Origin: a bacterium
GTDB lineage: Bacteria > Bacteroidota > Ignavibacteria > Palsa-1295
Direction of reading: 5' to 3'
NCBI GenBank assembly: GCA_037143335.1
Contig: JBAWZA010000011.1
Span: 13,494-77,493 of the forward strand
Length of the DNA: 64,000 nt
A program made the position numbers and the translations under genes. The stretch's first letter is position 1. The number at the start of each line of letters is the position of its first letter. Under the pieces are notes generated by a model, which was given only the letters and a program-made list of their open reading frames with translations, was not told the DNA's origin and ran no database searches. This document shows, one piece after another, positions 1 through 64,000 of this stretch.

Positions 1-153
1 AGATTACCAGGCGTAGGTAAAGTCACCGCCGAACGCATCCTAACCTACCGCACCAAGCGCGGCAGCTTCCGAAATATCCGCGAAGTCATGAACGTCCAAG
101 GCATCGGCGAAAAGAAATTCAAGCAGATTGAGGCGTATTTGAGGTTGAATTAA
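1..153 (+). CDS. 3' end of a ComEA-like helix-hairpin-helix DNA-binding protein (partial, runs off the window start)
   Basis: Frame-1 translation RLPGVGKVTAERILTYRTKRGSFRNIREVMNVQGIGEKKFKQIEAYLRLN*, stop at 151-153. It has the tandem HhH GIG motifs typical of ComEA C-termini. Confidence 0.55.
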   Translation, partial: RLPGVGKVTAERILTYRTKRGSFRNIREVMNVQGIGEKKFKQIEAYLRLN

Positions 154-233
154 TGCTGAACTACAATTAATTTAGTGACTTTCACTTCCTCAGTAAAGAG
201 GTGAATTTAGGGGGAATTGGTTTGTAACTATCG

Positions 234-2255
234 GTGGTCGAAAGCGTTTTACTGCTGATGAAAATATTTTTAATCACTCTAACTTTAGTGGCAACAATTC
301 AGGGAATGGTGTTGAGCCAAACACGTTCTCAGCCAGGCGATGGAAGGGATTTTATTATTGGGGGGTTTCTGAATGTACCTCATGAGAATCTAGATAGTAC
401 ATACATAAAAAATAACGGTGCATCCGTTCTCGTATCATCATATTACGACAACGACGTGACTCTTTCTTATTTCGATAAAACCACCGGGTCTGAGGTAATA
501 CAAAAATCATACCATCTTCCTGCTCACAATGGCCTTCGGATTCCGCTTGATCTTCCGCACCTCAGCATTCCTACCAAAGGTGATTCTGCAGAATTTGCAA
601 CGTATCATCTTACAGGAAAAAAGACGATGAGTGTGATTTTCTATTCGAACGGGCCTAATTCAGGCGGAAGTTATCTTGCAATCCAAACTCCGGAATGGGG
701 AAAAAGATATGTAGCGGCAAGTTATCCAGATTACAGCGACCTTCACGATACGAATCGTGGATTTTTTCTGGTTGTTGCGCAAAGTGATTCAACAGTGGTC
801 ATGATTAACCCTTCCGTTAATACAGCGGGCGGACACCAGGCGAATGTGCCTTACATAGTTAAACTTTCAAGAGGACAATCCTATCTTGTGAAATCGGCCG
901 GATATGTTAGTACGTCAGATATTTCTGGGTCAATCATTCAAGCAATTAAATCTGTTGCGGTAATCTCAGGACATGAACATTCCGAGAACAATGGCAGAAA
1001 GGTGTCAATGCAGCAGCTTCTACCAGAGAATTTTCTTGATACAACGGGATATGTTGCTATCCCTTTCTCCGATTCAGCTTCAGCCAATTGCCGAGTATAT
1101 GCTACTTCAAATTTGAGTGTCCGAAATTTTGGCACCTGTACGGATAGTAATCGTTATCTAACGCCTACGAATGCTGAAGTCGAAAACCTAGAGTGTCCTG
1201 TTGCCTTTGAAGCACAAAGTGGTTCACGATTCGGTGCTTTAATCTATGACCAAACGATGGGTTCAATGATGAATCTCATCCCACGCAGGCTCTGGAGAAA
1301 TTCGTATATCTGGCAAGTTCCATTCGATAGTTCTTCAGTTCTTCAAAATGACTATATAACTGTAATCGCTGACCGTGCGGACTTCGACAGTAATAAAGTG
1401 TTTGCTTCAGTAAACGGCGGGACACTTCTGGCGATTCAAAATGTCATCAGTCTGGAAAAAATTTTTAGTGATATTCCTCACCACCCTACTCTCAAAGCAG
1501 CGAGGTACAAATTAGGGGGAGGAAGTTACTATGCTACTGCGATTCACCCGCTGATGGTTTATAGCTATGGGACACATGCCGTTAGTATTGATTCAGCTAT
1601 GAGTTACTATTCATATTCCTCGCCTGCAGGATTTGCCATAGCTCCGATACAAACGAAAATTGGTGTGGGTGTTGATACACTGCCTACGGGATGGAGAGTA
1701 TGCGCACATGACTCCACGTTTGGTTTAGAAGGCTATGGGATAAAGGGCGTGGTGTTGATGGATGATCAAGGTGATTGTTATGGTAAATGTCCCGTTTTCC
1801 GAAATTGCCACTTGGATGGCGACACAAGCTACACTAACGAGATTGTTTATTCTCCGCCTGATACTGATGTCTGCTTTAATGTCTCTGTGCTTAACGTTAA
1901 TGATTCAGCGTATGCGCCACTTTACATTTATGATAGCATGGGGAATGCAACCATGATAGAACTTCATTACTATCCTCCCACGAACGGAGTAGCCACTCAA
2001 ACAACTCGGTTAACTTTCACTCTTTCGCCAAACCCTGTTAGATTGAACTCGCTCATGCTTACATTTGAGCCGACGGCGGAAAGAAAGCGCATTTTAATAT
2101 TTGACTTACTTGGCAAGCAAGTATTTTCGGCATCAATACCCGGTGAGCTCTTTTCATTCAGACTTTCAACCGACCAGCTAAGCACTGGCACTTATTATTT
2201 AAGACTTGAATCAGGACATTTGCGGTCAACTCAAAAATTCGAAATTGTGCACTGA
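234..2255 (+). CDS. Secreted protein with N-terminal signal peptide and T9SS (Por) C-terminal sorting domain; function unknown
   Basis: 673 aa ORF with a hydrophobic N-terminus (LLLMKIFLITLTLVATIQG). The C-terminal ~80 aa (LTFTLSPNPVRL...YYLRLESGHLRSTQKFEIVH) match a Por secretion tail pattern. Confidence 0.6.
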   Translation: MVESVLLLMKIFLITLTLVATIQGMVLSQTRSQPGDGRDFIIGGFLNVPHENLDSTYIKNNGASVLVSSYYDNDVTLSYFDKTTGSEVIQKSYHLPAHNGLRIPLDLPHLSIPTKGDSAEFATYHLTGKKTMSVIFYSNGPNSGGSYLAIQTPEWGKRYVAASYPDYSDLHDTNRGFFLVVAQSDSTVVMINPSVNTAGGHQANVPYIVKLSRGQSYLVKSAGYVSTSDISGSIIQAIKSVAVISGHEHSENNGRKVSMQQLLPENFLDTTGYVAIPFSDSASANCRVYATSNLSVRNFGTCTDSNRYLTPTNAEVENLECPVAFEAQSGSRFGALIYDQTMGSMMNLIPRRLWRNSYIWQVPFDSSSVLQNDYITVIADRADFDSNKVFASVNGGTLLAIQNVISLEKIFSDIPHHPTLKAARYKLGGGSYYATAIHPLMVYSYGTHAVSIDSAMSYYSYSSPAGFAIAPIQTKIGVGVDTLPTGWRVCAHDSTFGLEGYGIKGVVLMDDQGDCYGKCPVFRNCHLDGDTSYTNEIVYSPPDTDVCFNVSVLNVNDSAYAPLYIYDSMGNATMIELHYYPPTNGVATQTTRLTFTLSPNPVRLNSLMLTFEPTAERKRILIFDLLGKQVFSASIPGELFSFRLSTDQLSTGTYYLRLESGHLRSTQKFEIVH

Positions 2256-2260
2256 TCAGT

Positions 2261-2839
2261 ATGCGCATAATTGCTGGAAAATATAAGAGTCGTAGCTTAC
2301 TTGCGCCGAAGGGGGATACGACTCGACCGACATCCGATCGTGCGAGGGAGTCGCTTTTTAATGTGCTACAAAATTGGATTGATTTTGATGGGATAAATGT
2401 GCTTGATCTTTTTGCAGGTTCGGGAGCTTTTGCATTTGAGGCACTAAGTCGTGGTTCAAATTCCGTAACGCTCGTCGAGCAGAATCGGAAAGTCATTGAG
2501 ACCATCAACGCGAATGCCAAAATTTTGGAAGTTGGCTCTGATCTCCAAGTAATCCAAAAAGATGTGTACGTGTGGCTAGCCCAACGAGCCAATCCCATTT
2601 CCCCAACTTCGGAATATAATCTCATCTTCGCCGATCCTCCCTACGACGACCCTCGTACCCTCACGGATTTGCCTAAAACCCTGTTTTCGGGACGGCTCTT
2701 AACGTCCGATTCTATTGTTATAATCGAACATCGTAAAGGCTCACAGGTTGGAATCCCTGATAATGCTTTGTGTATCAAAGAGTTACAGGCTGGAGAAGCG
2801 ATGTTTACGATTATGAGATCTCGTGGGACGGACTCTTAG
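2261..2839 (+). CDS. rsmD: 16S rRNA (guanine966-N2)-methyltransferase RsmD
   Basis: 192 aa. Motifs VLDLFAGSGAFAFEALSRGS and the C-terminal IFADPPY are characteristic of RsmD-family SAM-dependent N6/N2 methylases. The gene sits immediately upstream of coaD, the usual arrangement. Confidence 0.85.
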   Translation: MRIIAGKYKSRSLLAPKGDTTRPTSDRARESLFNVLQNWIDFDGINVLDLFAGSGAFAFEALSRGSNSVTLVEQNRKVIETINANAKILEVGSDLQVIQKDVYVWLAQRANPISPTSEYNLIFADPPYDDPRTLTDLPKTLFSGRLLTSDSIVIIEHRKGSQVGIPDNALCIKELQAGEAMFTIMRSRGTDS

Positions 2840-2874
2840 TCCGTCCGTACAAGTCTCGCGGACTATGAGTCCGC
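2825..2874. repeat. Two tandem hairpins (GGGACGGAC-TCTTA-GTCCGTCC and GCGGACT-ATG-AGTCCGC) between rsmD and coaD; member of the 'GGGACGG-N-CTCTTAG' palindromic repeat family (family C)
   Basis: Perfect inverted repeats read directly from the sequence. The rsmD TAG stop (2837-2839) overlaps the first hairpin loop/stem junction. A near-identical hairpin lies at 51297-51319. Confidence 0.5.
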
Positions 2875-2889
2875 GCTACTAACTATTGT

Positions 2890-3381
2890 ATGCGTAAAGC
2901 GATATATCCCGGAACATTCGATCCGATCACGAATGGGCATCTTGATGTCATTGGGCGGGCGGCTACACTTTTTGATGAAGTGGTAGTTGCGCTTGCACGC
3001 AATAGCTCGAAGTCGCCGCTTTTCACGGAAGAAGAACGAATGACACTCTGTGCTGACGCAATCAAGGAGTCGTTGCCGAAATGCAAAAATATCCAGGTTG
3101 ATTCGTTTGATGGCTTACTCGTAGAATATGCTAAAAAACAAAAAGCTGTTGCAATCGTACGAGGGCTTCGGGTGCTAAGTGATTTTGAGTATGAATTCCA
3201 GATGGCGCTCATGAATCGGAAGCTCGAAGATATTTCGACAGTTTTCTTGATGCCGAATGAAAAATATACGTATCTGAATTCAACTATTATTAGAGAACTT
3301 GCACACTACGATACAGATATCTCAGATTTTGTACCGAAGTGCGTTGCAAAGAAATTGAAAAAGCAATTTTCGAAAAAATAA
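2890..3381 (+). CDS. coaD: Phosphopantetheine adenylyltransferase
   Basis: 163 aa. The N-terminal AIYPGTFDPITNGHLDVIGRA carries the T/HxGH nucleotidyltransferase motif of CoaD. Confidence 0.9.
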   Translation: MRKAIYPGTFDPITNGHLDVIGRAATLFDEVVVALARNSSKSPLFTEEERMTLCADAIKESLPKCKNIQVDSFDGLLVEYAKKQKAVAIVRGLRVLSDFEYEFQMALMNRKLEDISTVFLMPNEKYTYLNSTIIRELAHYDTDISDFVPKCVAKKLKKQFSKK

Positions 3382-4595
3382 TGATCTTGACTGACATCGA
3401 ACATCGCCTCACATCCCGTATGGATCACTGTGAGGAAGCGGCAACCCTAAAGATCGCAGCGCGCGCGATCGAGCTCCGAAAATCGGGGAAGAAAATTGTA
3501 AGCCTCTCAACTGGCGAACCTGATTTTCCAACCCCTGCGAATATCAAAGAGGCAGCCATACGTGCGATCAATGAAAATTTTACGAAGTACACCGCCGCAG
3601 AGGGTATGCCCGAACTTCGTGCAGTTGTTGCAGAGAAATTTAAGAACGATGATGGCATTGATTCATCTGCCGACCGAGTCCTGATTTCAAGTGGAGGAAA
3701 ACATGCTCTGAGCAATGCGCTCTTTGTGCTCGCTCAGAAAGGCGATGAAATAATTATCCCATCTCCATTTTGGCTCAGTTACTCAGCGATGACAGGACTG
3801 ACGGAAGCTTCGCCAGTACTTATCGAGACGCAACAGGAAGATGATTGGCTTGTTACACCTGATCGCTTAGCAGATGCAATCACTCCACGGTCTCGCGTAT
3901 TACTTTTAAACACACCACACAATCCGACAAGTACAATCTACACCGAAGATCAGCTTCGCGCCCTTGTTCCAATCATCGAAGAGCACGGACTCATCTGCGT
4001 CGTAGATGAGCTCTACGAAAAGTTAACGTATGACGGCAGAAAGCATTTTTCTCTTGGTTCTATTCCTGAGATTGCCGATCAAGTAGTCACCGTAAACGGC
4101 TTGAGCAAAGCATACTCGATGACGGGATGGAGATTGGGATACGCGACCGGTCCGAAGTGGATCATCGAAGCAATGGGTAGATTGCAATCGCAAGCAGTCT
4201 CGCATCCAAGTTCGATTTCGCAGAAAGCTGCTATCGAAGCATTGACTGGTCCACAGGAGAGCATCGAAGTGATGCGTCAAGAATTTCAGAATCGCCGCGA
4301 CCTTGTTGTCTCACTTCTAAAAGAAGTGCCGGAAATTACTTTCAGCTATCCGATGGCAGCATTCTACGTGTTCTTCAATATTAGCGCCTATATCGGCAAG
4401 AAATTGCCAAATGGAAAAATTATTTCCGGTGGGGAAGATATTTGTCAAATGCTTCTTGAAGATCACGGACTTGCACTCGTACCGGGTGGTGCGTTCGGAA
4501 AGAACGATGCTATCCGACTTTCTTTCGCAGCGTCGCAAGCAGACATTCGCAGCGGTATTGAGATATTGAATTCAGGCCTTCGTTCGATCTCTTGA
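3381..4595 (+). CDS. PLP-dependent aminotransferase, class I/II (aspartate/aromatic aminotransferase-like)
   Basis: The track ORF starts at 3339, but the ATG at 3381 (MILTDIEHRL) overlaps the coaD stop as TAATG. Class I aminotransferase motifs are present, including the PLP-lysine region NGLSKAYSMTGWRLGY. Confidence 0.8.
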   Translation: MILTDIEHRLTSRMDHCEEAATLKIAARAIELRKSGKKIVSLSTGEPDFPTPANIKEAAIRAINENFTKYTAAEGMPELRAVVAEKFKNDDGIDSSADRVLISSGGKHALSNALFVLAQKGDEIIIPSPFWLSYSAMTGLTEASPVLIETQQEDDWLVTPDRLADAITPRSRVLLLNTPHNPTSTIYTEDQLRALVPIIEEHGLICVVDELYEKLTYDGRKHFSLGSIPEIADQVVTVNGLSKAYSMTGWRLGYATGPKWIIEAMGRLQSQAVSHPSSISQKAAIEALTGPQESIEVMRQEFQNRRDLVVSLLKEVPEITFSYPMAAFYVFFNISAYIGKKLPNGKIISGGEDICQMLLEDHGLALVPGGAFGKNDAIRLSFAASQADIRSGIEILNSGLRSIS

Positions 4596-5596
4596 TGAAA
4601 AAAGTATATCTCGAAAAGTTGGGTGATGCGTTTTCCGGCGTACGTATTGCTGTGATTGGCGATCTGATGTTGGATAGGTATCTTTTCGGGACGGTCTCTC
4701 GTCTCTCGCCAGAAGCGCCTGTTCCAATTCTGGATATTCATCGTGATGAGTGGCGATTAGGTGGAGCGGCGAATGTCGCAAATAATATTCACACACTCGG
4801 GGCGACAGCGTTGCTTATCGGAGTAGTAGGTGATGATTCCAAAGGCAAACGCGTCCGGCAGATGGTAGAGGAGATCGGGCTTTCGTCCGATGGTATTATT
4901 TCAGATACTGACCGCCCGACCACGATCAAAACGCGTGTGCTTGCATCCAATCAGCAAATGCTCCGTGTAGATCACGAGCAGAAGCATGATCTCTCCGACG
5001 AAATTGAAAATTCAGTCTTTACCTATCTCGAAGCGCAAGCTGATTCGCTTGATGGAATAATTCTTGAAGATTACAATAAAGGTGTTCTCTCGCCGAAATT
5101 GATCGGACGGATTATTTCTTTGGCAAAAGAAAAGTCGTTGCCAGTTTTTGTTGATCCTAAACATCATAATTTTTTCGCGTATCAAAATGCGACCGTCTTC
5201 AAACCCAATCGCAAAGAGATGGAAGATGCACTTGGAGTGAAGTGCGATACCGATAAGAAATTACACAAAGCAGGTTTTGATCTTCTCGCAAAACTTGATG
5301 CCGAAAATATTCTCCTGACTCTCAGCGAAAAGGGCATGTTGCTTTTCGAGCGAGGAGAGAGTGAACCTTTCGCTATTCCAACCACAGCGCAACAAGTTGC
5401 TGACGTCTCAGGCGCCGGCGATACGGTCATAGCCACACTTGCCGTCGCCAAAGCCTGTGGCGCATCTGTCCGCGAAGCCGCTATCATGGCAAACCGTGCC
5501 GCCGGCATTGTGATCGAAGAACTTGGTATCGTCCCGATCTATCGCGAGCAGCTGATTGATGCGCTGGTTGGGGATGTGGCAACCACAAATTCGTAG
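4592..5596 (+). CDS. Ribokinase/PfkB-family carbohydrate kinase, RfaE domain I-like (D-glycero-beta-D-manno-heptose-7-phosphate kinase candidate)
   Basis: 334 aa; ATGA overlap with the upstream stop. The N-terminal VRIAVIGDLMLDRYLFG and the C-terminal DVSGAGDTV anion-hole motif are typical of the PfkB family and of the HldE/RfaE kinase domain. Confidence 0.65.
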   Translation: MMKKVYLEKLGDAFSGVRIAVIGDLMLDRYLFGTVSRLSPEAPVPILDIHRDEWRLGGAANVANNIHTLGATALLIGVVGDDSKGKRVRQMVEEIGLSSDGIISDTDRPTTIKTRVLASNQQMLRVDHEQKHDLSDEIENSVFTYLEAQADSLDGIILEDYNKGVLSPKLIGRIISLAKEKSLPVFVDPKHHNFFAYQNATVFKPNRKEMEDALGVKCDTDKKLHKAGFDLLAKLDAENILLTLSEKGMLLFERGESEPFAIPTTAQQVADVSGAGDTVIATLAVAKACGASVREAAIMANRAAGIVIEELGIVPIYREQLIDALVGDVATTNS

Positions 5597-5608
5597 CTAC
5601 TAGTCTCT

Positions 5609-5694
5609 GTCATTTCGAACGCAGTGAGAAATCGTTAATCGAATATATTTCAGGAATAACGATTTCTCTGTCGTCACGGCGACCTCGAAATGAC
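5609..5694. repeat. Palindromic intergenic repeat, family A copy 1 (GTCATTTCGA...GAGAAATCGTTA-loop-TAACGATTTCTC...TCGAAATGAC)
   Basis: ~86 bp nested inverted repeat between convergent genes (heptose kinase end 5596, nadC end 5716). Copies with >85% identity in the stems occur at 40235-40319 and 42679-42757. Confidence 0.65.
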
Positions 5695-5715
5695 GTAATG
5701 TTGATGAAGCGGTAA

Positions 5716-6579
5716 TTACTCCACCTCCAATGATATATCCAACCCTGTAACAGAGTGTGTTAGTGCGCCGACGGAGATGTAATCGACCCCTGTTTCGGCG
5801 ATGGCGCGGACTGTGGTGAGGTTCACACCACCGGAGGCTTCGGTCTCGAATGCTCTGGCATTTACTTTGACGGCTTCGTGAAGATCTGCGACCAAGAAAT
5901 TATCAAGGAGGACTCGGTTCACGAGTCGGCGTCCGTGTTCAAGAACTATTTGCAATTGATGGGTTGAAGTTACTTCGATCTCAACGGGAATGAGCGGATG
6001 AGTTTTGAAATAGCTTCGTAATTTTTCTAAGACGGCAATAATATCACCACCATTTGCGGCGATGTGATTATCTTTGACAAGAATCATTTCGGCGAGCGAG
6101 TAGCGATGATTCTTTCCGCCTCCAGAGAGCACTGCTTGCCGATCAAACGGACGCAGTAGCGGAGCCGTCTTACGTGTATCTAAAATTTTTGCATTCGTAC
6201 CGCTAACTGCACGAACGTATTTATTCGTCAGTGTGGCAATGCCGCTCATACGTTGCAGAAGATTCAATGCAACTCGCTCGGCGGTGAGAATAATATCAAG
6301 CGGTGCATGAACTTCGGCAATGCGATCTCCATGTTTGACAGCCGAGCCGTCGCGAACGAGATGCTGTGTTATGATTTTACTTTCACGATTTGAACGCGTA
6401 GCATAAATAGAAAATACTTCCGTTGCAATGTCAATGCCGGATAGTATCCCTTGAGCTTTTGCGAGGAAATACGCGCGCCCCATTTCATTGCGGTCAACGG
6501 TAGCAAGTGTTGTGGCATCGCGACCAGTGCTATCCTCGGCAAGAGCTTGAATGATGAGTTGACGCTGAATATCTGTCAT
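5716..6579 (-). CDS. nadC: Nicotinate-nucleotide pyrophosphorylase (quinolinate phosphoribosyltransferase)
   Basis: 287 aa. Conserved QPRTase regions are present (LDTRKTAPLLR, ILVKDNHI, LDNF) and the overall length is right. Confidence 0.88.
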   Translation of the reverse strand: MTDIQRQLIIQALAEDSTGRDATTLATVDRNEMGRAYFLAKAQGILSGIDIATEVFSIYATRSNRESKIITQHLVRDGSAVKHGDRIAEVHAPLDIILTAERVALNLLQRMSGIATLTNKYVRAVSGTNAKILDTRKTAPLLRPFDRQAVLSGGGKNHRYSLAEMILVKDNHIAANGGDIIAVLEKLRSYFKTHPLIPVEIEVTSTHQLQIVLEHGRRLVNRVLLDNFLVADLHEAVKVNARAFETEASGGVNLTTVRAIAETGVDYISVGALTHSVTGLDISLEVE

Positions 6580-6594
6580 GCGAATATTACTAAT

Positions 6595-7362
6595 TTATTT
6601 TCCATCTTTCATCAACTGGGCAATCCCTACGATGAGCAAGTGCGGTGCGATGTGAGTGATAGATTTCGTCCTATTGTCAAAGATATGAGCTAAACCACCT
6701 GTTGCAATGACGATTGGTGCTTCGGCATCGAATGCTTCAGTTTGAATTTTCGCAACAATCCCATCAATCATCGCAACAGCTCCGAAGAGAATTCCAGATT
6801 GAATGCTCTCGACGGTTGATCTTCCGATGAGGTGAGGGGGAAATTGTAGTTCAACCTCGGGCAATAACGATGTCGTACTTGCTAATGCTTTCGCTGTAGA
6901 TGCAATTCCGAGAGTAATCATTCCACCGAGATACTCACCTTTTTTGCTAACGAAATCAATCGTCGTAGCGGTGCCGAAGCTAATGACGATGACGGGTTTT
7001 TTTGCACTCTTGCCCCAACGATGATACGCGGAGTATGCGCCAAGTAATCTATCAATTCCGATTTGCGATGGCTCGTAGTGATTTTTGATAAACGGTGTAT
7101 CGGCATTTCCGACAATTTTCACTTTTGCATTCGGATGAATTTCTTGCACCATCTTCACAAGTACTTGATTTGCCTCGGGCACAACGGATGCGATCCCAAT
7201 CTGTTTTACATCACCCAGCGCTCCGAGCTTTGTGGACAAATCATCACAGCTCTCGCTGAGCAACGACTTTGTTGGATAGTGAAATAACATCTCGAAAGCT
7301 TCAGACTCCTTGAAGAGTCCGAACTTCGTCTGCGTATTTCCAATATCAATTGCAAGTAGCAT
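6595..7362 (-). CDS. coaX: Type III pantothenate kinase
   Basis: Likely start MLLAIDIGNTQTKFG at 7362 (the track ORF extends to 7422). The GNT phosphate-1 motif and GIDR motif of CoaX are present. The start overlaps the birA stop as TAATG. Confidence 0.85.
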   Translation of the reverse strand: MLLAIDIGNTQTKFGLFKESEAFEMLFHYPTKSLLSESCDDLSTKLGALGDVKQIGIASVVPEANQVLVKMVQEIHPNAKVKIVGNADTPFIKNHYEPSQIGIDRLLGAYSAYHRWGKSAKKPVIVISFGTATTIDFVSKKGEYLGGMITLGIASTAKALASTTSLLPEVELQFPPHLIGRSTVESIQSGILFGAVAMIDGIVAKIQTEAFDAEAPIVIATGGLAHIFDNRTKSITHIAPHLLIVGIAQLMKDGK

Positions 7363-8126
7363 TATGGTAGAATAAGTGTAGCATTCTGAAATCGCACGAT
7401 TGCTCCCTCGCTCATCACACATCGAAGCGTACCGTCATCATCAATGCCATCGTAACGTAGGCCGTCGTGTAGCATGGAGTCAGCGTCCCGAACTGCAAAG
7501 GTCCCGATCGTGCGCATCCACTCCAATGCAGGTCTGACAAATTCGATGATGTCTGCGCCAGCCTCGAATAGCTCGAACATTAACGCAAGCGAATAAAGCA
7601 ATTCTTCCTCGATTTGTCGCAGATCGAATTTTCTTTTGGCAACATTCGCGAATGAGGATGCTCTGTCCACTATTTCGGGTGGAAATAATTCTTGATTGAT
7701 ATTTACTCCAATACCAATCACAACGCCTTTCCATGTATCGCCAGACCAAATAGATTCGGTCAGAATCCCAGAAACTTTTTTATTATCAACGAGCACATCA
7801 TTAATCCATTTGAGTTGAACGTTGACTTCTTCATCGTTCAGTACTTCAATGAGCCATGTGTTAACGAATTGATAGACAAGAAATGCCGCAACAAATTGCA
7901 TCTGCTCACGATATTTCTCTGGCACCTTGGTGAGTATCACACTCATCAACAAATTCGCTCTGGGTTCGTCATGCCAAATGCGATCGGCAAATCTTCCTCT
8001 GCCCTCACTTTGGTGCGAGGCAATTACGACATCGCCGTGTTTTGCTTTACCCGAGTGGAGTAGATTCTTCGCATAGGTTTGCGTAGATGGCAGTTCATCA
8101 AATCGAATCGGTTTCCACATCAGCAA
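7362..8126 (-). CDS. birA: Biotin--[acetyl-CoA-carboxylase] ligase (group I, no N-terminal HTH)
   Basis: 254 aa. The GRGRRGR-like motif (QSEGRGRFADRIW) and the C-terminal BirA_C domain are present. Adjacency to coaX resembles the Baf arrangement. Confidence 0.85.
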   Translation of the reverse strand: MLMWKPIRFDELPSTQTYAKNLLHSGKAKHGDVVIASHQSEGRGRFADRIWHDEPRANLLMSVILTKVPEKYREQMQFVAAFLVYQFVNTWLIEVLNDEEVNVQLKWINDVLVDNKKVSGILTESIWSGDTWKGVVIGIGVNINQELFPPEIVDRASSFANVAKRKFDLRQIEEELLYSLALMFELFEAGADIIEFVRPALEWMRTIGTFAVRDADSMLHDGLRYDGIDDDGTLRCVMSEGAIVRFQNATLILP

Positions 8127-9121
8127 AGAATTCGCTTTTTCAAACGCAATAAATAATGAATCACCGGAATCGCAGAATAAAAGGCAAGTAGAGCGACAAG
8201 TGTTCCGGCAATGACATCAATGAAATAATGGTAGCGCAGATAAACGGTCGAAAAAATAAGTCCACTGCCGATAAAGAGCACAACCCAGCGCGTCCGTGCT
8301 CGGAATTTGAAACCAAGAAAAATTGAAAGCAGCGTAATCTCGGTATGACCGCTCGGGAAAACATCACGCGTCACCACCCGTGCGGCTTCGAAGTTCGACA
8401 TACCCGCTTGGATATTCTCGCCCAAGTTTATCAGCCATCGCAGCGGTTCGGTCAGGAGTATGCCGGGCAATTCAGAGGAGATATTCCAAAACGTATGCAG
8501 AGTAAATCGAGGACCGATTCCAGGTAGCGCAAAGTAGCCGAGGTAGGAGAGAAGCAAACCATAGACGATGGTAAATCGCAGTACTTCGAGTTCGTCCGTG
8601 TTATGATCAATCCGATGTTCGCGCTTGCGACGCATAAAAAATTCTACTGCCAAGATCACTGGCAGCAAATAATACATCACGTAACAAATTTGCAAGAACT
8701 CCACAAAAAATGGCATGACTGGAACATGCTGGTAGAGCCACACGGTAGGATTTATTCCGCCGAGAAGAAAATGATCTATGGTAATTAACCATTGATCATA
8801 GTCTCTGCCATGAATAGCGAACGAAAGTTTTTCTACGGTCTTAAAAACAAGAATGACGACAAGCAAGACGTAAAATACGTGAATGGCGCGAATAAACTTC
8901 GAGTCCGATTTTGCGCGAAGGTAGTTGATAATGACCGTAGCACTTAGGAGGATAAACGAATTTATCAAAATGCCTGGCACATCAACGAATGCATGGAAAA
9001 ATGTTGTCAAGATCAGCATTAGGATAATAAAGACGAAGGTCACCATCTCCGTTGGAGAGATGACTCGGATTATTTCCTGAAAAAATCCAGCCGACCGCTT
9101 CTGCTCAGTACGCGTATTCAC
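8120..9121 (-). CDS. Integral membrane PAP2-superfamily phosphatase-like protein
   Basis: 333 aa with multiple hydrophobic helices. The PAP2 signature pieces PSGHT and SRxxxxxHxxxD-like (YLRYHYFIDVIAG) are near the C-terminus. Confidence 0.6.
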   Translation of the reverse strand: MNTRTEQKRSAGFFQEIIRVISPTEMVTFVFIILMLILTTFFHAFVDVPGILINSFILLSATVIINYLRAKSDSKFIRAIHVFYVLLVVILVFKTVEKLSFAIHGRDYDQWLITIDHFLLGGINPTVWLYQHVPVMPFFVEFLQICYVMYYLLPVILAVEFFMRRKREHRIDHNTDELEVLRFTIVYGLLLSYLGYFALPGIGPRFTLHTFWNISSELPGILLTEPLRWLINLGENIQAGMSNFEAARVVTRDVFPSGHTEITLLSIFLGFKFRARTRWVVLFIGSGLIFSTVYLRYHYFIDVIAGTLVALLAFYSAIPVIHYLLRLKKRILC

Positions 9122-9136
9122 AACTCAATAATAATT

Positions 9137-10051
9137 TTATGATTTGACTGCGCGAGTCAACTCTACTTCACTAAAAAAGTGTACAAACTCGCGCACATCC
9201 AATTCCTCCGCGCGGCGTTGCAAGTAATTCATCACAGCCTCCGACTGGCAACTCGCTACATATTCCTCAGCACTCAAGAAAGCCTTCAAGTTATTGCGAA
9301 GCATTTTTCTTCGCATCGCGAACATCGTACGCACAAATCGTTGAAATGTTTTTGAATCAAAATGTTGTGGCGCGGAGGTTTGCGATCTTGTAAAATAGTC
9401 CTGTCCGAAGTCAATACGAACGAGCGCTGAGTCCACATTCGGAACAGGGTTGAACGACCCCGCCTTTACCTTAAAGAGAAACTTCACTTCGCCGAAAAAA
9501 TTTGCAAGCACAGTCGGAATGCCGTACGCTTTGGTACGAGGAACGGCACTCAATCGTTCAGCAACTTCAAATTGAACTAAGAGCAGTGCCGATGAAATTG
9601 CATCCCGATCATCCATCAGCTTGAAAAGTATTGGGCTGGTGATGTAGTAGGGGATATTCCCAACTAACTTCACCTTCGAGCCGATTTCCATTGCAAGCCC
9701 ATGCAGATCGGCACCTAAAATGTCCTGATTTCGAACCTCGAATCTCGCATCATTAATTTCACTTTGCAAAAGGGAGATCGCACGGTTATCAATCTCGAAT
9801 GCGATAAGTTTTGCAAGTGGAAATGTAAGCAACTCTGTAGTCAATAAACCTGTACCCGGTCCAATCTCAACAACGGTTTCACCACTCACGATTCCAGCGG
9901 CGGAGGCAATTCTGCCCCGTGCCTTCTCGTCAACGAGAAAGTTCTGACCGAGTGATTTTTTTGCGTGGAGTGTTGGCAACTGAGAGTATTTGGATTGTTC
10001 AAAATTATTCGACACATCAGAACACGTTTCCCAAGCATTAAGATACCACAA
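9137..10051 (-). CDS. rsmA: 16S rRNA (adenine1518/1519-N6)-dimethyltransferase RsmA/KsgA
   Basis: Motifs KKSLGQNFLVDE, the SAM-binding VVEIGPGTGLLT and the NIPYYITSPI motif are present. The true start may lie downstream of the annotated first ATG. Confidence 0.85.
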   Translation of the reverse strand: MWYLNAWETCSDVSNNFEQSKYSQLPTLHAKKSLGQNFLVDEKARGRIASAAGIVSGETVVEIGPGTGLLTTELLTFPLAKLIAFEIDNRAISLLQSEINDARFEVRNQDILGADLHGLAMEIGSKVKLVGNIPYYITSPILFKLMDDRDAISSALLLVQFEVAERLSAVPRTKAYGIPTVLANFFGEVKFLFKVKAGSFNPVPNVDSALVRIDFGQDYFTRSQTSAPQHFDSKTFQRFVRTMFAMRRKMLRNNLKAFLSAEEYVASCQSEAVMNYLQRRAEELDVREFVHFFSEVELTRAVKS

Positions 10052-10096
10052 ATCATTGTGGGATTTTCATGGTAGTCCGTTGCGTTCTCTAATAGG

Positions 10097-13000
10097 ATGT
10101 CACTGTGTGAAAACTACGTACCAAGAACCATTGGACTACCCATTTGGACAGTTCTCTTGTTGGCTTTTTTTTCTTCGGAAAACTATGCCCAGCAAAAACT
10201 CGCGCACATCCAACCTGATGCTCTCGGTCCGGGGATGACTGTTGCAATGGAGATGCTCGCTCCCGCGGCAGATAGTGGTGCATTCGGTAAGGATGGGATT
10301 TATCTGCCTGAATCGAAAATATATTTAGAAAATCCATTTGATACACTCAGAGTATCATTTGGACCTGTCGTCGTCAGTTGGAAAGGCAGAGTTCTCCAAG
10401 TCCCTGTGATAACAAACCCGTACGCAGTCCCCGGCACGATACGATTCCAAATAATCATAGGAAATCTCAAGAGTAGGTCCACTTCATTTGAGATACGCCA
10501 GCCAATTCCGAAACTCAGTATCTTTGGTGGCGCAATTCTTGGTGACAATTCATTCGCACCATTTAGTTACTCAGGCTCCGGCAGTACGATTGTTGTTGAT
10601 GAAATAGATTTTCAGGGGAATAGTATGTTCGATCGCGGCTTTTATCGCTTTTTTACCGATGACGACGACCCGATTTTCGCTGGCAACCCTCACTACCATC
10701 CTGTTACGATTTTATCGAGAGGAGCAATTAGGTTTCGCAATTCCGAAATTTCTGTTTCTGCAGATTCACTCAACGGCGGTCCAGGCGGTGGTGGTGGTGG
10801 GCACGGTTGGCTCGGAACGGGGGGAGCAGGCTATTCGGGTGGAGGGAGCGACTCGGGTTACTCAACGGATAACATTGGCACAGGTGCTGCTTCTACCATC
10901 TTCACTGGTGGTGCGTCCTCGACAGGAGTGCTTGGGGGAAAGTGTTCGGATTCGATCAGCGATCAGGGCGGCGGCGGCGGCACAGGATGTCCTTATGGAT
11001 CGAGTGGATTGACGAGCAGTGGAAATGACAGTTCGGAATTCGGTGGATTTGGCGGTGCGTCCGCTGGCGGTGAATCGCCTGGAATACCCTACGGTGGCGG
11101 CGGTGGAGGATTTGCAACGAAAGGTGAGAAGGGTGCAGGGTTCGGGAATAATGGAGGCAAAGTCAACGGTGCAAGATTTCTCTTACCCATGCAAGGTGGC
11201 TCTGGAGGCGGATCCGGTAATCATGTATCAGATAAAGACTCAACAGCGGGTTCAGGCGGCGGCGGTGGCGGAGCAATCACAATAATCTCATATGATTCAC
11301 TCTATATACAAGGGAGCATCATCTCCGCAAATGGGAAAAGTGGTACATCGGGAATTTCGTCTGTTGACGCAGGTGGTGGTGGTGGCTCTGGCGGAGGAAT
11401 TTTGCTTTCGGCGAGGAATGGAATCTCAATCAATAACGGAGCGGTCATTGCTACAGGTGGAAATGGCGGCCATGGCGGACTTGGTATCGAACAAAAAAGC
11501 CAAGGGGGGGTGGGGGGTCTCGGATTAGTGAGGATGGATGGCGATGTGAGAATCACGGGAACACTCAACTACTTTACAGGTGTCAGTATTTCGGGTCCGA
11601 CACTTGCTACGAAAGCAAAATTTCAGAACGGCGCGCAAGTTGTCGTCGGCGGTACTGCCGGAGATTCGGCTGCACTTACTGATTCGATTCGAGTTTACTA
11701 TAGGAATCGGCATAGCGGTTGGAGCTTTATTGATACGCTCCGTTTCAAGAGTAATGGCAATTACCGATGGGAAGCCTTGATTCCTGCTGAACATGATTCG
11801 ACGCTTCTTGTAACCGCGATGGCGAAAATTCGCTCGCCGATGCATACATTTGCGAACTACGAACCAGATTATCTCATGTCGCATCTTTCCAGCGGAATCG
11901 TTGCCATGACAGCGTCACCGGATCTTGTACTCTCTCGCGATACTCTTGACTTCGGCTGTTTCAAAGCAGGCGATACATGCGTGAGAGCGAAACTCCACGT
12001 CTCAAATTTAGGAGAAGATAGTTTGCACATCCATTCTATCGTTTCGAATAATACAAGTTTCACCGTAACGCAAACATTGAACTCGTTGGGATATTATCAA
12101 ACCGATAGTATTGAAGTTACCTATTGTCCGAGCAAGATTGGTAAGGATACAGCAGTACTGACGTTCAATTCAAATGACACGGTCAAACATGCAGTTTTGA
12201 TTGGGTGCGGAATTGACAAAGATATTCGTATTATCTTCAAACCCTCGACAATTGATTTCATGAAGGTGCACGTTGGCAAGTGCGACACACTCTCCGTCAC
12301 TGCATATTCAATCGGGAAAGATACAGCACTTGTTTCGAGCAATACACTCTCTCATCCTCCATTCCAAATTATATCACCCACAACTCCCAAACGCCTTGGA
12401 CGGCAAGATTCATTAAAGATTCTCTTCTCCTTCTGTCCGCGTGATACGGGAGTTGCGCAGTCATCATTTATTTTTTCCGAGAAACGGGATTCTGTTTTAT
12501 TAAAGGGTCTCGGTGTCTTGAGTTTGCTCACGGCACAAGAAAATATTTTTGGCGATACACTGTGTTCGCAAGAATGCGATTCCTTTCGGATTAAATTCAT
12601 TTCCAGGGGGAATGAGTCTGTACATATTACCGGGATTTCTGGCGCATCCTTCGGATCGCTCGTTCTCCCGCACACACTTCCTCCGCATGTTGATACAGAG
12701 TATGTGATATACTATTGCGGGTCCCCACAGCATGACTCGCTGTTGGTTGTGCATTACGATAGCGATGCTGATTCATCGAATGAGACCGTGATTCACTACT
12801 TCGTCCAGCATCCGAAATTCATTTCCGATTCCGCACTTCACTTTAGCCAGATATGCGCACCCGCGAGAGATTCACTTCCATTCTCGATAGCAAGGACTGG
12901 AAACGATCCCATTACGATTACCTCGATCAAGTTGAAAAAAGGAATTCCGTTTTCGCTCGTCGGCAATGCATCACCGCAGATTGATTCCGTCCACCTTCAG

Positions 13001-14110
13001 CTTCTGTTCACGCCTCAGAGTAAGGGGGAATATAGTGATACATTAATTGCAACCGTTCATCTAAATGGTTGCGGAGATTCACTTGTCATCATTCCGATCT
13101 CTGCCTCGGCTGGTAGTTCTGATTTTATTTTTTCTAATACTACGCTAAACTTCGGACGCACCGACACAGGCTTGTGTATTTTCGACTCAGTTCTTATCAC
13201 GAATCCATGCTCGAATTCAGAACAACTGCTCATTCAACCATTGCACTCGCCGTTCGCATTAGTCACAAATGAATCGGACTCCATTGATTTTGCTGGTGAC
13301 GAGAATAAAATTCTCCATTTTAGTTATTGTCCAACGAAAGTAAACGTGGATTCTGAAACAGTTCTTTGGACTCTGCCTTCTGGTAAACAAGTTTCAATCG
13401 TGCTTCATGGGGAAGGCAGTGCACATGTTGATTCGTCACTTGTCAGATATAAACTCGAACGCATACTCGGTATCGCAGGGAAAGAATTTTCCTATCCGAT
13501 TGTGATAGATACAATTACTGCTTCGGTGAATTTACGGCATGTAACTGGCGAATTAAATTTTGATCCTCGCGTCGTTCGACCAATGTCAATGAGTGTTTCG
13601 AATTGGATTGTGGATTCAGGGAGCGAAACAACTCCAGGTACATTTAATTTTTCATTGCGAACAACTTCACAGCCTATTATTGGTAGCGTCATTGCCGCTG
13701 TGAATTTTTTGGGACTATATGGGCAACAAGACACAACATCCGTATATTTATCTAAAGTAGTAGATCTCGATTATTCACAGGTTAAAGTGATTAACGGATT
13801 TATCAAAGTTGCAAATTGTGGCACACTTCCTGGGAATATTATCGTAGCAGGAGATTATGTTCTCGGTAATCCAAATCCAAATCCTGCGATTGCGTTGCTC
13901 TCGGTTCCGATCACTCTTGGTGTTGACGGTGCATTGCGCATTCGCATCTATAATTTTGCGGGTGCGAAAGAACATGAGACTTTATTTCAACTCAGTCGTG
14001 GGGAGCATAACGTTTCAGTTGATGTTTCAACGCTTCCTACGGGAATGTATATCCTCAGCACTGATAGTTGGGGATGGCATGATGCGAAAATATTCATGAT
14101 TCAGAAATAA
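10097..14110 (+). CDS. Giant (1337 aa) secreted surface protein with glycine-rich low-complexity region, repeated Ig-like Cys-containing domains and a T9SS C-terminal sorting domain
   Basis: Signal-like N-terminus. The 10780-11530 region encodes long Gly runs. There are repeated ~100 aa modules with conserved Cys (LDFGCFKAGDTC..., IDFMKVHVGKCDTL...). The C-terminus LSVPITLGVDGALRIRIYNFAGAKEH...GMYILSTDSWGWHDAKIFMIQK matches a Por tail pattern. Confidence 0.6.
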   Translation: MSLCENYVPRTIGLPIWTVLLLAFFSSENYAQQKLAHIQPDALGPGMTVAMEMLAPAADSGAFGKDGIYLPESKIYLENPFDTLRVSFGPVVVSWKGRVLQVPVITNPYAVPGTIRFQIIIGNLKSRSTSFEIRQPIPKLSIFGGAILGDNSFAPFSYSGSGSTIVVDEIDFQGNSMFDRGFYRFFTDDDDPIFAGNPHYHPVTILSRGAIRFRNSEISVSADSLNGGPGGGGGGHGWLGTGGAGYSGGGSDSGYSTDNIGTGAASTIFTGGASSTGVLGGKCSDSISDQGGGGGTGCPYGSSGLTSSGNDSSEFGGFGGASAGGESPGIPYGGGGGGFATKGEKGAGFGNNGGKVNGARFLLPMQGGSGGGSGNHVSDKDSTAGSGGGGGGAITIISYDSLYIQGSIISANGKSGTSGISSVDAGGGGGSGGGILLSARNGISINNGAVIATGGNGGHGGLGIEQKSQGGVGGLGLVRMDGDVRITGTLNYFTGVSISGPTLATKAKFQNGAQVVVGGTAGDSAALTDSIRVYYRNRHSGWSFIDTLRFKSNGNYRWEALIPAEHDSTLLVTAMAKIRSPMHTFANYEPDYLMSHLSSGIVAMTASPDLVLSRDTLDFGCFKAGDTCVRAKLHVSNLGEDSLHIHSIVSNNTSFTVTQTLNSLGYYQTDSIEVTYCPSKIGKDTAVLTFNSNDTVKHAVLIGCGIDKDIRIIFKPSTIDFMKVHVGKCDTLSVTAYSIGKDTALVSSNTLSHPPFQIISPTTPKRLGRQDSLKILFSFCPRDTGVAQSSFIFSEKRDSVLLKGLGVLSLLTAQENIFGDTLCSQECDSFRIKFISRGNESVHITGISGASFGSLVLPHTLPPHVDTEYVIYYCGSPQHDSLLVVHYDSDADSSNETVIHYFVQHPKFISDSALHFSQICAPARDSLPFSIARTGNDPITITSIKLKKGIPFSLVGNASPQIDSVHLQLLFTPQSKGEYSDTLIATVHLNGCGDSLVIIPISASAGSSDFIFSNTTLNFGRTDTGLCIFDSVLITNPCSNSEQLLIQPLHSPFALVTNESDSIDFAGDENKILHFSYCPTKVNVDSETVLWTLPSGKQVSIVLHGEGSAHVDSSLVRYKLERILGIAGKEFSYPIVIDTITASVNLRHVTGELNFDPRVVRPMSMSVSNWIVDSGSETTPGTFNFSLRTTSQPIIGSVIAAVNFLGLYGQQDTTSVYLSKVVDLDYSQVKVINGFIKVANCGTLPGNIIVAGDYVLGNPNPNPAIALLSVPITLGVDGALRIRIYNFAGAKEHETLFQLSRGEHNVSVDVSTLPTGMYILSTDSWGWHDAKIFMIQK

Positions 14111-14117
14111 TTTTTTT

Positions 14118-15083
14118 ATGGAGTCACTTTCAACGTGGAAGCACGGGGTTGAACCGAACCGAATCGTTTTTGATGCGATGAAATCGGGCAGTTCGGCTAT
14201 CGAAGCACTTGAGATGGGTGCACGCTATTGCGAAGCTGATGAAACTTGCATGTCCGTTGGCAAAGGTGGCATTCCCGATGAGTTAGGAATTGTGTCGCTC
14301 GATGCATCCATCATGGATCACGATGGCAATTGCGGTTCGGTATCGTTCGTGCAGGAGTACATTCATCCGATTTCGATTGCACGAAGAGTAATGGAAAAAA
14401 CTCCGCACGTGATGCTCTCAGGCAAAGGAGCAGAGATGTTTGCCATGCGCGAGGGATTTGAAAAATCAAATTTGCTTACCGAAGCTTCCAGAACATTATA
14501 CGATAAATGGAAAGAGCTTCCCGAAAAATTGAATGTCAGGCTTCGCCATTCGAACGAGGACGAGAATGAATATACGTTCGAGTACACTGATGGCGGAGTA
14601 ACACGTGAACTACCGCGAGATCAGATGGTAAATGAATCACATGATACCATCGGACTCATCGCTCGCGATTCGAGTGGAAGACTCAGCGGAGCATGCACTA
14701 CATCTGGTCTTGCGTTCAAAATGCATGGACGCGTCGGTGACTCACCGATCATAGGAGCGGGACTTTATGTGGATGGAAACGTTGGTGCGGCAGTTGCAAC
14801 TGGCAACGGCGAACTTGTGATGCGTGCTTGCTCGGCATTTCACATTGTTGAACTTATGCGACAAGGACGTGAGCCGAAGGACGCACTCATCGAAGCTACG
14901 AAGCGAATCAAAGCTGATAAACATCTCACTGCTGATATGCAAATTGGATTTTTAGTTTTGCGAAGCGATGGACTGTGGTACGCAGCGAGCATCCGCGAAG
15001 GATTCCAATTCGTGGTAGCTTCTGATTCGCTTACAAATACACTTCATAATTGTGTGAATACAGAATTCTCACCAGTACAATGA
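14118..15083 (+). CDS. Ntn-hydrolase asparaginase-2 family: N4-(beta-N-acetylglucosaminyl)-L-asparaginase / isoaspartyl peptidase
   Basis: 321 aa. The HDTIGLIARD autoproteolytic Thr motif and the C-terminal GAGLYVDGNVGAAVATGNGE region are typical of glycosylasparaginase/plant-type asparaginases. Confidence 0.75.
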   Translation: MESLSTWKHGVEPNRIVFDAMKSGSSAIEALEMGARYCEADETCMSVGKGGIPDELGIVSLDASIMDHDGNCGSVSFVQEYIHPISIARRVMEKTPHVMLSGKGAEMFAMREGFEKSNLLTEASRTLYDKWKELPEKLNVRLRHSNEDENEYTFEYTDGGVTRELPRDQMVNESHDTIGLIARDSSGRLSGACTTSGLAFKMHGRVGDSPIIGAGLYVDGNVGAAVATGNGELVMRACSAFHIVELMRQGREPKDALIEATKRIKADKHLTADMQIGFLVLRSDGLWYAASIREGFQFVVASDSLTNTLHNCVNTEFSPVQ

Positions 15084-15814
15084 TAGCACTCATCACAGGC
15101 GCCGGTCGTGGCATCGGGAGAGAAATTGCAATCTCATTTGCATCGAAGGGAATTCATGTCATTCTTGTTGCACGAACGGAAACGGAAATAATTTCAGTCG
15201 CAAATGAAATTCGTAAATCGGGCGCAATAGCTACGCCGTTCCGATGTGATATTACAGATTCCAAATCGGTAACCTTACTCTATAGCGAGACGCAAAAAAT
15301 TGGCAAAGTAAATATTCTTGTCAACAATGCTGGCGTTGCACCCTCAGCAAAGATAGAGGACACTTCCGACTCACTTTGGGCAGAGACGTTCGCCACCAAC
15401 GTTGACGGTGCATTTTTCTTGATTCGGACATATCTCGCTGATATGAAATCCATCGGAGGCGGACGCATCATCAATGTTGCCTCAACAGCGGCACTTGAAG
15501 GATTTTCTTACAATGCCGCATACACTGCTTCGAAACACGCACTCATCGGCTTGTCACGCGCAGTTGCAAAAGAACTTGTTCGGTATAATATTTCCGTTAC
15601 TACTATCTGTCCTGGATTTGTCCGTACCACAATTTTGGATGAAAGCATTTTGAATATTGTACGCAAAACAGGCAAGACGAGCGAAGAGGCCGAGCTTCTC
15701 CTTGCAGCAATGAATACGAGTGGCTCAATCATCGAACCCAAGGCGGTTGCAGATGCAATTGTTGCCTCACTTGATGAGCCACTTGATCCGAACGGAAAAG
15801 AAATTCTGCTGTAA
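15080..15814 (+). CDS. Short-chain dehydrogenase/reductase (SDR) family oxidoreductase
   Basis: Start MIALITGAGRGIGREIA (TGxxxGIG Rossmann motif) overlaps the upstream stop as ATGA. The catalytic YTASK and NNAG motifs are present. Confidence 0.8.
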   Translation: MIALITGAGRGIGREIAISFASKGIHVILVARTETEIISVANEIRKSGAIATPFRCDITDSKSVTLLYSETQKIGKVNILVNNAGVAPSAKIEDTSDSLWAETFATNVDGAFFLIRTYLADMKSIGGGRIINVASTAALEGFSYNAAYTASKHALIGLSRAVAKELVRYNISVTTICPGFVRTTILDESILNIVRKTGKTSEEAELLLAAMNTSGSIIEPKAVADAIVASLDEPLDPNGKEILL

Positions 15815-16425
15815 TGCTTAATCCAAAGTTAGCATCACTTGCCAAACTATCCACTCTTGCTACAAAGCCGGAGTTCCGTATTCGGCTCGCTGCGGAATTG
15901 CAGAAAATCAAGAATGAGGGTATGATTTCAGCTGATGGAATCTATGAAGTATTCTTGCAAACATATTTATTTGTCGGATTCCCTGCGGCTCTGGAGTCGG
16001 TTCGAGCGTTAAGAAAAGTTTTTGGCACTCGAAATGACACCATCCCTCATGAGGCTGATCTTATCGCAGAGTATCCGTCCTTCGTGGAGAAAGGTACGGA
16101 GTTGTATCAGAAGGTTTACGCCACAAACGCAGAACGTGTCCGTGAGGAAATGATTCGGCTCAGCCCCGAGCTTGCGGCTTGGGCACTTGTTGAAGGGTAC
16201 GGCAAAACACTCTCGCGTTCAAAACTTGACTCCATCACCAGAGAGCTTTGCATAGTCGCATCGCTCACTCAACTCGGTTGGGATAGACAACTCTACTCAC
16301 ATATACTGGGTGCACGAAATGTGGGAGCGACTGGCGAAGAGATACTTGAGTGCGCAGCGATTGGGGCTGATGGCGATGCTAATAAATTTGCGACAGCCGA
16401 ACAACTAATCAAAAAAATTGTTTAA
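15814..16425 (+). CDS. Hypothetical protein, possibly carboxymuconolactone-decarboxylase-like
   Basis: 203 aa soluble all-alpha-looking protein. I do not see a clear CxxxH AhpD motif, so the family assignment is weak. Confidence 0.35.
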   Translation: MLNPKLASLAKLSTLATKPEFRIRLAAELQKIKNEGMISADGIYEVFLQTYLFVGFPAALESVRALRKVFGTRNDTIPHEADLIAEYPSFVEKGTELYQKVYATNAERVREEMIRLSPELAAWALVEGYGKTLSRSKLDSITRELCIVASLTQLGWDRQLYSHILGARNVGATGEEILECAAIGADGDANKFATAEQLIKKIV

Positions 16426-17674
16426 AGCGGCTCGATTCTACCAAATGCGCCGATACCTACTACTTTTCTCAGCTTTATTTTTTCTGGCTTGCTCAAAAGG
16501 CGAAGAGCCTGCAAAGCAGCTATCGAGCTTGACCTATTCGATGAACGGGGCAAGAGAAATTCCGAATATCGGCGTACCCTCCGAGGTTTCTTCGCTCCGT
16601 GTTGGTGATTCACTCGCTGGTTCGTCGAACGCTCCGTCATGTTTAGTCCCTATTCCCAATGATGCGAACGGACTCTACGCATTTGCCGAGGGTCCGACAT
16701 TACTTACAGGCACAGACCGATCATATAAGATCATCGCCGCTTTGCCCCAAGAAAAACCAATCATTCAGATATTGGCTGATGAGCAATCAATCTATGCTAT
16801 TCACCTTTCAGGTACTATTCATGCCTATACGCTTGATGGCAAGAAAAAATGGGATGTCACACAGAGTGTAATGTTGAGTTGTACTGCAGTAATCGCTCAA
16901 AATCTCTTAGTCGTTGCATCAGATTCTGCAATCACCTCATACGATCTTCAATCAGGAAGACGGTTGTGGAGCCACGAGATTACCGGATTTGGAAAAGCGA
17001 TGCTTTTTGACAAGAAAACCAATCTTATCGTCGTTGCCGGAATTGCTGAGAGAAATGGGAAGGAAAGTGATAGCCTCATTTGCTTTAGTGGTGCCGGCAA
17101 GATCATTTCAACTTGCTCGCTACCGTTTATGCGAATTGTCTCAAATTTGAGTTTGTGCGGTGAGAAGATGGATAAGATCGGATTTGGGTGTATTGAATTG
17201 CCATCGAGTGAGTCAGCTGTTCGGACGCTTCGCGTGGTAATCTATGATGGAATCGAAACTGGCCATCCAAAGCAAGTCAGTGTGCATGAAGTGCCGTATA
17301 TTCCGATGAATATTTCGTCGAATGGCGGGATGTTGCTGTCTTCTGGCTTTCGTGAGGATGAATCCGGCATTGATGCGTTCGCAAGCGATGATACACTTCA
17401 CCTTTGGCAACGCAGGTTTACCGAGCCAATGGTTGCACCAGTTGTGGTAAATGCAAAATATGCTTACTGTATTCAAAGTTTTGCGACTCAGGCACAGACA
17501 CCCTCAAAAAATATTTTCTACACGATTGATCTCTCTACAGGCAAGACGATGAGCGAGCTTCCAGTGACTGGTGCAAACTCTGGGGCGCTCCGTGGGATGC
17601 CGATGCCGATTGCGGGGAAAGCGTTTGCACTTTGTAGCCAAAGTAATTCAATGATCTATTTTCTGCGACCCTAA
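16418..17674 (+). CDS. Lipoprotein with PQQ-like beta-propeller repeats (BamB-like fold)
   Basis: Lipobox LFFLACS. Repeated 'hydrophobic...W' blade-like segments are present (KKKWDV, RRLWSHEITG, HLWQRRF). Confidence 0.5.
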   Translation: MFKAARFYQMRRYLLLFSALFFLACSKGEEPAKQLSSLTYSMNGAREIPNIGVPSEVSSLRVGDSLAGSSNAPSCLVPIPNDANGLYAFAEGPTLLTGTDRSYKIIAALPQEKPIIQILADEQSIYAIHLSGTIHAYTLDGKKKWDVTQSVMLSCTAVIAQNLLVVASDSAITSYDLQSGRRLWSHEITGFGKAMLFDKKTNLIVVAGIAERNGKESDSLICFSGAGKIISTCSLPFMRIVSNLSLCGEKMDKIGFGCIELPSSESAVRTLRVVIYDGIETGHPKQVSVHEVPYIPMNISSNGGMLLSSGFREDESGIDAFASDDTLHLWQRRFTEPMVAPVVVNAKYAYCIQSFATQAQTPSKNIFYTIDLSTGKTMSELPVTGANSGALRGMPMPIAGKAFALCSQSNSMIYFLRP

Positions 17675-17679
17675 CAAGA

Positions 17680-18582
17680 ATGAATGTTCTGAATAAAATT
17701 ATCGCTTCGGCTTTACCGATTGTTCCGAAAGGAATAGTACGGAAGGTAAGCGCGCGCTACATTGCAGGCGAGACGCTAGGGGAGGCAGTGAAGGTTGTGC
17801 GCAAACTGAATTCCGAAGGCGCAATGGCGACGATGGATGTGCTTGGTGAGTATATCACTTCCCTTGACCAAGCAAAGACCAATACTACTGAGGCTGTGGA
17901 TGTACTCCAAACGATCGAACGAGAACATATTGATTCAAATCTCTCGATAAAACTTACTTCTCTCGGGCTTGAGATTGCGCCAGATGAATGCGAAAAAAAT
18001 GTACGACTCATTTTAGAAGCTGCGAAAGCAAATGGAAATAATTTCGTTCGCTTTGATATGGAAAATTCTCCCTACACAACGCAGACTATTGAGCTATGCA
18101 AAAAATTCCGACGTGAGTACCGGACTGGCGTAGTGTTACAAGCATATATGCGTCGAACCGAAGATGACATTTTAGATCTTGTCGCTGACGGCGCAACAAA
18201 CATCAGACTCTGCAAAGGAATATACAACGAAGCACCAAGTATTGCATATAAAGATAGAAAAGAGATTCAACAAAATTTTCTGAAGTGCTTGGAATTAGCT
18301 TTCACAAAAGGGGTGTACGTTGGCATCGCAACGCATGACACCGTGCTTATCGAAGGAGCAAAAGAACTAATTACCAAACTTGGCTTATCACGTGATCAAT
18401 ATGAATTTCAGATGTTACTCGGAGTGCGTGAGTCAATCCGCCGGGAGTTGATCGGCGAGGGATTTCGTCTTCGCGTCTATGTGCCGTTCGGTGCAGATTG
18501 GTACGGTTACTCCGTTCGCCGCCTCAAGGAAAATCCTGCGATAGCGGGGAATGTGTTTAAGGCTATGTTCCAGAGAAGATAA
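17680..18582 (+). CDS. Proline dehydrogenase (PutA PRODH-domain family)
   Basis: 300 aa. VVLQAYMRRTEDD, YEFQMLLGVRE and VYVPFGADWYGYSVRRLKENPA closely match monofunctional bacterial proline dehydrogenase motifs. Confidence 0.75.
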   Translation: MNVLNKIIASALPIVPKGIVRKVSARYIAGETLGEAVKVVRKLNSEGAMATMDVLGEYITSLDQAKTNTTEAVDVLQTIEREHIDSNLSIKLTSLGLEIAPDECEKNVRLILEAAKANGNNFVRFDMENSPYTTQTIELCKKFRREYRTGVVLQAYMRRTEDDILDLVADGATNIRLCKGIYNEAPSIAYKDRKEIQQNFLKCLELAFTKGVYVGIATHDTVLIEGAKELITKLGLSRDQYEFQMLLGVRESIRRELIGEGFRLRVYVPFGADWYGYSVRRLKENPAIAGNVFKAMFQRR

Positions 18583-18605
18583 TTATTCACGAGCAAACGT
18601 AATTC

Positions 18606-18992
18606 ATGCAGTATCAAAAACATTTTTCCATCGCTGAAGCACAAGCCGAACTGCGGATTGTGATGCCCCTTATCCAGAAACTCGCTGAGTTAAAGAAAAT
18701 TTTGGATGCGCGTGGATATGATATCTATCATCACCAATACTTCGGCGGTATGGGACCAAATGGCTATGGCGTTTTTCCGCGTGAGATGGAGGAGCTAGTA
18801 GAGATTATCCGTGACCTTGCCGAAAGAGGAATCGAAGTGAAAGACCCAGGCAAAGGATTAATCGACTTCCCCCACATTCGAGCGAACGGCGATGAAGTCT
18901 ATCTGTGTTACATTTTGGGCGAACATGAAATAGTAGCATGGCATCCTCTCGAAGGAGGCTTCGCTGCACGAAAGTCTATTAATGAATTATAA
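18606..18992 (+). CDS. Hypothetical small cytoplasmic protein (DUF2203-like)
   Basis: 128 aa with no signal peptide. The pattern GIEVKD...GLIDFP...GDEVYLCYILGE..IVAWH resembles the DUF2203 family from memory; it cannot be verified here. Confidence 0.4.
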   Translation: MQYQKHFSIAEAQAELRIVMPLIQKLAELKKILDARGYDIYHHQYFGGMGPNGYGVFPREMEELVEIIRDLAERGIEVKDPGKGLIDFPHIRANGDEVYLCYILGEHEIVAWHPLEGGFAARKSINEL

Positions 18993-19000
18993 TTTTTTTT

Positions 19001-19831
19001 ATGAAAAATATCCTACGCATTCCACTTACCGTTTTTCTCCTCGGCACTCTTGTTAGCTTCCAGATCGGTTGTAAAAAAGAAGAACAGGCCCCGAAAGCAG
19101 CTGACTCTGCAAAGTCCGTGAGTCAGGCGCCAGCACCAAGTGGCACTGTTACACTGAACGACAAAGCAAAGCAGGGTCAACTACTTTTCTACAATACATC
19201 TCTCGGCAAGCGCAAAGTCGCATGTGCTAATTGCCACACTGATGGGACTCCGAAAACATCGGACGATATGATTCGTCAAGGGCATCCACTTGCCGGTGTG
19301 ACAAGCCGTCCATCAACGTGGAATGGAATGTATAAAGGCGCGGATTTGAAAAAGAATGCCTACGGCGCATCGCTTTGCGCGGCAGTGTTCCAGCATCGCG
19401 CCGATAGTAAGACGGTGGATAAAGCGCTAACACCAGATGAAGTTGATGCACTAAATGAATACCTCACTGCAATTGCAACATTGCCGAGTGCGAATCCCTC
19501 GGAGCTGAAAATTCAGTGGGCAGCAAAACCAACATTCAATGATGACATGCCCGATGAAAAAATTGCGAAGCCTGTGGTCAAAGCGATTATGAAATTGCCC
19601 GGTGATGCGAAGACAGGTGAAACAGTTTTTGCGAAGTCGTGTGCAACTTGCCATTCGATGAAAGACAAAAAGGTTGGTCCGCCGATGGAGCGCGCCGCGC
19701 AAGACATGAATTTGGTCGCGCAAGCTGTGAGGTTCGGGTCAGGCGACATGCCATTCTATGCCAAGGATGTCATGAGCGATCAACAAATAGCCGATGCACT
19801 TGCCTATATCGGGTCGCAGTTAGGAAATTGA
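19001..19831 (+). CDS. Di-haem c-type cytochrome lipoprotein
   Basis: Signal peptide with lipobox (VSFQIGCKK). There are two CxxCH haem-binding motifs (CANCH, CATCH). Confidence 0.65.
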   Translation: MKNILRIPLTVFLLGTLVSFQIGCKKEEQAPKAADSAKSVSQAPAPSGTVTLNDKAKQGQLLFYNTSLGKRKVACANCHTDGTPKTSDDMIRQGHPLAGVTSRPSTWNGMYKGADLKKNAYGASLCAAVFQHRADSKTVDKALTPDEVDALNEYLTAIATLPSANPSELKIQWAAKPTFNDDMPDEKIAKPVVKAIMKLPGDAKTGETVFAKSCATCHSMKDKKVGPPMERAAQDMNLVAQAVRFGSGDMPFYAKDVMSDQQIADALAYIGSQLGN

Positions 19832-19887
19832 TTCGCTACTTTCTGATCGAGCGAATCAAACAGCGCAAATAGCCGTAGTCAAAGAGC

Positions 19888-21150
19888 ATGAAAAAAATCT
19901 TCATATCTATTCTTATTTTTCTTGCAACAACGTCCTCCGTTTTTGCTCAAGCGAAGTTATTGATCCCAATGGATCTGGATCAGAGCGATCACTTGAAGGC
20001 GTACGGAATAACATATTGGGCTTTGACAAAAAACATCACCGTTGACTGGTTGCTCAACTATCGTGGTGGTTCATTCATGGCTGATTATCAGGATATTCTT
20101 GCAGCCGAGTGCCGAATTCGCGGTGTGCAATTTGAAAAGATTGACGAGTCGAGCGCACAGTCTATTCTCTCATTAGTCCAATCTGATTCCAAAAACATGG
20201 ATGCGGTTAGGTTGGAAAAAGCTCCGAAGATCGCCGTCTATGTTCCACCCGGTTTTCAGCCGTGGGATGATGCCGTCACTCTTGCACTCGATTATGCCGA
20301 AGTGCCGTACGAAAAATTATGGGATGATGAAGTAATAGCAGGCAAGCTCTCGAAATACGATTGGCTCCACTTGCATCACGAAGATTTTACTGGTCAGTAT
20401 GGAAAATTCTATGCCGATCAACGCATGGCTCCGTGGTATCAAGCGCAAGTGCGAATGCTCGAGGCGGAAGCGAAGAAGTTAGGATATAGCAAGGTGAGTG
20501 AATTAAAGCGAGCCGTTGCGATTAAGATTAAAGATTTCGTAGCTGCTGGCGGATTCATGTTTGCGATGTGTTCGGCGACTGATAGCTACGACATCGCTCT
20601 CGCCGCGCAAAAGACGGATATCTGTGATGCGGTCTTCGATGGCGATCCACTGGATCCGGATTACGCAACGAAGATGGACTTCACGAAGGGTTTTGCATTC
20701 GAGAATTATCAACTTGTTACGAGTCCACTCATTTATGAGTATTCGGAAATAGATGTGCAACCAGGTGAGATTGGTGCACGGGAAAGTGATTATTTTACAC
20801 TCTTTGATTTCAGTGCGAAGTTTGACCCTGTTCCGACAATGCTCACGCAAGATCATGTGAATGTGATTCACGGTTTCATGGGACAGACAACGATGTTTCA
20901 CCGACATTTTATCAAGAAAAATATTACTATACTTGCACAAAATCAAGGTACTGAATTCGTGCGTTATCTTTATTCAAATTACGGCAGAGGTTTTTTTGCA
21001 TTTTATGGTGGGCACGATCCTGAAGACTACCAGCATTCCGTCAACGACCCACCCACAGACCTCCGACTCCATAAGCAAAGTCCAGGATATAGGCTCATTC
21101 TGAATAACGTCCTCTTCCCCGCAGCTAAGAAAAAGAAACTGAAGACATAG
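19888..21150 (+). CDS. Secreted hypothetical protein
   Basis: 420 aa with a clear signal peptide (ILIFLATTSSVFAQA) and no recognisable catalytic motifs. Possibly a class-I glutamine-amidotransferase-like fold; this is speculative. Confidence 0.45.
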   Translation: MKKIFISILIFLATTSSVFAQAKLLIPMDLDQSDHLKAYGITYWALTKNITVDWLLNYRGGSFMADYQDILAAECRIRGVQFEKIDESSAQSILSLVQSDSKNMDAVRLEKAPKIAVYVPPGFQPWDDAVTLALDYAEVPYEKLWDDEVIAGKLSKYDWLHLHHEDFTGQYGKFYADQRMAPWYQAQVRMLEAEAKKLGYSKVSELKRAVAIKIKDFVAAGGFMFAMCSATDSYDIALAAQKTDICDAVFDGDPLDPDYATKMDFTKGFAFENYQLVTSPLIYEYSEIDVQPGEIGARESDYFTLFDFSAKFDPVPTMLTQDHVNVIHGFMGQTTMFHRHFIKKNITILAQNQGTEFVRYLYSNYGRGFFAFYGGHDPEDYQHSVNDPPTDLRLHKQSPGYRLILNNVLFPAAKKKKLKT

Positions 21151-21170
21151 GGTGAGGGGGAAGCCTGCTC

Positions 21171-24100
21171 TTACCGCGCGATGATAAATTCTCGATCAAT
21201 CGCTTGTTCGTTCAAACGAATAGTGTATGCCCCAGATCCCAGCTTCGATACATCGAGCGTGCAGGAAGCTTTTCCGGCGGTTTGATGATGAGATTGTTGC
21301 AATACTTTTATTCCTCGTGCATCGAAGATCGAAATATTAAATGAGGTCTCGTTAGTTGTAAAGAGAGAAAGCTCAACTTTGTTTCTTGCAGGATTCGGGT
21401 AGATACCGAGCAGTTGTGCCGCAAGATTATTATTCATCGTCTCCAATATCGTTCGTTCGCCGCACTCGAACCGGTAAACAATCGAATCATTCGTTGCTTG
21501 CGATGCAGCTATGCACTTTGCGTAATCGGCATTCGAGCTATTGAACGTGGTGCCTGAGAGTGTGATGCTACTGACACTATCTTTCGTCAAATAAATTTTG
21601 AATCCCAACTCCGCTAGTTTTCCTTTCGGGGCGATGATTGGATTTCCGGTAATGGTTACATCATCACCGTTAATAGTTACTGCGTTCGGACTTGAGACAA
21701 AGAGATAGGACATAAGATCGGAATTCCCAATCTTGAGTTTCGTCTCGACTCGAGTCAGATCATTCGGGAGGCTATCAGCAAGTATCAGGACTCGCGTCGT
21801 ATCACCTGTATGAGGGGTCACCTTCGGGACCTCAAACCGAAGTGGGTATAACTTTCTGTACGAGTACGATCTGGAGAGAGTAATCGGACTCAGTGGAAGA
21901 TCACTTGTACTCTTGATAGAAATAATTTCTGTTGAGGTCGGTTTTTTCCCTGCCGTATCAAGTACTCCGTAGAAATGAATGAGTGTGTCATTCCCAGGCA
22001 ATAGTATAATAGGGAATGTAGCACCAGTGAAAAATCCTGATCCTTGAATATCAGCGCCCGTAAGACTTATCGTATCGCAACCGCTATTAGTAATTCGTAC
22101 AAGTGTATCTACAGTTTGACATAATGTAGTATATCCGAGGTTAGCAGTGGTCATTGACTGCGTTAATATTTTTGAACCGTCAACTACCTTACCAATTATT
22201 GGTATCAATGTATCAACGATATTTCCAAAGCGTGAGTGGTATTGGAGATGTATAATAGAAGAACGCTGTCCTTTTAGTTTCGGCAGAAAGTGAACTCGAA
22301 CCCTCACCGTATCTCCGGGAAGTACGACTTTTTCGGCTGATGATGCGGAGTTAAAATCCAAATCTCCGGCACACCCCAATGATGAAACGAATAGTGAGTC
22401 GCATCCGGAGTTGGTATAAAACATCTCCAACGAGTCGCTTGAGCAAATTGTCAGATCATTAAACTGGAGAGCGTTTTTCGAAAGTGATAACGTCGCGGCT
22501 CCTTCTGAGCTTGATCCATTGAGTAAGAAATTCACAGAATCTTGGATGCCACTTCGCGAAGTTAGAAAGTGGGATGAGCCTGAATAATTTCCTACGCCAT
22601 TCGGGTTGAAGTGGAAGTGAAGCGTGATTGAACTATCAGGTGCTAAAGTAGCTGGATAAGCGATCGGGTCCATGGAAAATAATGAGAGGTTACTTCCCGG
22701 ACCGTTCAAGATACTGAGCGTATCGCATCCACGATTTTTTATTACGATTAACGTATCCATCGGCGGATCACATGTCGTTCGCGAACCGAAATCGTATGAA
22801 GCATTCGTGAGCGGAGGAAGCGCACCACCCTTTGCACTTTCGCCACTCAGAGAAAGTTTAAGATTCTTTGTTACTCCTTCGCGGAGCGTAGAATAATTGA
22901 GAGAGAGCTTGTATTTCCCGATTCGCTTCGGATGGAAGTGATAACGGATTGAAAAGATACTATCAGGAGGAATGACGATTGGATAGATTATTTTTTCAGA
23001 TGTGAAGTTGCTATCAAATCTCGCGGGACCTGATGTGATTAGCAATGTATCACATGATTGATTCTTGAATTGAATAGTTGTATCGCGAAGTGGATCGCAG
23101 ACCGAGACGGTTTGAAAATCGAAGAGCGAATCAGTGATGATCGGACCGGCCACACTCCCATTGCTTACGCCAGCGATAAGCGTATTCAACTTCGTTGGCG
23201 CATACCCATGCCAATCCACGCCAAATGTTGCGTCGCTTGCGTAGCTTCCGATTGCAGGCGGACGGAAATGAAAGTGCAGTATCACCGATGAACCCGGTGG
23301 AATAATTAGCGGATATGCGACTGAGTCGAAACTAAATCCAAGCGCAAGTTTGCCCGGACCAGAAGTGATGCGCATGGTATCGCAACCTAAGTTGCGAACA
23401 CGCATCATTGTATCTCGATTCGGACTACATGACGAAACCGTATCAACATTTAGCAATGTATCAAATGCGACTCCTGCAAAACCTGAACTCGTACCACGGC
23501 CACTCATCTGTATCGGATTCACATACTGCACACCCATCCACTCGGCAGTGATAGGATCATTCGAGCTATATGTGCCCGGTGTTTTTGGTCGGAAGTGATA
23601 TCGAATTTTAATACTGCTATCCGGTGCAAGAATAATCGGCAGTTTGAGAGTATCAACCGAGAATGGATTATCAAGCATCAGCACTTGATTGGTAATCCGC
23701 AACGAATCGCAACCAGTGTTGCGAAGCGTCACCGTTGTATCACGCCCTCCTACGCAGGGAGAGATCGTGTCAAATAAAATAAATGGCGGAATAAAAGTGA
23801 ACTTGACAATTGGCGGAGCAACGGTTTCACTGAGCACAAAAATGGAATCATGCGAAACCCCAACAGCATCGAGCCACGAAAGACGCAACGTATCAAGATA
23901 GGAGCCTACTTTTTTCTTCGAGTCAAAATATATTTTTATCGTATCGTATTTTGTGAGATTGATCGGGTTCGGATAATTTGCAGTCTTCAATGAGAAGAAC
24001 GCTGTGTCCGGTCCACTGAGTATTGCTTTAGTGATGGTGTAGTTTCTGCAATGAATTGCTCCGCTGATAAGACGCATCGAATCTCTATTGCACGAATTTG

Positions 24101-25184
24101 AGGTGCGCGTTAGCTGTGGACTAAAAACCGGAATCTGCGTATTGATCGGCACACCTCCGCTATTATCCGTTCGCCAAAGATCACCATTGACATCAACGCC
24201 GAGTAAGAGTTGCGAAGTAAGTGCAATCAACCATCTCGTATCCGCAAGGTTATTTGGTCCACTAATGGAATCCCATGTCGCACCGTAGTCAGTCGTCCTA
24301 AATACTCCGTTCGATATAGTCTGGAAATATGCGGCATCAGGTGAGATCGTCATTCCTCCATTAAAAAATGAGAGAGGCCTACGAATTTTCGAAGTCCAGG
24401 AACCTCCACGATCGGTAGTGACGAAAACCTCTGACCAATTTTCATTATGACGAAAAAAATCTTCGTTCGAAAGATAGAGTGTGTTGGAGTCACAAACATC
24501 CCACATAAAAGAGTACGAATCCGAAAGTCCGAACAAAGCAGGCTTTTGTTGCCACGATGCTGCCGAATTAGTCGAGACTACGATTCTGCTTCCTTCGAAG
24601 ATCGCCAGAGTGCCGGAGCTTCGGTATGCAATAATATTTGGCACAGCTCCGAGATATGTCAAAGCCCATGTCGCTCCACCATCTTGAGAGAGATATGCAC
24701 CTTGCGATGCAAGGCTCAGAATTCTACTTGCAGAACCAACGAATGCTGTGTATCTGCTACCCGCTCCGCCGGGCGCAACTTGCAAAGTCCAAGTTGCACC
24801 ACGGTTTGTCGTGATGTAAATAAAATTATTGGTGCGGACAAGTCCCGTCTGGTCATCAATAAAATCAATGACTTGAACATTTTCGTTAATGGGTAAACCG
24901 CCGATGGATAGCGTCCACGTTTTCCCGGTATCAAGCGAATACGAAACAGTTTTGAATCCGCCCCAAAGCACACCGTTCTTAAAATGCAACATGCCACCGC
25001 TCGCGGTGAGACCGGGGAATACACCCGGAGAGACCTTTGCCCACTGCGCTACGATGTCCGCTGAAAGACAACAGAGAATGAGCGGGACAAAAATGCTCCG
25101 CAAAAAATAATTTTTCGTACTATTCTGCGTTCTGTGTTTCAACACCATATTGCTCACGAAACCAATGGGGATTCCGTGCGCCAC
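21171..25184 (-). CDS. Giant (1337 aa) secreted protein: N-terminal BNR/sortilin-type (S/T-x-D-x-G-x-T-W) beta-propeller repeats, then repeated Ig-like Cys-containing domains, then a T9SS C-terminal sorting domain
   Basis: At least seven BNR-like motifs (DTGKTWTL, NRGATWTL, QDGGATWAL, DRGGSWTS, DYGATWDS ...). Repeated modules carry RNxGCDTL.IT. The C-terminus LGIYPNPARNKVELSLF...GAYTIRLNEQAIDREFIIAR matches a Por tail pattern. Confidence 0.65.
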   Translation of the reverse strand: MAHGIPIGFVSNMVLKHRTQNSTKNYFLRSIFVPLILCCLSADIVAQWAKVSPGVFPGLTASGGMLHFKNGVLWGGFKTVSYSLDTGKTWTLSIGGLPINENVQVIDFIDDQTGLVRTNNFIYITTNRGATWTLQVAPGGAGSRYTAFVGSASRILSLASQGAYLSQDGGATWALTYLGAVPNIIAYRSSGTLAIFEGSRIVVSTNSAASWQQKPALFGLSDSYSFMWDVCDSNTLYLSNEDFFRHNENWSEVFVTTDRGGSWTSKIRRPLSFFNGGMTISPDAAYFQTISNGVFRTTDYGATWDSISGPNNLADTRWLIALTSQLLLGVDVNGDLWRTDNSGGVPINTQIPVFSPQLTRTSNSCNRDSMRLISGAIHCRNYTITKAILSGPDTAFFSLKTANYPNPINLTKYDTIKIYFDSKKKVGSYLDTLRLSWLDAVGVSHDSIFVLSETVAPPIVKFTFIPPFILFDTISPCVGGRDTTVTLRNTGCDSLRITNQVLMLDNPFSVDTLKLPIILAPDSSIKIRYHFRPKTPGTYSSNDPITAEWMGVQYVNPIQMSGRGTSSGFAGVAFDTLLNVDTVSSCSPNRDTMMRVRNLGCDTMRITSGPGKLALGFSFDSVAYPLIIPPGSSVILHFHFRPPAIGSYASDATFGVDWHGYAPTKLNTLIAGVSNGSVAGPIITDSLFDFQTVSVCDPLRDTTIQFKNQSCDTLLITSGPARFDSNFTSEKIIYPIVIPPDSIFSIRYHFHPKRIGKYKLSLNYSTLREGVTKNLKLSLSGESAKGGALPPLTNASYDFGSRTTCDPPMDTLIVIKNRGCDTLSILNGPGSNLSLFSMDPIAYPATLAPDSSITLHFHFNPNGVGNYSGSSHFLTSRSGIQDSVNFLLNGSSSEGAATLSLSKNALQFNDLTICSSDSLEMFYTNSGCDSLFVSSLGCAGDLDFNSASSAEKVVLPGDTVRVRVHFLPKLKGQRSSIIHLQYHSRFGNIVDTLIPIIGKVVDGSKILTQSMTTANLGYTTLCQTVDTLVRITNSGCDTISLTGADIQGSGFFTGATFPIILLPGNDTLIHFYGVLDTAGKKPTSTEIISIKSTSDLPLSPITLSRSYSYRKLYPLRFEVPKVTPHTGDTTRVLILADSLPNDLTRVETKLKIGNSDLMSYLFVSSPNAVTINGDDVTITGNPIIAPKGKLAELGFKIYLTKDSVSSITLSGTTFNSSNADYAKCIAASQATNDSIVYRFECGERTILETMNNNLAAQLLGIYPNPARNKVELSLFTTNETSFNISIFDARGIKVLQQSHHQTAGKASCTLDVSKLGSGAYTIRLNEQAIDREFIIAR

Positions 25185-25245
25185 AACACAGGTATGGAAG
25201 GATGTTTTTGAGGGAAAAGTTCGCTAGTGGAGTGGCAATCAAACT

Positions 25246-25300
25246 GTCATTCCCTCGGGAGGCGGGAATCCAGGTTCATGTGATTTCGCTGGATTCTGGG
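25246..25300. repeat. Palindromic intergenic repeat, family B (GTCATTCCC-N-CGGGAATCCAGG ... CTGGATTC)
   Basis: Nested inverted repeats read directly from the sequence. An inverted-orientation copy of the 30 bp core lies at 51252-51284. Confidence 0.5.
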
Positions 25301-25437
25301 TCGGTAGAGAGAGATCATCCCGAATTATGGACTCCAAATCTAGCTTCCTGCGTTATGAGATACAACTTACGAGGGATATTTTTTCGTAAGTTTGCATTCT
25401 CGGATTCAACACAGATTCTTACCTAAACTTAGAACGT

Positions 25438-26553
25438 ATGAAATTTTCAGCCAATATCGCAGATCTTCAAAGGATGCTCCCGAAAGTAACGGCAGTGATT
25501 CCATCTCGATCCACCTTAGCCCAGTTAGAGAACCTTCAGCTTGATGTGAAATCCAAGCGCTTGAGTGTCATGGGTACTGATCTTGAGATAAGTGTTCGCT
25601 CTGGTATCGAAGTGGCTTCGAAGACTGACGGTGCGATTTCCATTCCTGCAAAGCGACTTGCTGATATCATTCGCTCACTTCCTGAGGGTGATTTGAATTT
25701 CAATCTTGATAAATCCACTAAACGCGTCACGCTCCAGACCGCGCAAGGTAATTATACCATGGCAGCTGGCGAGCAAGCCGAATTGCCTGATATGTCGAAG
25801 GAGTTCAAGCCCGAAGCTTCGACGACAATCAATGCTGGTGCGCTGAAGAAATTAATTTCTACTGCAATTTTTGCTGCAAGTTCGAATGAATTCCGTGTGG
25901 CGATGATGGGACTGTTGTTCCAATTTTCACCTGACGGCACAACCTGCGTTGCTACAGATGGACACCGATTAGTCAAGATTAGCAACCCTGATTTGAAGAC
26001 CGAGTCTGAGCGCGACGTCATTGTACCTGCGAAGGCTGTAAATTTAGTTGCGAAATCTTTTAATGATGCAGACGAAATTACTATCAGCTTTAGCGCAACG
26101 CAAATAGAATTCAAGACGGATGATACTACTGTTCTCAGTAGATTAATTGATGAACAGTATCCGAATTACGAGGCAGTTATTCCTCGTGAGAACGAAAAAG
26201 TCATGACGGTCGCAAAATCGGCAATGCTTCAATCGCTCAAGCGTGTGATGATTTTTAGCGATCAAGATACCCATCAGATTCGGATGCAGTTAGGCACGAA
26301 TAAGATCACCATTACAGCCGATAACGCAGAAGAAGGTGCGGATGCAAAAGAAGAAATCGCTTGCGACTATAATCATGATGATCTGGTCATCGGATTTAAC
26401 GGTAAGTTTGTCGAAGAAGCTCTTTCGCACGTTGATGGTGACGACGTGACGCTTAAATTTTCTACTCCGACACGTGCGACAATCATCGAACCAGTGAAAC
26501 AATCAAAGGAAGAAATTTTGATGCTGGTCATGCCCGTTCGTTTGAATGCATAG
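25438..26553 (+). CDS. dnaN: DNA polymerase III beta sliding clamp
   Basis: 371 aa with typical DnaN N-terminus and length; recF lies immediately downstream. Confidence 0.9.
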   Translation: MKFSANIADLQRMLPKVTAVIPSRSTLAQLENLQLDVKSKRLSVMGTDLEISVRSGIEVASKTDGAISIPAKRLADIIRSLPEGDLNFNLDKSTKRVTLQTAQGNYTMAAGEQAELPDMSKEFKPEASTTINAGALKKLISTAIFAASSNEFRVAMMGLLFQFSPDGTTCVATDGHRLVKISNPDLKTESERDVIVPAKAVNLVAKSFNDADEITISFSATQIEFKTDDTTVLSRLIDEQYPNYEAVIPRENEKVMTVAKSAMLQSLKRVMIFSDQDTHQIRMQLGTNKITITADNAEEGADAKEEIACDYNHDDLVIGFNGKFVEEALSHVDGDDVTLKFSTPTRATIIEPVKQSKEEILMLVMPVRLNA

Positions 26554-26598
26554 TCGCTTGTACGTGGCTGGCGCATCTGTTGCCGGACATTTGTATTT

Positions 26599-27750
26599 AT
26601 GCAAGCGCAACGTCTGGCGATAACGCATTTCCGTAATCACTTTCGAACCGAAATTTCGGATCTCGGTAGTGGTATTAATGTACTCTCCGGCGCCAACGGA
26701 GCAGGCAAGACCTCTATTCTCGAAGCACTCTCCGTTGCGGCGATCACGAAAAGCTTTACCGACGCGCCTGATGCGACGCTCATCCAAACTGGCTCGGATA
26801 GATATTCAATTGATTCTGATTTTATTTCCGATCTCGGAGTAAAGCTCCATTCAGAAATTGATTGCGCCATCGGTCCGCCACTCAAAAAAAATATTTATAT
26901 AAATAACGACAGACTCCGCCGTGCCAGCGATTTGATCGGGCGAATTCCAATCGTCTCGCTCACGCCTGATGATAAAGTTATCACGAGTGGTTCACCTGAT
27001 GAGCGACGGAGATTTTTGAACCTTGTCCTTTCGCAAGCTTCACATCTGTATCTCGAAGATGAAATCGAATTCCGCAAAGCATTGAAACACCGCAATGCCT
27101 TACTGGGTGGCCTTCGGGAGAAGGGTGTTCCGATGTCCGCCGCGAATGAACAACTTGCACCCTGGACACATGTGATTATCGAACGCTCCGCACGAATCAT
27201 CCACCGACGTGCAATCTTTGTAAAAGAATTTTCGCCTTTCTTACTCGATAGCTATGCACTTGTATCCGACGAACACGAATCTCCGTCACTCGCTTATGCA
27301 CCAATGGGATTCGAAATGAGTGTCAAAAGTGTCGAAGAAGCAAAGACATTTTTACATAGCGAGTACGAACGACGGAGTCTTGAGGAATTACGCAGAGGTA
27401 TCACACTTATCGGAGCGCATCGTGATGAATTGGTGATAATGATTGCACCCGAACGAGAGGCAAAGCGGTTCGCTTCACAAGGGCAGCATAAATCTCTCTT
27501 GGTAGCGATGAAGCTTGCAGAATTCAATTTCTTGCGTGATGCTTCGAATGAAACGCCGATTCTATTATTAGACGATGTCTTTAGCGAACTCGATGCAAAC
27601 CGATCGCGACGATTACTCGAATTAATTGCAAGCGGAAAATTCGGGCAGACGTTTATCTCTTCGACAACAAGAGAGAATTTTGATGCGATGATTAATTTTT
27701 CCTCACACAAGCATCGTTTGATTCAAATTGATGAAGGCACGGTACAGTAG
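26599..27750 (+). CDS. recF: DNA replication and repair protein RecF
   Basis: The Walker A motif GANGAGKTSILEA is at the N-terminus. The ABC-signature-like region and the LLLDDVFSELD Walker B are present. The position after dnaN fits. Confidence 0.9.
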   Translation: MQAQRLAITHFRNHFRTEISDLGSGINVLSGANGAGKTSILEALSVAAITKSFTDAPDATLIQTGSDRYSIDSDFISDLGVKLHSEIDCAIGPPLKKNIYINNDRLRRASDLIGRIPIVSLTPDDKVITSGSPDERRRFLNLVLSQASHLYLEDEIEFRKALKHRNALLGGLREKGVPMSAANEQLAPWTHVIIERSARIIHRRAIFVKEFSPFLLDSYALVSDEHESPSLAYAPMGFEMSVKSVEEAKTFLHSEYERRSLEELRRGITLIGAHRDELVIMIAPEREAKRFASQGQHKSLLVAMKLAEFNFLRDASNETPILLLDDVFSELDANRSRRLLELIASGKFGQTFISSTTRENFDAMINFSSHKHRLIQIDEGTVQ

Positions 27751-27777
27751 TAGAGTCGTTGATTCTTCCCCTTAGTT

Positions 27778-27793
27778 GCAGGCTAAAGCCTGC
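27778..27793. terminator. Short GC hairpin (GCAGGCT-AAA-GCCTGC) between the convergent recF and Kelch genes
   Basis: Perfect 6-7 bp stem in the 64 bp gap between convergent gene ends; there is no strong U tract. Confidence 0.3.
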
Positions 27794-27814
27794 GGCTACC
27801 GAGATAGTATTCGA

Positions 27815-29043
27815 TTAGTTTATTTTCAAAATGATTTTCGTTATGATCTTGCCCGAATAATTAATCTTAATAAAATACGCACCTGCTGGGTAGTCGGAGA
27901 GATCAAGATGATATGAGCTTGAGAATTTTGGTGTGTATCTCGCCGCCACCACTCCTGCGGAATTAGAAATGACAAGGTCACTAATTTCTGCGCCACTCGT
28001 TTGAATGGTCGTTACTCCAGTGGTAGGATTTGGAAAAAGTAAAATTGCATCAACTGTAGGTTCTGATTCTACCTTGCTCAAACTCGGTGTAAAGATTTGG
28101 TTGGCATTCATCGGCTCGATTCCGTCAGTGCCGCCAAGTACATAAATTTTGCCGTTGACGGATGCAGAGGTGAGGGCATAACGTGTAGTCAATGTATCTT
28201 TTGTGGTTACGGAATCCCATGAGTTTGTGGCTGGGTCAAAAACATCAACCGTATTCACCGGCGTACCAAATACTGAACCACCAAAGACATAAATCTTTCC
28301 ATTTGCGTATGAGCATGTCAATTCATCACGAGCAGTAAATGAGCCACTCACTGGTGGTGATGACCATGTATTGCTCGAAGCATCAAAAATATAAACAGAA
28401 TCTAAATCGGTGAATCCGTCATATCCGCCGAAGACATAAATTTTATTCCCAATCGCGCACGATGTCATCTTTATCATCGCAGGAAACCGACCTGCTGTAG
28501 TTGGAGTACTCCATTTATCAGCGATAGGATCATAGACTTCAAGCGTATTGAGAATGCCAACCCCAACACCATTGGCTCCCCCAATTGCATAAATTTTATC
28601 ACCAATGACGCTCACAGTTAATGCTGATCGCGGTGTCGGCATGTTCGATTTTGCATTTGTCCACGAGCGATTGGCGGGATCATATATTTGTACGAGTGAA
28701 AGGTCGCCACCATTTGCTCCGCCGATGACATAGATTTTATCCTTTACCGCCGCGGTTGCCAAATACTGTCGAGGTTTGAATGTTCCAGTTGTGGTCGGGG
28801 TCTCCCAATGATTTGCAATTGGGTCATATACTTCAAGTCGGTTGCTCTGATACGTATGGCCGTCCACTTTGCCGTCTTCATTGCCACCGAATACATATAT
28901 TTTGCCACCTACGACGGAGGAGGAGAGTGCATATCTCCGCGTAAATCCAGTCGTATCGCCTTTTGTCCATATTCCGAAATGCGATTGTGAAAAGACTAAC
29001 GCCGGTAGTGCGATGAGAACAAGAGCAATGAGAAATTTCATAA
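27815..29043 (-). CDS. Kelch-repeat beta-propeller secreted protein with T9SS C-terminal sorting domain
   Basis: Likely start MKFLIALVLIALPALVFSQ at 29043 (the track ORF extends to 29203). Repeated 'GGxxxx...Y(V/I)FGG...W' Kelch blades are present. The C-terminus ...VESEPTVDAILLFPNPTTGV...YFIKINYSGKIITKIILKIN matches a Por tail pattern. Confidence 0.65.
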
Positions 29044-29078
29044 GAGTATCTGATAATGAGATAGGTACTTTAGTATAA

Positions 29079-30719
29079 CTATTTTTTTGCAGAGATAAAT
29101 GCTCCAATTCCGCAGAGGAGAATAATTGTGACCCCAATTTGGGAAAGCAGGTTTCCTGTTTTCTCCGGAGTGCTTTCAACAATTTGCAATTGATAGTGAT
29201 CACTGATTGTCGGTAGAGTAGCTGTAATTCTTCCGAGCGAATCGCAGCGTAGCGGAATTTCGCCCCCTCGACGATTCCTCAAATGCCAAGTGGGGAAGTG
29301 GGTACGATGAAATACAACGGGAAGGGGAGATCGGAGTGAATTCGTTTCAAAGTCAATGAGTTCGGATTCATCTCTCGTAATTGTAAGCTGCTCACTTCCA
29401 TTTGTCCCCACGACCGCAGGATCGTGAGTATGCAGAGGAAGGGTCACTCTATACCACTCGATATTATTTGAAGATGCTGCAGGCAAATACTCTGGCACGT
29501 CGAGATGGTCTGCTGATTCTTGGTACTTCCACGATTGATTATGCGGAGCGAAATAAAATGAAGCTGCGATGAGTAAGGTAAGAAACGACATAGTACCAAT
29601 CATTGCACGAGAATCTAGCTTTGACTCTTTTGCATTGTGACTGATTGCAACAAGCATGCCACACGCTAAGACAGCGACGACATTCCACCGATAACTGAAT
29701 TGGATATACTGGAACAAAGGCATGAATTTTAAGCCGAAGAAGAAGAGATAGGGCAACTGAATGACTGTTGCAATAATTACGAATACTCTCAAGATTCTCA
29801 TCAGATTATGCTCATGTTGCGCGCGACGAATCCGGATGTATCTCATTAATATCCAGAGATCAAAAAAGAAAATCAGAACTAATGCAACGTAGGTCCCGCT
29901 TTTGGTTGCGCCAATGAAAATACCTGTGCTGCCTTCGTCTTGTAAGAAATTCCAAATACTAAATACTTTGATGAATGGACTAAAGCTGAATGCCGGAAGT
30001 AGAGAAAGTGCCGCGGTGAACACCCCGATTATTCCTCCAGCAATTATGGTAATCACTGAGAAATAGTTCTTCGTTCGATCATGCCGAAGGAAATAATAGA
30101 TCGGCGTAGCATAGAGTAGAATGGCAGTGGTTGGGATGTTAGAGAGAAGAACACCTGCCCAGCCAATCGATGAAAGAGCGACACTTTGTAAGGTAGATTG
30201 TCGTGTCCGTGATTGGATAGCTTGTTCAATCCCCAGAAGAATAAGTGGTATAAATACGAATGCCCAGTGTTCACCTATCGAATTTCGGAGAGACAGATCA
30301 ACGAAACGATAGGGGTGGATACCGTATATTAGTGCACCGATGAAGGCAGATTTTTTTTCAATTGCATAGACACGCATGAAAAAGTAAAAAGTAATTATCG
30401 AGAGGAGCGTCGCAATAAACCCTTCAAGATGATAGATAGCAATCGGAGAAGTGCCGACTACATACGAAGACAATCCTGCGCACCAATACGCGAGCGGTGG
30501 ATAGAAATAAAAAGCAGGTGAACCAAAACCCCAAAAAGATTTAGGCAGCCAACGAGGGTAAAGCGCACCAGACCGGAATAATTCTGGAAATTGCGACAGC
30601 CAATTGAGATGAGTTATAGAATCATGCCCAGTGATTGGGAACACGAATGCCATAAAAATTTGCAAGCCAAGCACTCCGCAGAAGAGCCAGAGGCTGAGCC
30701 GCAATACAAACTTAACCAT
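29079..30719 (-). CDS. Polytopic integral membrane protein, GT-C-fold glycosyltransferase-like (function unknown)
   Basis: 546 aa with ≥10 predicted TM helices in the N-terminal two thirds and an extracytoplasmic C-terminal domain. The N-terminal HDSITHLNW...YPRWLP...FYFYPPLAYW pattern resembles membrane glycosyltransferase/YfhO-like families, but this assignment is weak. Confidence 0.4.
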   Translation of the reverse strand: MVKFVLRLSLWLFCGVLGLQIFMAFVFPITGHDSITHLNWLSQFPELFRSGALYPRWLPKSFWGFGSPAFYFYPPLAYWCAGLSSYVVGTSPIAIYHLEGFIATLLSIITFYFFMRVYAIEKKSAFIGALIYGIHPYRFVDLSLRNSIGEHWAFVFIPLILLGIEQAIQSRTRQSTLQSVALSSIGWAGVLLSNIPTTAILLYATPIYYFLRHDRTKNYFSVITIIAGGIIGVFTAALSLLPAFSFSPFIKVFSIWNFLQDEGSTGIFIGATKSGTYVALVLIFFFDLWILMRYIRIRRAQHEHNLMRILRVFVIIATVIQLPYLFFFGLKFMPLFQYIQFSYRWNVVAVLACGMLVAISHNAKESKLDSRAMIGTMSFLTLLIAASFYFAPHNQSWKYQESADHLDVPEYLPAASSNNIEWYRVTLPLHTHDPAVVGTNGSEQLTITRDESELIDFETNSLRSPLPVVFHRTHFPTWHLRNRRGGEIPLRCDSLGRITATLPTISDHYQLQIVESTPEKTGNLLSQIGVTIILLCGIGAFISAKK

Positions 30720-30742
30720 TTCAGGTGAGGATCGTTTCTCGC

Positions 30743-31972
30743 TTACACATACGCCTCTTCGCCATGTAACGAGAGATCTACCCCGCGTTCTTCTTCGTGA
30801 GCCTCGACTTTAACTGGAGTAATCATGTTAATGATTTTTAACATGACGTATGTGAATGTAAATCCATAGATTGCCGCACCAACAGTTACGCCAAGTTGTA
30901 AGAAGAAAAAGCTTGAGTTGCCGAGGAGAAGTCCGTTGACTCCGGCAGAGTTCACTGCCGAATCTGCAAAGACACCAAGTAGTATCACTCCGATACATCC
31001 GCCGACACCATGCACACCCCAGACGTCAAGAGCATCATCCCATCCACGTTTATTTTTAAGTTGAACGGCAAGGTAGCAGACGATGCCAGCGCAGATTCCG
31101 ATTATGACAGCACTTGTTGTCGAAACGTAACCAGCCGCGGGAGTTATCGTTGCAAGCCCTGCGACTGCACCAGTGAGTAATCCGAGAAATTTTGGTTTAC
31201 GAGATGCACGCCACTCCATGATGAGCCAAGCAATTGCTGCAAATGATGCGGCGATGTCTGTGTTCAAAAATGCAAGAGCAGTCACACCATCAACTTTGAA
31301 TTGCGAACCCGCATTGAATCCGTACCAACCAAACCATAACAATCCCGTACCGAGTGCAACGAGTGGGATGCTATGAGGCACTCCATCTCCGACCTTTCGC
31401 TTCCCCACATAAAATACCGAAGCAAGAGCAGCGAAACCTGCGATTGCATGAACTACAATTCCGCCAGCAAAATCTTGCACGCCCCATGAAGCTAATAATC
31501 CACCACCCCAAACCATGTGAACAAATGGAAAATACACGAACAACAACCACATTGTGAGGAAGAGCATATACGCAGGGAAGCGCACGCGGTTTGTGAATGC
31601 TCCTGTAATAAGCGCGGGTGTGATAATCGCGAACATCATTTGATATGCTACAAATACCATGAGCGGGATATTTGGCGTCAGTGGCGAAGGCGTTGTCACT
31701 GTGATGCCGCGAAAGAATGACATATCAAAATTTCCGATGATCCCACCGAGGAGATCGCTATGTGATTTCATGTCACCACTGAAGCACATCGAGTATCCAC
31801 AGATAAACCAGAGCACAGTTGTGAATCCCATCGAGACAAACGATTGCATCATGATTGACAGCACATTTTTTCGTCCGACTAATCCGCCGTAAAAAAATGC
31901 CAAGCCTGGTGTCATTAACATCACGAGGCTCGTGGCAATTAACATGAAACCTGTATTCCCAGTATCGAACAT
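30743..31972 (-). CDS. amt: Ammonium transporter (Amt family)
   Basis: Motifs DTGNTGFMLIATSLVMLMTPGLAFFYGG and the twin-His-containing central region are present. The probable start is MFDTGNTG at 31972; the longer track ORF extends to 32044. Confidence 0.85.
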   Translation of the reverse strand: MFDTGNTGFMLIATSLVMLMTPGLAFFYGGLVGRKNVLSIMMQSFVSMGFTTVLWFICGYSMCFSGDMKSHSDLLGGIIGNFDMSFFRGITVTTPSPLTPNIPLMVFVAYQMMFAIITPALITGAFTNRVRFPAYMLFLTMWLLFVYFPFVHMVWGGGLLASWGVQDFAGGIVVHAIAGFAALASVFYVGKRKVGDGVPHSIPLVALGTGLLWFGWYGFNAGSQFKVDGVTALAFLNTDIAASFAAIAWLIMEWRASRKPKFLGLLTGAVAGLATITPAAGYVSTTSAVIIGICAGIVCYLAVQLKNKRGWDDALDVWGVHGVGGCIGVILLGVFADSAVNSAGVNGLLLGNSSFFFLQLGVTVGAAIYGFTFTYVMLKIINMITPVKVEAHEEERGVDLSLHGEEAYV

Positions 31973-32087
31973 AGTAGTATCTCCGTTAAGAATAGTAAAC
32001 AATCGGTAGCTAATATACGGACATAACGCCACAAGCCCCATCAATTCCAGACCAAAACGGAAAACACAATATTTGCGTTAATATCTG

Positions 32088-33707
32088 ATGATGAACATGA
32101 AAAATATCAGCAGATGTATTGTTGTGCAAGCGTTCGCGCTTCTGATGGTGGCAAGTTCCAGTTTTGCTCAGCTAACGATTGTCGTAAAGATGGACCCGCT
32201 CTATCGTAGCGGCGGCAAGGTCGAGCTATCTCTGAGTGGATTCGGCGACGAGCTTACGGATTTTTACGGCGTATTCCCTGATCAAAATCTGGTAAACAAA
32301 ATCACCATTTGTGGCAAGATTGGCACTGCCGATAGCACCCGCAAGAAGCTTGGACTTATCCAGTTGAATCCTGATGGGAGTTTCAATACTTCGTTTGGTT
32401 TGGGTGGTAAAACGATTATGAATTGGGGTATCTCCGATTTCCCGAACACGATGTATGTCAGCCCCATAGATAATAGTGTGGTCTTGGGTGGAATGAATGC
32501 AGCTTCAGAAGTACTTGCCGAACATCGCCCGACGCTCTTTAAATTTGACGCATTCGGCAAGCCTGATCTGAGCTTCGGCGTTGGTGGACATGCCATTGCG
32601 CAAGTAGATTCAGTTAACGGTGGGTACGTGACTAATGTGTACCCAGAGGATTCATCATACCTCGCATGTGGTGCTGTAATGGGACCGGAGCATCCTGTTG
32701 GTTTTTGCGCTATCAAATATAATCCGCACGGCATCTTGGACTCATCTTTCGGGAAAGACGGAATCTCGATTATTCCCGCACAGATCGGATACAGTGCCGG
32801 CTTTCTGACTACCAATGACTCAATCGTTTTTGTTGCAGAAGAAATTACTGGTGGCGGCATATCGCCAAAGTCAGCCGAGATTATTATTGGAAAGTTAGAC
32901 GAAAAAGGCAAACCTGTTTCGTCATTCGGTATCAACGGCATTCTTCGCACTGGAGTAAAATTTAATCCACTTTTGGGTTCATTGCGTGCGGCGATTCAAC
33001 CAAATTATAATATTGTTTGCTCATTTCCACCGATTGGTATTTCCCCACTCGAACCGATTCACATGACACGGTTTCTTCCAGATGGCACCGTAGATACTTC
33101 ATTTGGAACAAAGGGTGATGTAGTCATTAATTTTACAAACGGCATCTCGCGAGCTAATGGGATAACAGTTGCTAAAAACGGCAAGTCAACAATTGCGGGC
33201 AGTGCTCTGAATGCTCTCGATCAGTGTGCTGCGGCACGCTTGAATGTTGATGGCTCACCTGATATAAGTTTCAACTTAGTCGGCACAACTGTGATTGATG
33301 TTGATTCAGGAGCGCATGCGAATTGGCTCACTAAGTTAATCGGGATTGGGAATAAAAGATATTATGGCGTGGGGACATCGGTACATAATGGGATCCCGAA
33401 TTTTATGATTGTGCGTTTCAAAGATGACACAACATTCTCACGCATTGGTCTTGTCCAAGACAACGATGGTGTTGCTGCTTACCCTAATCCGGCAGTGGGA
33501 CACATTAGTATCACGAGTGCGAACGCATTGATAAAATCGGTTTCGCTCTACGATGCTATCGGTCGGCGTGTAGATGCTACAGAGATGCGAGAGAATGAAA
33601 AGTCAACAACGCTTACCTTAACACAACTCCCTGCAGGAATGTATCATTGCGTTATCGAAACTTCCGATGGAGTCGAGACACGAAAAATTATTATTGGGTC
33701 GAGGTAG
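32088..33707 (+). CDS. Delta-60-repeat (D-x-S/T-F-G-x-x-G) secreted protein with T9SS C-terminal sorting domain
   Basis: Signal peptide. Repeated DGS(F/L)(N/D)TSFG..G units are present (NPDGSFNTSFGLGG, LDSSFGKDG, VDTSFGTKGD, PDISFN). The C-terminus AYPNPAVGHISITSA...YHCVIETSDGVETRKIIIGSR matches a Por tail pattern. Confidence 0.6.
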   Translation: MMNMKNISRCIVVQAFALLMVASSSFAQLTIVVKMDPLYRSGGKVELSLSGFGDELTDFYGVFPDQNLVNKITICGKIGTADSTRKKLGLIQLNPDGSFNTSFGLGGKTIMNWGISDFPNTMYVSPIDNSVVLGGMNAASEVLAEHRPTLFKFDAFGKPDLSFGVGGHAIAQVDSVNGGYVTNVYPEDSSYLACGAVMGPEHPVGFCAIKYNPHGILDSSFGKDGISIIPAQIGYSAGFLTTNDSIVFVAEEITGGGISPKSAEIIIGKLDEKGKPVSSFGINGILRTGVKFNPLLGSLRAAIQPNYNIVCSFPPIGISPLEPIHMTRFLPDGTVDTSFGTKGDVVINFTNGISRANGITVAKNGKSTIAGSALNALDQCAAARLNVDGSPDISFNLVGTTVIDVDSGAHANWLTKLIGIGNKRYYGVGTSVHNGIPNFMIVRFKDDTTFSRIGLVQDNDGVAAYPNPAVGHISITSANALIKSVSLYDAIGRRVDATEMRENEKSTTLTLTQLPAGMYHCVIETSDGVETRKIIIGSR

Positions 33708-33708
33708 A

Positions 33709-35403
33709 TTAACGGAGCACGACAAGAGTCGCTCGCTCTTGACCGAGTGAGATATGGTAGTGACCTACTGCCATTTCTGCTGTCGAAACTGCATATTGAG
33801 TTGAACCTCTTTCGATGAGTTCATCTACAAGCATTGCGCCTTTGAGATCAACGATGCTTATCCGCTCATCGTTTGTGAGCGCAGGGAAACTTAGCATCGC
33901 ATAGCTCGTCGCAGGATTCGGAGTGATATGGAGGTTGCCTTGTGCAATTTTTGGTTGCGGGACACTGCCGATGGCATCAACGATGAAATTTGCCATCATT
34001 CCTCCATCAGCGTGCTCGAGTTTATGGCAATGAATGAGAAATAGTCCAGTGTACTCTGTAAATTTTACAAGTACATTTACCGTACCCTGAGGGTCGAGTC
34101 TCACAACATCTTTCCAACCGCCTTCTGTCGGATCTGGCGGTGCACCGTTACGATTGAGTACTTGAAAATATGAACCATGGACGTGGATAGGATGTGTATT
34201 CTGAGCTTCACTCACAAACTCCCACCGCTCAAGATCTTGGATGGGTACATTTGCATCAATGAGATCCAATGAATAATTGTGCTCGTTCACATGGTGAGTC
34301 GCAGCAAAAATCCATGTCCTTGTTCGCTTTGCATCTGCTACATTATATTTTTCAATTGCTGGAAGTGCAGTTGGGACTGTTCCGTTCGTTACTACGGACT
34401 TCGTAACTTGAAATAAAAGCAAATTCATTGCTGCGCCTTGTGCAACAGTCCCCGAACCCGGTCCGTCACTGAAGGTAAACTTCAGTGATTGTAAGATCAC
34501 TGATTGACCGACGGTGTAGGATGAAAAATCAATGAGAATATCAAGTCGCTCAGCAGGAGCCAACCATGCGGCACTCATTTGGATCGGCTTTTCCATAAAG
34601 CCGCCATCATTGCCGATGACGGTGAATGTTTTTCCGTCGGCTAAAGCAAGTTTATAGAATCTGGAGTTCGAGGCATTGACTACGCGGAATCTATAAAGCG
34701 TCGGAGCTACATTTACAAATGCATTCGGTGTACCATTGATGAGGATTGTATCGCCAAGCCAACCGCTGTTAATGTCAACGGTTGAAGGGTCATAAATCAA
34801 CTGAGAGTTCGCATCGAATCGCTTATCTGTAATCATCAGCGGAATCTCGAACTCGCCAGAGGGCAGGCCCAATGCTTTCTCTTCATCGTCTTCAACGATG
34901 AATAATCCTGCAATTCCCATATAGACTTGCTTGCCAGTACCAACGCCCGTCGCCATATTCATATTCGGATGAGCATGGTAAAAGCTTGCGCCTGCGCGTT
35001 GTTTGATAGGGAAATTAACAGAGTACGAATTACCCGAATCAATCGCGTACTTCGGATGTCCGCCCATCTCGCTTGGCGCATGAATACCATGCCAATGCAA
35101 GATAGAGTTCTCACCTAAATTATTATGGATATTCGCCGTGAATGTATCGCCTTTCTTCACACGAATCGTCGGAGCGGGAAAAGAATTATTCACCAGATAC
35201 ATATCCGTATTGATGCCCGGATAAAGCTGAGCGCTTGCCTTCGCCAACGTTAACTCGCCACCCGTGATGACAGGCGGAATTCGAAGCTCTTGCATTGCTT
35301 CTGGAGCATTGCGAACACTTGCGTCGGCATTACTGAATTTCGCACTCGCGGCAAGTACTCCGAGCTGCGCACTGCGCTTAAGAAAATTTCTGCGGTTAAT
35401 CAT
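33709..35403 (-). CDS. Multicopper oxidase (laccase/CueO-like) with twin-arginine (Tat) signal peptide and T9SS C-terminal sorting domain
   Basis: The N-terminus MINRRNFLKRSAQLGVLAASA is a Tat motif. Copper-binding motifs are HWHGIH, HPIHVHG and HCHKLEHADGGMM. The C-terminus LHITPNPATSYAMLSF...HYHISLGQERATLVVLR matches a Por tail pattern. Confidence 0.8.
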   Translation of the reverse strand: MINRRNFLKRSAQLGVLAASAKFSNADASVRNAPEAMQELRIPPVITGGELTLAKASAQLYPGINTDMYLVNNSFPAPTIRVKKGDTFTANIHNNLGENSILHWHGIHAPSEMGGHPKYAIDSGNSYSVNFPIKQRAGASFYHAHPNMNMATGVGTGKQVYMGIAGLFIVEDDEEKALGLPSGEFEIPLMITDKRFDANSQLIYDPSTVDINSGWLGDTILINGTPNAFVNVAPTLYRFRVVNASNSRFYKLALADGKTFTVIGNDGGFMEKPIQMSAAWLAPAERLDILIDFSSYTVGQSVILQSLKFTFSDGPGSGTVAQGAAMNLLLFQVTKSVVTNGTVPTALPAIEKYNVADAKRTRTWIFAATHHVNEHNYSLDLIDANVPIQDLERWEFVSEAQNTHPIHVHGSYFQVLNRNGAPPDPTEGGWKDVVRLDPQGTVNVLVKFTEYTGLFLIHCHKLEHADGGMMANFIVDAIGSVPQPKIAQGNLHITPNPATSYAMLSFPALTNDERISIVDLKGAMLVDELIERGSTQYAVSTAEMAVGHYHISLGQERATLVVLR

Positions 35404-35444
35404 TGTAGTAAAAACGAAAGTCTGAGGAAAAAAGGTCAGATGAA

Positions 35445-36719
35445 TTATTGCTTTATGATTTTTGCGTAAGTAACACCACGATCTTTTTGAAAGATTAATT
35501 GATACATTCCGTTCGGAAGTGATGAAAGATCGAGTACTGTTTTTTCTTCAGACCCTAACTCAAACCGCATGACCTCAATGCCTCCAATATTTTGCACGAT
35601 GAGTGATTTAAAGGATTGCGGTTTGTGAATTGTTACTTTTGCTGAGAGTGGATTCGGGAACACGTTCATCTCTTTCGGTTCGGATTCATTGTGAACCCCG
35701 CCTGGCAATATAGTAAAAACTTCATTGAGATTGACAATTTGATTTGCATCTTTTCCACCTAAGACATAAATTCTCCCATCCACAGTAGCGGAGGCGATAC
35801 CTGCCCTGCCTGTCATTGAGCCAGTGATGTGAGGTGTAATCCATAAATTAGCGGAAGGATCGAAGACCTCTACGGTGTTTAAATAAGAGATGCCATCGTA
35901 ACCACCGATAACAAAAATTTTATCGTCAACCACAACAGAAGTTAATCCTTGTCTCGGGGTAAACGTCCCGCTTGTTGTTGGAGTCGTCCATGTGTTGGTT
36001 GCAGGATCGAATACCTGTGGCGAAGGGATGTCTTTCGTTGCGCCCTGCCCGCCGAATACATAAATTTTTCCGCCGACAACTCCTGCCGTCAGATCTGATC
36101 GTGCACTCATCGCACCAGTCATGACCGGTGTGCTCCAACTGGAATCGGATGGATCATATACTTCAACAGTACTGAGATAGCCTATATCAGTGTTATAGCC
36201 ACCAATCACGTAGATCTTATTATTCACAACTACGGCGGCGGCTCTCCACCGTTTGGTTAGATTTCCTTTTGTTAGGGGAGTGCTCCACGATGAAGTAGCT
36301 GGGTCAAAAACGTCAAACGTATTTAGTGCACCTGAACTATCATACCCACAGATCACATGAAATTTTCCACCCACATTCGCAACACATGATCCTTTCCGCG
36401 GTGAAAATAAACCAGTAGTGGAGAGGGTAGTCCAGGATTGTGTCTTTGTATCATAAGTCTCGACTTGACCAATATATGTTTTGCCGGTATAGCCACCGAA
36501 CGTAAAAATTTTCCCATCAAGAGCGATGCAAGCGAAAGCATTTCTTGCGGTAAATCCGGATGTTGGCTCACTGCTCCATGACCCTGAAATTGATTGCGCC
36601 GAGACTTCTGAGGTTGAAAAAAAACTTGAGCAACATACAATAATGGCAATAAAAAAACAAACCCCATTGCAGTGCAACAGGGTTCGCTTTGAAATTTGTA
36701 TGTTGGCTAAGCCTGCCAC
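35445..36719 (-). CDS. Kelch-repeat beta-propeller secreted protein with T9SS C-terminal sorting domain
   Basis: Signal/TM N-terminus. Six or more Kelch-like blades ((K)I(Y/F)V(I/F)GG ... W(S/T)TP). The C-terminus NVFPNPLSAKVTIHK...GMYQLIFQKDRGVTYAKIIKQ matches a Por tail pattern. Confidence 0.65.
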   Translation of the reverse strand: MAGLANIQISKRTLLHCNGVCFFIAIIVCCSSFFSTSEVSAQSISGSWSSEPTSGFTARNAFACIALDGKIFTFGGYTGKTYIGQVETYDTKTQSWTTLSTTGLFSPRKGSCVANVGGKFHVICGYDSSGALNTFDVFDPATSSWSTPLTKGNLTKRWRAAAVVVNNKIYVIGGYNTDIGYLSTVEVYDPSDSSWSTPVMTGAMSARSDLTAGVVGGKIYVFGGQGATKDIPSPQVFDPATNTWTTPTTSGTFTPRQGLTSVVVDDKIFVIGGYDGISYLNTVEVFDPSANLWITPHITGSMTGRAGIASATVDGRIYVLGGKDANQIVNLNEVFTILPGGVHNESEPKEMNVFPNPLSAKVTIHKPQSFKSLIVQNIGGIEVMRFELGSEEKTVLDLSSLPNGMYQLIFQKDRGVTYAKIIKQ

Positions 36720-36724
36720 GCTTA

Positions 36725-38440
36725 TTATTGTTTAATTACGAGTACGTTAAAAAACGCAGGTGCAGTGTTTGGTGTAAATGGTTGATTGTTCAAGCTCAAG
36801 ATAGACCATTTACCGCGTGCATTGTCATACGCTACTCCAACCGCCTGCTTGTAGAGTCCGTTGGCAGGAGCATTCAAATCCTTGGTTACGAATGTGACGA
36901 ACACCATGCAACTTGGATCACCATTGCAGATTGGGTTATCAATTTCTGTGCGAGCAGTTGTGACAAGATTCGCATTTGAGACCTGATGAACAAATGCAGT
37001 TTTGTTTGTACCGCTTACTTTGATTGCTCCGTTATCGAGTTGCATCGCTACCCCAATTCCAGTACCTGTGTATGTTGCCTTCACGCCTGCACCGTTCGGA
37101 GACGCTGTCTCGCCAACAACACCGACTGCAGAGCCATTGACGGCAGTTGATTTACCATAGACACCGTTACCACTTGGTGTTTCGCCATAGATCGCCGTGC
37201 CTGTTCCGCCTTGATAACCGATGACTCCGTATCCGAGATTCGTTGTGCTTGTATTGATACCACGTACACCAGCACTCCATTGTGAAGTGGCTCCGCCATT
37301 TGCGCGACCGATTACACCACTCGGACCGACTTGTGAATTCGTACCATTGTTCGTACCATTTGCTTCGCCAAGTACGCCTGTACCGCTATTTGCACCATAG
37401 CCGACTCCATGCAATCCGTTTGAGCCATCAGCGATAGACGTACCCATAATTGCATCGCCATTTCCTGTTGTTGATGCTTCAACCACGTTTGAATTATTGG
37501 CGGCATTTGTGATCTGAAAAGATCCTGCACGACCCGTGTTGCTCATCGCGCTCAAACCGTTGCCCATATCGCCAAGAGCGAGAACGCCAGTGGTTGTGCC
37601 GACTCCGCGACCCAAGATACCTGCAAAGTTGGCATTGCCTCCGTTGCTATATCCAACGACTCCGTTATATCCATTACCGCCATCACCCCAGATAGTAGCA
37701 TTTGACACAATACTTAATCCTGCACCACCTGTAATATCAACCGAGTGAATTCCAGAACCAGTAAGACCAGAATTAGTGATTGTCAGAAGTGGATTGACAT
37801 CATTTGATCCACTTACATTTAATGGCAATGCCAAATTTTGTAGAGGAGCGACGATCTTGATAATTCCATTCGACTCTGATACTTTTACGCCACCTTCACC
37901 GACGAGGGTAAGGTCACCTTGAATACCATTGAGCGTACGAACAACTCCAGTTGCGGCGAGTGTCAAGCCACCAGCTACATCCGCCATGTCGGCATGATCT
38001 GCATTCGTTGCGTTCACGGCATTCGAGGCAGAAACTGCATTGAGTGCATAAGGTGAAGCTACGATGAGTGTGCGCGGAGTGAGTTCAGCTCCGCCATCAA
38101 CAGAGACGCCCAAATAAAAACCAGTGTCAAACTTTACATTCGCTGGAAGTGCAGTCACTGAGCCTACGTTCAAGGAGAACAATCCGCCAACGGTGTGTAC
38201 ACTTTGATTCTCGGTATATACCTCGGCTCCGCCTGTCTGATTTTTGTAGAGACGGATCGTCAGGGTATGTGTTCCATCAGGAACAACCTTGCCAGCACCG
38301 TCAGCTAATGAGCCTTGGTAACTAAAAAGACGAGGCGCTTGAGCAGAGGCTACAGAAGAGCAAATCCCGAGTATCAAGCTTAGGATAAGGAATGAGCGAA
38401 GCAATTTTGTAAATGTTGGTAGCATAATGGTTTTCAACAA
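36725..38440 (-). CDS. Secreted glycine/asparagine-rich repeat protein, phage-tail-fibre-like architecture (function unknown)
   Basis: Signal peptide (LILSLILGICSSVASAQA). The N-terminal FSYQGSL.DGAG..V.DGTH.L.IRLY module is typical of tail-fibre-domain proteins. It is followed by a long G-x-G/N-rich repeat region. No obvious Por tail. Confidence 0.45.
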   Translation of the reverse strand: MLKTIMLPTFTKLLRSFLILSLILGICSSVASAQAPRLFSYQGSLADGAGKVVPDGTHTLTIRLYKNQTGGAEVYTENQSVHTVGGLFSLNVGSVTALPANVKFDTGFYLGVSVDGGAELTPRTLIVASPYALNAVSASNAVNATNADHADMADVAGGLTLAATGVVRTLNGIQGDLTLVGEGGVKVSESNGIIKIVAPLQNLALPLNVSGSNDVNPLLTITNSGLTGSGIHSVDITGGAGLSIVSNATIWGDGGNGYNGVVGYSNGGNANFAGILGRGVGTTTGVLALGDMGNGLSAMSNTGRAGSFQITNAANNSNVVEASTTGNGDAIMGTSIADGSNGLHGVGYGANSGTGVLGEANGTNNGTNSQVGPSGVIGRANGGATSQWSAGVRGINTSTTNLGYGVIGYQGGTGTAIYGETPSGNGVYGKSTAVNGSAVGVVGETASPNGAGVKATYTGTGIGVAMQLDNGAIKVSGTNKTAFVHQVSNANLVTTARTEIDNPICNGDPSCMVFVTFVTKDLNAPANGLYKQAVGVAYDNARGKWSILSLNNQPFTPNTAPAFFNVLVIKQ

Positions 38441-38575
38441 TCGAATTAATGAGTTTTACTTGGTTTTTGAGAACCAACGGGTATGTCCTTTAGTGCCGAA
38501 CGTCGAGGCACCCAAAAAACGCTTCTTGTCGTTCTAACGTTAGGAAAATCGGCTATATCTAAACTTGCTACGACT

Positions 38576-40198
38576 ATGACTTATACTTTACGCACTGCTC
38601 TCTGTATTTCATGCCTCCTTATGCTTTCCCGAATCGCTGTCGGTCAGTACGGAATTGATGTGGACAAATCTTTCGGGACTGGTGGGACAACCGAACTTAC
38701 CATTGGTGGATTCAATAGCGAGATAGCTGCTTTCGATGTGAATCACATCACGAAAATTACGACCATGGCAGCACGCTTGAGTCTCGCAAGCTCTGCGAAT
38801 TATCATATCGGAATGGTCAGGCTTGATACAGCAGGGAAGTTGGACCCAACATTTGGCACAGGTGGCAGTGCGGATTTATCATGGGGTCAGTCCGACAATG
38901 TGAACGCAATGCAACGCCAACTTGAGAACGATAGCATATACTATAATATGTATATTCTCGGTGGATCGAGCAGGGGCACAGCCGTGAACGAGCCTTCAAT
39001 TTACCGCATCAAAGCCAATGGCAGCCCAGATGTAAGTTTCGGAAATGCGGGGAAAATAGTCGTAAAGTTTGCGGATCATTCCGGTGGCGAGGTCACCAAT
39101 GTCGTCAGTGATTTCGGCACCCGTTCCTATTATGTGTATGGCAAAAGCTCAGCATCCGATGAATTAGGAAAAACAGGCTTCGGAGTTGCTCGGATAAAGT
39201 GGAATGGTACGTTTGATTCCTCTTTCGGAAAAGAAGGCAAGGTTATCATTCCTGTCCCCATCCACTCAGTCAACGGTTTTGCCTCACTTCATGGCACTCT
39301 GCAAGGCGCAAGTTATTCCTTGGTTTGCGGAATATGCGATACAGGTCTGAATGAAATTGTGATTGCGAGGGTGAGTGATCAAGGAATTCTTGATTCATCA
39401 ATAGGCGTGAACGGAATCGTCCGAACAGGGAAGTACGCTTCGGCAACGGAGAATATCATGGCGGCATTGCAGTTGCCTGATTTAGATAAACTACTGATCT
39501 TATTACAACCCCCAAAACAAAATCCTACTCCGGTAACGATTTGTCGATTTAAGTCCGATGGCAAGCCTGACTCCACCTATGGATTTGCAGGTGTCTCGTC
39601 GAATTCAATAGCTCCCGGTATCGAGCCGAGAGGATTGAACATACTTAATGACGGCAGTGCAGGTGTGGCAGGAATATACAATTCTGGGTTAGGGCATTCC
39701 ATCTTTACACGAGTCAATGACACAACAGCAGTGCCCGATCCAAAATATTTCCCGAATGGAATTGCCGTCTTTGATTTGGATAACGGGAAATATTCCAACT
39801 ATCTAAAGTTCTACACACCAACAGGCAAGGAAGGTAATTGTAAGAAGTACATCGCTGTCGGAGGTTCGATTCATGATGGTGTTGAGTACATGATGGCAGT
39901 GAGATTCTCGACCTGTCCGCTTGCAGCGGTTGAGCCTGAGGTGATTGCAGGAGATGATTTTTCAATTTACCCAGATCCGGCTGGATCGGAGATAAAAATT
40001 TCTACTCACTCCACATTGGAGGACATTCAGATCACGGATAATGTTGGTACTGTCGTCTATTCGGTTAACCTCAAAAACTCTGGAGCCAACCAAGAAGCCT
40101 ACCGAGTTAATGTTGCGCACCTTCCTTCAGGGTCGTATTTGTGTAGTGTCATTATGAACGGCAAGAAAATCACGAAGCATTTTGTGGTGGTGCATTGA
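38576..40198 (+). CDS. Delta-60-repeat secreted protein with T9SS C-terminal sorting domain (paralogue of 32088..33707)
   Basis: Likely start MTYTLRTALCISCLLMLSRIAVGQ at 38576 (the track ORF begins at 38483). Repeated D(P/S)(T/S)FG.GG units are present. The C-terminus DFSIYPDPAGSEIKIST...YLCSVIMNGKKITKHFVVVH matches a Por tail pattern. Confidence 0.6.
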   Translation: MTYTLRTALCISCLLMLSRIAVGQYGIDVDKSFGTGGTTELTIGGFNSEIAAFDVNHITKITTMAARLSLASSANYHIGMVRLDTAGKLDPTFGTGGSADLSWGQSDNVNAMQRQLENDSIYYNMYILGGSSRGTAVNEPSIYRIKANGSPDVSFGNAGKIVVKFADHSGGEVTNVVSDFGTRSYYVYGKSSASDELGKTGFGVARIKWNGTFDSSFGKEGKVIIPVPIHSVNGFASLHGTLQGASYSLVCGICDTGLNEIVIARVSDQGILDSSIGVNGIVRTGKYASATENIMAALQLPDLDKLLILLQPPKQNPTPVTICRFKSDGKPDSTYGFAGVSSNSIAPGIEPRGLNILNDGSAGVAGIYNSGLGHSIFTRVNDTTAVPDPKYFPNGIAVFDLDNGKYSNYLKFYTPTGKEGNCKKYIAVGGSIHDGVEYMMAVRFSTCPLAAVEPEVIAGDDFSIYPDPAGSEIKISTHSTLEDIQITDNVGTVVYSVNLKNSGANQEAYRVNVAHLPSGSYLCSVIMNGKKITKHFVVVH

Positions 40199-40234
40199 TG
40201 AATTGATCGGATTAATTGGCTATTTCTCCCCCTT

Positions 40235-40319
40235 GTCATTTCGACCGAAGGGAGAAATCGTTAAGCCTGAGAAGATCGGAGCAACGATTTCTCGGTCGCT
40301 GAGGCGACCTCGAAACGAT
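40235..40319. repeat. Palindromic intergenic repeat, family A copy 2
   Basis: TGTCATTTCGACCGAAGGGAGAAATCGTTAAGCC...GCAACGATTTCTCGGTCGCTGAGGCGACCTCGAAACGA. It lies between convergent gene ends (40198 / 40347). Confidence 0.65.
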
Positions 40320-40346
40320 AAGATGATATTATTCAAACCCTCTCTA

Positions 40347-41609
40347 TCATGGTTCTACTACTGCTACTTTACCAGCTATCGCATACACGCCTTTCCAATC
40401 GGCGCGTTCAACCAGGACATAATAGATTCCGCGGGGGATAGAGGAAATATCTACAGTCAATGGTGCATTATCTAAGGTCATCCCTGTAATAACCGATCTA
40501 CCAAAGACATCTATCATCTTGAACGGTGTGCCTCGCTCAACCGAGGCGATAGTTAGACGGGTTGTTGCGGGATTGGGATAGACGCGACTATTATAATGTA
40601 ACTTTCCGGATTCTTCTACTCCGGCTCCACCAATGGAAAGGACTTGAACTAAATATGTGGTATCGAGATTAAAGCCTCCGATCACGTAAACCTTATTACC
40701 ACCACTCGTCGCACTTGGCTCAAATCTGCTACCAAATGTGCCTGATGTATTGAGCAAACTCCATCTGTTTGTTGCAGTATCAAAGACTTCAGTATTGCTG
40801 AGATTTCTCCCACCATGGTACCAATCGCCCCCGCCGATTGCATAAATCTTACCATTGATTTCCCCTAGAGAATTATCCAATCTGGGATACGCCAATGAAT
40901 TTTTCTGTGGACTGCTCCATTTATTCGTAGCTACATCGTAAATTTGAAGGTCACAATGACAAGTTGAGTCAGGTGGAAGACCCACAACATAAATTTTATT
41001 TCCCATCGCTACTGCGTGTGGTGAATAAACTTGATGCATTGAATCAACAGTGTAAGGTGGAGTAGTCCAACTGTGTCTTTTTGTATCATAAATTTCAACT
41101 GTAGTCAACCATCCGATATTCCTATCGTTTCCACCGACAACGTAAATACTATCTCCTATTGAGCAAGAAGTAGCCAAACCTCGATCCGTGAATAATAAAC
41201 TGCCTTCTCTTAGATCATCCGTTGTCCAAGTATTAGTTTGAGGATCAAAAACTGAAACGCTATCGGCAAATGTGGTATTATCAATCTCACCTCCAATGAC
41301 ATATATTTTGCCGTTTAAAACGGTTGCTGTGTGGGAGGCGCGTGGTAGAAAGCTTCCTTGGGTTTGTGGAGTACTCCAGGAATTAGATGCTATATCATAA
41401 ACCTGTAGAAGGTTTATCGGGAATCTCCCATCATACCCACCGATACAATATATTTTACCATTAAAATAGGATGAACTTAATCCATCTCTATTTGGAGTAA
41501 ATCCCACTTTTGAAAGAGTCTTCCAAGAAGCAGACTGTGCCTGCACTTCTGATAAATCTATCAGAAGCGCAAGGACAGCCACAAGTATGAATATTCTTGT
41601 AATTTTCAT
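40347..41609 (-). CDS. Kelch-repeat beta-propeller secreted protein with conserved CHC motif and T9SS C-terminal sorting domain (cassette 1, gene 2)
   Basis: Likely start MKITRIFILVAVLALL at 41609, in a TAATG overlap with the upstream Cys-rich gene. Kelch blades are present, plus the PDSTCHCDLQIYD motif. The C-terminus YPNPATTRLTIASVERG...YYVLVERADWKGVYAIAGKVAVVEP matches a Por tail pattern. It is a paralogue of 54958..56271. Confidence 0.65.
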   Translation of the reverse strand: MKITRIFILVAVLALLIDLSEVQAQSASWKTLSKVGFTPNRDGLSSSYFNGKIYCIGGYDGRFPINLLQVYDIASNSWSTPQTQGSFLPRASHTATVLNGKIYVIGGEIDNTTFADSVSVFDPQTNTWTTDDLREGSLLFTDRGLATSCSIGDSIYVVGGNDRNIGWLTTVEIYDTKRHSWTTPPYTVDSMHQVYSPHAVAMGNKIYVVGLPPDSTCHCDLQIYDVATNKWSSPQKNSLAYPRLDNSLGEINGKIYAIGGGDWYHGGRNLSNTEVFDTATNRWSLLNTSGTFGSRFEPSATSGGNKVYVIGGFNLDTTYLVQVLSIGGAGVEESGKLHYNSRVYPNPATTRLTIASVERGTPFKMIDVFGRSVITGMTLDNAPLTVDISSIPRGIYYVLVERADWKGVYAIAGKVAVVEP

Positions 41610-42298
41610 TACATGCCACAGGGTGGATGATAACAAGTTCCGTCTGTAAGCCAATCACCAACCTTCGTTGGTGCATCATCGCAATCAACTGTGCCTTGAG
41701 TAGTGTAGGTTACATTGCTCGTCTCAATCGCTCCATTGTTACCTCTGCAAAGATCAAAACTCATCACACAATAACTGTTGAGATGACAGGGGATAAATGC
41801 CCAGCGATTTGGGCTGGTTGAAATCTGTATTCTCTTGAAACATGCAGGAAGAAACATTTGCGAATGCCATGTTATGACCGGTCCAGTACAAGGTGGTACG
41901 TTTCCTGTACTGATTAGTGGGATCAAGTCAGCTTTTACCGCGGCGGAAATCTGTGCTACAAAGTCCGCTGTTGTAATGTTATTATTACAGCCTGCCACAG
42001 AATCGATCCTCGTTATAACGCTCTGGAATGTCACATCGCCAGAAAAGGGGAAATTATGTACTTCCCGCCAACAGTAACAAACAGTTACGTCACAACCACC
42101 AGTAATTGAAACGACAAGTTGGACACTGTTCCAACTGTAGCATGTTGCCCCTCCAGGACAACCTAAAGTTATTCCGGAGCAACTTGGACATTGCGCCTCC
42201 ACCGCAGTTGTAAAAAGCAAAAGCGTGAGTATAATTCCCGCTATGCTGGAAGTGAATTTGGCAAACAGTTTATTGAATGATTGTTGATAGTGTTCCAT
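41609..42298 (-). CDS. Cysteine-rich (~20 Cys) secreted protein of unknown function (cassette 1, gene 1)
   Basis: 229 aa; signal peptide ending VEAQ. The mature region CPSCSG...GCDVTVCYCWREVHNFP...CDDAPTKVGDWLTDGTCYHPPCG aligns with 54299..54955, conserving most cysteines. Confidence 0.6.
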   Translation of the reverse strand: MEHYQQSFNKLFAKFTSSIAGIILTLLLFTTAVEAQCPSCSGITLGCPGGATCYSWNSVQLVVSITGGCDVTVCYCWREVHNFPFSGDVTFQSVITRIDSVAGCNNNITTADFVAQISAAVKADLIPLISTGNVPPCTGPVITWHSQMFLPACFKRIQISTSPNRWAFIPCHLNSYCVMSFDLCRGNNGAIETSNVTYTTQGTVDCDDAPTKVGDWLTDGTCYHPPCGM

Positions 42299-42457
42299 AG
42301 TAGTATATTCAGTGTTTTAGTTTAAAAAGAGGATATGGCTTTTGCGAAGGCAAAAGCTTCCCCGGAATACAAAATCGCTTGATTTTTGTATCCTCGTGGT
42401 TTTCTGAAATGAAATGGAATCTGGAGGAGACCGAGAAAATTATGGCACGATAATTGC

Positions 42458-42468
42458 GGGGGGGGGGG
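42458..42468. repeat. Homopolymeric G11 tract in the divergent intergenic region (candidate slipped-strand phase-variation site)
   Basis: The sequence gcgggggggggggtaaacc is read directly. It lies ~160 bp upstream of the Cys-rich gene start (42298, minus) and ~390 bp upstream of the E1 gene start (42858, plus). Confidence 0.6.
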
Positions 42469-42678
42469 TAAACCTCACCAGTAGGGAATCTAGCTTATAA
42501 AAAATAGTACGCACGGTGTATATCTTTTCACCACGAATATACAACGCTTTTTTTAACTTCGTTTAAAATCGAAGTTTTCTCACGTTGGGTTTGCCGCCAG
42601 TCGAAACGGCGCAGGAAGACAAAGTCGCTTATAAAGGAATGGTGTTTAAATTTACGTATTAGCGAAGACACTCATACT

Positions 42679-42757
42679 GGTCATTCCGAAGGTAGGGAGA
42701 AATCGTTAAGCCTCAATCTTTCAGGCATAACGATTTCTCACATTCGCTCGAAATGAC
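42679..42757. repeat. Palindromic intergenic repeat, family A copy 3 (shorter right arm), flanked by ATACTGG direct repeats
   Basis: GGTCATTCCGAAGGTAGGGAGAAATCGTTAAGCC...GCATAACGATTTCTCACATTCGCTCGAAATGAC. The flanks are catACTGG|element|ttatACTGG. Confidence 0.6.
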
Positions 42758-42857
42758 TTATACTGGAATGATTGCGTAATGCCCGTACAAGAATCTCTCT
42801 CGCACCAAACAATCCCCATAGTTGTTTTCTCGTCCCAAAATACACTTTTTTTGATCC

Positions 42858-45137
42858 ATGCCGACGAAAAAGAAAACGTCTATCGCCGACACTCAGACAC
42901 TTGCAACTCTCAACGGAGAGCAAGCTGGCTACACCCACCATACACTCAATTCCCACGATCTTGAGCAGGAATACGCATTCTCTGTATCTCCTGCTTCGTT
43001 GGAGCAAATGCCAGACGGCGCGCTCTTAGTAGGTCCACGAGCTGATGGGTCGCAATCATTCGCTGGCACCCTTGCAGAGTCAGGGCAATCAAAAGAGACC
43101 CTGATTTCATGGTACAAGTTAATGCAATTAGGGAGAATTTGCGATGATGCTGCCGCCAATTACTTGAAGAAGGCAATGGGCTGGAGCTACCACGCTCCGT
43201 GCGCTGGACATGAAGGCATTCAAGCCGCAATCGGAATTTCTTTCCGTCAAAAACAAGATTACCTTTTTCCATACTATCGCGATCTTATGACCTGCCTTGC
43301 TGCGGGAATGACGGTGGAAGAAATTATCTTAAATGGACTCTCGAAAGAAACCGATCTTGCAGGTGGTGGAAGACATATGTCGAACCACTTTGCGAAAATG
43401 TCTATCGGTATTCAGAATGGGTCATCGCTGACGAATAATCATTCACAGCATGTGACAGGTTGCGCGCGCGCAATTAAATATTACGGACTTGATGCCGTTG
43501 CAATTTTTTCGGGTGGTGAATCCGGTTGCTCCGAGGGATTTTTCTACGAAGCACTTAATGGTGCAACGAAGGAACAAGTACCGGCAATTTTTGTGATTCA
43601 AAATAATAAGTACGGAATCTCTGTACCAGTTTTTGATCAAACTGCGAATGGGCGAGTAGCCGATAACTTCAGAGGATTTGCAAATCTTCTGATCACCTAT
43701 TGCGATGGCACAGATATTTTAGACTCCTACCGTGCGATGCAAGAGGCATACGATTGGACGCGCTCTGGCAAGGGCGCAGCAATTGTCCATGCTGATTGTG
43801 TGAGGATGCGTTCGCACTCAAACAGTGATCGTGATAGTCTCTACCGCACACCCGAAGAAATTGCAAATGCTGCGAAGCGTGATCCGATCGAGCGATTCGC
43901 TTCATGGCTTATTCGTGAGGGGGTATTGACACAGAAGGAAATTGAGAGAATTCACGAACAAAATAAAATTGATTTTTACGCATCTGCTGAAAAAGCAGAA
44001 GCCGCACCACCAGCTGATCCTGCGACTGTCGAAGAGTTTGCTCAAGCACCGCTTACGATCGTTTCAAAAGGTAGTTATACGTTTGAACCGGGTGATGTGA
44101 ATGTGAATCTGCATCCGTACGAACTTCCAGCGAAGGAAGAAGGACTGAAGTTTATCGATGCCCTCAACCATACCCTCAAGGAAGAATTTCGCCTGAACCC
44201 TAACACCTTTATTTGGGGACAAGACATGGCGAATAAAGACAAGGGCGGAGTCTTTAATGTATCAAAAGGAATGCAGCAGGAGTTCGGTCCGAAGCGTGTG
44301 TTCAATGCTCCAATCGCCGAAGATTTTATCGTGGGCACCGCTGATGGATTTTGCCGAGTTGATCAGGAGAATATCTGGTGCGTTGTCGAAGGAGCCGAGT
44401 TCGCTGATTATTTTTGGCCAGCAATGGAGTCGTTCATCGAACTCACGCATGAGTATTGGCGCACGAAGGGGCAATACTTGCCGAACATTGTGATTCGCAT
44501 TGCATCGGGTGGATATATTCAAGGCGGATTATATCACTCACAAAATCTCGAAGGGACGTTCACAACTATTCCAGGCGTTCGCGTGATTGTACCAAGTTTT
44601 GCTGATGATGCACAAGGACTCTTGCGCACAGCAATGCGCACACGCGGAGTCACGCTCTACCTTGAACCCAAAGCCCTTTATAATGCACCTCAAGCAAAAA
44701 CTTTTTCGCTCGGCGATAATGAGTTAGTCCCATTCGGAAAAGCTCGTCTGAGAAGATCAGGTGAACATCTCTCGATTATCACTTACGGGAATACAACTCA
44801 TCTCTCAATAGTTGCCGCTGATGAATTAGCACAAGAAGGTATCACCGCCGACGTGCTTGATTTGCGTTCGCTCTATCCGTTAGATATTGAGGCAATCCTT
44901 GCCACTGCGTCAAAGACAGGTAGAGTGTTGGTTGTTCACGAGGATAAAATCACAGGAGGTTTCGGAGGCGAAATTTCTGCACTCATCACTGAACAAGCAT
45001 TTAACTATCTCGACGCACCGGTCATGCGTGTTGGCTCGCTTTTCCAACCGGTTGGATTCGCAAAGCAATTAGAAGATGCGATCTTACCAAGTGCAAAGAA
45101 AATAGCAGAAGCCGCTCGGAAGTTGGTGGCTTGGTAA
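42858..45137 (+). CDS. Thiamine-diphosphate-dependent 2-oxoacid dehydrogenase E1 component, fused alpha/beta subunits
   Basis: 759 aa. The N-terminal half has the E1-alpha TPP-binding region (HAPCAGHEGIQAAIG, GGRHMSNH, FSGGESGCSEG). The C-terminal half has the E1-beta/transketolase-like pyrimidine-binding and C-terminal domains. Confidence 0.8.
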   Translation: MPTKKKTSIADTQTLATLNGEQAGYTHHTLNSHDLEQEYAFSVSPASLEQMPDGALLVGPRADGSQSFAGTLAESGQSKETLISWYKLMQLGRICDDAAANYLKKAMGWSYHAPCAGHEGIQAAIGISFRQKQDYLFPYYRDLMTCLAAGMTVEEIILNGLSKETDLAGGGRHMSNHFAKMSIGIQNGSSLTNNHSQHVTGCARAIKYYGLDAVAIFSGGESGCSEGFFYEALNGATKEQVPAIFVIQNNKYGISVPVFDQTANGRVADNFRGFANLLITYCDGTDILDSYRAMQEAYDWTRSGKGAAIVHADCVRMRSHSNSDRDSLYRTPEEIANAAKRDPIERFASWLIREGVLTQKEIERIHEQNKIDFYASAEKAEAAPPADPATVEEFAQAPLTIVSKGSYTFEPGDVNVNLHPYELPAKEEGLKFIDALNHTLKEEFRLNPNTFIWGQDMANKDKGGVFNVSKGMQQEFGPKRVFNAPIAEDFIVGTADGFCRVDQENIWCVVEGAEFADYFWPAMESFIELTHEYWRTKGQYLPNIVIRIASGGYIQGGLYHSQNLEGTFTTIPGVRVIVPSFADDAQGLLRTAMRTRGVTLYLEPKALYNAPQAKTFSLGDNELVPFGKARLRRSGEHLSIITYGNTTHLSIVAADELAQEGITADVLDLRSLYPLDIEAILATASKTGRVLVVHEDKITGGFGGEISALITEQAFNYLDAPVMRVGSLFQPVGFAKQLEDAILPSAKKIAEAARKLVAW

Positions 45138-45141
45138 TTAA

Positions 45142-45750
45142 TTAATTCACACTCGCGCCACGGGACATTTGTTGGATGTCGTCTCGGAGTTTGGCGGCTT
45201 TTTCGTAGTCTTCGCTTTTGATCGCTGTGCTCAACTCAGCTTCGAGTTGTTCGAGCTTTGTGAGTTTGCGCGGAGGGTCCTTAGGGATTTGCTGGTTCGT
45301 GATGTCATCTTCCTCGTCGAGATCGGCTCCTTCCTCGAGATTGTCATCATCTTCAGGAACAAAGCCAGCTTCTTTCATCACAGATTCTGATACAAATATC
45401 GGCGCAGCATAGCGGACGGCAATTGCGATAGCATCGCTTGGTCTTGCATCAATTTCCTGATCGTCGGCAAGTGTGAGAGTTGCGAAAAAGATACCATCCT
45501 TCAGCTCGGCGATACACGCTTCTCTCACGTGCGAACCAAGCACGGAGAGAATATTCTTAACGAGATCATGTGTCAGCGGACGTGGGGGAGTGATTCCTTC
45601 CATCTCGAGCGCAATTGCTTGTGCTTCGAATCCACCGATGATAATCGGAATTCTACGTGAGCCTCCGGATTCTTTGAGGACAAGAGCGTATGCTCCGTTC
45701 GAAGCGGGACTTGTTGAGATGCCTAATATCTCTACTTGAATTTTGTCCAT
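45142..45750 (-). CDS. Bifunctional nuclease family protein (DUF151 domain) with C-terminal UVR motif
   Basis: 202 aa. The N-terminus MDKIQVEILGIS...RRIPIIIGGFEAQAIAL is typical of DUF151/BFN nucleases. The C-terminus LEQLEAELSTAIKSEDYEKAAKLRDDIQQM is a UvrB/UvrC-type motif. Confidence 0.7.
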   Translation of the reverse strand: MDKIQVEILGISTSPASNGAYALVLKESGGSRRIPIIIGGFEAQAIALEMEGITPPRPLTHDLVKNILSVLGSHVREACIAELKDGIFFATLTLADDQEIDARPSDAIAIAVRYAAPIFVSESVMKEAGFVPEDDDNLEEGADLDEEDDITNQQIPKDPPRKLTKLEQLEAELSTAIKSEDYEKAAKLRDDIQQMSRGASVN

Positions 45751-45797
45751 AAGTCTGAATAAGTATTCAGATCACTTGCTCCGTAGAACAAGAAAAT

Positions 45798-46763
45798 TTA
45801 CTGCTTAATCTTTTTTACTTCCTCTGTTAGTAATGGAAGTATCTCAAACGCATCACCGACTATTCCGTAATCGCATACGGAAAAGATGGGAGCATTGATA
45901 TCCTTATTTATTGCAACAATAGTTTTAGAGCTTGACATTCCCGCAAGATGCTGAATTGCCCCACTCACACCAACTGCAACGTAGAGCGTTGGAGAAACAG
46001 TCTTCCCTGTTTGCCCGACTTGTTCTGAATGCGGTCTCCATCCAGCATCAACGACAGCACGAGATGCGCCTGTCGCGGCTCCGAGGATTGAGGCAAGTCC
46101 TTCGATAAGTCCCCAATTCTCAGGTCCCTTCATTCCTCTGCCACCGGTTACGATGCTATCAGCTTCTGCGACGTCGAGCTTGCCCTGTGATAGCGTCAAC
46201 TCCGTTGTCTTTTCTGCAAAATCTTTTTCATCGAAGTTCACAGAGAGATTTTCGATAGTTGCGACATCAGACAATTCTTTGGATGCCTTCCATAAGTTCG
46301 GACGGGTTGAATACACCTTCGTTGGTGTCGTTACCTCAACATACGTATTCGCCTTGCCTGCATACACGGGATGTACCGCAACGAGTTTGCCACCGTCGTG
46401 AACGAACGAGGTTACATCAGGCACATAACCTGCGCTGAGTCTTACAGCTACGCGCGGAGCCAAGTCTTTCCCTCTGCCTGTTGCAGAGACAAGTACAACT
46501 TCGGCGTTTGAGAATTTCGCTGCCTCAGCGATAGCCTTACCTGTGGCACGAGATGAGTAGTTGCCGAAGCGCGCATCCTCGATCACATAAACTTTCGATA
46601 CACCTGAGCGTGTCACAGCTTCCGATACAAGCGCTGTGGCGTTCGATGTTACGACAACTCCAAAAATCGCAGTCGCACCGATACTCTTCGCCGCTTCGAT
46701 TGCTTCGACCGATGGTTTACGGATTTGTCCGTTACGCTCTTCTAAATAAACTAAAATATTCAT
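45798..46763 (-). CDS. etfA: Electron transfer flavoprotein alpha subunit
   Basis: 321 aa. The FAD-binding C-terminal region VGQTGKTVSPTLYVAVGVSGAIQHLAGM is diagnostic. The gene is downstream of etfB. Confidence 0.85.
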   Translation of the reverse strand: MNILVYLEERNGQIRKPSVEAIEAAKSIGATAIFGVVVTSNATALVSEAVTRSGVSKVYVIEDARFGNYSSRATGKAIAEAAKFSNAEVVLVSATGRGKDLAPRVAVRLSAGYVPDVTSFVHDGGKLVAVHPVYAGKANTYVEVTTPTKVYSTRPNLWKASKELSDVATIENLSVNFDEKDFAEKTTELTLSQGKLDVAEADSIVTGGRGMKGPENWGLIEGLASILGAATGASRAVVDAGWRPHSEQVGQTGKTVSPTLYVAVGVSGAIQHLAGMSSSKTIVAINKDINAPIFSVCDYGIVGDAFEILPLLTEEVKKIKQ

Positions 46764-46779
46764 TCGTAAAAATCTTTTC

Positions 46780-47532
46780 TTAAATTACTTTTGCTTCTTC
46801 GTGTAATAGTTTTGCAAGTTCAGCTGTGCTGGCACTGGCATTGCCCTCCACCTTAATGATCTTGCCGATGCGCTTCTTATCTGGCTTATCCATTTTGACA
46901 ACAAGTGTGCGCGATGGAGCAGCACTACCTGCGATCTCTTCGATAGGCTTTGATTTAGCCTTCATGATATTCGGTAGTGAAGGGTACCGTGGTTCATTCA
47001 ATCCTTTTTGCGCAGAGATTATACACGGCAAGCTCATCGAAATAATTTCTTTGCCTCCTTCAACTTCTTTCTCAGCACGAACAGTGGTGCCATCAATCGT
47101 CAGTCCAACGACAACCGAAGCCGCAGGCAGATCCAGTAATTCGGATAGCATCGAAGCCACCATCATTCCGTCACTATCAATGGATTGTTTTCCGAGTAGG
47201 ATAATATCAGCTCCAAGTGGAGAGATCGCGGAGGCAAGCATTTCGGCAACAGAGAATGAATCAGACTTTTCGCCCTTGACAAGGATTCCTTTATCAGCTC
47301 CCATTGCTAATGCTTGACGGATTGCTTCCTTTGAAGTGTCGGAGCCAACTGAAATTGCTATCACCTCGCCACCATTTTTTTCTTTCAGGCGAAGCGCTTC
47401 TTCGACGGCGAACTCATCGTACGGATTGAGAATAAATTTTACTCCGGCAGCGTCAACCTGTTTTGCATCTGCCGTGAGATTTATTTTTGTGGTGGTATCA
47501 GGAACGTGAGAAACGCAGACAATTATTTTCAT
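46780..47532 (-). CDS. etfB: Electron transfer flavoprotein beta subunit
   Basis: 250 aa. The N-terminus MKIIVCVSHVPDTTTKI..NPYDEFAVEEALRLKE is typical of EtfB. Confidence 0.85.
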   Translation of the reverse strand: MKIIVCVSHVPDTTTKINLTADAKQVDAAGVKFILNPYDEFAVEEALRLKEKNGGEVIAISVGSDTSKEAIRQALAMGADKGILVKGEKSDSFSVAEMLASAISPLGADIILLGKQSIDSDGMMVASMLSELLDLPAASVVVGLTIDGTTVRAEKEVEGGKEIISMSLPCIISAQKGLNEPRYPSLPNIMKAKSKPIEEIAGSAAPSRTLVVKMDKPDKKRIGKIIKVEGNASASTAELAKLLHEEAKVI

Positions 47533-48043
47533 TCGTAATATTTTGCAGCTACATCAATGTAATCGGGCGAACTTAACACGAAGCACGAAATCAACGTTTC
47601 GGAAATCGGTGTTGAGAGAATAGATGTAGATACATTTTTTCTCAAAAATAAACAATTAACATTTTTTCACGGAGCAAAGGGAAATAAGAATTCCCGAAAA
47701 GCCCATTTATTGGCATTTTCTGGGTCGGAATCGTCTCTAACGCTCTTAGAATAATACTTAGCGGGGTTGTCCACACTCCGAATTCCCATAAAAAGGACTT
47801 ACGGAACTCTGAAAAAACTTACCCACCGAACGGTGTATAACTTTGTGGAGAAGCATCGATGACATATCGTCATTGTGAGCAACTTGTTTATCATTAAGAA
47901 ATTGTTAACTGAATTTCGCTCAATTTGCTATTTTCACAAGTTTCCACGAAAAAATGGCGTCAAAAGATGGGAAATTCTCGTCCTAAAAAGAGGACGGAAT
48001 TTCCGCAAAAAAACTTGATAAGGGGTGGATAAACAGAGTCCCT

Positions 48044-48071
48044 CCCCAAAGCCGCGTGCTCGGCTTTGGGG
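48044..48071. terminator. Stem-loop CCCCAAAGCCG-CGTGCT-CGGCTTTGGGG downstream of the minus-strand substrate-binding protein gene
   Basis: 11 bp perfect stem, 16 nt beyond the stop (48088) of the minus-strand gene. The U tract is weak. Confidence 0.45.
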
Positions 48072-48087
48072 TGGGATAACTCATGAA

Positions 48088-49917
48088 TTAATTGGTTGAT
48101 GAGGCTTTGTAATTGCCGCCAGAAGCCCCTCTGATCTTCCACCAAGCTTGGTTGAAGCCAGGACGCACTGCATTGAAGCTCACGTTATCGAAACGGTCTA
48201 TATACACGCATGGATTCTCAGGTACCCAGAGGATGCAATTGGCTTGATCTTCATAAAATACTTTTTGGAATTCCCTCTGCAAGTCCATTCTTTTTGTCTC
48301 TTCAAATTCCTGACGAATTGCTTCGAGTAAATGATCTGCGACAGGGCTGTTATAGCCGCTGTAGTTCGAGCCACGGTTCTTTGCTTGCGATGAATGATAG
48401 AGTTGGTAGTTATCTGTCTCGTATGGATCAGCTTGCCACGAACCGTATGTGGCATCAAACTTATGATCGCGTTGACGGTCGAGCAGCACCGACCACTCCG
48501 TCGTCTGAACACTTGCATCAATGCCGATTTTTCTCATTGCCTCGGCTATGATGAGCAATACATTTTTTCTTACCTCATTGCCTGCATTTGTGGTGAATGT
48601 AAATTTGAACGGAGTTGATTTGCCGTCAATGACTTTATCCAGAATCCCATCACCATCATGATCTTTCCAGCCTGCGCTATCCAAGATTCGCTTTGCCATT
48701 TCGGGATCGTAAGGAATCAACGGTAAATTTTTATTATACTCTTTCCGCCAAAATGGGATTGCTGATTGAGTCTGTTTTGCTAAACCGAAAAGCACTTTGT
48801 CTATAATTGATTTGCGATCAACGACATGTGCCAATGCCCACCGAACCTTTTGCTCCTTGAAAAGTGGGTTTTGCAAATTCCAATTGATGAGTACAAAGGA
48901 GCCGAGTGGGAATGTGACCTTCTTGATAAACGGCTGCTTCAGTGTATCAATCTGAACGAAATACGGAGGCTGCAGGAATTCGATCACGTCAATATCTTTT
49001 GATTTAATTGTTGTGACTGCGGCGTTCCAGTCTGTAATGACTTTATAAATCAGCGTATCGGGATACGTAACTCCTAAGGGCGAATTTCCCTTATTGGTGT
49101 ACTGTGGATTTCGAACTAAAATAATTCGATCATTGGTGCGCCACTCAGATAATTTGTATGGACCCGATCCTTGAATATATTTCGCTTCACGGCCTAATTC
49201 TGGAGTAACCATCCACTGACCAAACTCTCGCATAGCCGGGTTCACTTGCATGTGTGCGGCTTTTGCGCTATCTATATCTTCGGCTTTTCCACTTTCAACG
49301 ATGGAGGCAATATCATCCCAGGTGTATTGATCGGTCAAGTTCTTCGGATCCCAGATATGCTTTGGCAAAATAAAGAACGCATCCGCGAATGCTTGTTCTT
49401 TTACAAGAAAGTATGCCTTCCACATTTTGAATCTGACCTTGTAGGGATCACCATCAATCAATTCGCAACTATGGATATTATCAACGAACGTGCGCTTTTG
49501 TGCGGAGTAGGTGTTGAGTGGGTTCTTCAATGCTTTCAAGCTAAAGATCACATCAGCTCCAGTCATTTCTTTGCCGTCAGCGAACTTCACACCTTTGCGC
49601 AGCGTAAAATCATAGGTCATGTGGTCGGCTGACTCAACCGGCATTGACTCAGCCAACCATGGCACATCTACTTGCATTGTCTGCGGATTAATTCTGAGCA
49701 GTCGTTCAAAAATCTGTTCTTCGACGTACGTCTCATCTGCGCCTGTTGAATTCTGCGGATTCAATCGCTCAAGTTCGTTGAGGAGATGCTGGACGACAAG
49801 GTTAGAGGTCGAGAGATTATTCGTCCCAGGACCCGAGGATTTCCCTCCACATCCAGCGACGAGTAGAGCGACGCTAAGTGACAATGAAATGAATAAAGTG
49901 CGAGAAATAGTGTTCAT
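48088..49917 (-). CDS. ABC transporter substrate-binding lipoprotein, family 5 (peptide/nickel/oligopeptide-binding type)
   Basis: 609 aa; lipobox LLVAGCGG. SBP_bac_5-like length and motifs are present. There are no adjacent permease or ATPase genes. Confidence 0.7.
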   Translation of the reverse strand: MNTISRTLFISLSLSVALLVAGCGGKSSGPGTNNLSTSNLVVQHLLNELERLNPQNSTGADETYVEEQIFERLLRINPQTMQVDVPWLAESMPVESADHMTYDFTLRKGVKFADGKEMTGADVIFSLKALKNPLNTYSAQKRTFVDNIHSCELIDGDPYKVRFKMWKAYFLVKEQAFADAFFILPKHIWDPKNLTDQYTWDDIASIVESGKAEDIDSAKAAHMQVNPAMREFGQWMVTPELGREAKYIQGSGPYKLSEWRTNDRIILVRNPQYTNKGNSPLGVTYPDTLIYKVITDWNAAVTTIKSKDIDVIEFLQPPYFVQIDTLKQPFIKKVTFPLGSFVLINWNLQNPLFKEQKVRWALAHVVDRKSIIDKVLFGLAKQTQSAIPFWRKEYNKNLPLIPYDPEMAKRILDSAGWKDHDGDGILDKVIDGKSTPFKFTFTTNAGNEVRKNVLLIIAEAMRKIGIDASVQTTEWSVLLDRQRDHKFDATYGSWQADPYETDNYQLYHSSQAKNRGSNYSGYNSPVADHLLEAIRQEFEETKRMDLQREFQKVFYEDQANCILWVPENPCVYIDRFDNVSFNAVRPGFNQAWWKIRGASGGNYKASSTN

Positions 49918-49988
49918 GGATATGACTATTAATTGAGAGATAATATTTTTTACGCTTTAACAATACAAATCATACCCAATTTGGTTCA

Positions 49989-50288
49989 ATGAAATATTTT
50001 GCAATTCTCACAGACTACATCGCGCCGATGGAGAGCGTCGTCGAAATTACACCCGAACACCGAGCATATCTCAAGACCCAGTACGATGCAGGCATCATGC
50101 TCTTTAGCGGTCCGCTTGTGCCGCGAACAGGGGGTATGCTCTTTGCGCAAGCGAACGACAGAGCGGACATTGATGCCATGATAGCCAGAGACCCGTTTCA
50201 TCTAAAACAGATCGCAACCTACACCGTGATAGAGACTTCGCCTGTTATGTGGGCAACCGAGCTAAACAAAATCTTCGAAGCTGCGTAG
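49989..50288 (+). CDS. YciI-like family protein
   Basis: 99 aa. The N-terminus MKYFAILTDY and conserved His/Asp positions resemble the YCII-related domain; the size fits. Confidence 0.55.
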   Translation: MKYFAILTDYIAPMESVVEITPEHRAYLKTQYDAGIMLFSGPLVPRTGGMLFAQANDRADIDAMIARDPFHLKQIATYTVIETSPVMWATELNKIFEAA

Positions 50289-50297
50289 AGATTCCTG

Positions 50298-51212
50298 ATG
50301 CCCGAACTCATTACACCTACAACTGATTACCTCCGCCCCGAGCACGTCTCGAAGCTTGGGAATTTTGAGCTTGTCGCAAAATTTGTCGTCGAGGGATTCA
50401 TCACAGGTCTGCATAAATCTCCCTATCACGGGTTTAGTGTGGAGTTTGCAGAGCATAGACCTTACCTACCGGGCGATCCGATTCGTAACATTGATTGGAA
50501 GCTCTTTGCGAGAACCGATCGCTACTACATCAAGCAGTACGAAGAAGAGACAAACCTCAAGGCGCATATTATTTTGGATTCATCGCTGTCTATGAATTAC
50601 AAAAGCGATCCAAAATTTATTACGAAATATAGGTACGCGACGATTCTTGCTGCTTCGCTTGCCTATCTTCTCACTCGCCAACAAGATGCGGTCGGCTTGG
50701 CACTCTTTGATGAAGAGGTGCGCACCTTCATGCCGGCCCGGTTGAAGTCGAGCTACCTTCGTGAGATGCTGAAAGTTTTACAGCAAACTGAACCAACAAA
50801 CAAAACAAAAACGCAGGCTTCACTCCGATTAGTATTGGAGCGAATCAAACGTCGCGGACTTATTATCGTTATTAGTGATTTCCTTGATGAGCCGGATGAG
50901 ATTATCACTTCGCTCAAACTCATGCGCAACGCCGGACATGAAGTGATAGCATTTCAAGTCCTTGACCCAATTGAACAAACGCTTGCTCTCCCAGCAAGCG
51001 ATGCGACAATTTACGATCTCGAGACGGGAGAGTTTATTAAAACGCAACCTTATCAGATGCAAGAAAGCTACGCAAAATCATTTCAAGAATTTCTTGACAC
51101 CCTTACTTCATCACTTGCTTCCGAGAGAATAGATCACGTCGTTCTGCAAACGACAACTCCGTTTGATAAAGCATTGACGGAATACTTTTATAAGCGTCAG
51201 ATGATGGGATAA
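50298..51212 (+). CDS. DUF58 domain protein (vWA-like, usually MoxR-associated)
   Basis: 304 aa. Motifs GFSVEFAEHRPYLPGDPIRNIDWKLFARTDRYYIKQYEEE and ILDSSLSM are characteristic of DUF58. No MoxR ATPase gene is nearby. Confidence 0.7.
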   Translation: MPELITPTTDYLRPEHVSKLGNFELVAKFVVEGFITGLHKSPYHGFSVEFAEHRPYLPGDPIRNIDWKLFARTDRYYIKQYEEETNLKAHIILDSSLSMNYKSDPKFITKYRYATILAASLAYLLTRQQDAVGLALFDEEVRTFMPARLKSSYLREMLKVLQQTEPTNKTKTQASLRLVLERIKRRGLIIVISDFLDEPDEIITSLKLMRNAGHEVIAFQVLDPIEQTLALPASDATIYDLETGEFIKTQPYQMQESYAKSFQEFLDTLTSSLASERIDHVVLQTTTPFDKALTEYFYKRQMMG

Positions 51213-51251
51213 AATAATTAAAAATCAAAATTAAAAATGCAAAATTGGGGA

Positions 51252-51284
51252 GGGGGAATGGATTCCCGCCTTCGCGGGAATGAC
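51252..51284. repeat. Family B palindromic repeat core, inverted orientation
   Basis: GGGAATGGATTCCCGCCTTCGCGGGAATGAC is the reverse complement of the 25246-25275 core, with 3-4 mismatches. Confidence 0.5.
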
Positions 51285-51296
51285 AGCTTTATCAGT

Positions 51297-51327
51297 GGGA
51301 CGGTCTCTTAGACCGTCCCGTATTTTT
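51297..51327 (+). terminator. Rho-independent terminator-like hairpin GGGACGGTC-TCTTA-GACCGTCCC followed by GTATTTTT; family C repeat copy 2
   Basis: 9 bp GC-rich stem plus T5, downstream of the DUF58 gene. The sequence is near-identical to the 2825-2846 hairpin. Confidence 0.6.
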
Positions 51328-51358
51328 GACGGGACGGTTGCCCACCTGAGATTGGGAT

Positions 51359-51745
51359 TCAAACCGTTTCAATTATCGCGATCGCCTCCGCGATTTCTTT
51401 GGTATGGGTAAGAGAGAGCTGAATGTGAAATTCTGATTTGACGATACTCGCTGTCTTGACGATCATAGAATCGCGGAGGATGACTACCGGCTTGCCCGAA
51501 AACTCTTTCCCAACTTCCACTTCCTTCCAGATAAATCCTCGGCGGATGCCTGTGCCGATTGCTTTGGAGAATGCTTCTTTGGCGGCGAAACGTGCGGCGA
51601 AATGCTCGGAGCTATTTTTTCGGGAAGTGCAATAGCCGATCTCAGATTCGGTAAAAATCCGTTTCAGGAATTGATCACCGTATTGGGCAATCGTTTCCTC
51701 GATCCGTTTCACTTCTATGGTATCTATTCCGATTCCGAATATCAT
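51359..51745 (-). CDS. acpS: Holo-[acyl-carrier-protein] synthase
   Basis: 128 aa. MIFGIGIDTIEVKRIE and FAAKEAFSKA are the 4'-phosphopantetheinyl transferase motifs. Confidence 0.8.
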   Translation of the reverse strand: MIFGIGIDTIEVKRIEETIAQYGDQFLKRIFTESEIGYCTSRKNSSEHFAARFAAKEAFSKAIGTGIRRGFIWKEVEVGKEFSGKPVVILRDSMIVKTASIVKSEFHIQLSLTHTKEIAEAIAIIETV

Positions 51746-51831
51746 GGGTTAAGTTTGTGATTCATTATTGAGAACACAAAATTGAAATTATCCTCACAAA
51801 AGAAAAGTTAGGTAGGAAACAAAATCACGAT

Positions 51832-53712
51832 TTGCGCGCCGTACTATTTATCCTTTTTTTCACCCTAGTTCTCACGGGGGAATCATATTCTCAATCCTTC
51901 GCCCCACAAGGTCGCAGACTTCCGCCTTCGCTCGAGCGCGAACTCAAGCTCAAGCACGGTGGCAAGGTGCGCATCGTCGGCTTCACCGATACCCTCAAAG
52001 CACAGAGCATTATCGCCAGTAGCATCCGTGATAGTGCGAGCATCGAACTTGATTCACTTACTGCCAAAGACTCCGCTATTGTTACAATAGACTCCGCTGT
52101 ATCGCTCACGGATAAAGAGTGGCTTGACTCCATGCTTGCGCAATTGCCGGAGTATAAAAATACTCCGCAGGGGATAAGGTTTCACTATCCTGCCGATATT
52201 CTCGTCGAGACAAATCGTAAAGTTGTGCCACCCGATTCGACGATTGCTTCGCGTATGGACCCAGTCACGAAAGAAGACCTTCCGCTCTATGGTGATATGG
52301 CGATGCCCAAACCGCTTCCAGATAAATCATTGCCTCGGACGCGAATTGAAGCGGCACTTGGCTCGCCGTATATTCCCATTCTCAGTGTGAATTCTCTTGT
52401 GCTAACAAATGAAACGACGGCACTTGTCTGCGATGGATTTTTCAAGACGACTCAGGCTGATGAAGTCGCGACCAAACAATATTGGCACCTCGGTGCACAT
52501 GTAAGTTTTCTCTTCCCTCCATCACCACTCGAACTTACCCAGCGAGTACCTCAACTTGAGTTAAGTGCACTGACGGGTGCAACGAAGCGGGTATTAGGCG
52601 ATAGCAACACGACGCATTCATTGAGCGAGTCCGAACTTAGTACTCGGTTCACGATTGGTCAGCAATCTCAATTGAAATTAATATCTCAAGGTTCGGTTGG
52701 GTTTTTGCATGATGAATCAACCGTGGGAATTTCGGAGACAGAAGCAAAACTAAAGCTATTGCTCGCCAAAGATATCCCGAACTCAAGCTTCACGACTTCA
52801 TTGAGTTTAAGAGCCGAGTATGCAAGTCAGCCCACGATTGACTCGCAGTTGAGTGGCACAAAAATATTTCCGAACCTAAATAATACGTGGACGCATTCAG
52901 TGAATCTTGGTGAAGCGCAATTAGTACTTGAGCAAAAAGAGGCAGCGCCAATCAGATGGCTGGCAGGAGTATCATTTACAAGTGGTAGTGATGCAAGCGG
53001 TAATAATGCTGCTATCTCTCCACTTGCGAAAATCATTTTCCATCCGTCCAACAAATCAGAATTTGGCGTTTCGTTTTGGCCACAGACCGAAGTCTCTGAT
53101 TTTGCGAATATGTTTGCGCACGCACTTTTTTATTTTCCGATTATTCCATCAAGCACCCATTCAGCCGACACAAGGCGCATCATCACTGAGCCAATTCACC
53201 TGACGATCTTCGGAAATTATTTTCTGTCACTTTTGAACGAAGCGCACGCAGAGATTCGGTATGTCGAGCGGAATAACGAACCTGTGTTCGAGCGCGACTC
53301 CCCCAGTGGTATTTTCTACGCAAGGCCTATGAATACAAAACATCTTGAGATCGAGGCAAATATTTCCGCTGAAGTTTTCGGTAAAGACAGAGTACGCGCC
53401 TCTGGAACCATCAGTTCATCAGCGGAGAAAACCTCTGGGAAGATATTGCCGTACGAACGAACCCTCGAGCTTCATGCAAATTATGAATTCCGAAGATTCT
53501 CAGATGCTTTCGTGCCTTCGATAGCATTTGTAGATTTCGCACGACCAGGTCATACCTTCACTTTCTTGAATGCAGAACTAGAATATCTTTTTTTGCCAGC
53601 ATTCAAAGCATTCTTCAGAGCAGAGAATATCTTTAACGCACAAAACGACTTCTGGTCCGGCTATAGCGAATATCCGCAAGCGTTCAGGGTTGGAGTTTCG
53701 TACAATTTTTGA
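51832..53712 (+). CDS. Putative outer-membrane beta-barrel protein
   Basis: 626 aa with a signal peptide. Amphipathic beta strands alternate in the C-terminal two thirds, and the protein ends in the aromatic ...FRVGVSYNF. Confidence 0.45.
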   Translation: MRAVLFILFFTLVLTGESYSQSFAPQGRRLPPSLERELKLKHGGKVRIVGFTDTLKAQSIIASSIRDSASIELDSLTAKDSAIVTIDSAVSLTDKEWLDSMLAQLPEYKNTPQGIRFHYPADILVETNRKVVPPDSTIASRMDPVTKEDLPLYGDMAMPKPLPDKSLPRTRIEAALGSPYIPILSVNSLVLTNETTALVCDGFFKTTQADEVATKQYWHLGAHVSFLFPPSPLELTQRVPQLELSALTGATKRVLGDSNTTHSLSESELSTRFTIGQQSQLKLISQGSVGFLHDESTVGISETEAKLKLLLAKDIPNSSFTTSLSLRAEYASQPTIDSQLSGTKIFPNLNNTWTHSVNLGEAQLVLEQKEAAPIRWLAGVSFTSGSDASGNNAAISPLAKIIFHPSNKSEFGVSFWPQTEVSDFANMFAHALFYFPIIPSSTHSADTRRIITEPIHLTIFGNYFLSLLNEAHAEIRYVERNNEPVFERDSPSGIFYARPMNTKHLEIEANISAEVFGKDRVRASGTISSSAEKTSGKILPYERTLELHANYEFRRFSDAFVPSIAFVDFARPGHTFTFLNAELEYLFLPAFKAFFRAENIFNAQNDFWSGYSEYPQAFRVGVSYNF

Positions 53713-53881
53713 TTCGCTGATTTCCACACTGGCATAGAAAATTAACTCTTCCAGGATTTTTAAATAAACGGCAAAAATTATTGTATATTTGTTGTAGACT
53801 CGTTACTCCAAGAAATCAAACCGCTTTCTTATGTTGATACCGAAATATTGACTTTGCCTTAAATTTTTTCTTTCTGTAATC

Positions 53882-54211
<330 letters not shown>

Positions 54212-54298
54212 AACAAAAAATACCCATTTCCTCATGCTATGGAAGCCCTAAAACCCTTGTATCTTTGCACCGTGTTAACAAACATTACTTAATTTGCC

Positions 54299-54955
54299 AT
54301 GACAACAAAAAACAGAGCATACTCTTTTTTTAAGACGATAGGAATTATTCTTCCATTACTACTCTTTATTTCTCAGGCAAGGGCACAATGCCCATCGATA
54401 CCATGCCCAAATCCTGGGAATTGTACTGGATGGTCATCTGTAACTGGAGTTCCAGTTCATATTTCTAGCGGGTGTGACCTCTATGTAAACTATTGTTATA
54501 GGACGGTACACAATTGGCCTACTACAGGTTTCGAAACACTCCAGGCTGTCATCACTGAAATTGATTCTGACGCTCATTGTGATGATGATATCACTACTGC
54601 AAGTTTTGTTGCAGAAGTGCAGTCTGCGATCTCTGTAGATGCTTCAACACATGCTGTTTCACCACCCCCATGTAACAACCAAGTTAGTGGTAGTTATAAG
54701 ATGGAATTACGAACCCCTGCATGTTTGAAGCGTGTAGCAACTTCATACAATCATTACGCCCTTGTGATGGCTTGTGAGAGTACTACTTCATTTTGCTTGA
54801 TGACATGTGATCTGTGCCATGACAGTAATGGTACAACGCTGAAACAAAATTGTACATTTACTCTTGAAGGTACACCACCATGTGATGATGCACCAACCAA
54901 GATGGGAGATTGGCCAACGGATGCATGCAGACACCCAGTATGTGGCACTTTCTAA
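54299..54955 (+). CDS. Cysteine-rich secreted protein (cassette 2, gene 1; paralogue of 41609..42298)
   Basis: 218 aa; signal peptide ending ARAQ. The mature region CPSIPCPNPGNC...GCDLYVNYCYRTVHNWP...CDDAPTKMGDWPTDACRHPVCG has cysteines co-linear with the cassette-1 protein. Confidence 0.6.
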   Translation: MTTKNRAYSFFKTIGIILPLLLFISQARAQCPSIPCPNPGNCTGWSSVTGVPVHISSGCDLYVNYCYRTVHNWPTTGFETLQAVITEIDSDAHCDDDITTASFVAEVQSAISVDASTHAVSPPPCNNQVSGSYKMELRTPACLKRVATSYNHYALVMACESTTSFCLMTCDLCHDSNGTTLKQNCTFTLEGTPPCDDAPTKMGDWPTDACRHPVCGTF

Positions 54956-54957
54956 TT

Positions 54958-56271
54958 ATGAAGTCTAAATTAAGGTTTTCTCTACTTGTTCTTGTGCTTC
55001 TTAGCTTAGGCTCGGAAGCACAAGGACAGGTTAAACCCTTTTGGACAACTCTTTCCGCGAAAGGGTTTACACAACGTCAGGGACTAACGGCATCCCTATT
55101 CAATGGCAAGATTTATACGATTGGTGGTGTCTTGTATCCTTGGTTTAAAGAAAATCTGGTAGAGGTATATAACCCTACCACTGACTTGTGGAGTACTCCT
55201 AAAACAATTGGCCGATGCCCACCACATTATGCTCATACTGCAAACGTTGTAGGTAGTAAGATTTACATCATTGGAGGTGTTCAAGGTCTGTCTATCTATG
55301 ACGATACAGTCTGGGTTTTTAATCCAATTGATAATAGTTGGAGTCTTGATACGATTATGGACGAAGGCAATGCGCCTCATCCTGGACTTATCAATTCAAC
55401 GTCATGTGTAATTGGCGATAGTATCTACGTCTTTGGTGGAGTAGATTTAGGTGGTAGCTTTAGTAGTACAGTTCAGATTTACGATACTAAGCGACACCGT
55501 TGGTCTTTCATGCCTCAGACCGCCGATTCAATGCGGACTGTAACAACTCCAAAATCTTTTCTCGTTGGGGATAAAATGTATGTTGTCGGCTTGCCTGGTA
55601 TAGCAAATGGCCAACCTGAAGATACAGCCTGCCATTGCACTGTTCAGGTTTATGATCCAGTAACGAATAGGTGGAGATGGCCTTCTACTGATACAATGCG
55701 TTTCCCGAGATTTGCATTCGTAGGAGAATCTTATACTACTCCAAAACATCAGACTCAAATACGTCTCATTGGCGGAATCAGTTATAATGGTGGGAATGAT
55801 CCACCGAAAACTGATACGTATGATACGTTATTCCGTAAATGGGGACAGGAACTTCCGGACGGTGAATTTACCGTTCGAATTGGAGCCGCATCATGTTTGA
55901 TCGGCGATAAAATTTATGTTATTGGTGGGGTCTTTGGTAGAGGTGCTACTGATACGAGCTTGAACCAAGTACTTACAATCCCACAACTGCAGAGTGTTGA
56001 AAATGGCTTTGATAAAATATTTTATTATAGCCGAATCTACCCCAACCCAGCAACAACGACTCTTAACATTGTTTCTGTAGAGGTTGGTACTCCGTTCAAG
56101 ATCCTTGATATATTGGGTAGAGAAGCAATGATAGGCAAGACATTAGATAATGCAACATTAACAGTTGACATATCGAATCTTTCAACAGGTTTTTATTATG
56201 TTCTTGTCGAGCGTGCGGATATGAAAGGTCAGTACTCTATCGCTGGCAAGCTTGCAGTCATTGGGAAGTAA
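54958..56271 (+). CDS. Kelch-repeat beta-propeller secreted protein with CHC motif and T9SS C-terminal sorting domain (cassette 2, gene 2; paralogue of 40347..41609)
   Basis: Start MKSKLRFSLLVLVLLSLG lies 2 nt after the upstream stop. Kelch blades are present, plus the EDTACHCTVQVYD motif. The C-terminus YPNPATTTLNIVSVEVG...YYVLVERADMKGQYSIAGKLAVIGK matches a Por tail pattern. Confidence 0.65.
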   Translation: MKSKLRFSLLVLVLLSLGSEAQGQVKPFWTTLSAKGFTQRQGLTASLFNGKIYTIGGVLYPWFKENLVEVYNPTTDLWSTPKTIGRCPPHYAHTANVVGSKIYIIGGVQGLSIYDDTVWVFNPIDNSWSLDTIMDEGNAPHPGLINSTSCVIGDSIYVFGGVDLGGSFSSTVQIYDTKRHRWSFMPQTADSMRTVTTPKSFLVGDKMYVVGLPGIANGQPEDTACHCTVQVYDPVTNRWRWPSTDTMRFPRFAFVGESYTTPKHQTQIRLIGGISYNGGNDPPKTDTYDTLFRKWGQELPDGEFTVRIGAASCLIGDKIYVIGGVFGRGATDTSLNQVLTIPQLQSVENGFDKIFYYSRIYPNPATTTLNIVSVEVGTPFKILDILGREAMIGKTLDNATLTVDISNLSTGFYYVLVERADMKGQYSIAGKLAVIGK

Positions 56272-57001
56272 GATCATAACTTCATGCGTTGTGAATTGGC
56301 GGTGAGAATGCTTCAACTAAATTCTTCATTTGCTCAAGAGAAGATACTTATATACAATCTATTAACATTCTCGTGGGCACCTATTGCAAAATGGAAGTTC
56401 AAGTTGTATATTGTAAGCATGTTGACAGGCACCATCTTTTTTAATTCCGTATTAGGAATTACGAATGAAGAATTACGCATTAGCAGAGTGTTGCGGATTG
56501 AGACATCATACAGGTTCTATAGTGGAAACTGTGAGGGAGTTGACATGCGATGTGTGCACAGCTAAAATGAAGCCTGATAATGAGTTGCAGCCTCTCGTGT
56601 AGGAAACTCTAGCCAGAATTTGCGATGCGAGTAAACGCACATCGCCCTTTCAGGGCTTAGAATTTCTTATTACGTACGAACCCCAAGGTTGCTCCGCTTC
56701 GCGAATTCACCTTGAGCTATGAGTACTTCGTACCGCCGGCACTATCGGCATTATAGAGATGGCGCATTTGAGTCACATAGCTACGGTGTGCTTTGAGCCC
56801 AACCTGTAGCCCGAAATGCGGACGAAATGTTGGGGTAGTTGTGACTGCTGTTATTTAAGACCAGAAAGGGTGGAGTGTTACTTGATGAATTCCTCCGAAC
56901 ATTCCCCGAAAAAACTTCGTTTTCAATCCTTCGCGTTTCTCTTTGCGGTGCCACCAACTGTGGGGGGAAGCGAATGGTATTGAAATTCAAACTATTAGAT
57001 A

Positions 57002-58591
57002 ATGTCAGAATATAAAGCACAACTCGAATCGCTCACGACTACGCATGGTATTGCGCATTCAAAAATCGAATTTAATCTTGGTGTTGAAGAACTCTATGCC
57101 GAAGCCCTCTCGCGTGGCGAAGGTACGCTTGCCTCCAACGGTGCGATGGTCGTCTCGACCGGAAAATTTACCGGACGCTCTCCGAAAGATAAGTTTATTG
57201 TCTCGCATCCTGAATCCGAAAAAAATGTATGGTGGGGGACTGTGAACAGAGGCATCTCACAAGAAAATTTTGATAAGCTCTACCAAAAAATGGTAGCGGC
57301 TATGAATGAGAAGCAACTCTACGTTGCCGATCTTTTTGCCGGCGCTGATACCGAATACCGTCTGCCGATCCGCGTCATTAATGAGTACGCATGGCATAAT
57401 CTTTTTTGCCATCAACTTTTCATTCGTCCGAATGCTGCGGAGCTTGCTGAGCATCGTCCGCAGTTCACCATCATTGATCTGCCGAGCGTGAAAGCTGATC
57501 CAGCAACTGATGGCACAAATAGCGAGACGTTCATCGTCTTGAATCTTGAAAAGGGTTTGATCCTCATCGGCGGGACAGAGTATGCTGGCGAGATGAAAAA
57601 ATCTATTTTCACAACATTAAATTATTTGCTCCCACTCAAGGGAGTAATGTCCATGCACTGCTCTGCAAACATCGGAGCGGCTGGCGATACCGCGCTCTTC
57701 TTCGGACTCTCCGGCACAGGCAAGACAACGCTATCGGCTGACGAGACACGTTCACTCATCGGAGATGACGAGCATGGTTGGTCGGATAAAGGAGTATTTA
57801 ATTTTGAAGGCGGATGCTACGCGAAATGCGTGAAGCTCTCGAAAGAACAAGAGCCTGAAATTTGGAATGCGATTAAGCATGGCTCGGTACTTGAGAACGT
57901 TGTGCTTGGTGCTGACGGTGTGCCCGATTACAACGATATTTCGAAAACAGAAAATACTCGCGCGGCGTATCCGATCCATAACATCCCGAATGCAGTCGAA
58001 CCAAGCGTCGGTGGACATCCGAAAAATATTGTGTTTCTCACTGCCGATGCATTCGGCGTATTACCTCCGATCTCGCGCTTAACAAAAGAGCAAGCGCTTT
58101 ATCATTTTATTTCGGGCTACACTGCAAAGCTTGCTGGCACTGAGCGCGGAGTAACTTCACCCGAGCCAAATTTTTCGACATGTTTTGGTGCGCCGTTCAT
58201 GGTGCATCATCCGAATGTCTATGCTGATTTGCTCGGCAAGAAAATTGATGAGCACGATGCAAAGTGTTGGTTAGTCAACACTGGCTGGACAGGCGGACCT
58301 TATGGAGTTGGTAAGCGCATGCACTTACCTTATACCCGAGCGATGGTGAACGCAGCGCTTGCGGGAAACTTGGATACAGTCGCAACGATCGAAGACCCGA
58401 TCTTCGGACTTCACATCCCAACAAGCGTGCCGAACGTCCCGAGCGAAGTGCTGAATCCCCTTGACACCTGGAGTGATAAGACCGCCTACGATACTCAAGC
58501 CAAAGACCTTGCGGCCAAGTTCAACGAGAACTTCAAGAAATATTCCGCCGGCACCGCCGAAGCGATATGCAATGCCGGACCGAAGGGTTAG
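57002..58591 (+). CDS. pckA: Phosphoenolpyruvate carboxykinase (ATP)
   Basis: 529 aa. The kinase-1a motif [11 protein letters not shown] and other PEPCK-ATP motifs are present ([27 protein letters not shown]). Confidence 0.9.
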
Positions 58592-58625
58592 GGGGTGAAG
58601 AATCTTATTGTATAATTGAATCGAC

Positions 58626-59795
58626 ATGAATCGGTTTCTGATTTATTTTTTGCTAACATTCCTATTCTTCGGTTCGAAGTCGATAGCTCAAACCATTCGT
58701 GTCGATTCAGTTACTCTTGACGAATATCAGAATGCGCTGATTCTAAAAGGATCGCTCCCATTTGACTTTGCCGTATTAACGGTAAATGGCAAGAACCTAA
58801 AATTGATAAAAGGGGATACCTCAGAGGCAGTATTCTCATTACCCTCTGTTGGTCCTGGATCGTCAGGTCCAATTAGAATAATATTCTTGACTGACACTCT
58901 CGCTGGTTGGGAGATTAACGAATGGTATGCTCATGTACGGGGTCTTAAGAGGATTTTCCCACCGAGTTATATTAGTAGCCCTGCACCTCAGCCCCCACTC
59001 TCTTCATTCGAATGGAATTTGTTCTTCCGCATGGTTAAGGGAAACTTCGGGAAGCTCATCACACATTCTGCTATCCCCTCGGTAGAATCTACGTGTTCAT
59101 GGGATTGCAACCAAACCCAACCATGGCCTACACTAACGTCTGAAGCCCGATATATTGGGAATGGTGAATATCAGAGGATGGATACTTCAAAGCATTCGTC
59201 AACAGGATTCATTGTGTTTGCAAATGTTAATGAAGCTACTGATTCGATGATCCTCGAGTTTCCCCCACCCCTGGGAGCCAGATGCAAGTACGAATTATGG
59301 TATGAAGGTCATTCGCCTTGGTCAATATTGGCATCAGAGAGCTCCGATTTATCGGTTAAGTTACCGGTTCTTCATTTGCAAATCCATGACTTAAACCTCG
59401 TTCTCCCTGGGCACATTCTCTCAGATACTACAATTATGGAATGGCGAGAGTTGTTAGATACATATTGGGATTCCATACGCATTGTTCCGACACAGATTGA
59501 CACTTCAAGAGTGTTGATTAGTAAGTACACCCCTAGAGTTACTTTTTCAAATTTGAGCCCCAACCCGTTTAGCACAAAATCAACTTTCTATATTTCCCTC
59601 ACTTCGGAAGAATTCACCACATTAAAAATTTACAATCCACTCGGTATCGAAATATCTACTCTCGTTAGTCAACGATTGCCTGCTGGCGACCATCGAATAG
59701 AATTTGACGCCTCCAATCTCCCGTCCGGCATATATTATTACCGCTTGCAGATCGGCGGGCAGGTGGAGACAAAGCCGTTGGTTGTGGTGCGGTAG
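58626..59795 (+). CDS. Secreted hypothetical protein with T9SS C-terminal sorting domain
   Basis: 389 aa with a signal peptide. The C-terminus LSPNPFSTKSTFYISL...GIYYYRLQIGGQVETKPLVVVR matches a Por tail pattern. Confidence 0.55.
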   Translation: MNRFLIYFLLTFLFFGSKSIAQTIRVDSVTLDEYQNALILKGSLPFDFAVLTVNGKNLKLIKGDTSEAVFSLPSVGPGSSGPIRIIFLTDTLAGWEINEWYAHVRGLKRIFPPSYISSPAPQPPLSSFEWNLFFRMVKGNFGKLITHSAIPSVESTCSWDCNQTQPWPTLTSEARYIGNGEYQRMDTSKHSSTGFIVFANVNEATDSMILEFPPPLGARCKYELWYEGHSPWSILASESSDLSVKLPVLHLQIHDLNLVLPGHILSDTTIMEWRELLDTYWDSIRIVPTQIDTSRVLISKYTPRVTFSNLSPNPFSTKSTFYISLTSEEFTTLKIYNPLGIEISTLVSQRLPAGDHRIEFDASNLPSGIYYYRLQIGGQVETKPLVVVR

Positions 59796-59831
59796 AAAAA
59801 ATGGGAAGTATAAAAAACTCGCCGTGTGGCG

Positions 59832-59861
59832 AGTTTTTTTATGAAATTCATTTTATCAGGA
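59832..59861 (+). terminator. Rho-independent terminator (AACTCGCC-GTGT-GGCGAGTT + T7)
   Basis: Perfect 8 bp stem flanked by A6 on the 5' side and T7 on the 3' side, 36 nt after the stop at 59795. Confidence 0.8.
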
Positions 59862-59883
59862 ATTTAAAAAAGCAAACGGGCAC

Positions 59884-59917
59884 CGGAGTGCCCGTTCTAA
59901 TCATGCATCATCCTTCT
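59884..59917 (-). terminator. Rho-independent terminator for the minus-strand gene 59953..60351 (AACGGGCAC-CGGA-GTGCCCGTT, U tract on minus strand)
   Basis: 9 bp stem. On the minus strand it is followed by TTGCTTTTTTAAATT. Confidence 0.7.
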
Positions 59918-59952
59918 TCTGTATTTTTTGGAGTCCCAATATCTTTTGGTAC

Positions 59953-60351
59953 TTAGCGCATCGTTGCGCTGTTCTCTTGCTTCGGTGCTGAAGTCAGTGT
60001 TACGTTGAAATCCTTTTCAAGTTGCACTGTCTTTGCTGCCGCTGGAGTTTCGATAAGTTCGTCTTTCGTGACGATATCCTCTCCCTCCAAATGTACCCAA
60101 TACTTTTTGTTTGCTTGCAGTACTACTAAGTAGCTACCGCTTGCGCTATTCGATTTGCTGGAAGTGATCTCAACTGCTTTATCGCCAGCCGCGCGAACAC
60201 TTACTTTCACAGAATGCGCTTTGCCAGTTTGTTCGGAGCGAACGACTCCTTTAAGAACAACGACGGCTTTCGAAAACTGAGCTTTCGCTCCTGTCCCACC
60301 GATAGCGGTGAGCACTACTACGATAATGGCAACTAAGGCTTTATTTCTCAT
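59953..60351 (-). CDS. Small secreted hypothetical protein
   Basis: 132 aa with a signal peptide (VAIIVVVLTAIGGTGAKAQ). Flanked by a clean terminator. No recognisable domain. Confidence 0.5.
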   Translation of the reverse strand: MRNKALVAIIVVVLTAIGGTGAKAQFSKAVVVLKGVVRSEQTGKAHSVKVSVRAAGDKAVEITSSKSNSASGSYLVVLQANKKYWVHLEGEDIVTKDELIETPAAAKTVQLEKDFNVTLTSAPKQENSATMR

Positions 60352-60536
60352 CTTTGTCTACTATTTAGTTCGGTTAATTAGGCTTTACATACAAACATGT
60401 AAAAAATCGTGCCAAACTCACAGAACTCAGTAGAAAAGATGAAAAAAACTTGAAAAAGCTCTCAGTCCATCAATTCGGGTTAGCCTCTAATTGGGGAAAT
60501 TGTTAGAAGCAAACAGAAGAACAAGTTATCGTCGTA

Positions 60537-61442
60537 TTACTGCCTCTGAACGTCGCCAGTGAAGATGACGTGGTCTGCGTTGTTTTCTTCGGTGATAAAG
60601 AATCCAACAGGCATATTCTTCAGTCGTGATGGAAAGCCATAAATTGGTTCGTTCTTTTTAGAATCTATCCGGAACGAGCCTATGACTAGTGGTGAACGAC
60701 TGCCGATATTGGCCCAAAGCGTATATGCTTTGGAAGCATTCATCGGATGCGCAGAATTAACAACAAAATAGATCAGATTATGTTTCCGACTAAAGAATAA
60801 ATATTCTCTGTTTGCACCCGATGGCATACTCGCCAATGTCACAAGCCTCAAGTCGGGGTCATCGAAGAGTGTGTAGAATTGCTTATCACTTACTTTTGCG
60901 AGCGACTCTACGACTGGTTGAATGGAGTCAATGCTTGATTTCACATCAGGATCAAGAACGCTTCGAAGTGAATCAGTCTGGCGGAGCAATGCCTTCATCA
61001 AGCCATTCGAGCGATCGAGCTTCGCGGAGTTTGTGACATTGAGTGAAAGCAAATACGAAACGAGTAAGCCGCTGATTAGCAGTGTGTAGATCAAGCCACG
61101 CGTTCTTTTTTTCAAACGTCGCGCACTAATTTTTACTGCTTCGGAATCGTAGGCTTCTTTAGAGTCGGCGCGGTTATTCGGTTCTTTCTGAATGGTCTTC
61201 AGAATGTTCGCACGAAGATCAGGTGGCGGAAGAATCTGCGGAGCCGCAACAGCAAGCAACGTTGAGGCTTCGAGCATTTCTTCGAGTGACTTCGAGAGAA
61301 TAGGATTGCCTGACTCTACTAAACGCTCGAACTCGAGCAGATCACTTTCGTGATCGCCGATTGCGCCGAGAGCATAGACGGAAGCAAGCTCTTCAATGTG
61401 CTCGTTCGTCATCTCGCTCCGTATTTCGTTCTCTGCTTCCAT
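60537..61442 (-). CDS. Anti-sigma factor (single-pass membrane, RskA/anti-sigma-K-like N-terminal domain)
   Basis: 301 aa. The N-terminus EELASVYALGAIGDHESDLLEFERLVESGNP is a zinc-less anti-sigma domain. One TM segment is present (LIYTLLISGLLVSYLLSL). It lies immediately downstream of the ECF sigma gene. Confidence 0.6.
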   Translation of the reverse strand: MEAENEIRSEMTNEHIEELASVYALGAIGDHESDLLEFERLVESGNPILSKSLEEMLEASTLLAVAAPQILPPPDLRANILKTIQKEPNNRADSKEAYDSEAVKISARRLKKRTRGLIYTLLISGLLVSYLLSLNVTNSAKLDRSNGLMKALLRQTDSLRSVLDPDVKSSIDSIQPVVESLAKVSDKQFYTLFDDPDLRLVTLASMPSGANREYLFFSRKHNLIYFVVNSAHPMNASKAYTLWANIGSRSPLVIGSFRIDSKKNEPIYGFPSRLKNMPVGFFITEENNADHVIFTGDVQRQ

Positions 61443-61453
61443 TCGAAAAAAAA

Positions 61454-62044
61454 TTATCTCTCCAACATCTCTGCTAATTTCATCATGCCTTTGCGCATCC
61501 GCGTCTTGATCGTCCCCAGAGGCTCGCCAAGCATCTCGGCTATTTCTGATTGCGAGTATCCTTCGTAATAGGACAAATACAACGCCTTACGCTGTGCCTC
61601 GGGTATTTGCTCAAGTGCAGCCAATACATTTTTTCGTTCATCGTTTACGATTGCATCATGCTCCGGCGTTGAGTAATCAGTGGTCGCATCCGATGTAATC
61701 TCGCTAATATCTTGCTTCGCCTCAAGCGCCGATTTCTTGAAACGACGTGATCGGAGCGTATTAATACTTTTGTTGTGGGCTAATGTCACAAGCCAAGTGA
61801 TGAACTTCCCGCGTTCGTTATCGAATAGGTTAGCTTTATGCCAGACTTGTAAGAAAACATCCTGCTGTAATTCCCGTGCCTCATCCTCATTTCGGACGAT
61901 GCGGAGCGTCAATGAGTAGATAAGCTTGGCGTATTTGTCGTATAAGTCGGCAAGAGCACCTTGATCGCCCTGAGCGATTCGCCCAAGAAGATGAAGATCT
62001 TCGTCATTCGACTTTTCCTTTGCCACAATACGCATATTTATCAA
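61454..62044 (-). CDS. ECF (sigma-70 family, group IV) RNA polymerase sigma factor
   Basis: The region 2 motif DVFLQVWHKANLFD and the region 4 HTH motif YSQSEIAEMLGEPLGTIKTRMRKG are present. Confidence 0.8.
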   Translation of the reverse strand: MINMRIVAKEKSNDEDLHLLGRIAQGDQGALADLYDKYAKLIYSLTLRIVRNEDEARELQQDVFLQVWHKANLFDNERGKFITWLVTLAHNKSINTLRSRRFKKSALEAKQDISEITSDATTDYSTPEHDAIVNDERKNVLAALEQIPEAQRKALYLSYYEGYSQSEIAEMLGEPLGTIKTRMRKGMMKLAEMLER

Positions 62045-62184
62045 GATCGGATTTCACTACTTCTTTCCCGTGCCTGTAACGTCGCACGGAGTGAAAGTAT
62101 TTCGCCTGACCACAAAAAAAACCGGATTCAGGCTTTCGCCCGAACCCAGCTTCATCAGAATCAAGGTTCTAATTTAGAGAAAAA

Positions 62185-63108
62185 TTAGTTGCCAGAGTAT
62201 GCTAATCTCATGTCCTTCTTTTTGGAAGGGATTGCTGCATACGGTGAGTTGACGGTTGGGTTATATGTAACCTTCACATCAATATAACGGAAGCTCGTTG
62301 CACCACCAGTATCACCCCAAAGGAAATGACCACTTACGCCACCAAATGTTGTCTTTGCGGCTTGTGCCACAACTTCAATTCTAGCATAGTTATTGTCTTG
62401 CGTCTTGACTACAAGCACTAACGATGCTGAATCGCTATGTGTTGCGGTAATATCTGCAAAATTATTAGAGGCATTCACGATAGTGCTAAGATCGCCAGCA
62501 CCAAAAATCTGAGCTGATAAGCCGCCTCGGAAGTAAGCTGTTGGGGAAGTAAATCCGAAAGCAGAGTTTCTGGTATTGCCAGAAGCTATTCCGTCTTTTG
62601 CCGAAACAAGAGAAAGTTGGGGTAGCGCGATTGCAGGCTCGGTATGAAGGACTAAATCAATGTTCGCCTTTTCAGCACCTGAGATAGATGCAGAGTGAGG
62701 TCCGGAAGCACCGCTCAGCACTAGTCCGCTAGCATGAGTTGGGTCAAGATCAGCTGATTCATAAAGACGAATTGTAGCAGATCCTGTAACTGCTGCCCAA
62801 GAAATCGCGTCTGAAGCAGTCGAGTTGGTTACAACTGTGATCTGACTTGAATCACCACTTGCTCTTGTCCAGAAAACACGAACTGTTCCAGTGGCATAGG
62901 CACTAACACCAGCAATCTTTGTGCCAGCAGCGCCACCTGTGATGTTGAACTTGTACGTTTGCCCGACTGTCAAACCTGATACATCAGCGTATGTGTCAGT
63001 GAATGCTGTCCCTGTTCCAGGAGTATCCGTCTGGGTGCAACTTGAAAGGAGTGCTGCTGATACGATAAGTATCGCGCACAAAGAAAGAGAAAATCCGCGT
63101 AGTTTCAT
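62185..63108 (-). CDS. Hypothetical lipoprotein
   Basis: 307 aa; signal peptide with lipobox LLSSC. Ser/Thr/Gly/Ala-rich with no recognisable domain. Confidence 0.5.
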   Translation of the reverse strand: MKLRGFSLSLCAILIVSAALLSSCTQTDTPGTGTAFTDTYADVSGLTVGQTYKFNITGGAAGTKIAGVSAYATGTVRVFWTRASGDSSQITVVTNSTASDAISWAAVTGSATIRLYESADLDPTHASGLVLSGASGPHSASISGAEKANIDLVLHTEPAIALPQLSLVSAKDGIASGNTRNSAFGFTSPTAYFRGGLSAQIFGAGDLSTIVNASNNFADITATHSDSASLVLVVKTQDNNYARIEVVAQAAKTTFGGVSGHFLWGDTGGATSFRYIDVKVTYNPTVNSPYAAIPSKKKDMRLAYSGN

Positions 63109-63395
63109 TTGTATGTTTTAGGTTATTTTTGAAATTTTTTCTTAACTCTGCCAACCACAATGATAGACGTGGCAGGCGATTGACCACACTTTGCCTGAAG
63201 AGGTGTGAATTCAATTACAACCACAGAGAAAATATGGTTTGCTCTTAACTGTATTCATCAGAGGGTAAGTTCCGTGATTGTGGTTAGGGCAGATTTACAG
63301 GTTTGTACGCAATTTAAGGACAAAAGGATTCTTCCCAACTCTATCATTCGGGCTTTATTATTCTTCCGATTCTGTTAATGCCGTCTCATTACACG

Positions 63396-64000
63396 ATGAA
63401 AATCTTATCTATATTCAAAGGAGGCGGACTGAAGCCTCTGTGGCGATTCAAAACGATCTCGCCATCGGAAATCATCTGGAAGTTACTGATTTCTCCTGAA
63501 GGCATTCTTGCTGGCGAGGAAAGAGATACAGAATTAAAGACTGCCTCGCTCTTTGCCCTCGAAGTTATTTCAGGAAAAATTCTCTGGCGCGGTGCCAAGA
63601 TAGATGAAGTGTGGTGGTTCAATTCTGAACGCGCTACCCTGGAGAATATCTTCATCCAGAAATTCCGCAAGCCGGACATGCCTGAGCCGAAGGGAATTGT
63701 GGCAGTGGATATTTCCATAGGCAAACTCCGTTGGGAGCAACCCGATGTCTCCATGCTTTTTGAGTACGAGAAAAAAGTTTATGCCCAGCGTGAGGCGATG
63801 GGACGAAAAGAATTTTTTGCGATTGACTCAATAAGTGGCGAGGTGCTCGAGGCTTATGGATCGGAGAGAGAAAATATTCTTTCAATGCAATCAATGGTAG
63901 CTGACACGGATATTCACTCAGTCTTTTCCATTGCAATCACGCCCGAAGATGAGTTGTTCTCCGCGATTGGAAATGTATTGAATGATATTCTCTCCGTGGA
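63396..64000 (+). CDS. Hypothetical protein, 5' portion (open to the window end; absent from the supplied ORF track because it has no stop)
   Basis: ATG at 63396, then 201 codons without a stop (MKILSIFKGGGLKPLWRFKTISPSEIIWKLL...). Codon usage resembles neighbouring genes. Overlapping minus-strand ORFs 63389..63754 and 63652..63936 look spurious. Confidence 0.45.
   Translation, partial: MKILSIFKGGGLKPLWRFKTISPSEIIWKLLISPEGILAGEERDTELKTASLFALEVISGKILWRGAKIDEVWWFNSERATLENIFIQKFRKPDMPEPKGIVAVDISIGKLRWEQPDVSMLFEYEKKVYAQREAMGRKEFFAIDSISGEVLEAYGSERENILSMQSMVADTDIHSVFSIAITPEDELFSAIGNVLNDILSV

Follow-up and report, generated by a model that had tools for sequence, protein, structure and literature searches.

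An ~85-bp intergenic repeat of a Kapabacteria-like genome, best explained as an inverted dimer of CGTC-tagged REP units

The ~85-bp elements that recur between genes in the 64,000-nt window, the whole stretch of DNA analyzed in this work, are very probably HH dimers of CGTC-tagged REP units and would represent the local ATTTC/GAAAT variant of that superfamily, which is the best explanation of the data overall. Each element consists of two hairpin modules, formed by a tag, ATTNC, an internal loop, a variable loop or hairpin, GN'AAT and a tail, which are inverted around a spacer. This kind of element is already known, as CGTC REP dimers were described by Di Nocera et al. 2013. The additions made here are modest and concern the stem variant, the Kapabacteria-like lineage of the host, the finding that such elements are widespread in phage contigs, and the measurement of covariation within units. 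The ATTTC/GAAAT variant, which was compared with the four CGTC families on the basis of their text description, may be undescribed so far.

A preliminary description of this DNA had reported three copies of the repeat, and reading of the sequence located them at 5609-5694, 40235-40319 and 42680-42757, all in the same orientation; the spans given in Table 1 include the tag base. The 12-mer GAGAAATCGTTA, searched with up to one mismatch, returned seven matches in the window against 0.56 expected, a number reached in none of 100 shuffles. Six of these matches fall on the inner arms, two in each copy, and the remaining one (39534-39545) is unrelated. Alignment of the three copies showed a mean column identity of 84%, with both arm pairs conserved and a central stretch of 18-19 nt that varies from copy to copy. 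A covariance model was built from the window copies and returned the bit scores listed in Table 1. Since the next-best match in the window reached only 13.6 bits (E ~1), the number of copies in the window is exactly three.

The analysis was extended beyond the window using the contig record ENA ERZ4222710 NODE_93 (99,881 bp), in which the window occupies positions 11963-75962, so that ~81 kb of contig sequence were examined in all, including 17 kb outside the window. A fourth copy (L142, 1390-1476, 75 bits) was found on the same contig at a distance of ~6.3 kb upstream from the window, flanked by two genes of the same strand and with a phage portal gene nearby. Confinement of the repeat to the window, an outcome contemplated in the preliminary description, is contradicted by this fourth copy and by the related elements found in relatives, phage contigs and cultured Alphaproteobacteria. 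The host is a Kapabacteria-like (FCB group) MAG; its nadC is 100% identical to a protein of an NCBI MAG, the next nadC relatives, with 63-76% identity, are labelled Kapabacteria, Ignavibacteriota or Bacteroidota, and many window proteins bear a T9SS sorting domain.

Table 1. Positions of the dimeric elements, their parts and the single REP units in the window.
Feature	Position	Strand	Composition	Score or basis
Copy 1, HH dimer (tags outside) of two CGTC-type REP units	5608..5695	+		105.7 bits, alignment, folding
Copy 1, left REP unit	5608..5635	+	TGTC, ATTTC, GA, ACGCAGT, GA, GAAAT, CGT	
Copy 1, spacer	5636..5658	.	complementary ends, variable core	folding, alignment
Copy 1, right REP unit	5659..5695	-	CGTC, ATTTC, GA, G[GTCG CCGTGA CGAC]A, GA, GAAAT, CGT	
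Copy 2, HH dimer	40234..40320	+	left unit 40234-40261, right unit 40284-40320 (-)	94.9 bits
Copy 3, HH dimer	42679..42758	+	left unit 42679-42706, right unit 42730-42758 (-)	86.3 bits
Single CGTC REP unit, divergent intergenic	25244..25272	+	ATTCC/GGAAT type, CCA tail	
Single CGTC-1-like REP unit	51259..51285	-	TGTC, ATTCCCGC, GAAG, GCGGGAAT, CCA	

The units of the three copies share a common plan that reads, in order, (C/T)GTC, ATTNC, GA, loop, GA, GN'AAT and a 3-nt tail. The tags are TGTC and CGTC in copy 1, TGTC and a degenerate TATC in copy 2, and GGTC and AGTC in copy 3, and each of the six units ends in the tail CGT. Every stem starts with A-T, T-A and T-A pairs. Its Watson-Crick part comprises only 5 pairs (ATTTC/GAAAT) and is followed by tandem G.A and then by 1-2 more pairs, giving 8-9 positions if the non-complementary residues are counted; the left unit of copy 1, for instance, shows a stem of 5 bp with a tandem G.A pair and the CGT tail. 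Two departures from the plan were observed, namely the degenerate tag and arm of the right unit of copy 2, whose 3' outer arm reads TCGAAACGAT, and a C.A mismatch (ATTCC vs GAAAT) in the left unit of copy 3. Left-unit loops are 3-7 nt long, and the right-unit loops of copies 1 and 2 extend to 14-16 nt and fold into a hairpin of their own; the right unit of copy 1 gave -4.1 kcal/mol by DNA folding. This extra small hairpin, GTCG..CGAC, precedes the 3' outer arm in copies 1 and 2 and is missing from copy 3; it had not been included in the preliminary description. All four contig copies are HH dimers with spacers of 22-25 nt and complementary spacer ends.

Two single units are also present in the window. 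The one at 25244-25272 may be followed by a decayed partner. The one at 51259-51285 is located between convergent genes; its 8-bp stem encloses a loop of 4 nt and is followed by the tail CCA, and its folding energy is -8.9 kcal/mol (z -4.3).

The element had originally been drawn as a nested palindrome, with an outer stem enclosing an inner stem, and a covariation analysis had been proposed as a check. This analysis was run on 129 related elements, considering the base N in the outer ATTNC and the base N' in the inner GN'AAT. Within one half, N and N' were Watson-Crick complementary in 124/129 left and 122/129 right halves (~95%), with all four pair types occurring, whereas complementarity across the halves was observed in just 107/129 and 106/129 cases. 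The 23 heterodimers gave a concordant result, the outer base agreeing with its own half 39 times out of 46 and with the opposite half 6 times out of 46 (Fisher p = 2.6e-12). The within-half covariation therefore identifies one half as the evolving module. Both arms of the original drawing are real, but the partner of an outer arm is the inner arm on its own side, and the pairing kept by evolution is the one within halves and not the nested one. Sequence logos of the unit flanks showed a pyrimidine at position -1 (C 49%, T 44%) and no conservation past -2, and the tag was therefore defined as CGTC/TGTC.

The nested palindrome is nevertheless a legitimate alternative fold when the two halves are of one type, as they are in the window. 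It is also thermodynamically dominant there: RNA folding of the whole elements returned -33 to -42 kcal/mol, with z scores of -4.5 to -7.9 on either strand, and most single units of the ATTTC/GAAAT variant returned -0.9 to -4 kcal/mol with DNA parameters. According to these folding models, the nested fold may be the one that actually forms in the window homodimers. A different account of the same motifs, in which the four GAAAT/ATTTC pentamers would be sites of one double-strand-binding protein, was considered and set aside, their spacing being variable (loops of 3-45 nt); hairpin pairing was preferred over it because it explains the covariation more simply.

Strong predicted folds would also be expected from a multi-copy gene for a structured small RNA, a possibility that had been raised at the outset, or from a multi-copy self-cleaving ribozyme. 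The elements do occur in several copies, are conserved between taxa and, like some ribozymes, are frequent in phage contigs. However, the conserved bases lie in the stems, while loops and junctions vary freely, and the two-fold symmetry of the element distinguishes neither strand. Moreover, no promoter-like site was detected upstream of copies 1 and 2, and a search of Rfam with the window and 10 related loci gave no match at the gathering thresholds and nothing beyond noise at E<=10. We consider a small RNA gene or ribozyme highly improbable.

The distribution of the family was then considered at increasing distance from the window. The exact inner palindrome GAGAAATCGTT..AACGATTTCTC returned only unrelated chance hairpins from 185,579 reference genomes, JGI metagenomes and viral contigs, so the sequence variant of the window is rare or poorly sampled; the pattern used was too specific, as it included the lineage-specific tail. 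BLAST of a window copy against PLSDB gave a single chance match in Haloarcula, BLAST of the phage variant against INPHARED gave no match, and the raw sequence strings searched in the literature retrieved primer coincidences only. Elements with the ATTTC/GAAAT stem were found in the relatives L010 and L145, and also in 13 viral contigs. The weak model match in L010, whose nadC is 73% identical, shares only the outer arms GTCATTYYGA...TCGRAATGAC and has a different interior, and a second L010 element of 149 bp has the same arms.

The scan of viral contigs, made with nothing but the outer arms, returned these 13 loci with a host GC of 41 to 72%, nearly all of which follow the plan GTCATTTCGA(S)C, variable, GAGAAATC, stem and loop, GATTTCTC, variable, G(S)TCGAAATGAC. 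Allowing one free base per arm (GTCATTNCGA...TCGNAATGAC), the superfamily was recovered in at least 120 viral contigs (IMG/VR). Among the matches listed, 105 of 163 elements carry G and C at the free positions (GTCATTGCGAG..GAAGCAATCC..GGATTGCTTC..CTCGCAATGAC), and the remaining ones include C/G, T/A and rare A/T versions. The G/C version was also detected by BLAST in at least 40 places on one replicon of Novosphingobium resinovorum, as well as in N. aromaticivorans, Methylosinus trichosporium, Methylobacterium and the cyanobacterium Aulosira. The 5-nt stem core and the tag stay the same in hosts whose GC content ranges from 34 to 72%. The match in N. aromaticivorans was obtained here independently, and agrees with the host list of 2013, which names this species as a CGTC REP host (PMC3733652).

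The genes surrounding the window copies had been described as convergent for two copies and divergent for the third, and the ORF context of the three copies agrees with this. Copy 1 is flanked by convergent PfkB and nadC genes, beginning 12 nt after the stop codon of PfkB and lying at a distance of 21 nt from that of nadC; copy 2 is flanked by two convergent genes for T9SS-tail proteins, and copy 3 by a divergent hypothetical gene and an E1 dehydrogenase gene. Three of the four contig copies are placed downstream of ORFs, either convergent or unidirectional, and both L010 elements, like copy 3, lie between divergent genes. In the Mu-like phage L018, all seven copies are oriented with the genes, and in the three gaps where the ORF map shows the next start, the element ends 18-19 nt before it.

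These placements raise the question of a main selected role at the RNA level, in which a 3' hairpin would end or pause transcription of the two converging genes or shield the upstream mRNA against exonucleases, as in E. coli REP. The position of copy 1 close to both stop codons, the co-oriented copies of L018, the very stable folds predicted on both strands, and the conservation of the arms at orthologous sites whose loops drift are all consistent with such a role, and PMC3733652 reports the same placement bias for CGTC REPs. However, neither a U-tract nor a terminator-like call was seen at the copies, divergent genes flank copy 3 as well as the two L010 elements, some relatives have no element at the same junction, and RNA hairpin function leaves unexplained why stem core and tag are kept in hosts of such different GC content. 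It is thus doubtful that this is the main selected role, although some weight must be given to it, and as a secondary effect it is compatible with the REP dimer explanation. The more specific suggestion of a bidirectional terminator was not borne out, since no terminator-like call was made on any copy and no T-run follows any of them on either strand. Judging from the sequence context, a role as an mRNA 3' hairpin is possible, being compatible with the placement; downstream of genes the element would probably be co-transcribed, and its stable fold could buffer mRNA 3' ends as a side effect.

The alternation of genes and elements in L018, all in one orientation, together with the two genes bracketed by copies 2 and 3, also recalls attC-like or other site-specific recombination sites that mark gene cassettes, and nested pairs of conserved motifs around a centre variable in sequence and length would suit such sites. 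The attC R''/R' consensus, RYYYAAC/GTTRRRY, is nevertheless absent from the elements, pairing occurs within the halves and not across them, and the arrangement in L018 is that of a Mu-like phage backbone instead of an array of cassettes. In addition, no integrase was found beside any copy on the contig sequence examined. The probability of a recombination site of this type is therefore next to negligible.

Comparison of related loci showed that the REP dimers differ in presence from one relative to another. The nadC/PfkB junction, a 119-nt gap with copy 1 in this genome, is a 1-nt gap in the relative L145, and several related phage contigs have a filled junction opposite a contiguous shorter one (L123/L105; L049, L052 and L066 vs L094 and L075), so that the empty sites looked for in relatives do exist. 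Presence versus absence was also seen for L120/L094, where the flanks align less well. In the best-aligned phage pairs, the dimer lies between the upstream stop codon and the ribosome-binding site of the next gene. Because all the filled and empty junctions belong to diverged relatives (68-85% protein identity), gain and loss are indistinguishable in these comparisons. Elements were also retained at the same site, as in L010 and L145 (neighboring protein 83% identical) and in L023 and L024 (neighboring proteins 84% and 74%), and each of these two pairs combines conserved arms with loops and spacers that have diverged. No target duplication was present at the window copies, and none was consistent in the filled/empty pairs or in the 306 unit flanks.

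The latter result bears on a reading advanced in the preliminary description, that of a Correia-like MITE, which in its classical form would be a deletion derivative of an IS with terminal inverted repeats of 10-12 bp bound by a DDE transposase. Ends that form inverted repeats (GTCATTTCGA/TCGAAATGAC), elements with identical ends and different interiors, and the presence/absence differences would all fit this reading. Yet target-site duplications are missing both at the copies and in the filled/empty pairs, and no parent IS emerged, as 1.3 Mb of loci contained no gene-bearing element bounded by such ends; the single end pair found, 1.8 kb apart, encloses a phage gene between two separate elements. 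The within-half covariation and the hairpins of the loops point to hairpin units, which a protein binding double-stranded ends would not need. Finally, the 2013 survey reports no transposase associated with CGTC REPs (PMC3733652). A MITE of this class is very unlikely.

As to the mechanism, we infer that the REP dimers are non-coding, non-autonomous DNA that would be gained or lost as whole dimers in short intergenic gaps without target duplication. More tentatively, they might spread via a hairpin-forming single-strand intermediate handled in trans by an enzyme. Such an intermediate is suggested by the missing target duplication, by the hairpin units and by the frequent GCGAAGC-type loops of the G/C variant, a loop type that forms a very stable DNA mini-hairpin. 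The candidate enzyme would be a RAYT-like HUH tyrosine transposase, and mobilization of CGTC dimers by a RAYT in trans is plausible, even if the balance of probability tips against it. On this point the literature is split, the 2013 survey giving the result stated above and a later preprint treating the dRS3-type repeat of Neisseria as the REPIN of a Group 2 RAYT (Bertels and Rainey, bioRxiv 10.1101/2021.07.10.451892).

Inspection of the RAYT gene of N. gonorrhoeae showed that its immediate flanks are GTAG REPs and that a CGTC dimer lies ~140 nt upstream. No RAYT, Y1 transposase or other transposase was found in the ~81 kb of contig examined, and tblastn of the plasmid collection with E. coli RayT revealed no RAYT on the repeat-bearing Novosphingobium, Methylosinus and Methylobacterium replicons. 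An association with a small GIY-YIG nuclease gene was also explored and rejected, a motif scan of the window and of L001-L024 having detected none near any element. That the CGTC-REP dimers are an active mobile element of phages and chromosomes, served by an enzyme or process other than a DDE transposase or a RAYT with its own REPs on either side, is unlikely; alternatively, phages may retain the dimers as intercistronic RNA elements.

For annotation, these results imply that CGTC-REP elements should be masked as REP-type repeats and not recorded as small ORFs, small RNAs or terminators, and the family accounts for many spurious short ORFs in other genomes. The superfamily now reaches a Kapabacteria-like lineage and includes a new stem variant, covariation supports in quantitative terms that the module which evolves is the REP unit, and the superfamily proves to be common in phage and prophage contigs with clear differences in presence and absence. 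The filled/empty pairs make the spread of CGTC REPs without a known dedicated transposase somewhat more tractable. If the dimers do colonize phages, the clean filled/empty phage pairs would provide a direct handle on the insertion chemistry.

Several known systems can be compared with the element. The Correia element, a Neisseria MITE, is likewise a small intergenic palindromic repeat capable of forming a hairpin (~100-150 bp), but has 26-bp terminal repeats (TATAGTGGATTAACAAAAATCAGGACAA) of which there are none here, and the TA target duplication made by Correia elements is absent as well. The E. coli BIME shares the inverted palindromic units around a central motif and the extragenic location, often between convergent genes, whereas its sequence and tag are unrelated; in BIME-1 the center contains an IHF site, for which the window elements show no counterpart. 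The REPIN/RAYT system, based on the GTAG REPs of Pseudomonas and E. coli, has in common with the present elements two inverted imperfect palindromes foldable into one long hairpin, a non-autonomous nature without target duplication and a long persistence at fixed sites. It differs in the tag, which is GTAG there and (C/T)GTC here, and a RAYT flanked by such units is not known, nor was one found here. The early guess of a REP- or BIME-like element was right in kind, as the element is an inverted pair of REP-type units following the mosaic logic of BIME and REPIN.

The dRS3 repeat of Neisseria (CGTC-1), known as a phage integration target and as a component of NIME arrays, shows the same layout of CGTC, ATTCC..GGAAT and CCA. 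Its seed ATTCCCGCGCAGGCGGGAATC is one loop base off the window unit 51259-51285 (TGTCATTCCCGCGAAGGCGGGAATCCA), whereas the three window copies have ATTTC/GAAAT and another tail.

For the CGTC superfamily as a whole, Di Nocera et al. 2013 (PMC3733652) describe a tag that is unpaired and reads CGTC, in many cases TGTC or CCTC. The stems measure 8-9 bp and nearly always open with the pairs A-T and T-A, the loops are of 4-5 nt with noted exceptions that are longer in some families, and the 3-nt tail is mostly CCA. According to the same text, HH dimers predominate, with spacers of 20-100 bp, some of them with complementary ends or stem-loops of their own. Most repeats are extragenic and occupy gaps that separate convergent or unidirectional ORFs, near the 3' ends of these. 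Their hosts are Proteobacteria (mainly alpha), Chlorobi, Bacteroidetes, Spirochaetes and Thermotogae, the members include Neisseria dRS3 and Rickettsia RPE-4 and RPE-6, and phages are not mentioned in the survey (PMC3733652).

Compared with this description, as far as the accessible text goes, the window copies differ in the stem, fully paired over 8-9 bp there and made of ATTTC/GAAAT plus G.A pairs here, in the tail, mostly CCA there and CGT here, and in the loop, 4-5 nt there versus a long hairpin loop of 16 nt in one unit per dimer here (copies 1 and 2); the host here is a Kapabacteria-like MAG. On the same basis, the (C/T)GTC tag, the A-T/T-A start of the stem, the 3-nt tail, the HH dimers, the spacer with complementary ends, the mostly extragenic position after ORFs, the occurrence in Chlorobi and Bacteroidetes and the lack of a nearby transposase are all shared. 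The likeness to the superfamily extends to the single units at 25244 and 51259, which are classical, dRS3-like REP units with the tail CCA.

A set of CGTC-tagged REP elements was found in a Mu-like phage (IMG/VR contig 3300029288_000501, locus L018, 4246-11016) encoding MuB-like, Gam-like and endolysin genes, where seven heterodimers, each with a left half of the ATTTC type and a right half of the ATTCC type, lie within 7 kb and are all co-oriented with the genes. The distance from the element end to the next ORF start was 18-19 nt in the three gaps for which the ORF map gives that start. Upstream of the window, on the same contig, the fourth copy of the dimer (L142, 1390-1476) is adjoined by a gene for a phage portal protein and one for an HTH regulator (L142 1-1024; ~4223-5246 of the contig record), which suggests a prophage remnant directly outside the window.

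In two loci of MAG relatives, L010 (6634-6688) and L145 (34-73), CGTC units of the G/C type (ATTGC/GCAAT) are present too, and their hairpin loops are long; several REP types thus coexist in the MAG lineage. Within the G/C-type elements of L025-L140, loci of the set that includes viral contigs, the most frequent unit loop holds GCGAAGC and the partner unit its complement GCTTCGC. As DNA, the heptamer GCGAAGC folds into a mini-hairpin of exceptional stability, and the presence of these loops may point to a stage of single-stranded DNA. Some CGTC-tagged elements showed tandem reiteration of their parts: three further repeats of the 3' arm with a 24-nt period (L019 4096-4167), a 16-nt motif present five times within the spacer (L097 8930-9091) and, at the left ends of several loci (L014, L021, L038, L080, L095, L098 and L138), a solo extra 5' arm 25-45 nt upstream. 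Such reiterations may have arisen by slippage, or may be the traces that repeated insertion left. Counts based on plasmids carry a data-quality caveat, as the PLSDB records NZ_CP119142.1 and NZ_CP119140.1 (both N. gonorrhoeae, ~2.17 Mb), CP125156.1 and NZ_CP141089.1 are labelled as plasmids and are chromosome-sized.

Other repeats, paired ORFs and single REP units in the window
Feature	Position	Strand or setting	Remark
Direct repeats	27815-29203	 	period ~147 nt; probably coding Kelch repeats
Direct repeats	35445-36719	 	as above
Direct repeats	40347-41654	 	period ~147 nt; coding Kelch repeats
Direct repeats	54910-56271	 	period ~147 nt; probably coding Kelch repeats
ORF, 1337 aa	10097-14110	+	Ig-like/ASH domains, T9SS sorting tail
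ORF, 1337 aa	21171-25184	-	Ig-like/ASH domains, T9SS sorting tail
CGTC REP unit, ATTCC/GGAAT type	within 25244-25335	divergent intergenic region	CCA tail
REP unit TGTC-ATTCCCGC-GAAG-GCGGGAAT-CCA	51259-51285	-	 
Hairpin GGGACGGTC..GACCGTCCC with T-run	51296-51340	between convergent genes	GC-rich

None of the four arrays of direct repeats is taken as a non-coding repeat. The protein of the third array matched Kelch and T9SS-tail families, and the DNA repeat families that the other three arrays have in common with it point to a Kelch nature for these as well. The two ORFs of equal length are separated by ~7 kb.

Two single REP units were also present. The unit in the divergent intergenic region is followed by CCAG..CTGG and by a second palindrome in degenerate form, and the whole is possibly a decayed dimer. 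After the minus-strand unit, and distinct from it, stands the GC-rich hairpin with its T-run, which looks like a true intrinsic terminator. The minus-strand unit itself is near-identical to the core of the Neisseria repeat dRS3, a member of the CGTC-tagged REP superfamily.

Follow-up and report, generated by a model that had tools for sequence, protein, structure and literature searches.

A run of 11 consecutive G residues lies between two divergent genes in the stretch of bacterial DNA that was analysed here (64 kb in all, referred to as the window), and its presence raises the question whether such a tract could switch the expression of either neighbour. One neighbour encodes a Cys-rich secreted protein and is the first gene of a cassette (cassette 1), of which the window carries a diverged second copy (cassette 2). 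The other encodes a fused E1 alpha/beta 2-oxoacid dehydrogenase. In the initial annotation the run was taken for a promoter spacer with a bearing on both genes, and for one of two repeats by which the duplicated cassettes might be switched stochastically. The tract, designated G11, is real and statistically anomalous. Judged from its position and from the homologous loci, it probably acts as a slippage-prone on/off or dimmer switch upstream of a secreted-protein operon.

The G11 tract and its genomic context

Read directly from the sequence, the + strand carries 11 consecutive G at 42458-42468 within the flanks ATTGC-G11-TAAACC. The tract is situated in an intergenic region of 559 bp (42299-42857), with 160 nt separating its start from the Cys-rich ATG and 389 nt separating its end from the E1 ATG. 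The presence of the run in this divergent region, about 160 bp upstream of the Cys-rich gene and upstream of E1 as well, had been claimed in the initial annotation and was borne out. It is the only homopolymer of at least 9 nt in the 64-kb window, and the next G/C run by length is a G7. The window has a GC content of 45%, and G/C runs of at least 11 nt are expected 0.008 times per 64 kb when bases are taken as independent and 0.003 times under a first-order Markov model. G11 is in this respect a repeat far longer than chance, as is characteristic of a simple-sequence-repeat (SSR) contingency locus.

Exact-protein look-ups recovered the region in just two contigs, a SPAdes contig from ENA (ERZ4222710 NODE_93; 99.9 kb at a coverage of 8.7) and one from the Logan assembly of SRR12676966, the same reads probably underlying both. 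Each matches the window at 100% identity throughout the region and shows the run as G11; the earlier concern about an assembler artefact is answered by this agreement of two assemblers. No other length allele of G11 was found in these two assemblies, and a flank-pattern scan of JGI metagenomes for alleles of other tract length gave 0 matches. The tract was assembled through in the Logan contig, which neither shows nor excludes minor alleles. Its exact length could be off by 1.

The start codon of the Kelch gene overlaps the stop codon of the Cys-rich gene by 1 nt, and the two genes of cassette 1 are therefore an operon (Table 1). Besides its Kelch beta-propeller (Pfam Kelch_1, 1e-51), the Kelch protein has a Por_Secre_tail domain and matches NCBIfam TIGR04183, the T9SS type-A sorting domain. 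Both Cys-rich proteins of the window have a signal peptide ending in ...A before QC, with Gln at +1. Such an end agrees with the 'Q-rule' that holds for Bacteroidota substrates of signal peptidase I. As predicted from these signals, both proteins of the operon are secreted, the Kelch protein as T9SS cargo. Both ORFs of cassette 1 are intact, and the Cys pattern is kept. The duplication of the cassette that had been noted earlier was confirmed, the Cys-rich proteins of cassettes 1 and 2 being 45% identical and the Kelch proteins 44%. No similarity was found between the upstream regions of the two cassettes. Secreted, duplicated and diverged gene products of this kind are typical targets of contingency loci. 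Two pairs of ORFs of equal length (571/571 aa and 1337/1337 aa) were also compared as possible duplicates and proved not to be so.

The Cys-rich protein gave no match in Pfam or NCBIfam. A profile built from the two paralogues retrieved 43 representatives among 1.84 billion proteins, and the family is marked by about 12 conserved Cys residues and by the ...AQC end of the signal peptide. An AlphaFold2 model is confident (pLDDT 81) and of the alpha/beta type; a Foldseek search with this model against the PDB gave no fold match. Elsewhere in the window, genes for T9SS cargo are dense at 33709-40198 and at 58626-59795. They encode a multicopper oxidase, a third Kelch protein (35445-36719) that is preceded by a DUF7452 protein, a delta-60-repeat protein and a 389-aa protein, and no long repeat lies near them.

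On the E1 side of the tract a palindromic element of about 80 nt is found, which occurs in three copies in the window and resembles REP (repetitive extragenic palindromic) repeats. Its sequence can be written as GTCATTYCGA...GAGAAATCGTTA...TAACGATTTCTC...TCGAAATGAC. Copies B and C bracket cassette 1. Among species-representative genomes, MAGs of Candidatus Kapaibacterium come closest, their E1 proteins being 69-86% identical, and the sole part of the intergenic region that is conserved with Kapaibacterium relatives is a block of about 40 nt by the E1 ATG, likely to be the E1 promoter or leader as judged by its place in the alignment. Eight related genomes keep the order E1, bifunctional nuclease and ETF without the Cys-rich/Kelch cassette, and none of the eight has a G/C run of at least 8 nt upstream of E1. 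Because these closest relatives lack the cassette, they give no comparison for the tract. In the window, cassette 1 is preceded by a delta-60-repeat T9SS gene. In one relative (L004) the same gene is directly followed by E1, for which reason cassette 1 and the tract look like an insertion. The position of copies B and C suggests that the cassette may have been inserted or mobilised between palindromic elements. A search by tblastn with three regulators for a degenerate LuxR gene upstream of cassette 1 matched only the poly-Pro codons of the tract, and this candidate was dropped.

Table 1. Positions in the window of the tract, the cassettes and the neighbouring elements.
Feature	Position	Strand	Description
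G11 homopolymer	42458-42468	.	C11 on the coding strand of the Cys-rich operon; candidate slipped-strand tract
Cys-rich secreted protein gene, first of cassette 1	41609-42298	-	229 aa; MEI8134880.1; ORF and translation
Kelch beta-propeller gene with T9SS C-terminal sorting domain, cassette 1	40347-41609	-	420 aa (gene call in L001)
Fused E1 alpha/beta 2-oxoacid dehydrogenase gene	42858-45137	+	Divergent neighbour of the Cys-rich gene
LuxR/GerE-family gene	53882-54211	+	109 aa; MEI8134890.1; Pfam GerE 45 bits
(GA)14	53905-53932	+	Codons 9-18 (Arg-Glu repeat, RE) of the LuxR/GerE-family gene
Cys-rich gene, cassette 2	54299-54955	+	Paralogue of cassette 1
Kelch gene, cassette 2	54910-56271	+	Paralogue of cassette 1
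Palindromic element, first copy	5609-5694
Palindromic element, copy B	40235-40318
Palindromic element, copy C	42680-42757	.	Between tract and E1; fold z = -4.1
E1-proximal block	42797-42836	+	Alignment with L004, L005 and L006
TTGTATATTCG	42534-42544	-	One mismatch to the TTGTAT(A/C)TTTG box
TATTTTTT	42506-42499	-	One-mismatch box candidate
TAATTTTC	42442-42435	-	One-mismatch box candidate, 15 nt downstream of the tract
Candidate promoter elements around the tract, out of register	42435-42472	-	TTTACC, CATAAT/TAATTTTC
Structured leader	42324-42395	-	Hairpins 42364-42393 and 42338-42358; RNA fold z = -2.8

Candidate promoter elements and leader of cassette 1

The promoter of the operon must be situated in 42299-42679, which is the sole non-coding stretch available to it, and the position of G11 in the middle of this stretch was counted for a role as a switch. 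The region was scanned for the Bacteroidota-type -7 box TAnnTTTG (with TTTG at -33). This box is somewhat enriched in the window, with 58 matches against 42 ± 6 in shuffles. In the correct orientation it occurs upstream of six other genes, including a LuxR-family gene and the second Cys-rich gene, where our estimate for the 4.3 kb of scanned upstream sequence is about 1.4 expected matches. No exact TAnnTTTG was found on either strand in 42299-42857. The intergenic region contains three boxes with one mismatch, and about two are expected by chance in 380 nt. One of the three, TTGTATATTCG, is close to the TTGTAT(A/C)TTTG box that occurs upstream of both the LuxR-family gene and the second Cys-rich gene. 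As a putative alternative promoter it would put G11 in the 5' UTR at about +60.

Directly 5' of the tract stands the hexamer TTTACC. The spacings that result across G11 are TTTACC-N22-CATAAT, TTTACC-N11-AATTAT and TTTA-N26-TAATTTTC, and a sigma-70 promoter scan yielded no site that included G11. In the window the tract does not lie between two promoter elements at near-functional spacing, the arrangement that marks switches of the porA, opc and fim type. The initial idea of a promoter spacer was thus not upheld in its simple form, as the region has no exact -7 box and the flanking hexamers are 22 or 11 nt apart. At G11 the closest -10/-7-like elements miss the register by 5-6 nt, and the tract would therefore be several slippage steps away from an 'ON' spacing. 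Under a spacing model the present G11 allele would be OFF or low. Frameshifting of the Cys-rich gene by G11 was ruled out, since none of the three frames stays open from the tract to the ATG.

Between the tract and the start codon the predicted transcript is structured. The hairpins of this leader are closed by GAGGATA/TATCCTC and are followed by T5 (42324-42328) about 25 nt before the ATG, an arrangement that, as folded in silico, looks like a terminator or an attenuator. A similar hairpin followed by T7 precedes the Cys-rich gene of a homologous locus discussed below (L093, 2447-2473). In both loci the hairpin and T-run stand about 25-30 nt before the Cys-rich start and both continue as TTTTT(T)AACTAA. 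The hairpin and T-run common to the two loci may represent a conserved attenuator-like leader. Searches of Rfam revealed no RNA family in the whole window, in the intergenic region at a permissive threshold, or in six family loci, and a tRNA scan found none.

An 11-nt imperfect inverted repeat, GTAGTATATTC / GAATATACAAC (42300-42310 / 42535-42545), brackets a 224-bp segment that includes the tract and the leader, and one of its arms overlaps the TTGTATATTCG box. An inverton was considered on account of this repeat and was rejected: the repeat is only 11 nt long and imperfect, and about two of this kind are expected by chance in 700 bp (our estimate). No recombinase gene was found among the ORFs scanned, which cover part of the window.

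Long repeats at loci of the Cys-rich family

DNA was available for ten loci of the family, namely the two cassettes of the window and eight other loci; none of the family loci was found in viral contigs. The module is conserved and consists of the Cys-rich gene followed by one or two T9SS genes of the beta-propeller class (Kelch or BNR/sortilin type). Directly upstream of the Cys-rich gene a small gene of the LuxR/GerE type is often present. It was recognized in cassette 2 of the window (GerE, 45 bits) and in L088 (29.8 bits), and LuxR-like genes are found in L093 (17.5 bits, below the cut-off) and, by translation, in L085.

A G/C run of 11-12 nt is located between -270 and +50 of the gene start in three of the ten loci, at -160 in the window, at -254 in L093 and at +40 in L089. 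In unrelated loci and the rest of the window, which served as background, one G/C run of at least 9 nt was encountered in 788,581 nt. Three runs in the 4,738 nt of 5' zones of the family correspond to a Poisson P of 2.9e-7; with the discovery locus left out, two runs in 4,238 nt correspond to P = 5.7e-5.

The tract of L089 (Logan ERR15009262) is found in a gene (530-1171) for a distant Cys-rich homologue with 27% identity. Here a G12 at 570-581 is in frame inside the codons of the signal peptide (FWGGGV). Only with G9, G12 or G15 is the complete protein made, and G11 or G13 leads to products of 17-28 aa. As read from the predicted frame, the arrangement is a classic one for translational phase variation.

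In L093 (ENA ERZ26871208) a C11 on the coding strand (2237-2247) falls within the final codons of the small LuxR-like gene, 254 nt ahead of the Cys-rich start codon; the contig name 'np1212' suggests nanopore polishing, by which homopolymer length is unreliable, and the length of this tract is accordingly uncertain. The tracts of L093 and of the window have identical flanks, TTTA-C11-GC. The C11 of L093 forms a 17-nt spacer, TTTACC-N17-AATAAT, which is the only sigma-70-like match of that region and points at the Cys-rich gene.

On the strand that carries G, TAA(A/C) follows each of the three long tracts (window 42458-42471; L089 570-584; L093 2234-2247). At about 125-134 in L085 a G5-TAAAA is present at -115, and L089 has two additional copies of AGGGTAA upstream. 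The orientation of G-tract and TAA relative to the gene differs between the loci.

The second repeat of the window, (GA)14, is its sole long dinucleotide repeat. It had been regarded as the counterpart of G11 at the other cassette. Both repeats are real, but (GA)14 is inside the LuxR/GerE-family gene, which lies directly upstream of cassette 2 at 87 nt from the second Cys-rich gene. As an intragenic repeat, and not a promoter repeat, (GA)14 would therefore act by frameshift. The LuxR-family protein is full-length, with the helix-turn-helix kept, only when the number of repeat units is 11, 14 or 17, and otherwise 22-34 aa remain. The Logan assembly of SRR12676966 breaks at this repeat, L090 ending in CACTC(GA)14 and L087 beginning with (GA)13AGAAAACC. 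Such a break would result from branching caused by length heterogeneity, and also from stutter or low coverage at a repeat near the k-mer length, and is no more than suggestive.

Long repeats thus recur at the 5' ends of genes of the Cys-rich family, and two of them are in frame inside coding regions. They are tied to homologous and paralogous surface-protein genes, through the G/C runs in three of the ten loci and through (GA)14 in the regulator of the paralogous cassette.

Proposed function of the tract and comparison with known systems

Because long tracts recur in the Cys-rich family, the interpretation of G11 as a contingency tract finds its support at the family level. We give about an even chance to the proposal that G11 is a hypermutable contingency tract which modulates transcription of the Cys-rich/Kelch operon, within a family-wide tendency towards control by repeats. 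Slippage during replication would alter the length of G11. The change in length would in turn alter transcription of the operon through the spacing or the helical phase between an upstream element (TTTACC or an activator site) and the core promoter or, if transcription begins upstream of the tract, through an altered 5' leader. The expected outcome would be a heritable and reversible variation from cell to cell in a pair of surface or secreted proteins, and the tract would exert no control over the E1 dehydrogenase gene. The variation in length, the effect on transcription and the promoter concerned are inferred. The stochastic switching that was first proposed gained support from the G/C runs of 11-12 nt at distant family 5' ends, but no length variant of G11 appeared in the two assemblies.

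A wider proposal is that the module of LuxR-type regulator, Cys-rich protein and beta-propeller T9SS protein is, as a trait of the family, under repeat control in T9SS-bearing bacteria that are free-living and uncultured, such as Kapabacteria, the tract having been recruited independently at three levels. This is tentative, and we hold it to be somewhat more doubtful than not. The levels, put forward with the same reserve, would be the upstream non-coding sequence (window and L093), the coding sequence of the regulator ((GA)14) and the codons of the signal peptide (L089).

Several other explanations have to be weighed. The tract could be a functionless accident or a decaying remnant, cassette 1 having been inserted and being perhaps poorly expressed or silent, and the tract being perhaps left from an L093-like ancestor in which C11 ended a LuxR-like gene. 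The bracketing of the inserted cassette by palindromic copies B and C, the want of a regulator gene and of an exact -7 box upstream of it, and the flanks TTTA-C11-GC that it has in common with L093 are all consistent with such a history. It is nonetheless unlikely in view of the intact ORFs and conserved Cys pattern of cassette 1 and of the fast decay of long G/C runs unless selected for. No trace of a LuxR-like reading frame was seen, and function is favoured by the fact that such tracts recur in three distant loci (P about 1e-5 to 1e-7). An effect at the level of RNA is also conceivable, in which transcription starts upstream of the tract, for instance at TTGTATATTCG, and the C11 and the terminator-like hairpin belong to the leader. 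The C-rich stretch would then influence Rho loading, pausing, transcriptional slippage or the fold of the leader, and not promoter spacing. This possibility is in agreement with the single base by which TTGTATATTCG differs from the boxes upstream of the LuxR-family and second Cys-rich genes, with the structured leader and its hairpin and T5 close to the ATG, with the comparable hairpin and T7 of L093, and with the C-rich character of the tract on the transcribed strand in both loci. However, boxes with one mismatch are expected about twice by chance in 380 nt, and no Rfam family was matched. In addition, L093 has an exact TATTTTTG box downstream of its tract, so that the tract there would be upstream of the transcription start. 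Overall we consider an action on RNA rather improbable.

The two remaining explanations carry much less weight. The idea that the tract modulates the divergent E1 gene, or both genes, rests on position, G11 being 389 nt upstream of the E1 ATG in a common intergenic region. The strong palindromic element and the conserved E1 block intervene, and in the eight related genomes the E1 order is kept without the cassette or a G/C run of at least 8 nt, which makes control of E1 by G11 unlikely. Moreover, the only conserved block adjoins the E1 ATG, and E1 is a core metabolic gene. The link to E1 that had been proposed at the outset is on this evidence positional only, and we regard such control as very improbable. 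Finally, the run might be an artefact of sequencing or assembly, for example a poly-G of two-colour Illumina chemistry, in which such artefacts exist, or a chimeric join at the low coverage of 8.7x. This is the least probable of the explanations and is very unlikely indeed, because an 11-nt run is shorter than the k-mers used in assembly and must be spanned by reads. The two assemblers agree for several kb on either side, the gene order is coherent across the tract, and similar tracts are seen in homologous loci from other samples and platforms.

Taken alone, the G11 tract is a modest result, a plausible switch. The recurrence at the family level is the most interesting result. If confirmed, the family-wide association of long repeats with the Cys-rich/beta-propeller T9SS module would identify this module as a surface structure exposed to fluctuating selection, perhaps an adhesin or a phage receptor, and would offer a way into the function of a protein family with neither annotation nor a structural match. 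It would also imply that contingency loci can be recognised in metagenome assemblies by their recurrence at homologous loci, with no need for strain collections. Should the wider reading as a family trait be true, strong fluctuating selection, e.g. by phage or predator recognition, would act on an uncharacterised surface complex of environmental bacteria.

The arrangement at cassette 1 resembles the 'C-stretch' of fim2, fim3 and fimX in Bordetella pertussis and Bordetella bronchiseptica, where about 7-19 C on the coding strand are found upstream of surface-protein genes (Willems et al. 1990; Gogol et al. 2007, PMC1891110). As in the present family, paralogous genes each have their own tract. 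In Bordetella the length of the tract sets the distance from the activator site to the -10 box and hence the abundance of the transcript. The activator BvgA has a LuxR-type helix-turn-helix domain. Genes of the LuxR type are the usual upstream neighbour in the Cys-rich family as well, although cassette 1 has no adjacent regulator gene. The Bordetella tract lies no more than about 80 nt from the start codon, where it overlaps a promoter that has been mapped (a range of 21-80 nt was used for promoter-overlapping tracts), and its length polymorphism between strains is documented (PMC1891110). The tract described here is 160 nt from the ATG and thus beyond the 21-80 nt of Bordetella, the promoter elements around it are no more than candidates, and no length polymorphism was seen, both assemblies reading G11.

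In Neisseria meningitidis a poly-G or poly-C is situated in the spacer between -35 and -10 of porA and opc. The present loci are alike in having a homopolymer between a -35-like and a -10-like hexamer, which in L093 are separated by a 17-nt spacer containing C11. In the window, by contrast, the hexamers are 22 or 11 nt apart and not 16-18. A further difference is that sigma factors of the Bacteroidota type use -33/-7 elements, and cassette 1 has no exact -7 box. Intragenic poly-G and other repeat tracts cause translational phase variation in Campylobacter jejuni, Haemophilus and Neisseria. The G12 of L089 and (GA)14 are of the same kind, being 5'-proximal, in frame at every third length and associated with surface or secreted targets. 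Unlike these, G11 of the window is in no frame that leads into the Cys-rich gene.

Stochastic ON/OFF expression of surface structures is also known within the same broad phylum from the invertons of Bacteroides. An 11-nt imperfect inverted repeat surrounds the tract here; yet the defining feature of the locus is a simple-sequence repeat and not an invertible segment. Most documented cases of phase variation by simple-sequence repeats come from host-adapted pathogens, whereas the present locus belongs to a free-living bacterium of the FCB (Fibrobacteres-Chlorobi-Bacteroidetes) group that is uncultured. That surface proteins can undergo repeat-mediated phase variation is as such well known; what is new in the proposed case is its setting, an uncultured lineage resembling Kapabacteria and an unannotated family of Cys-rich proteins.
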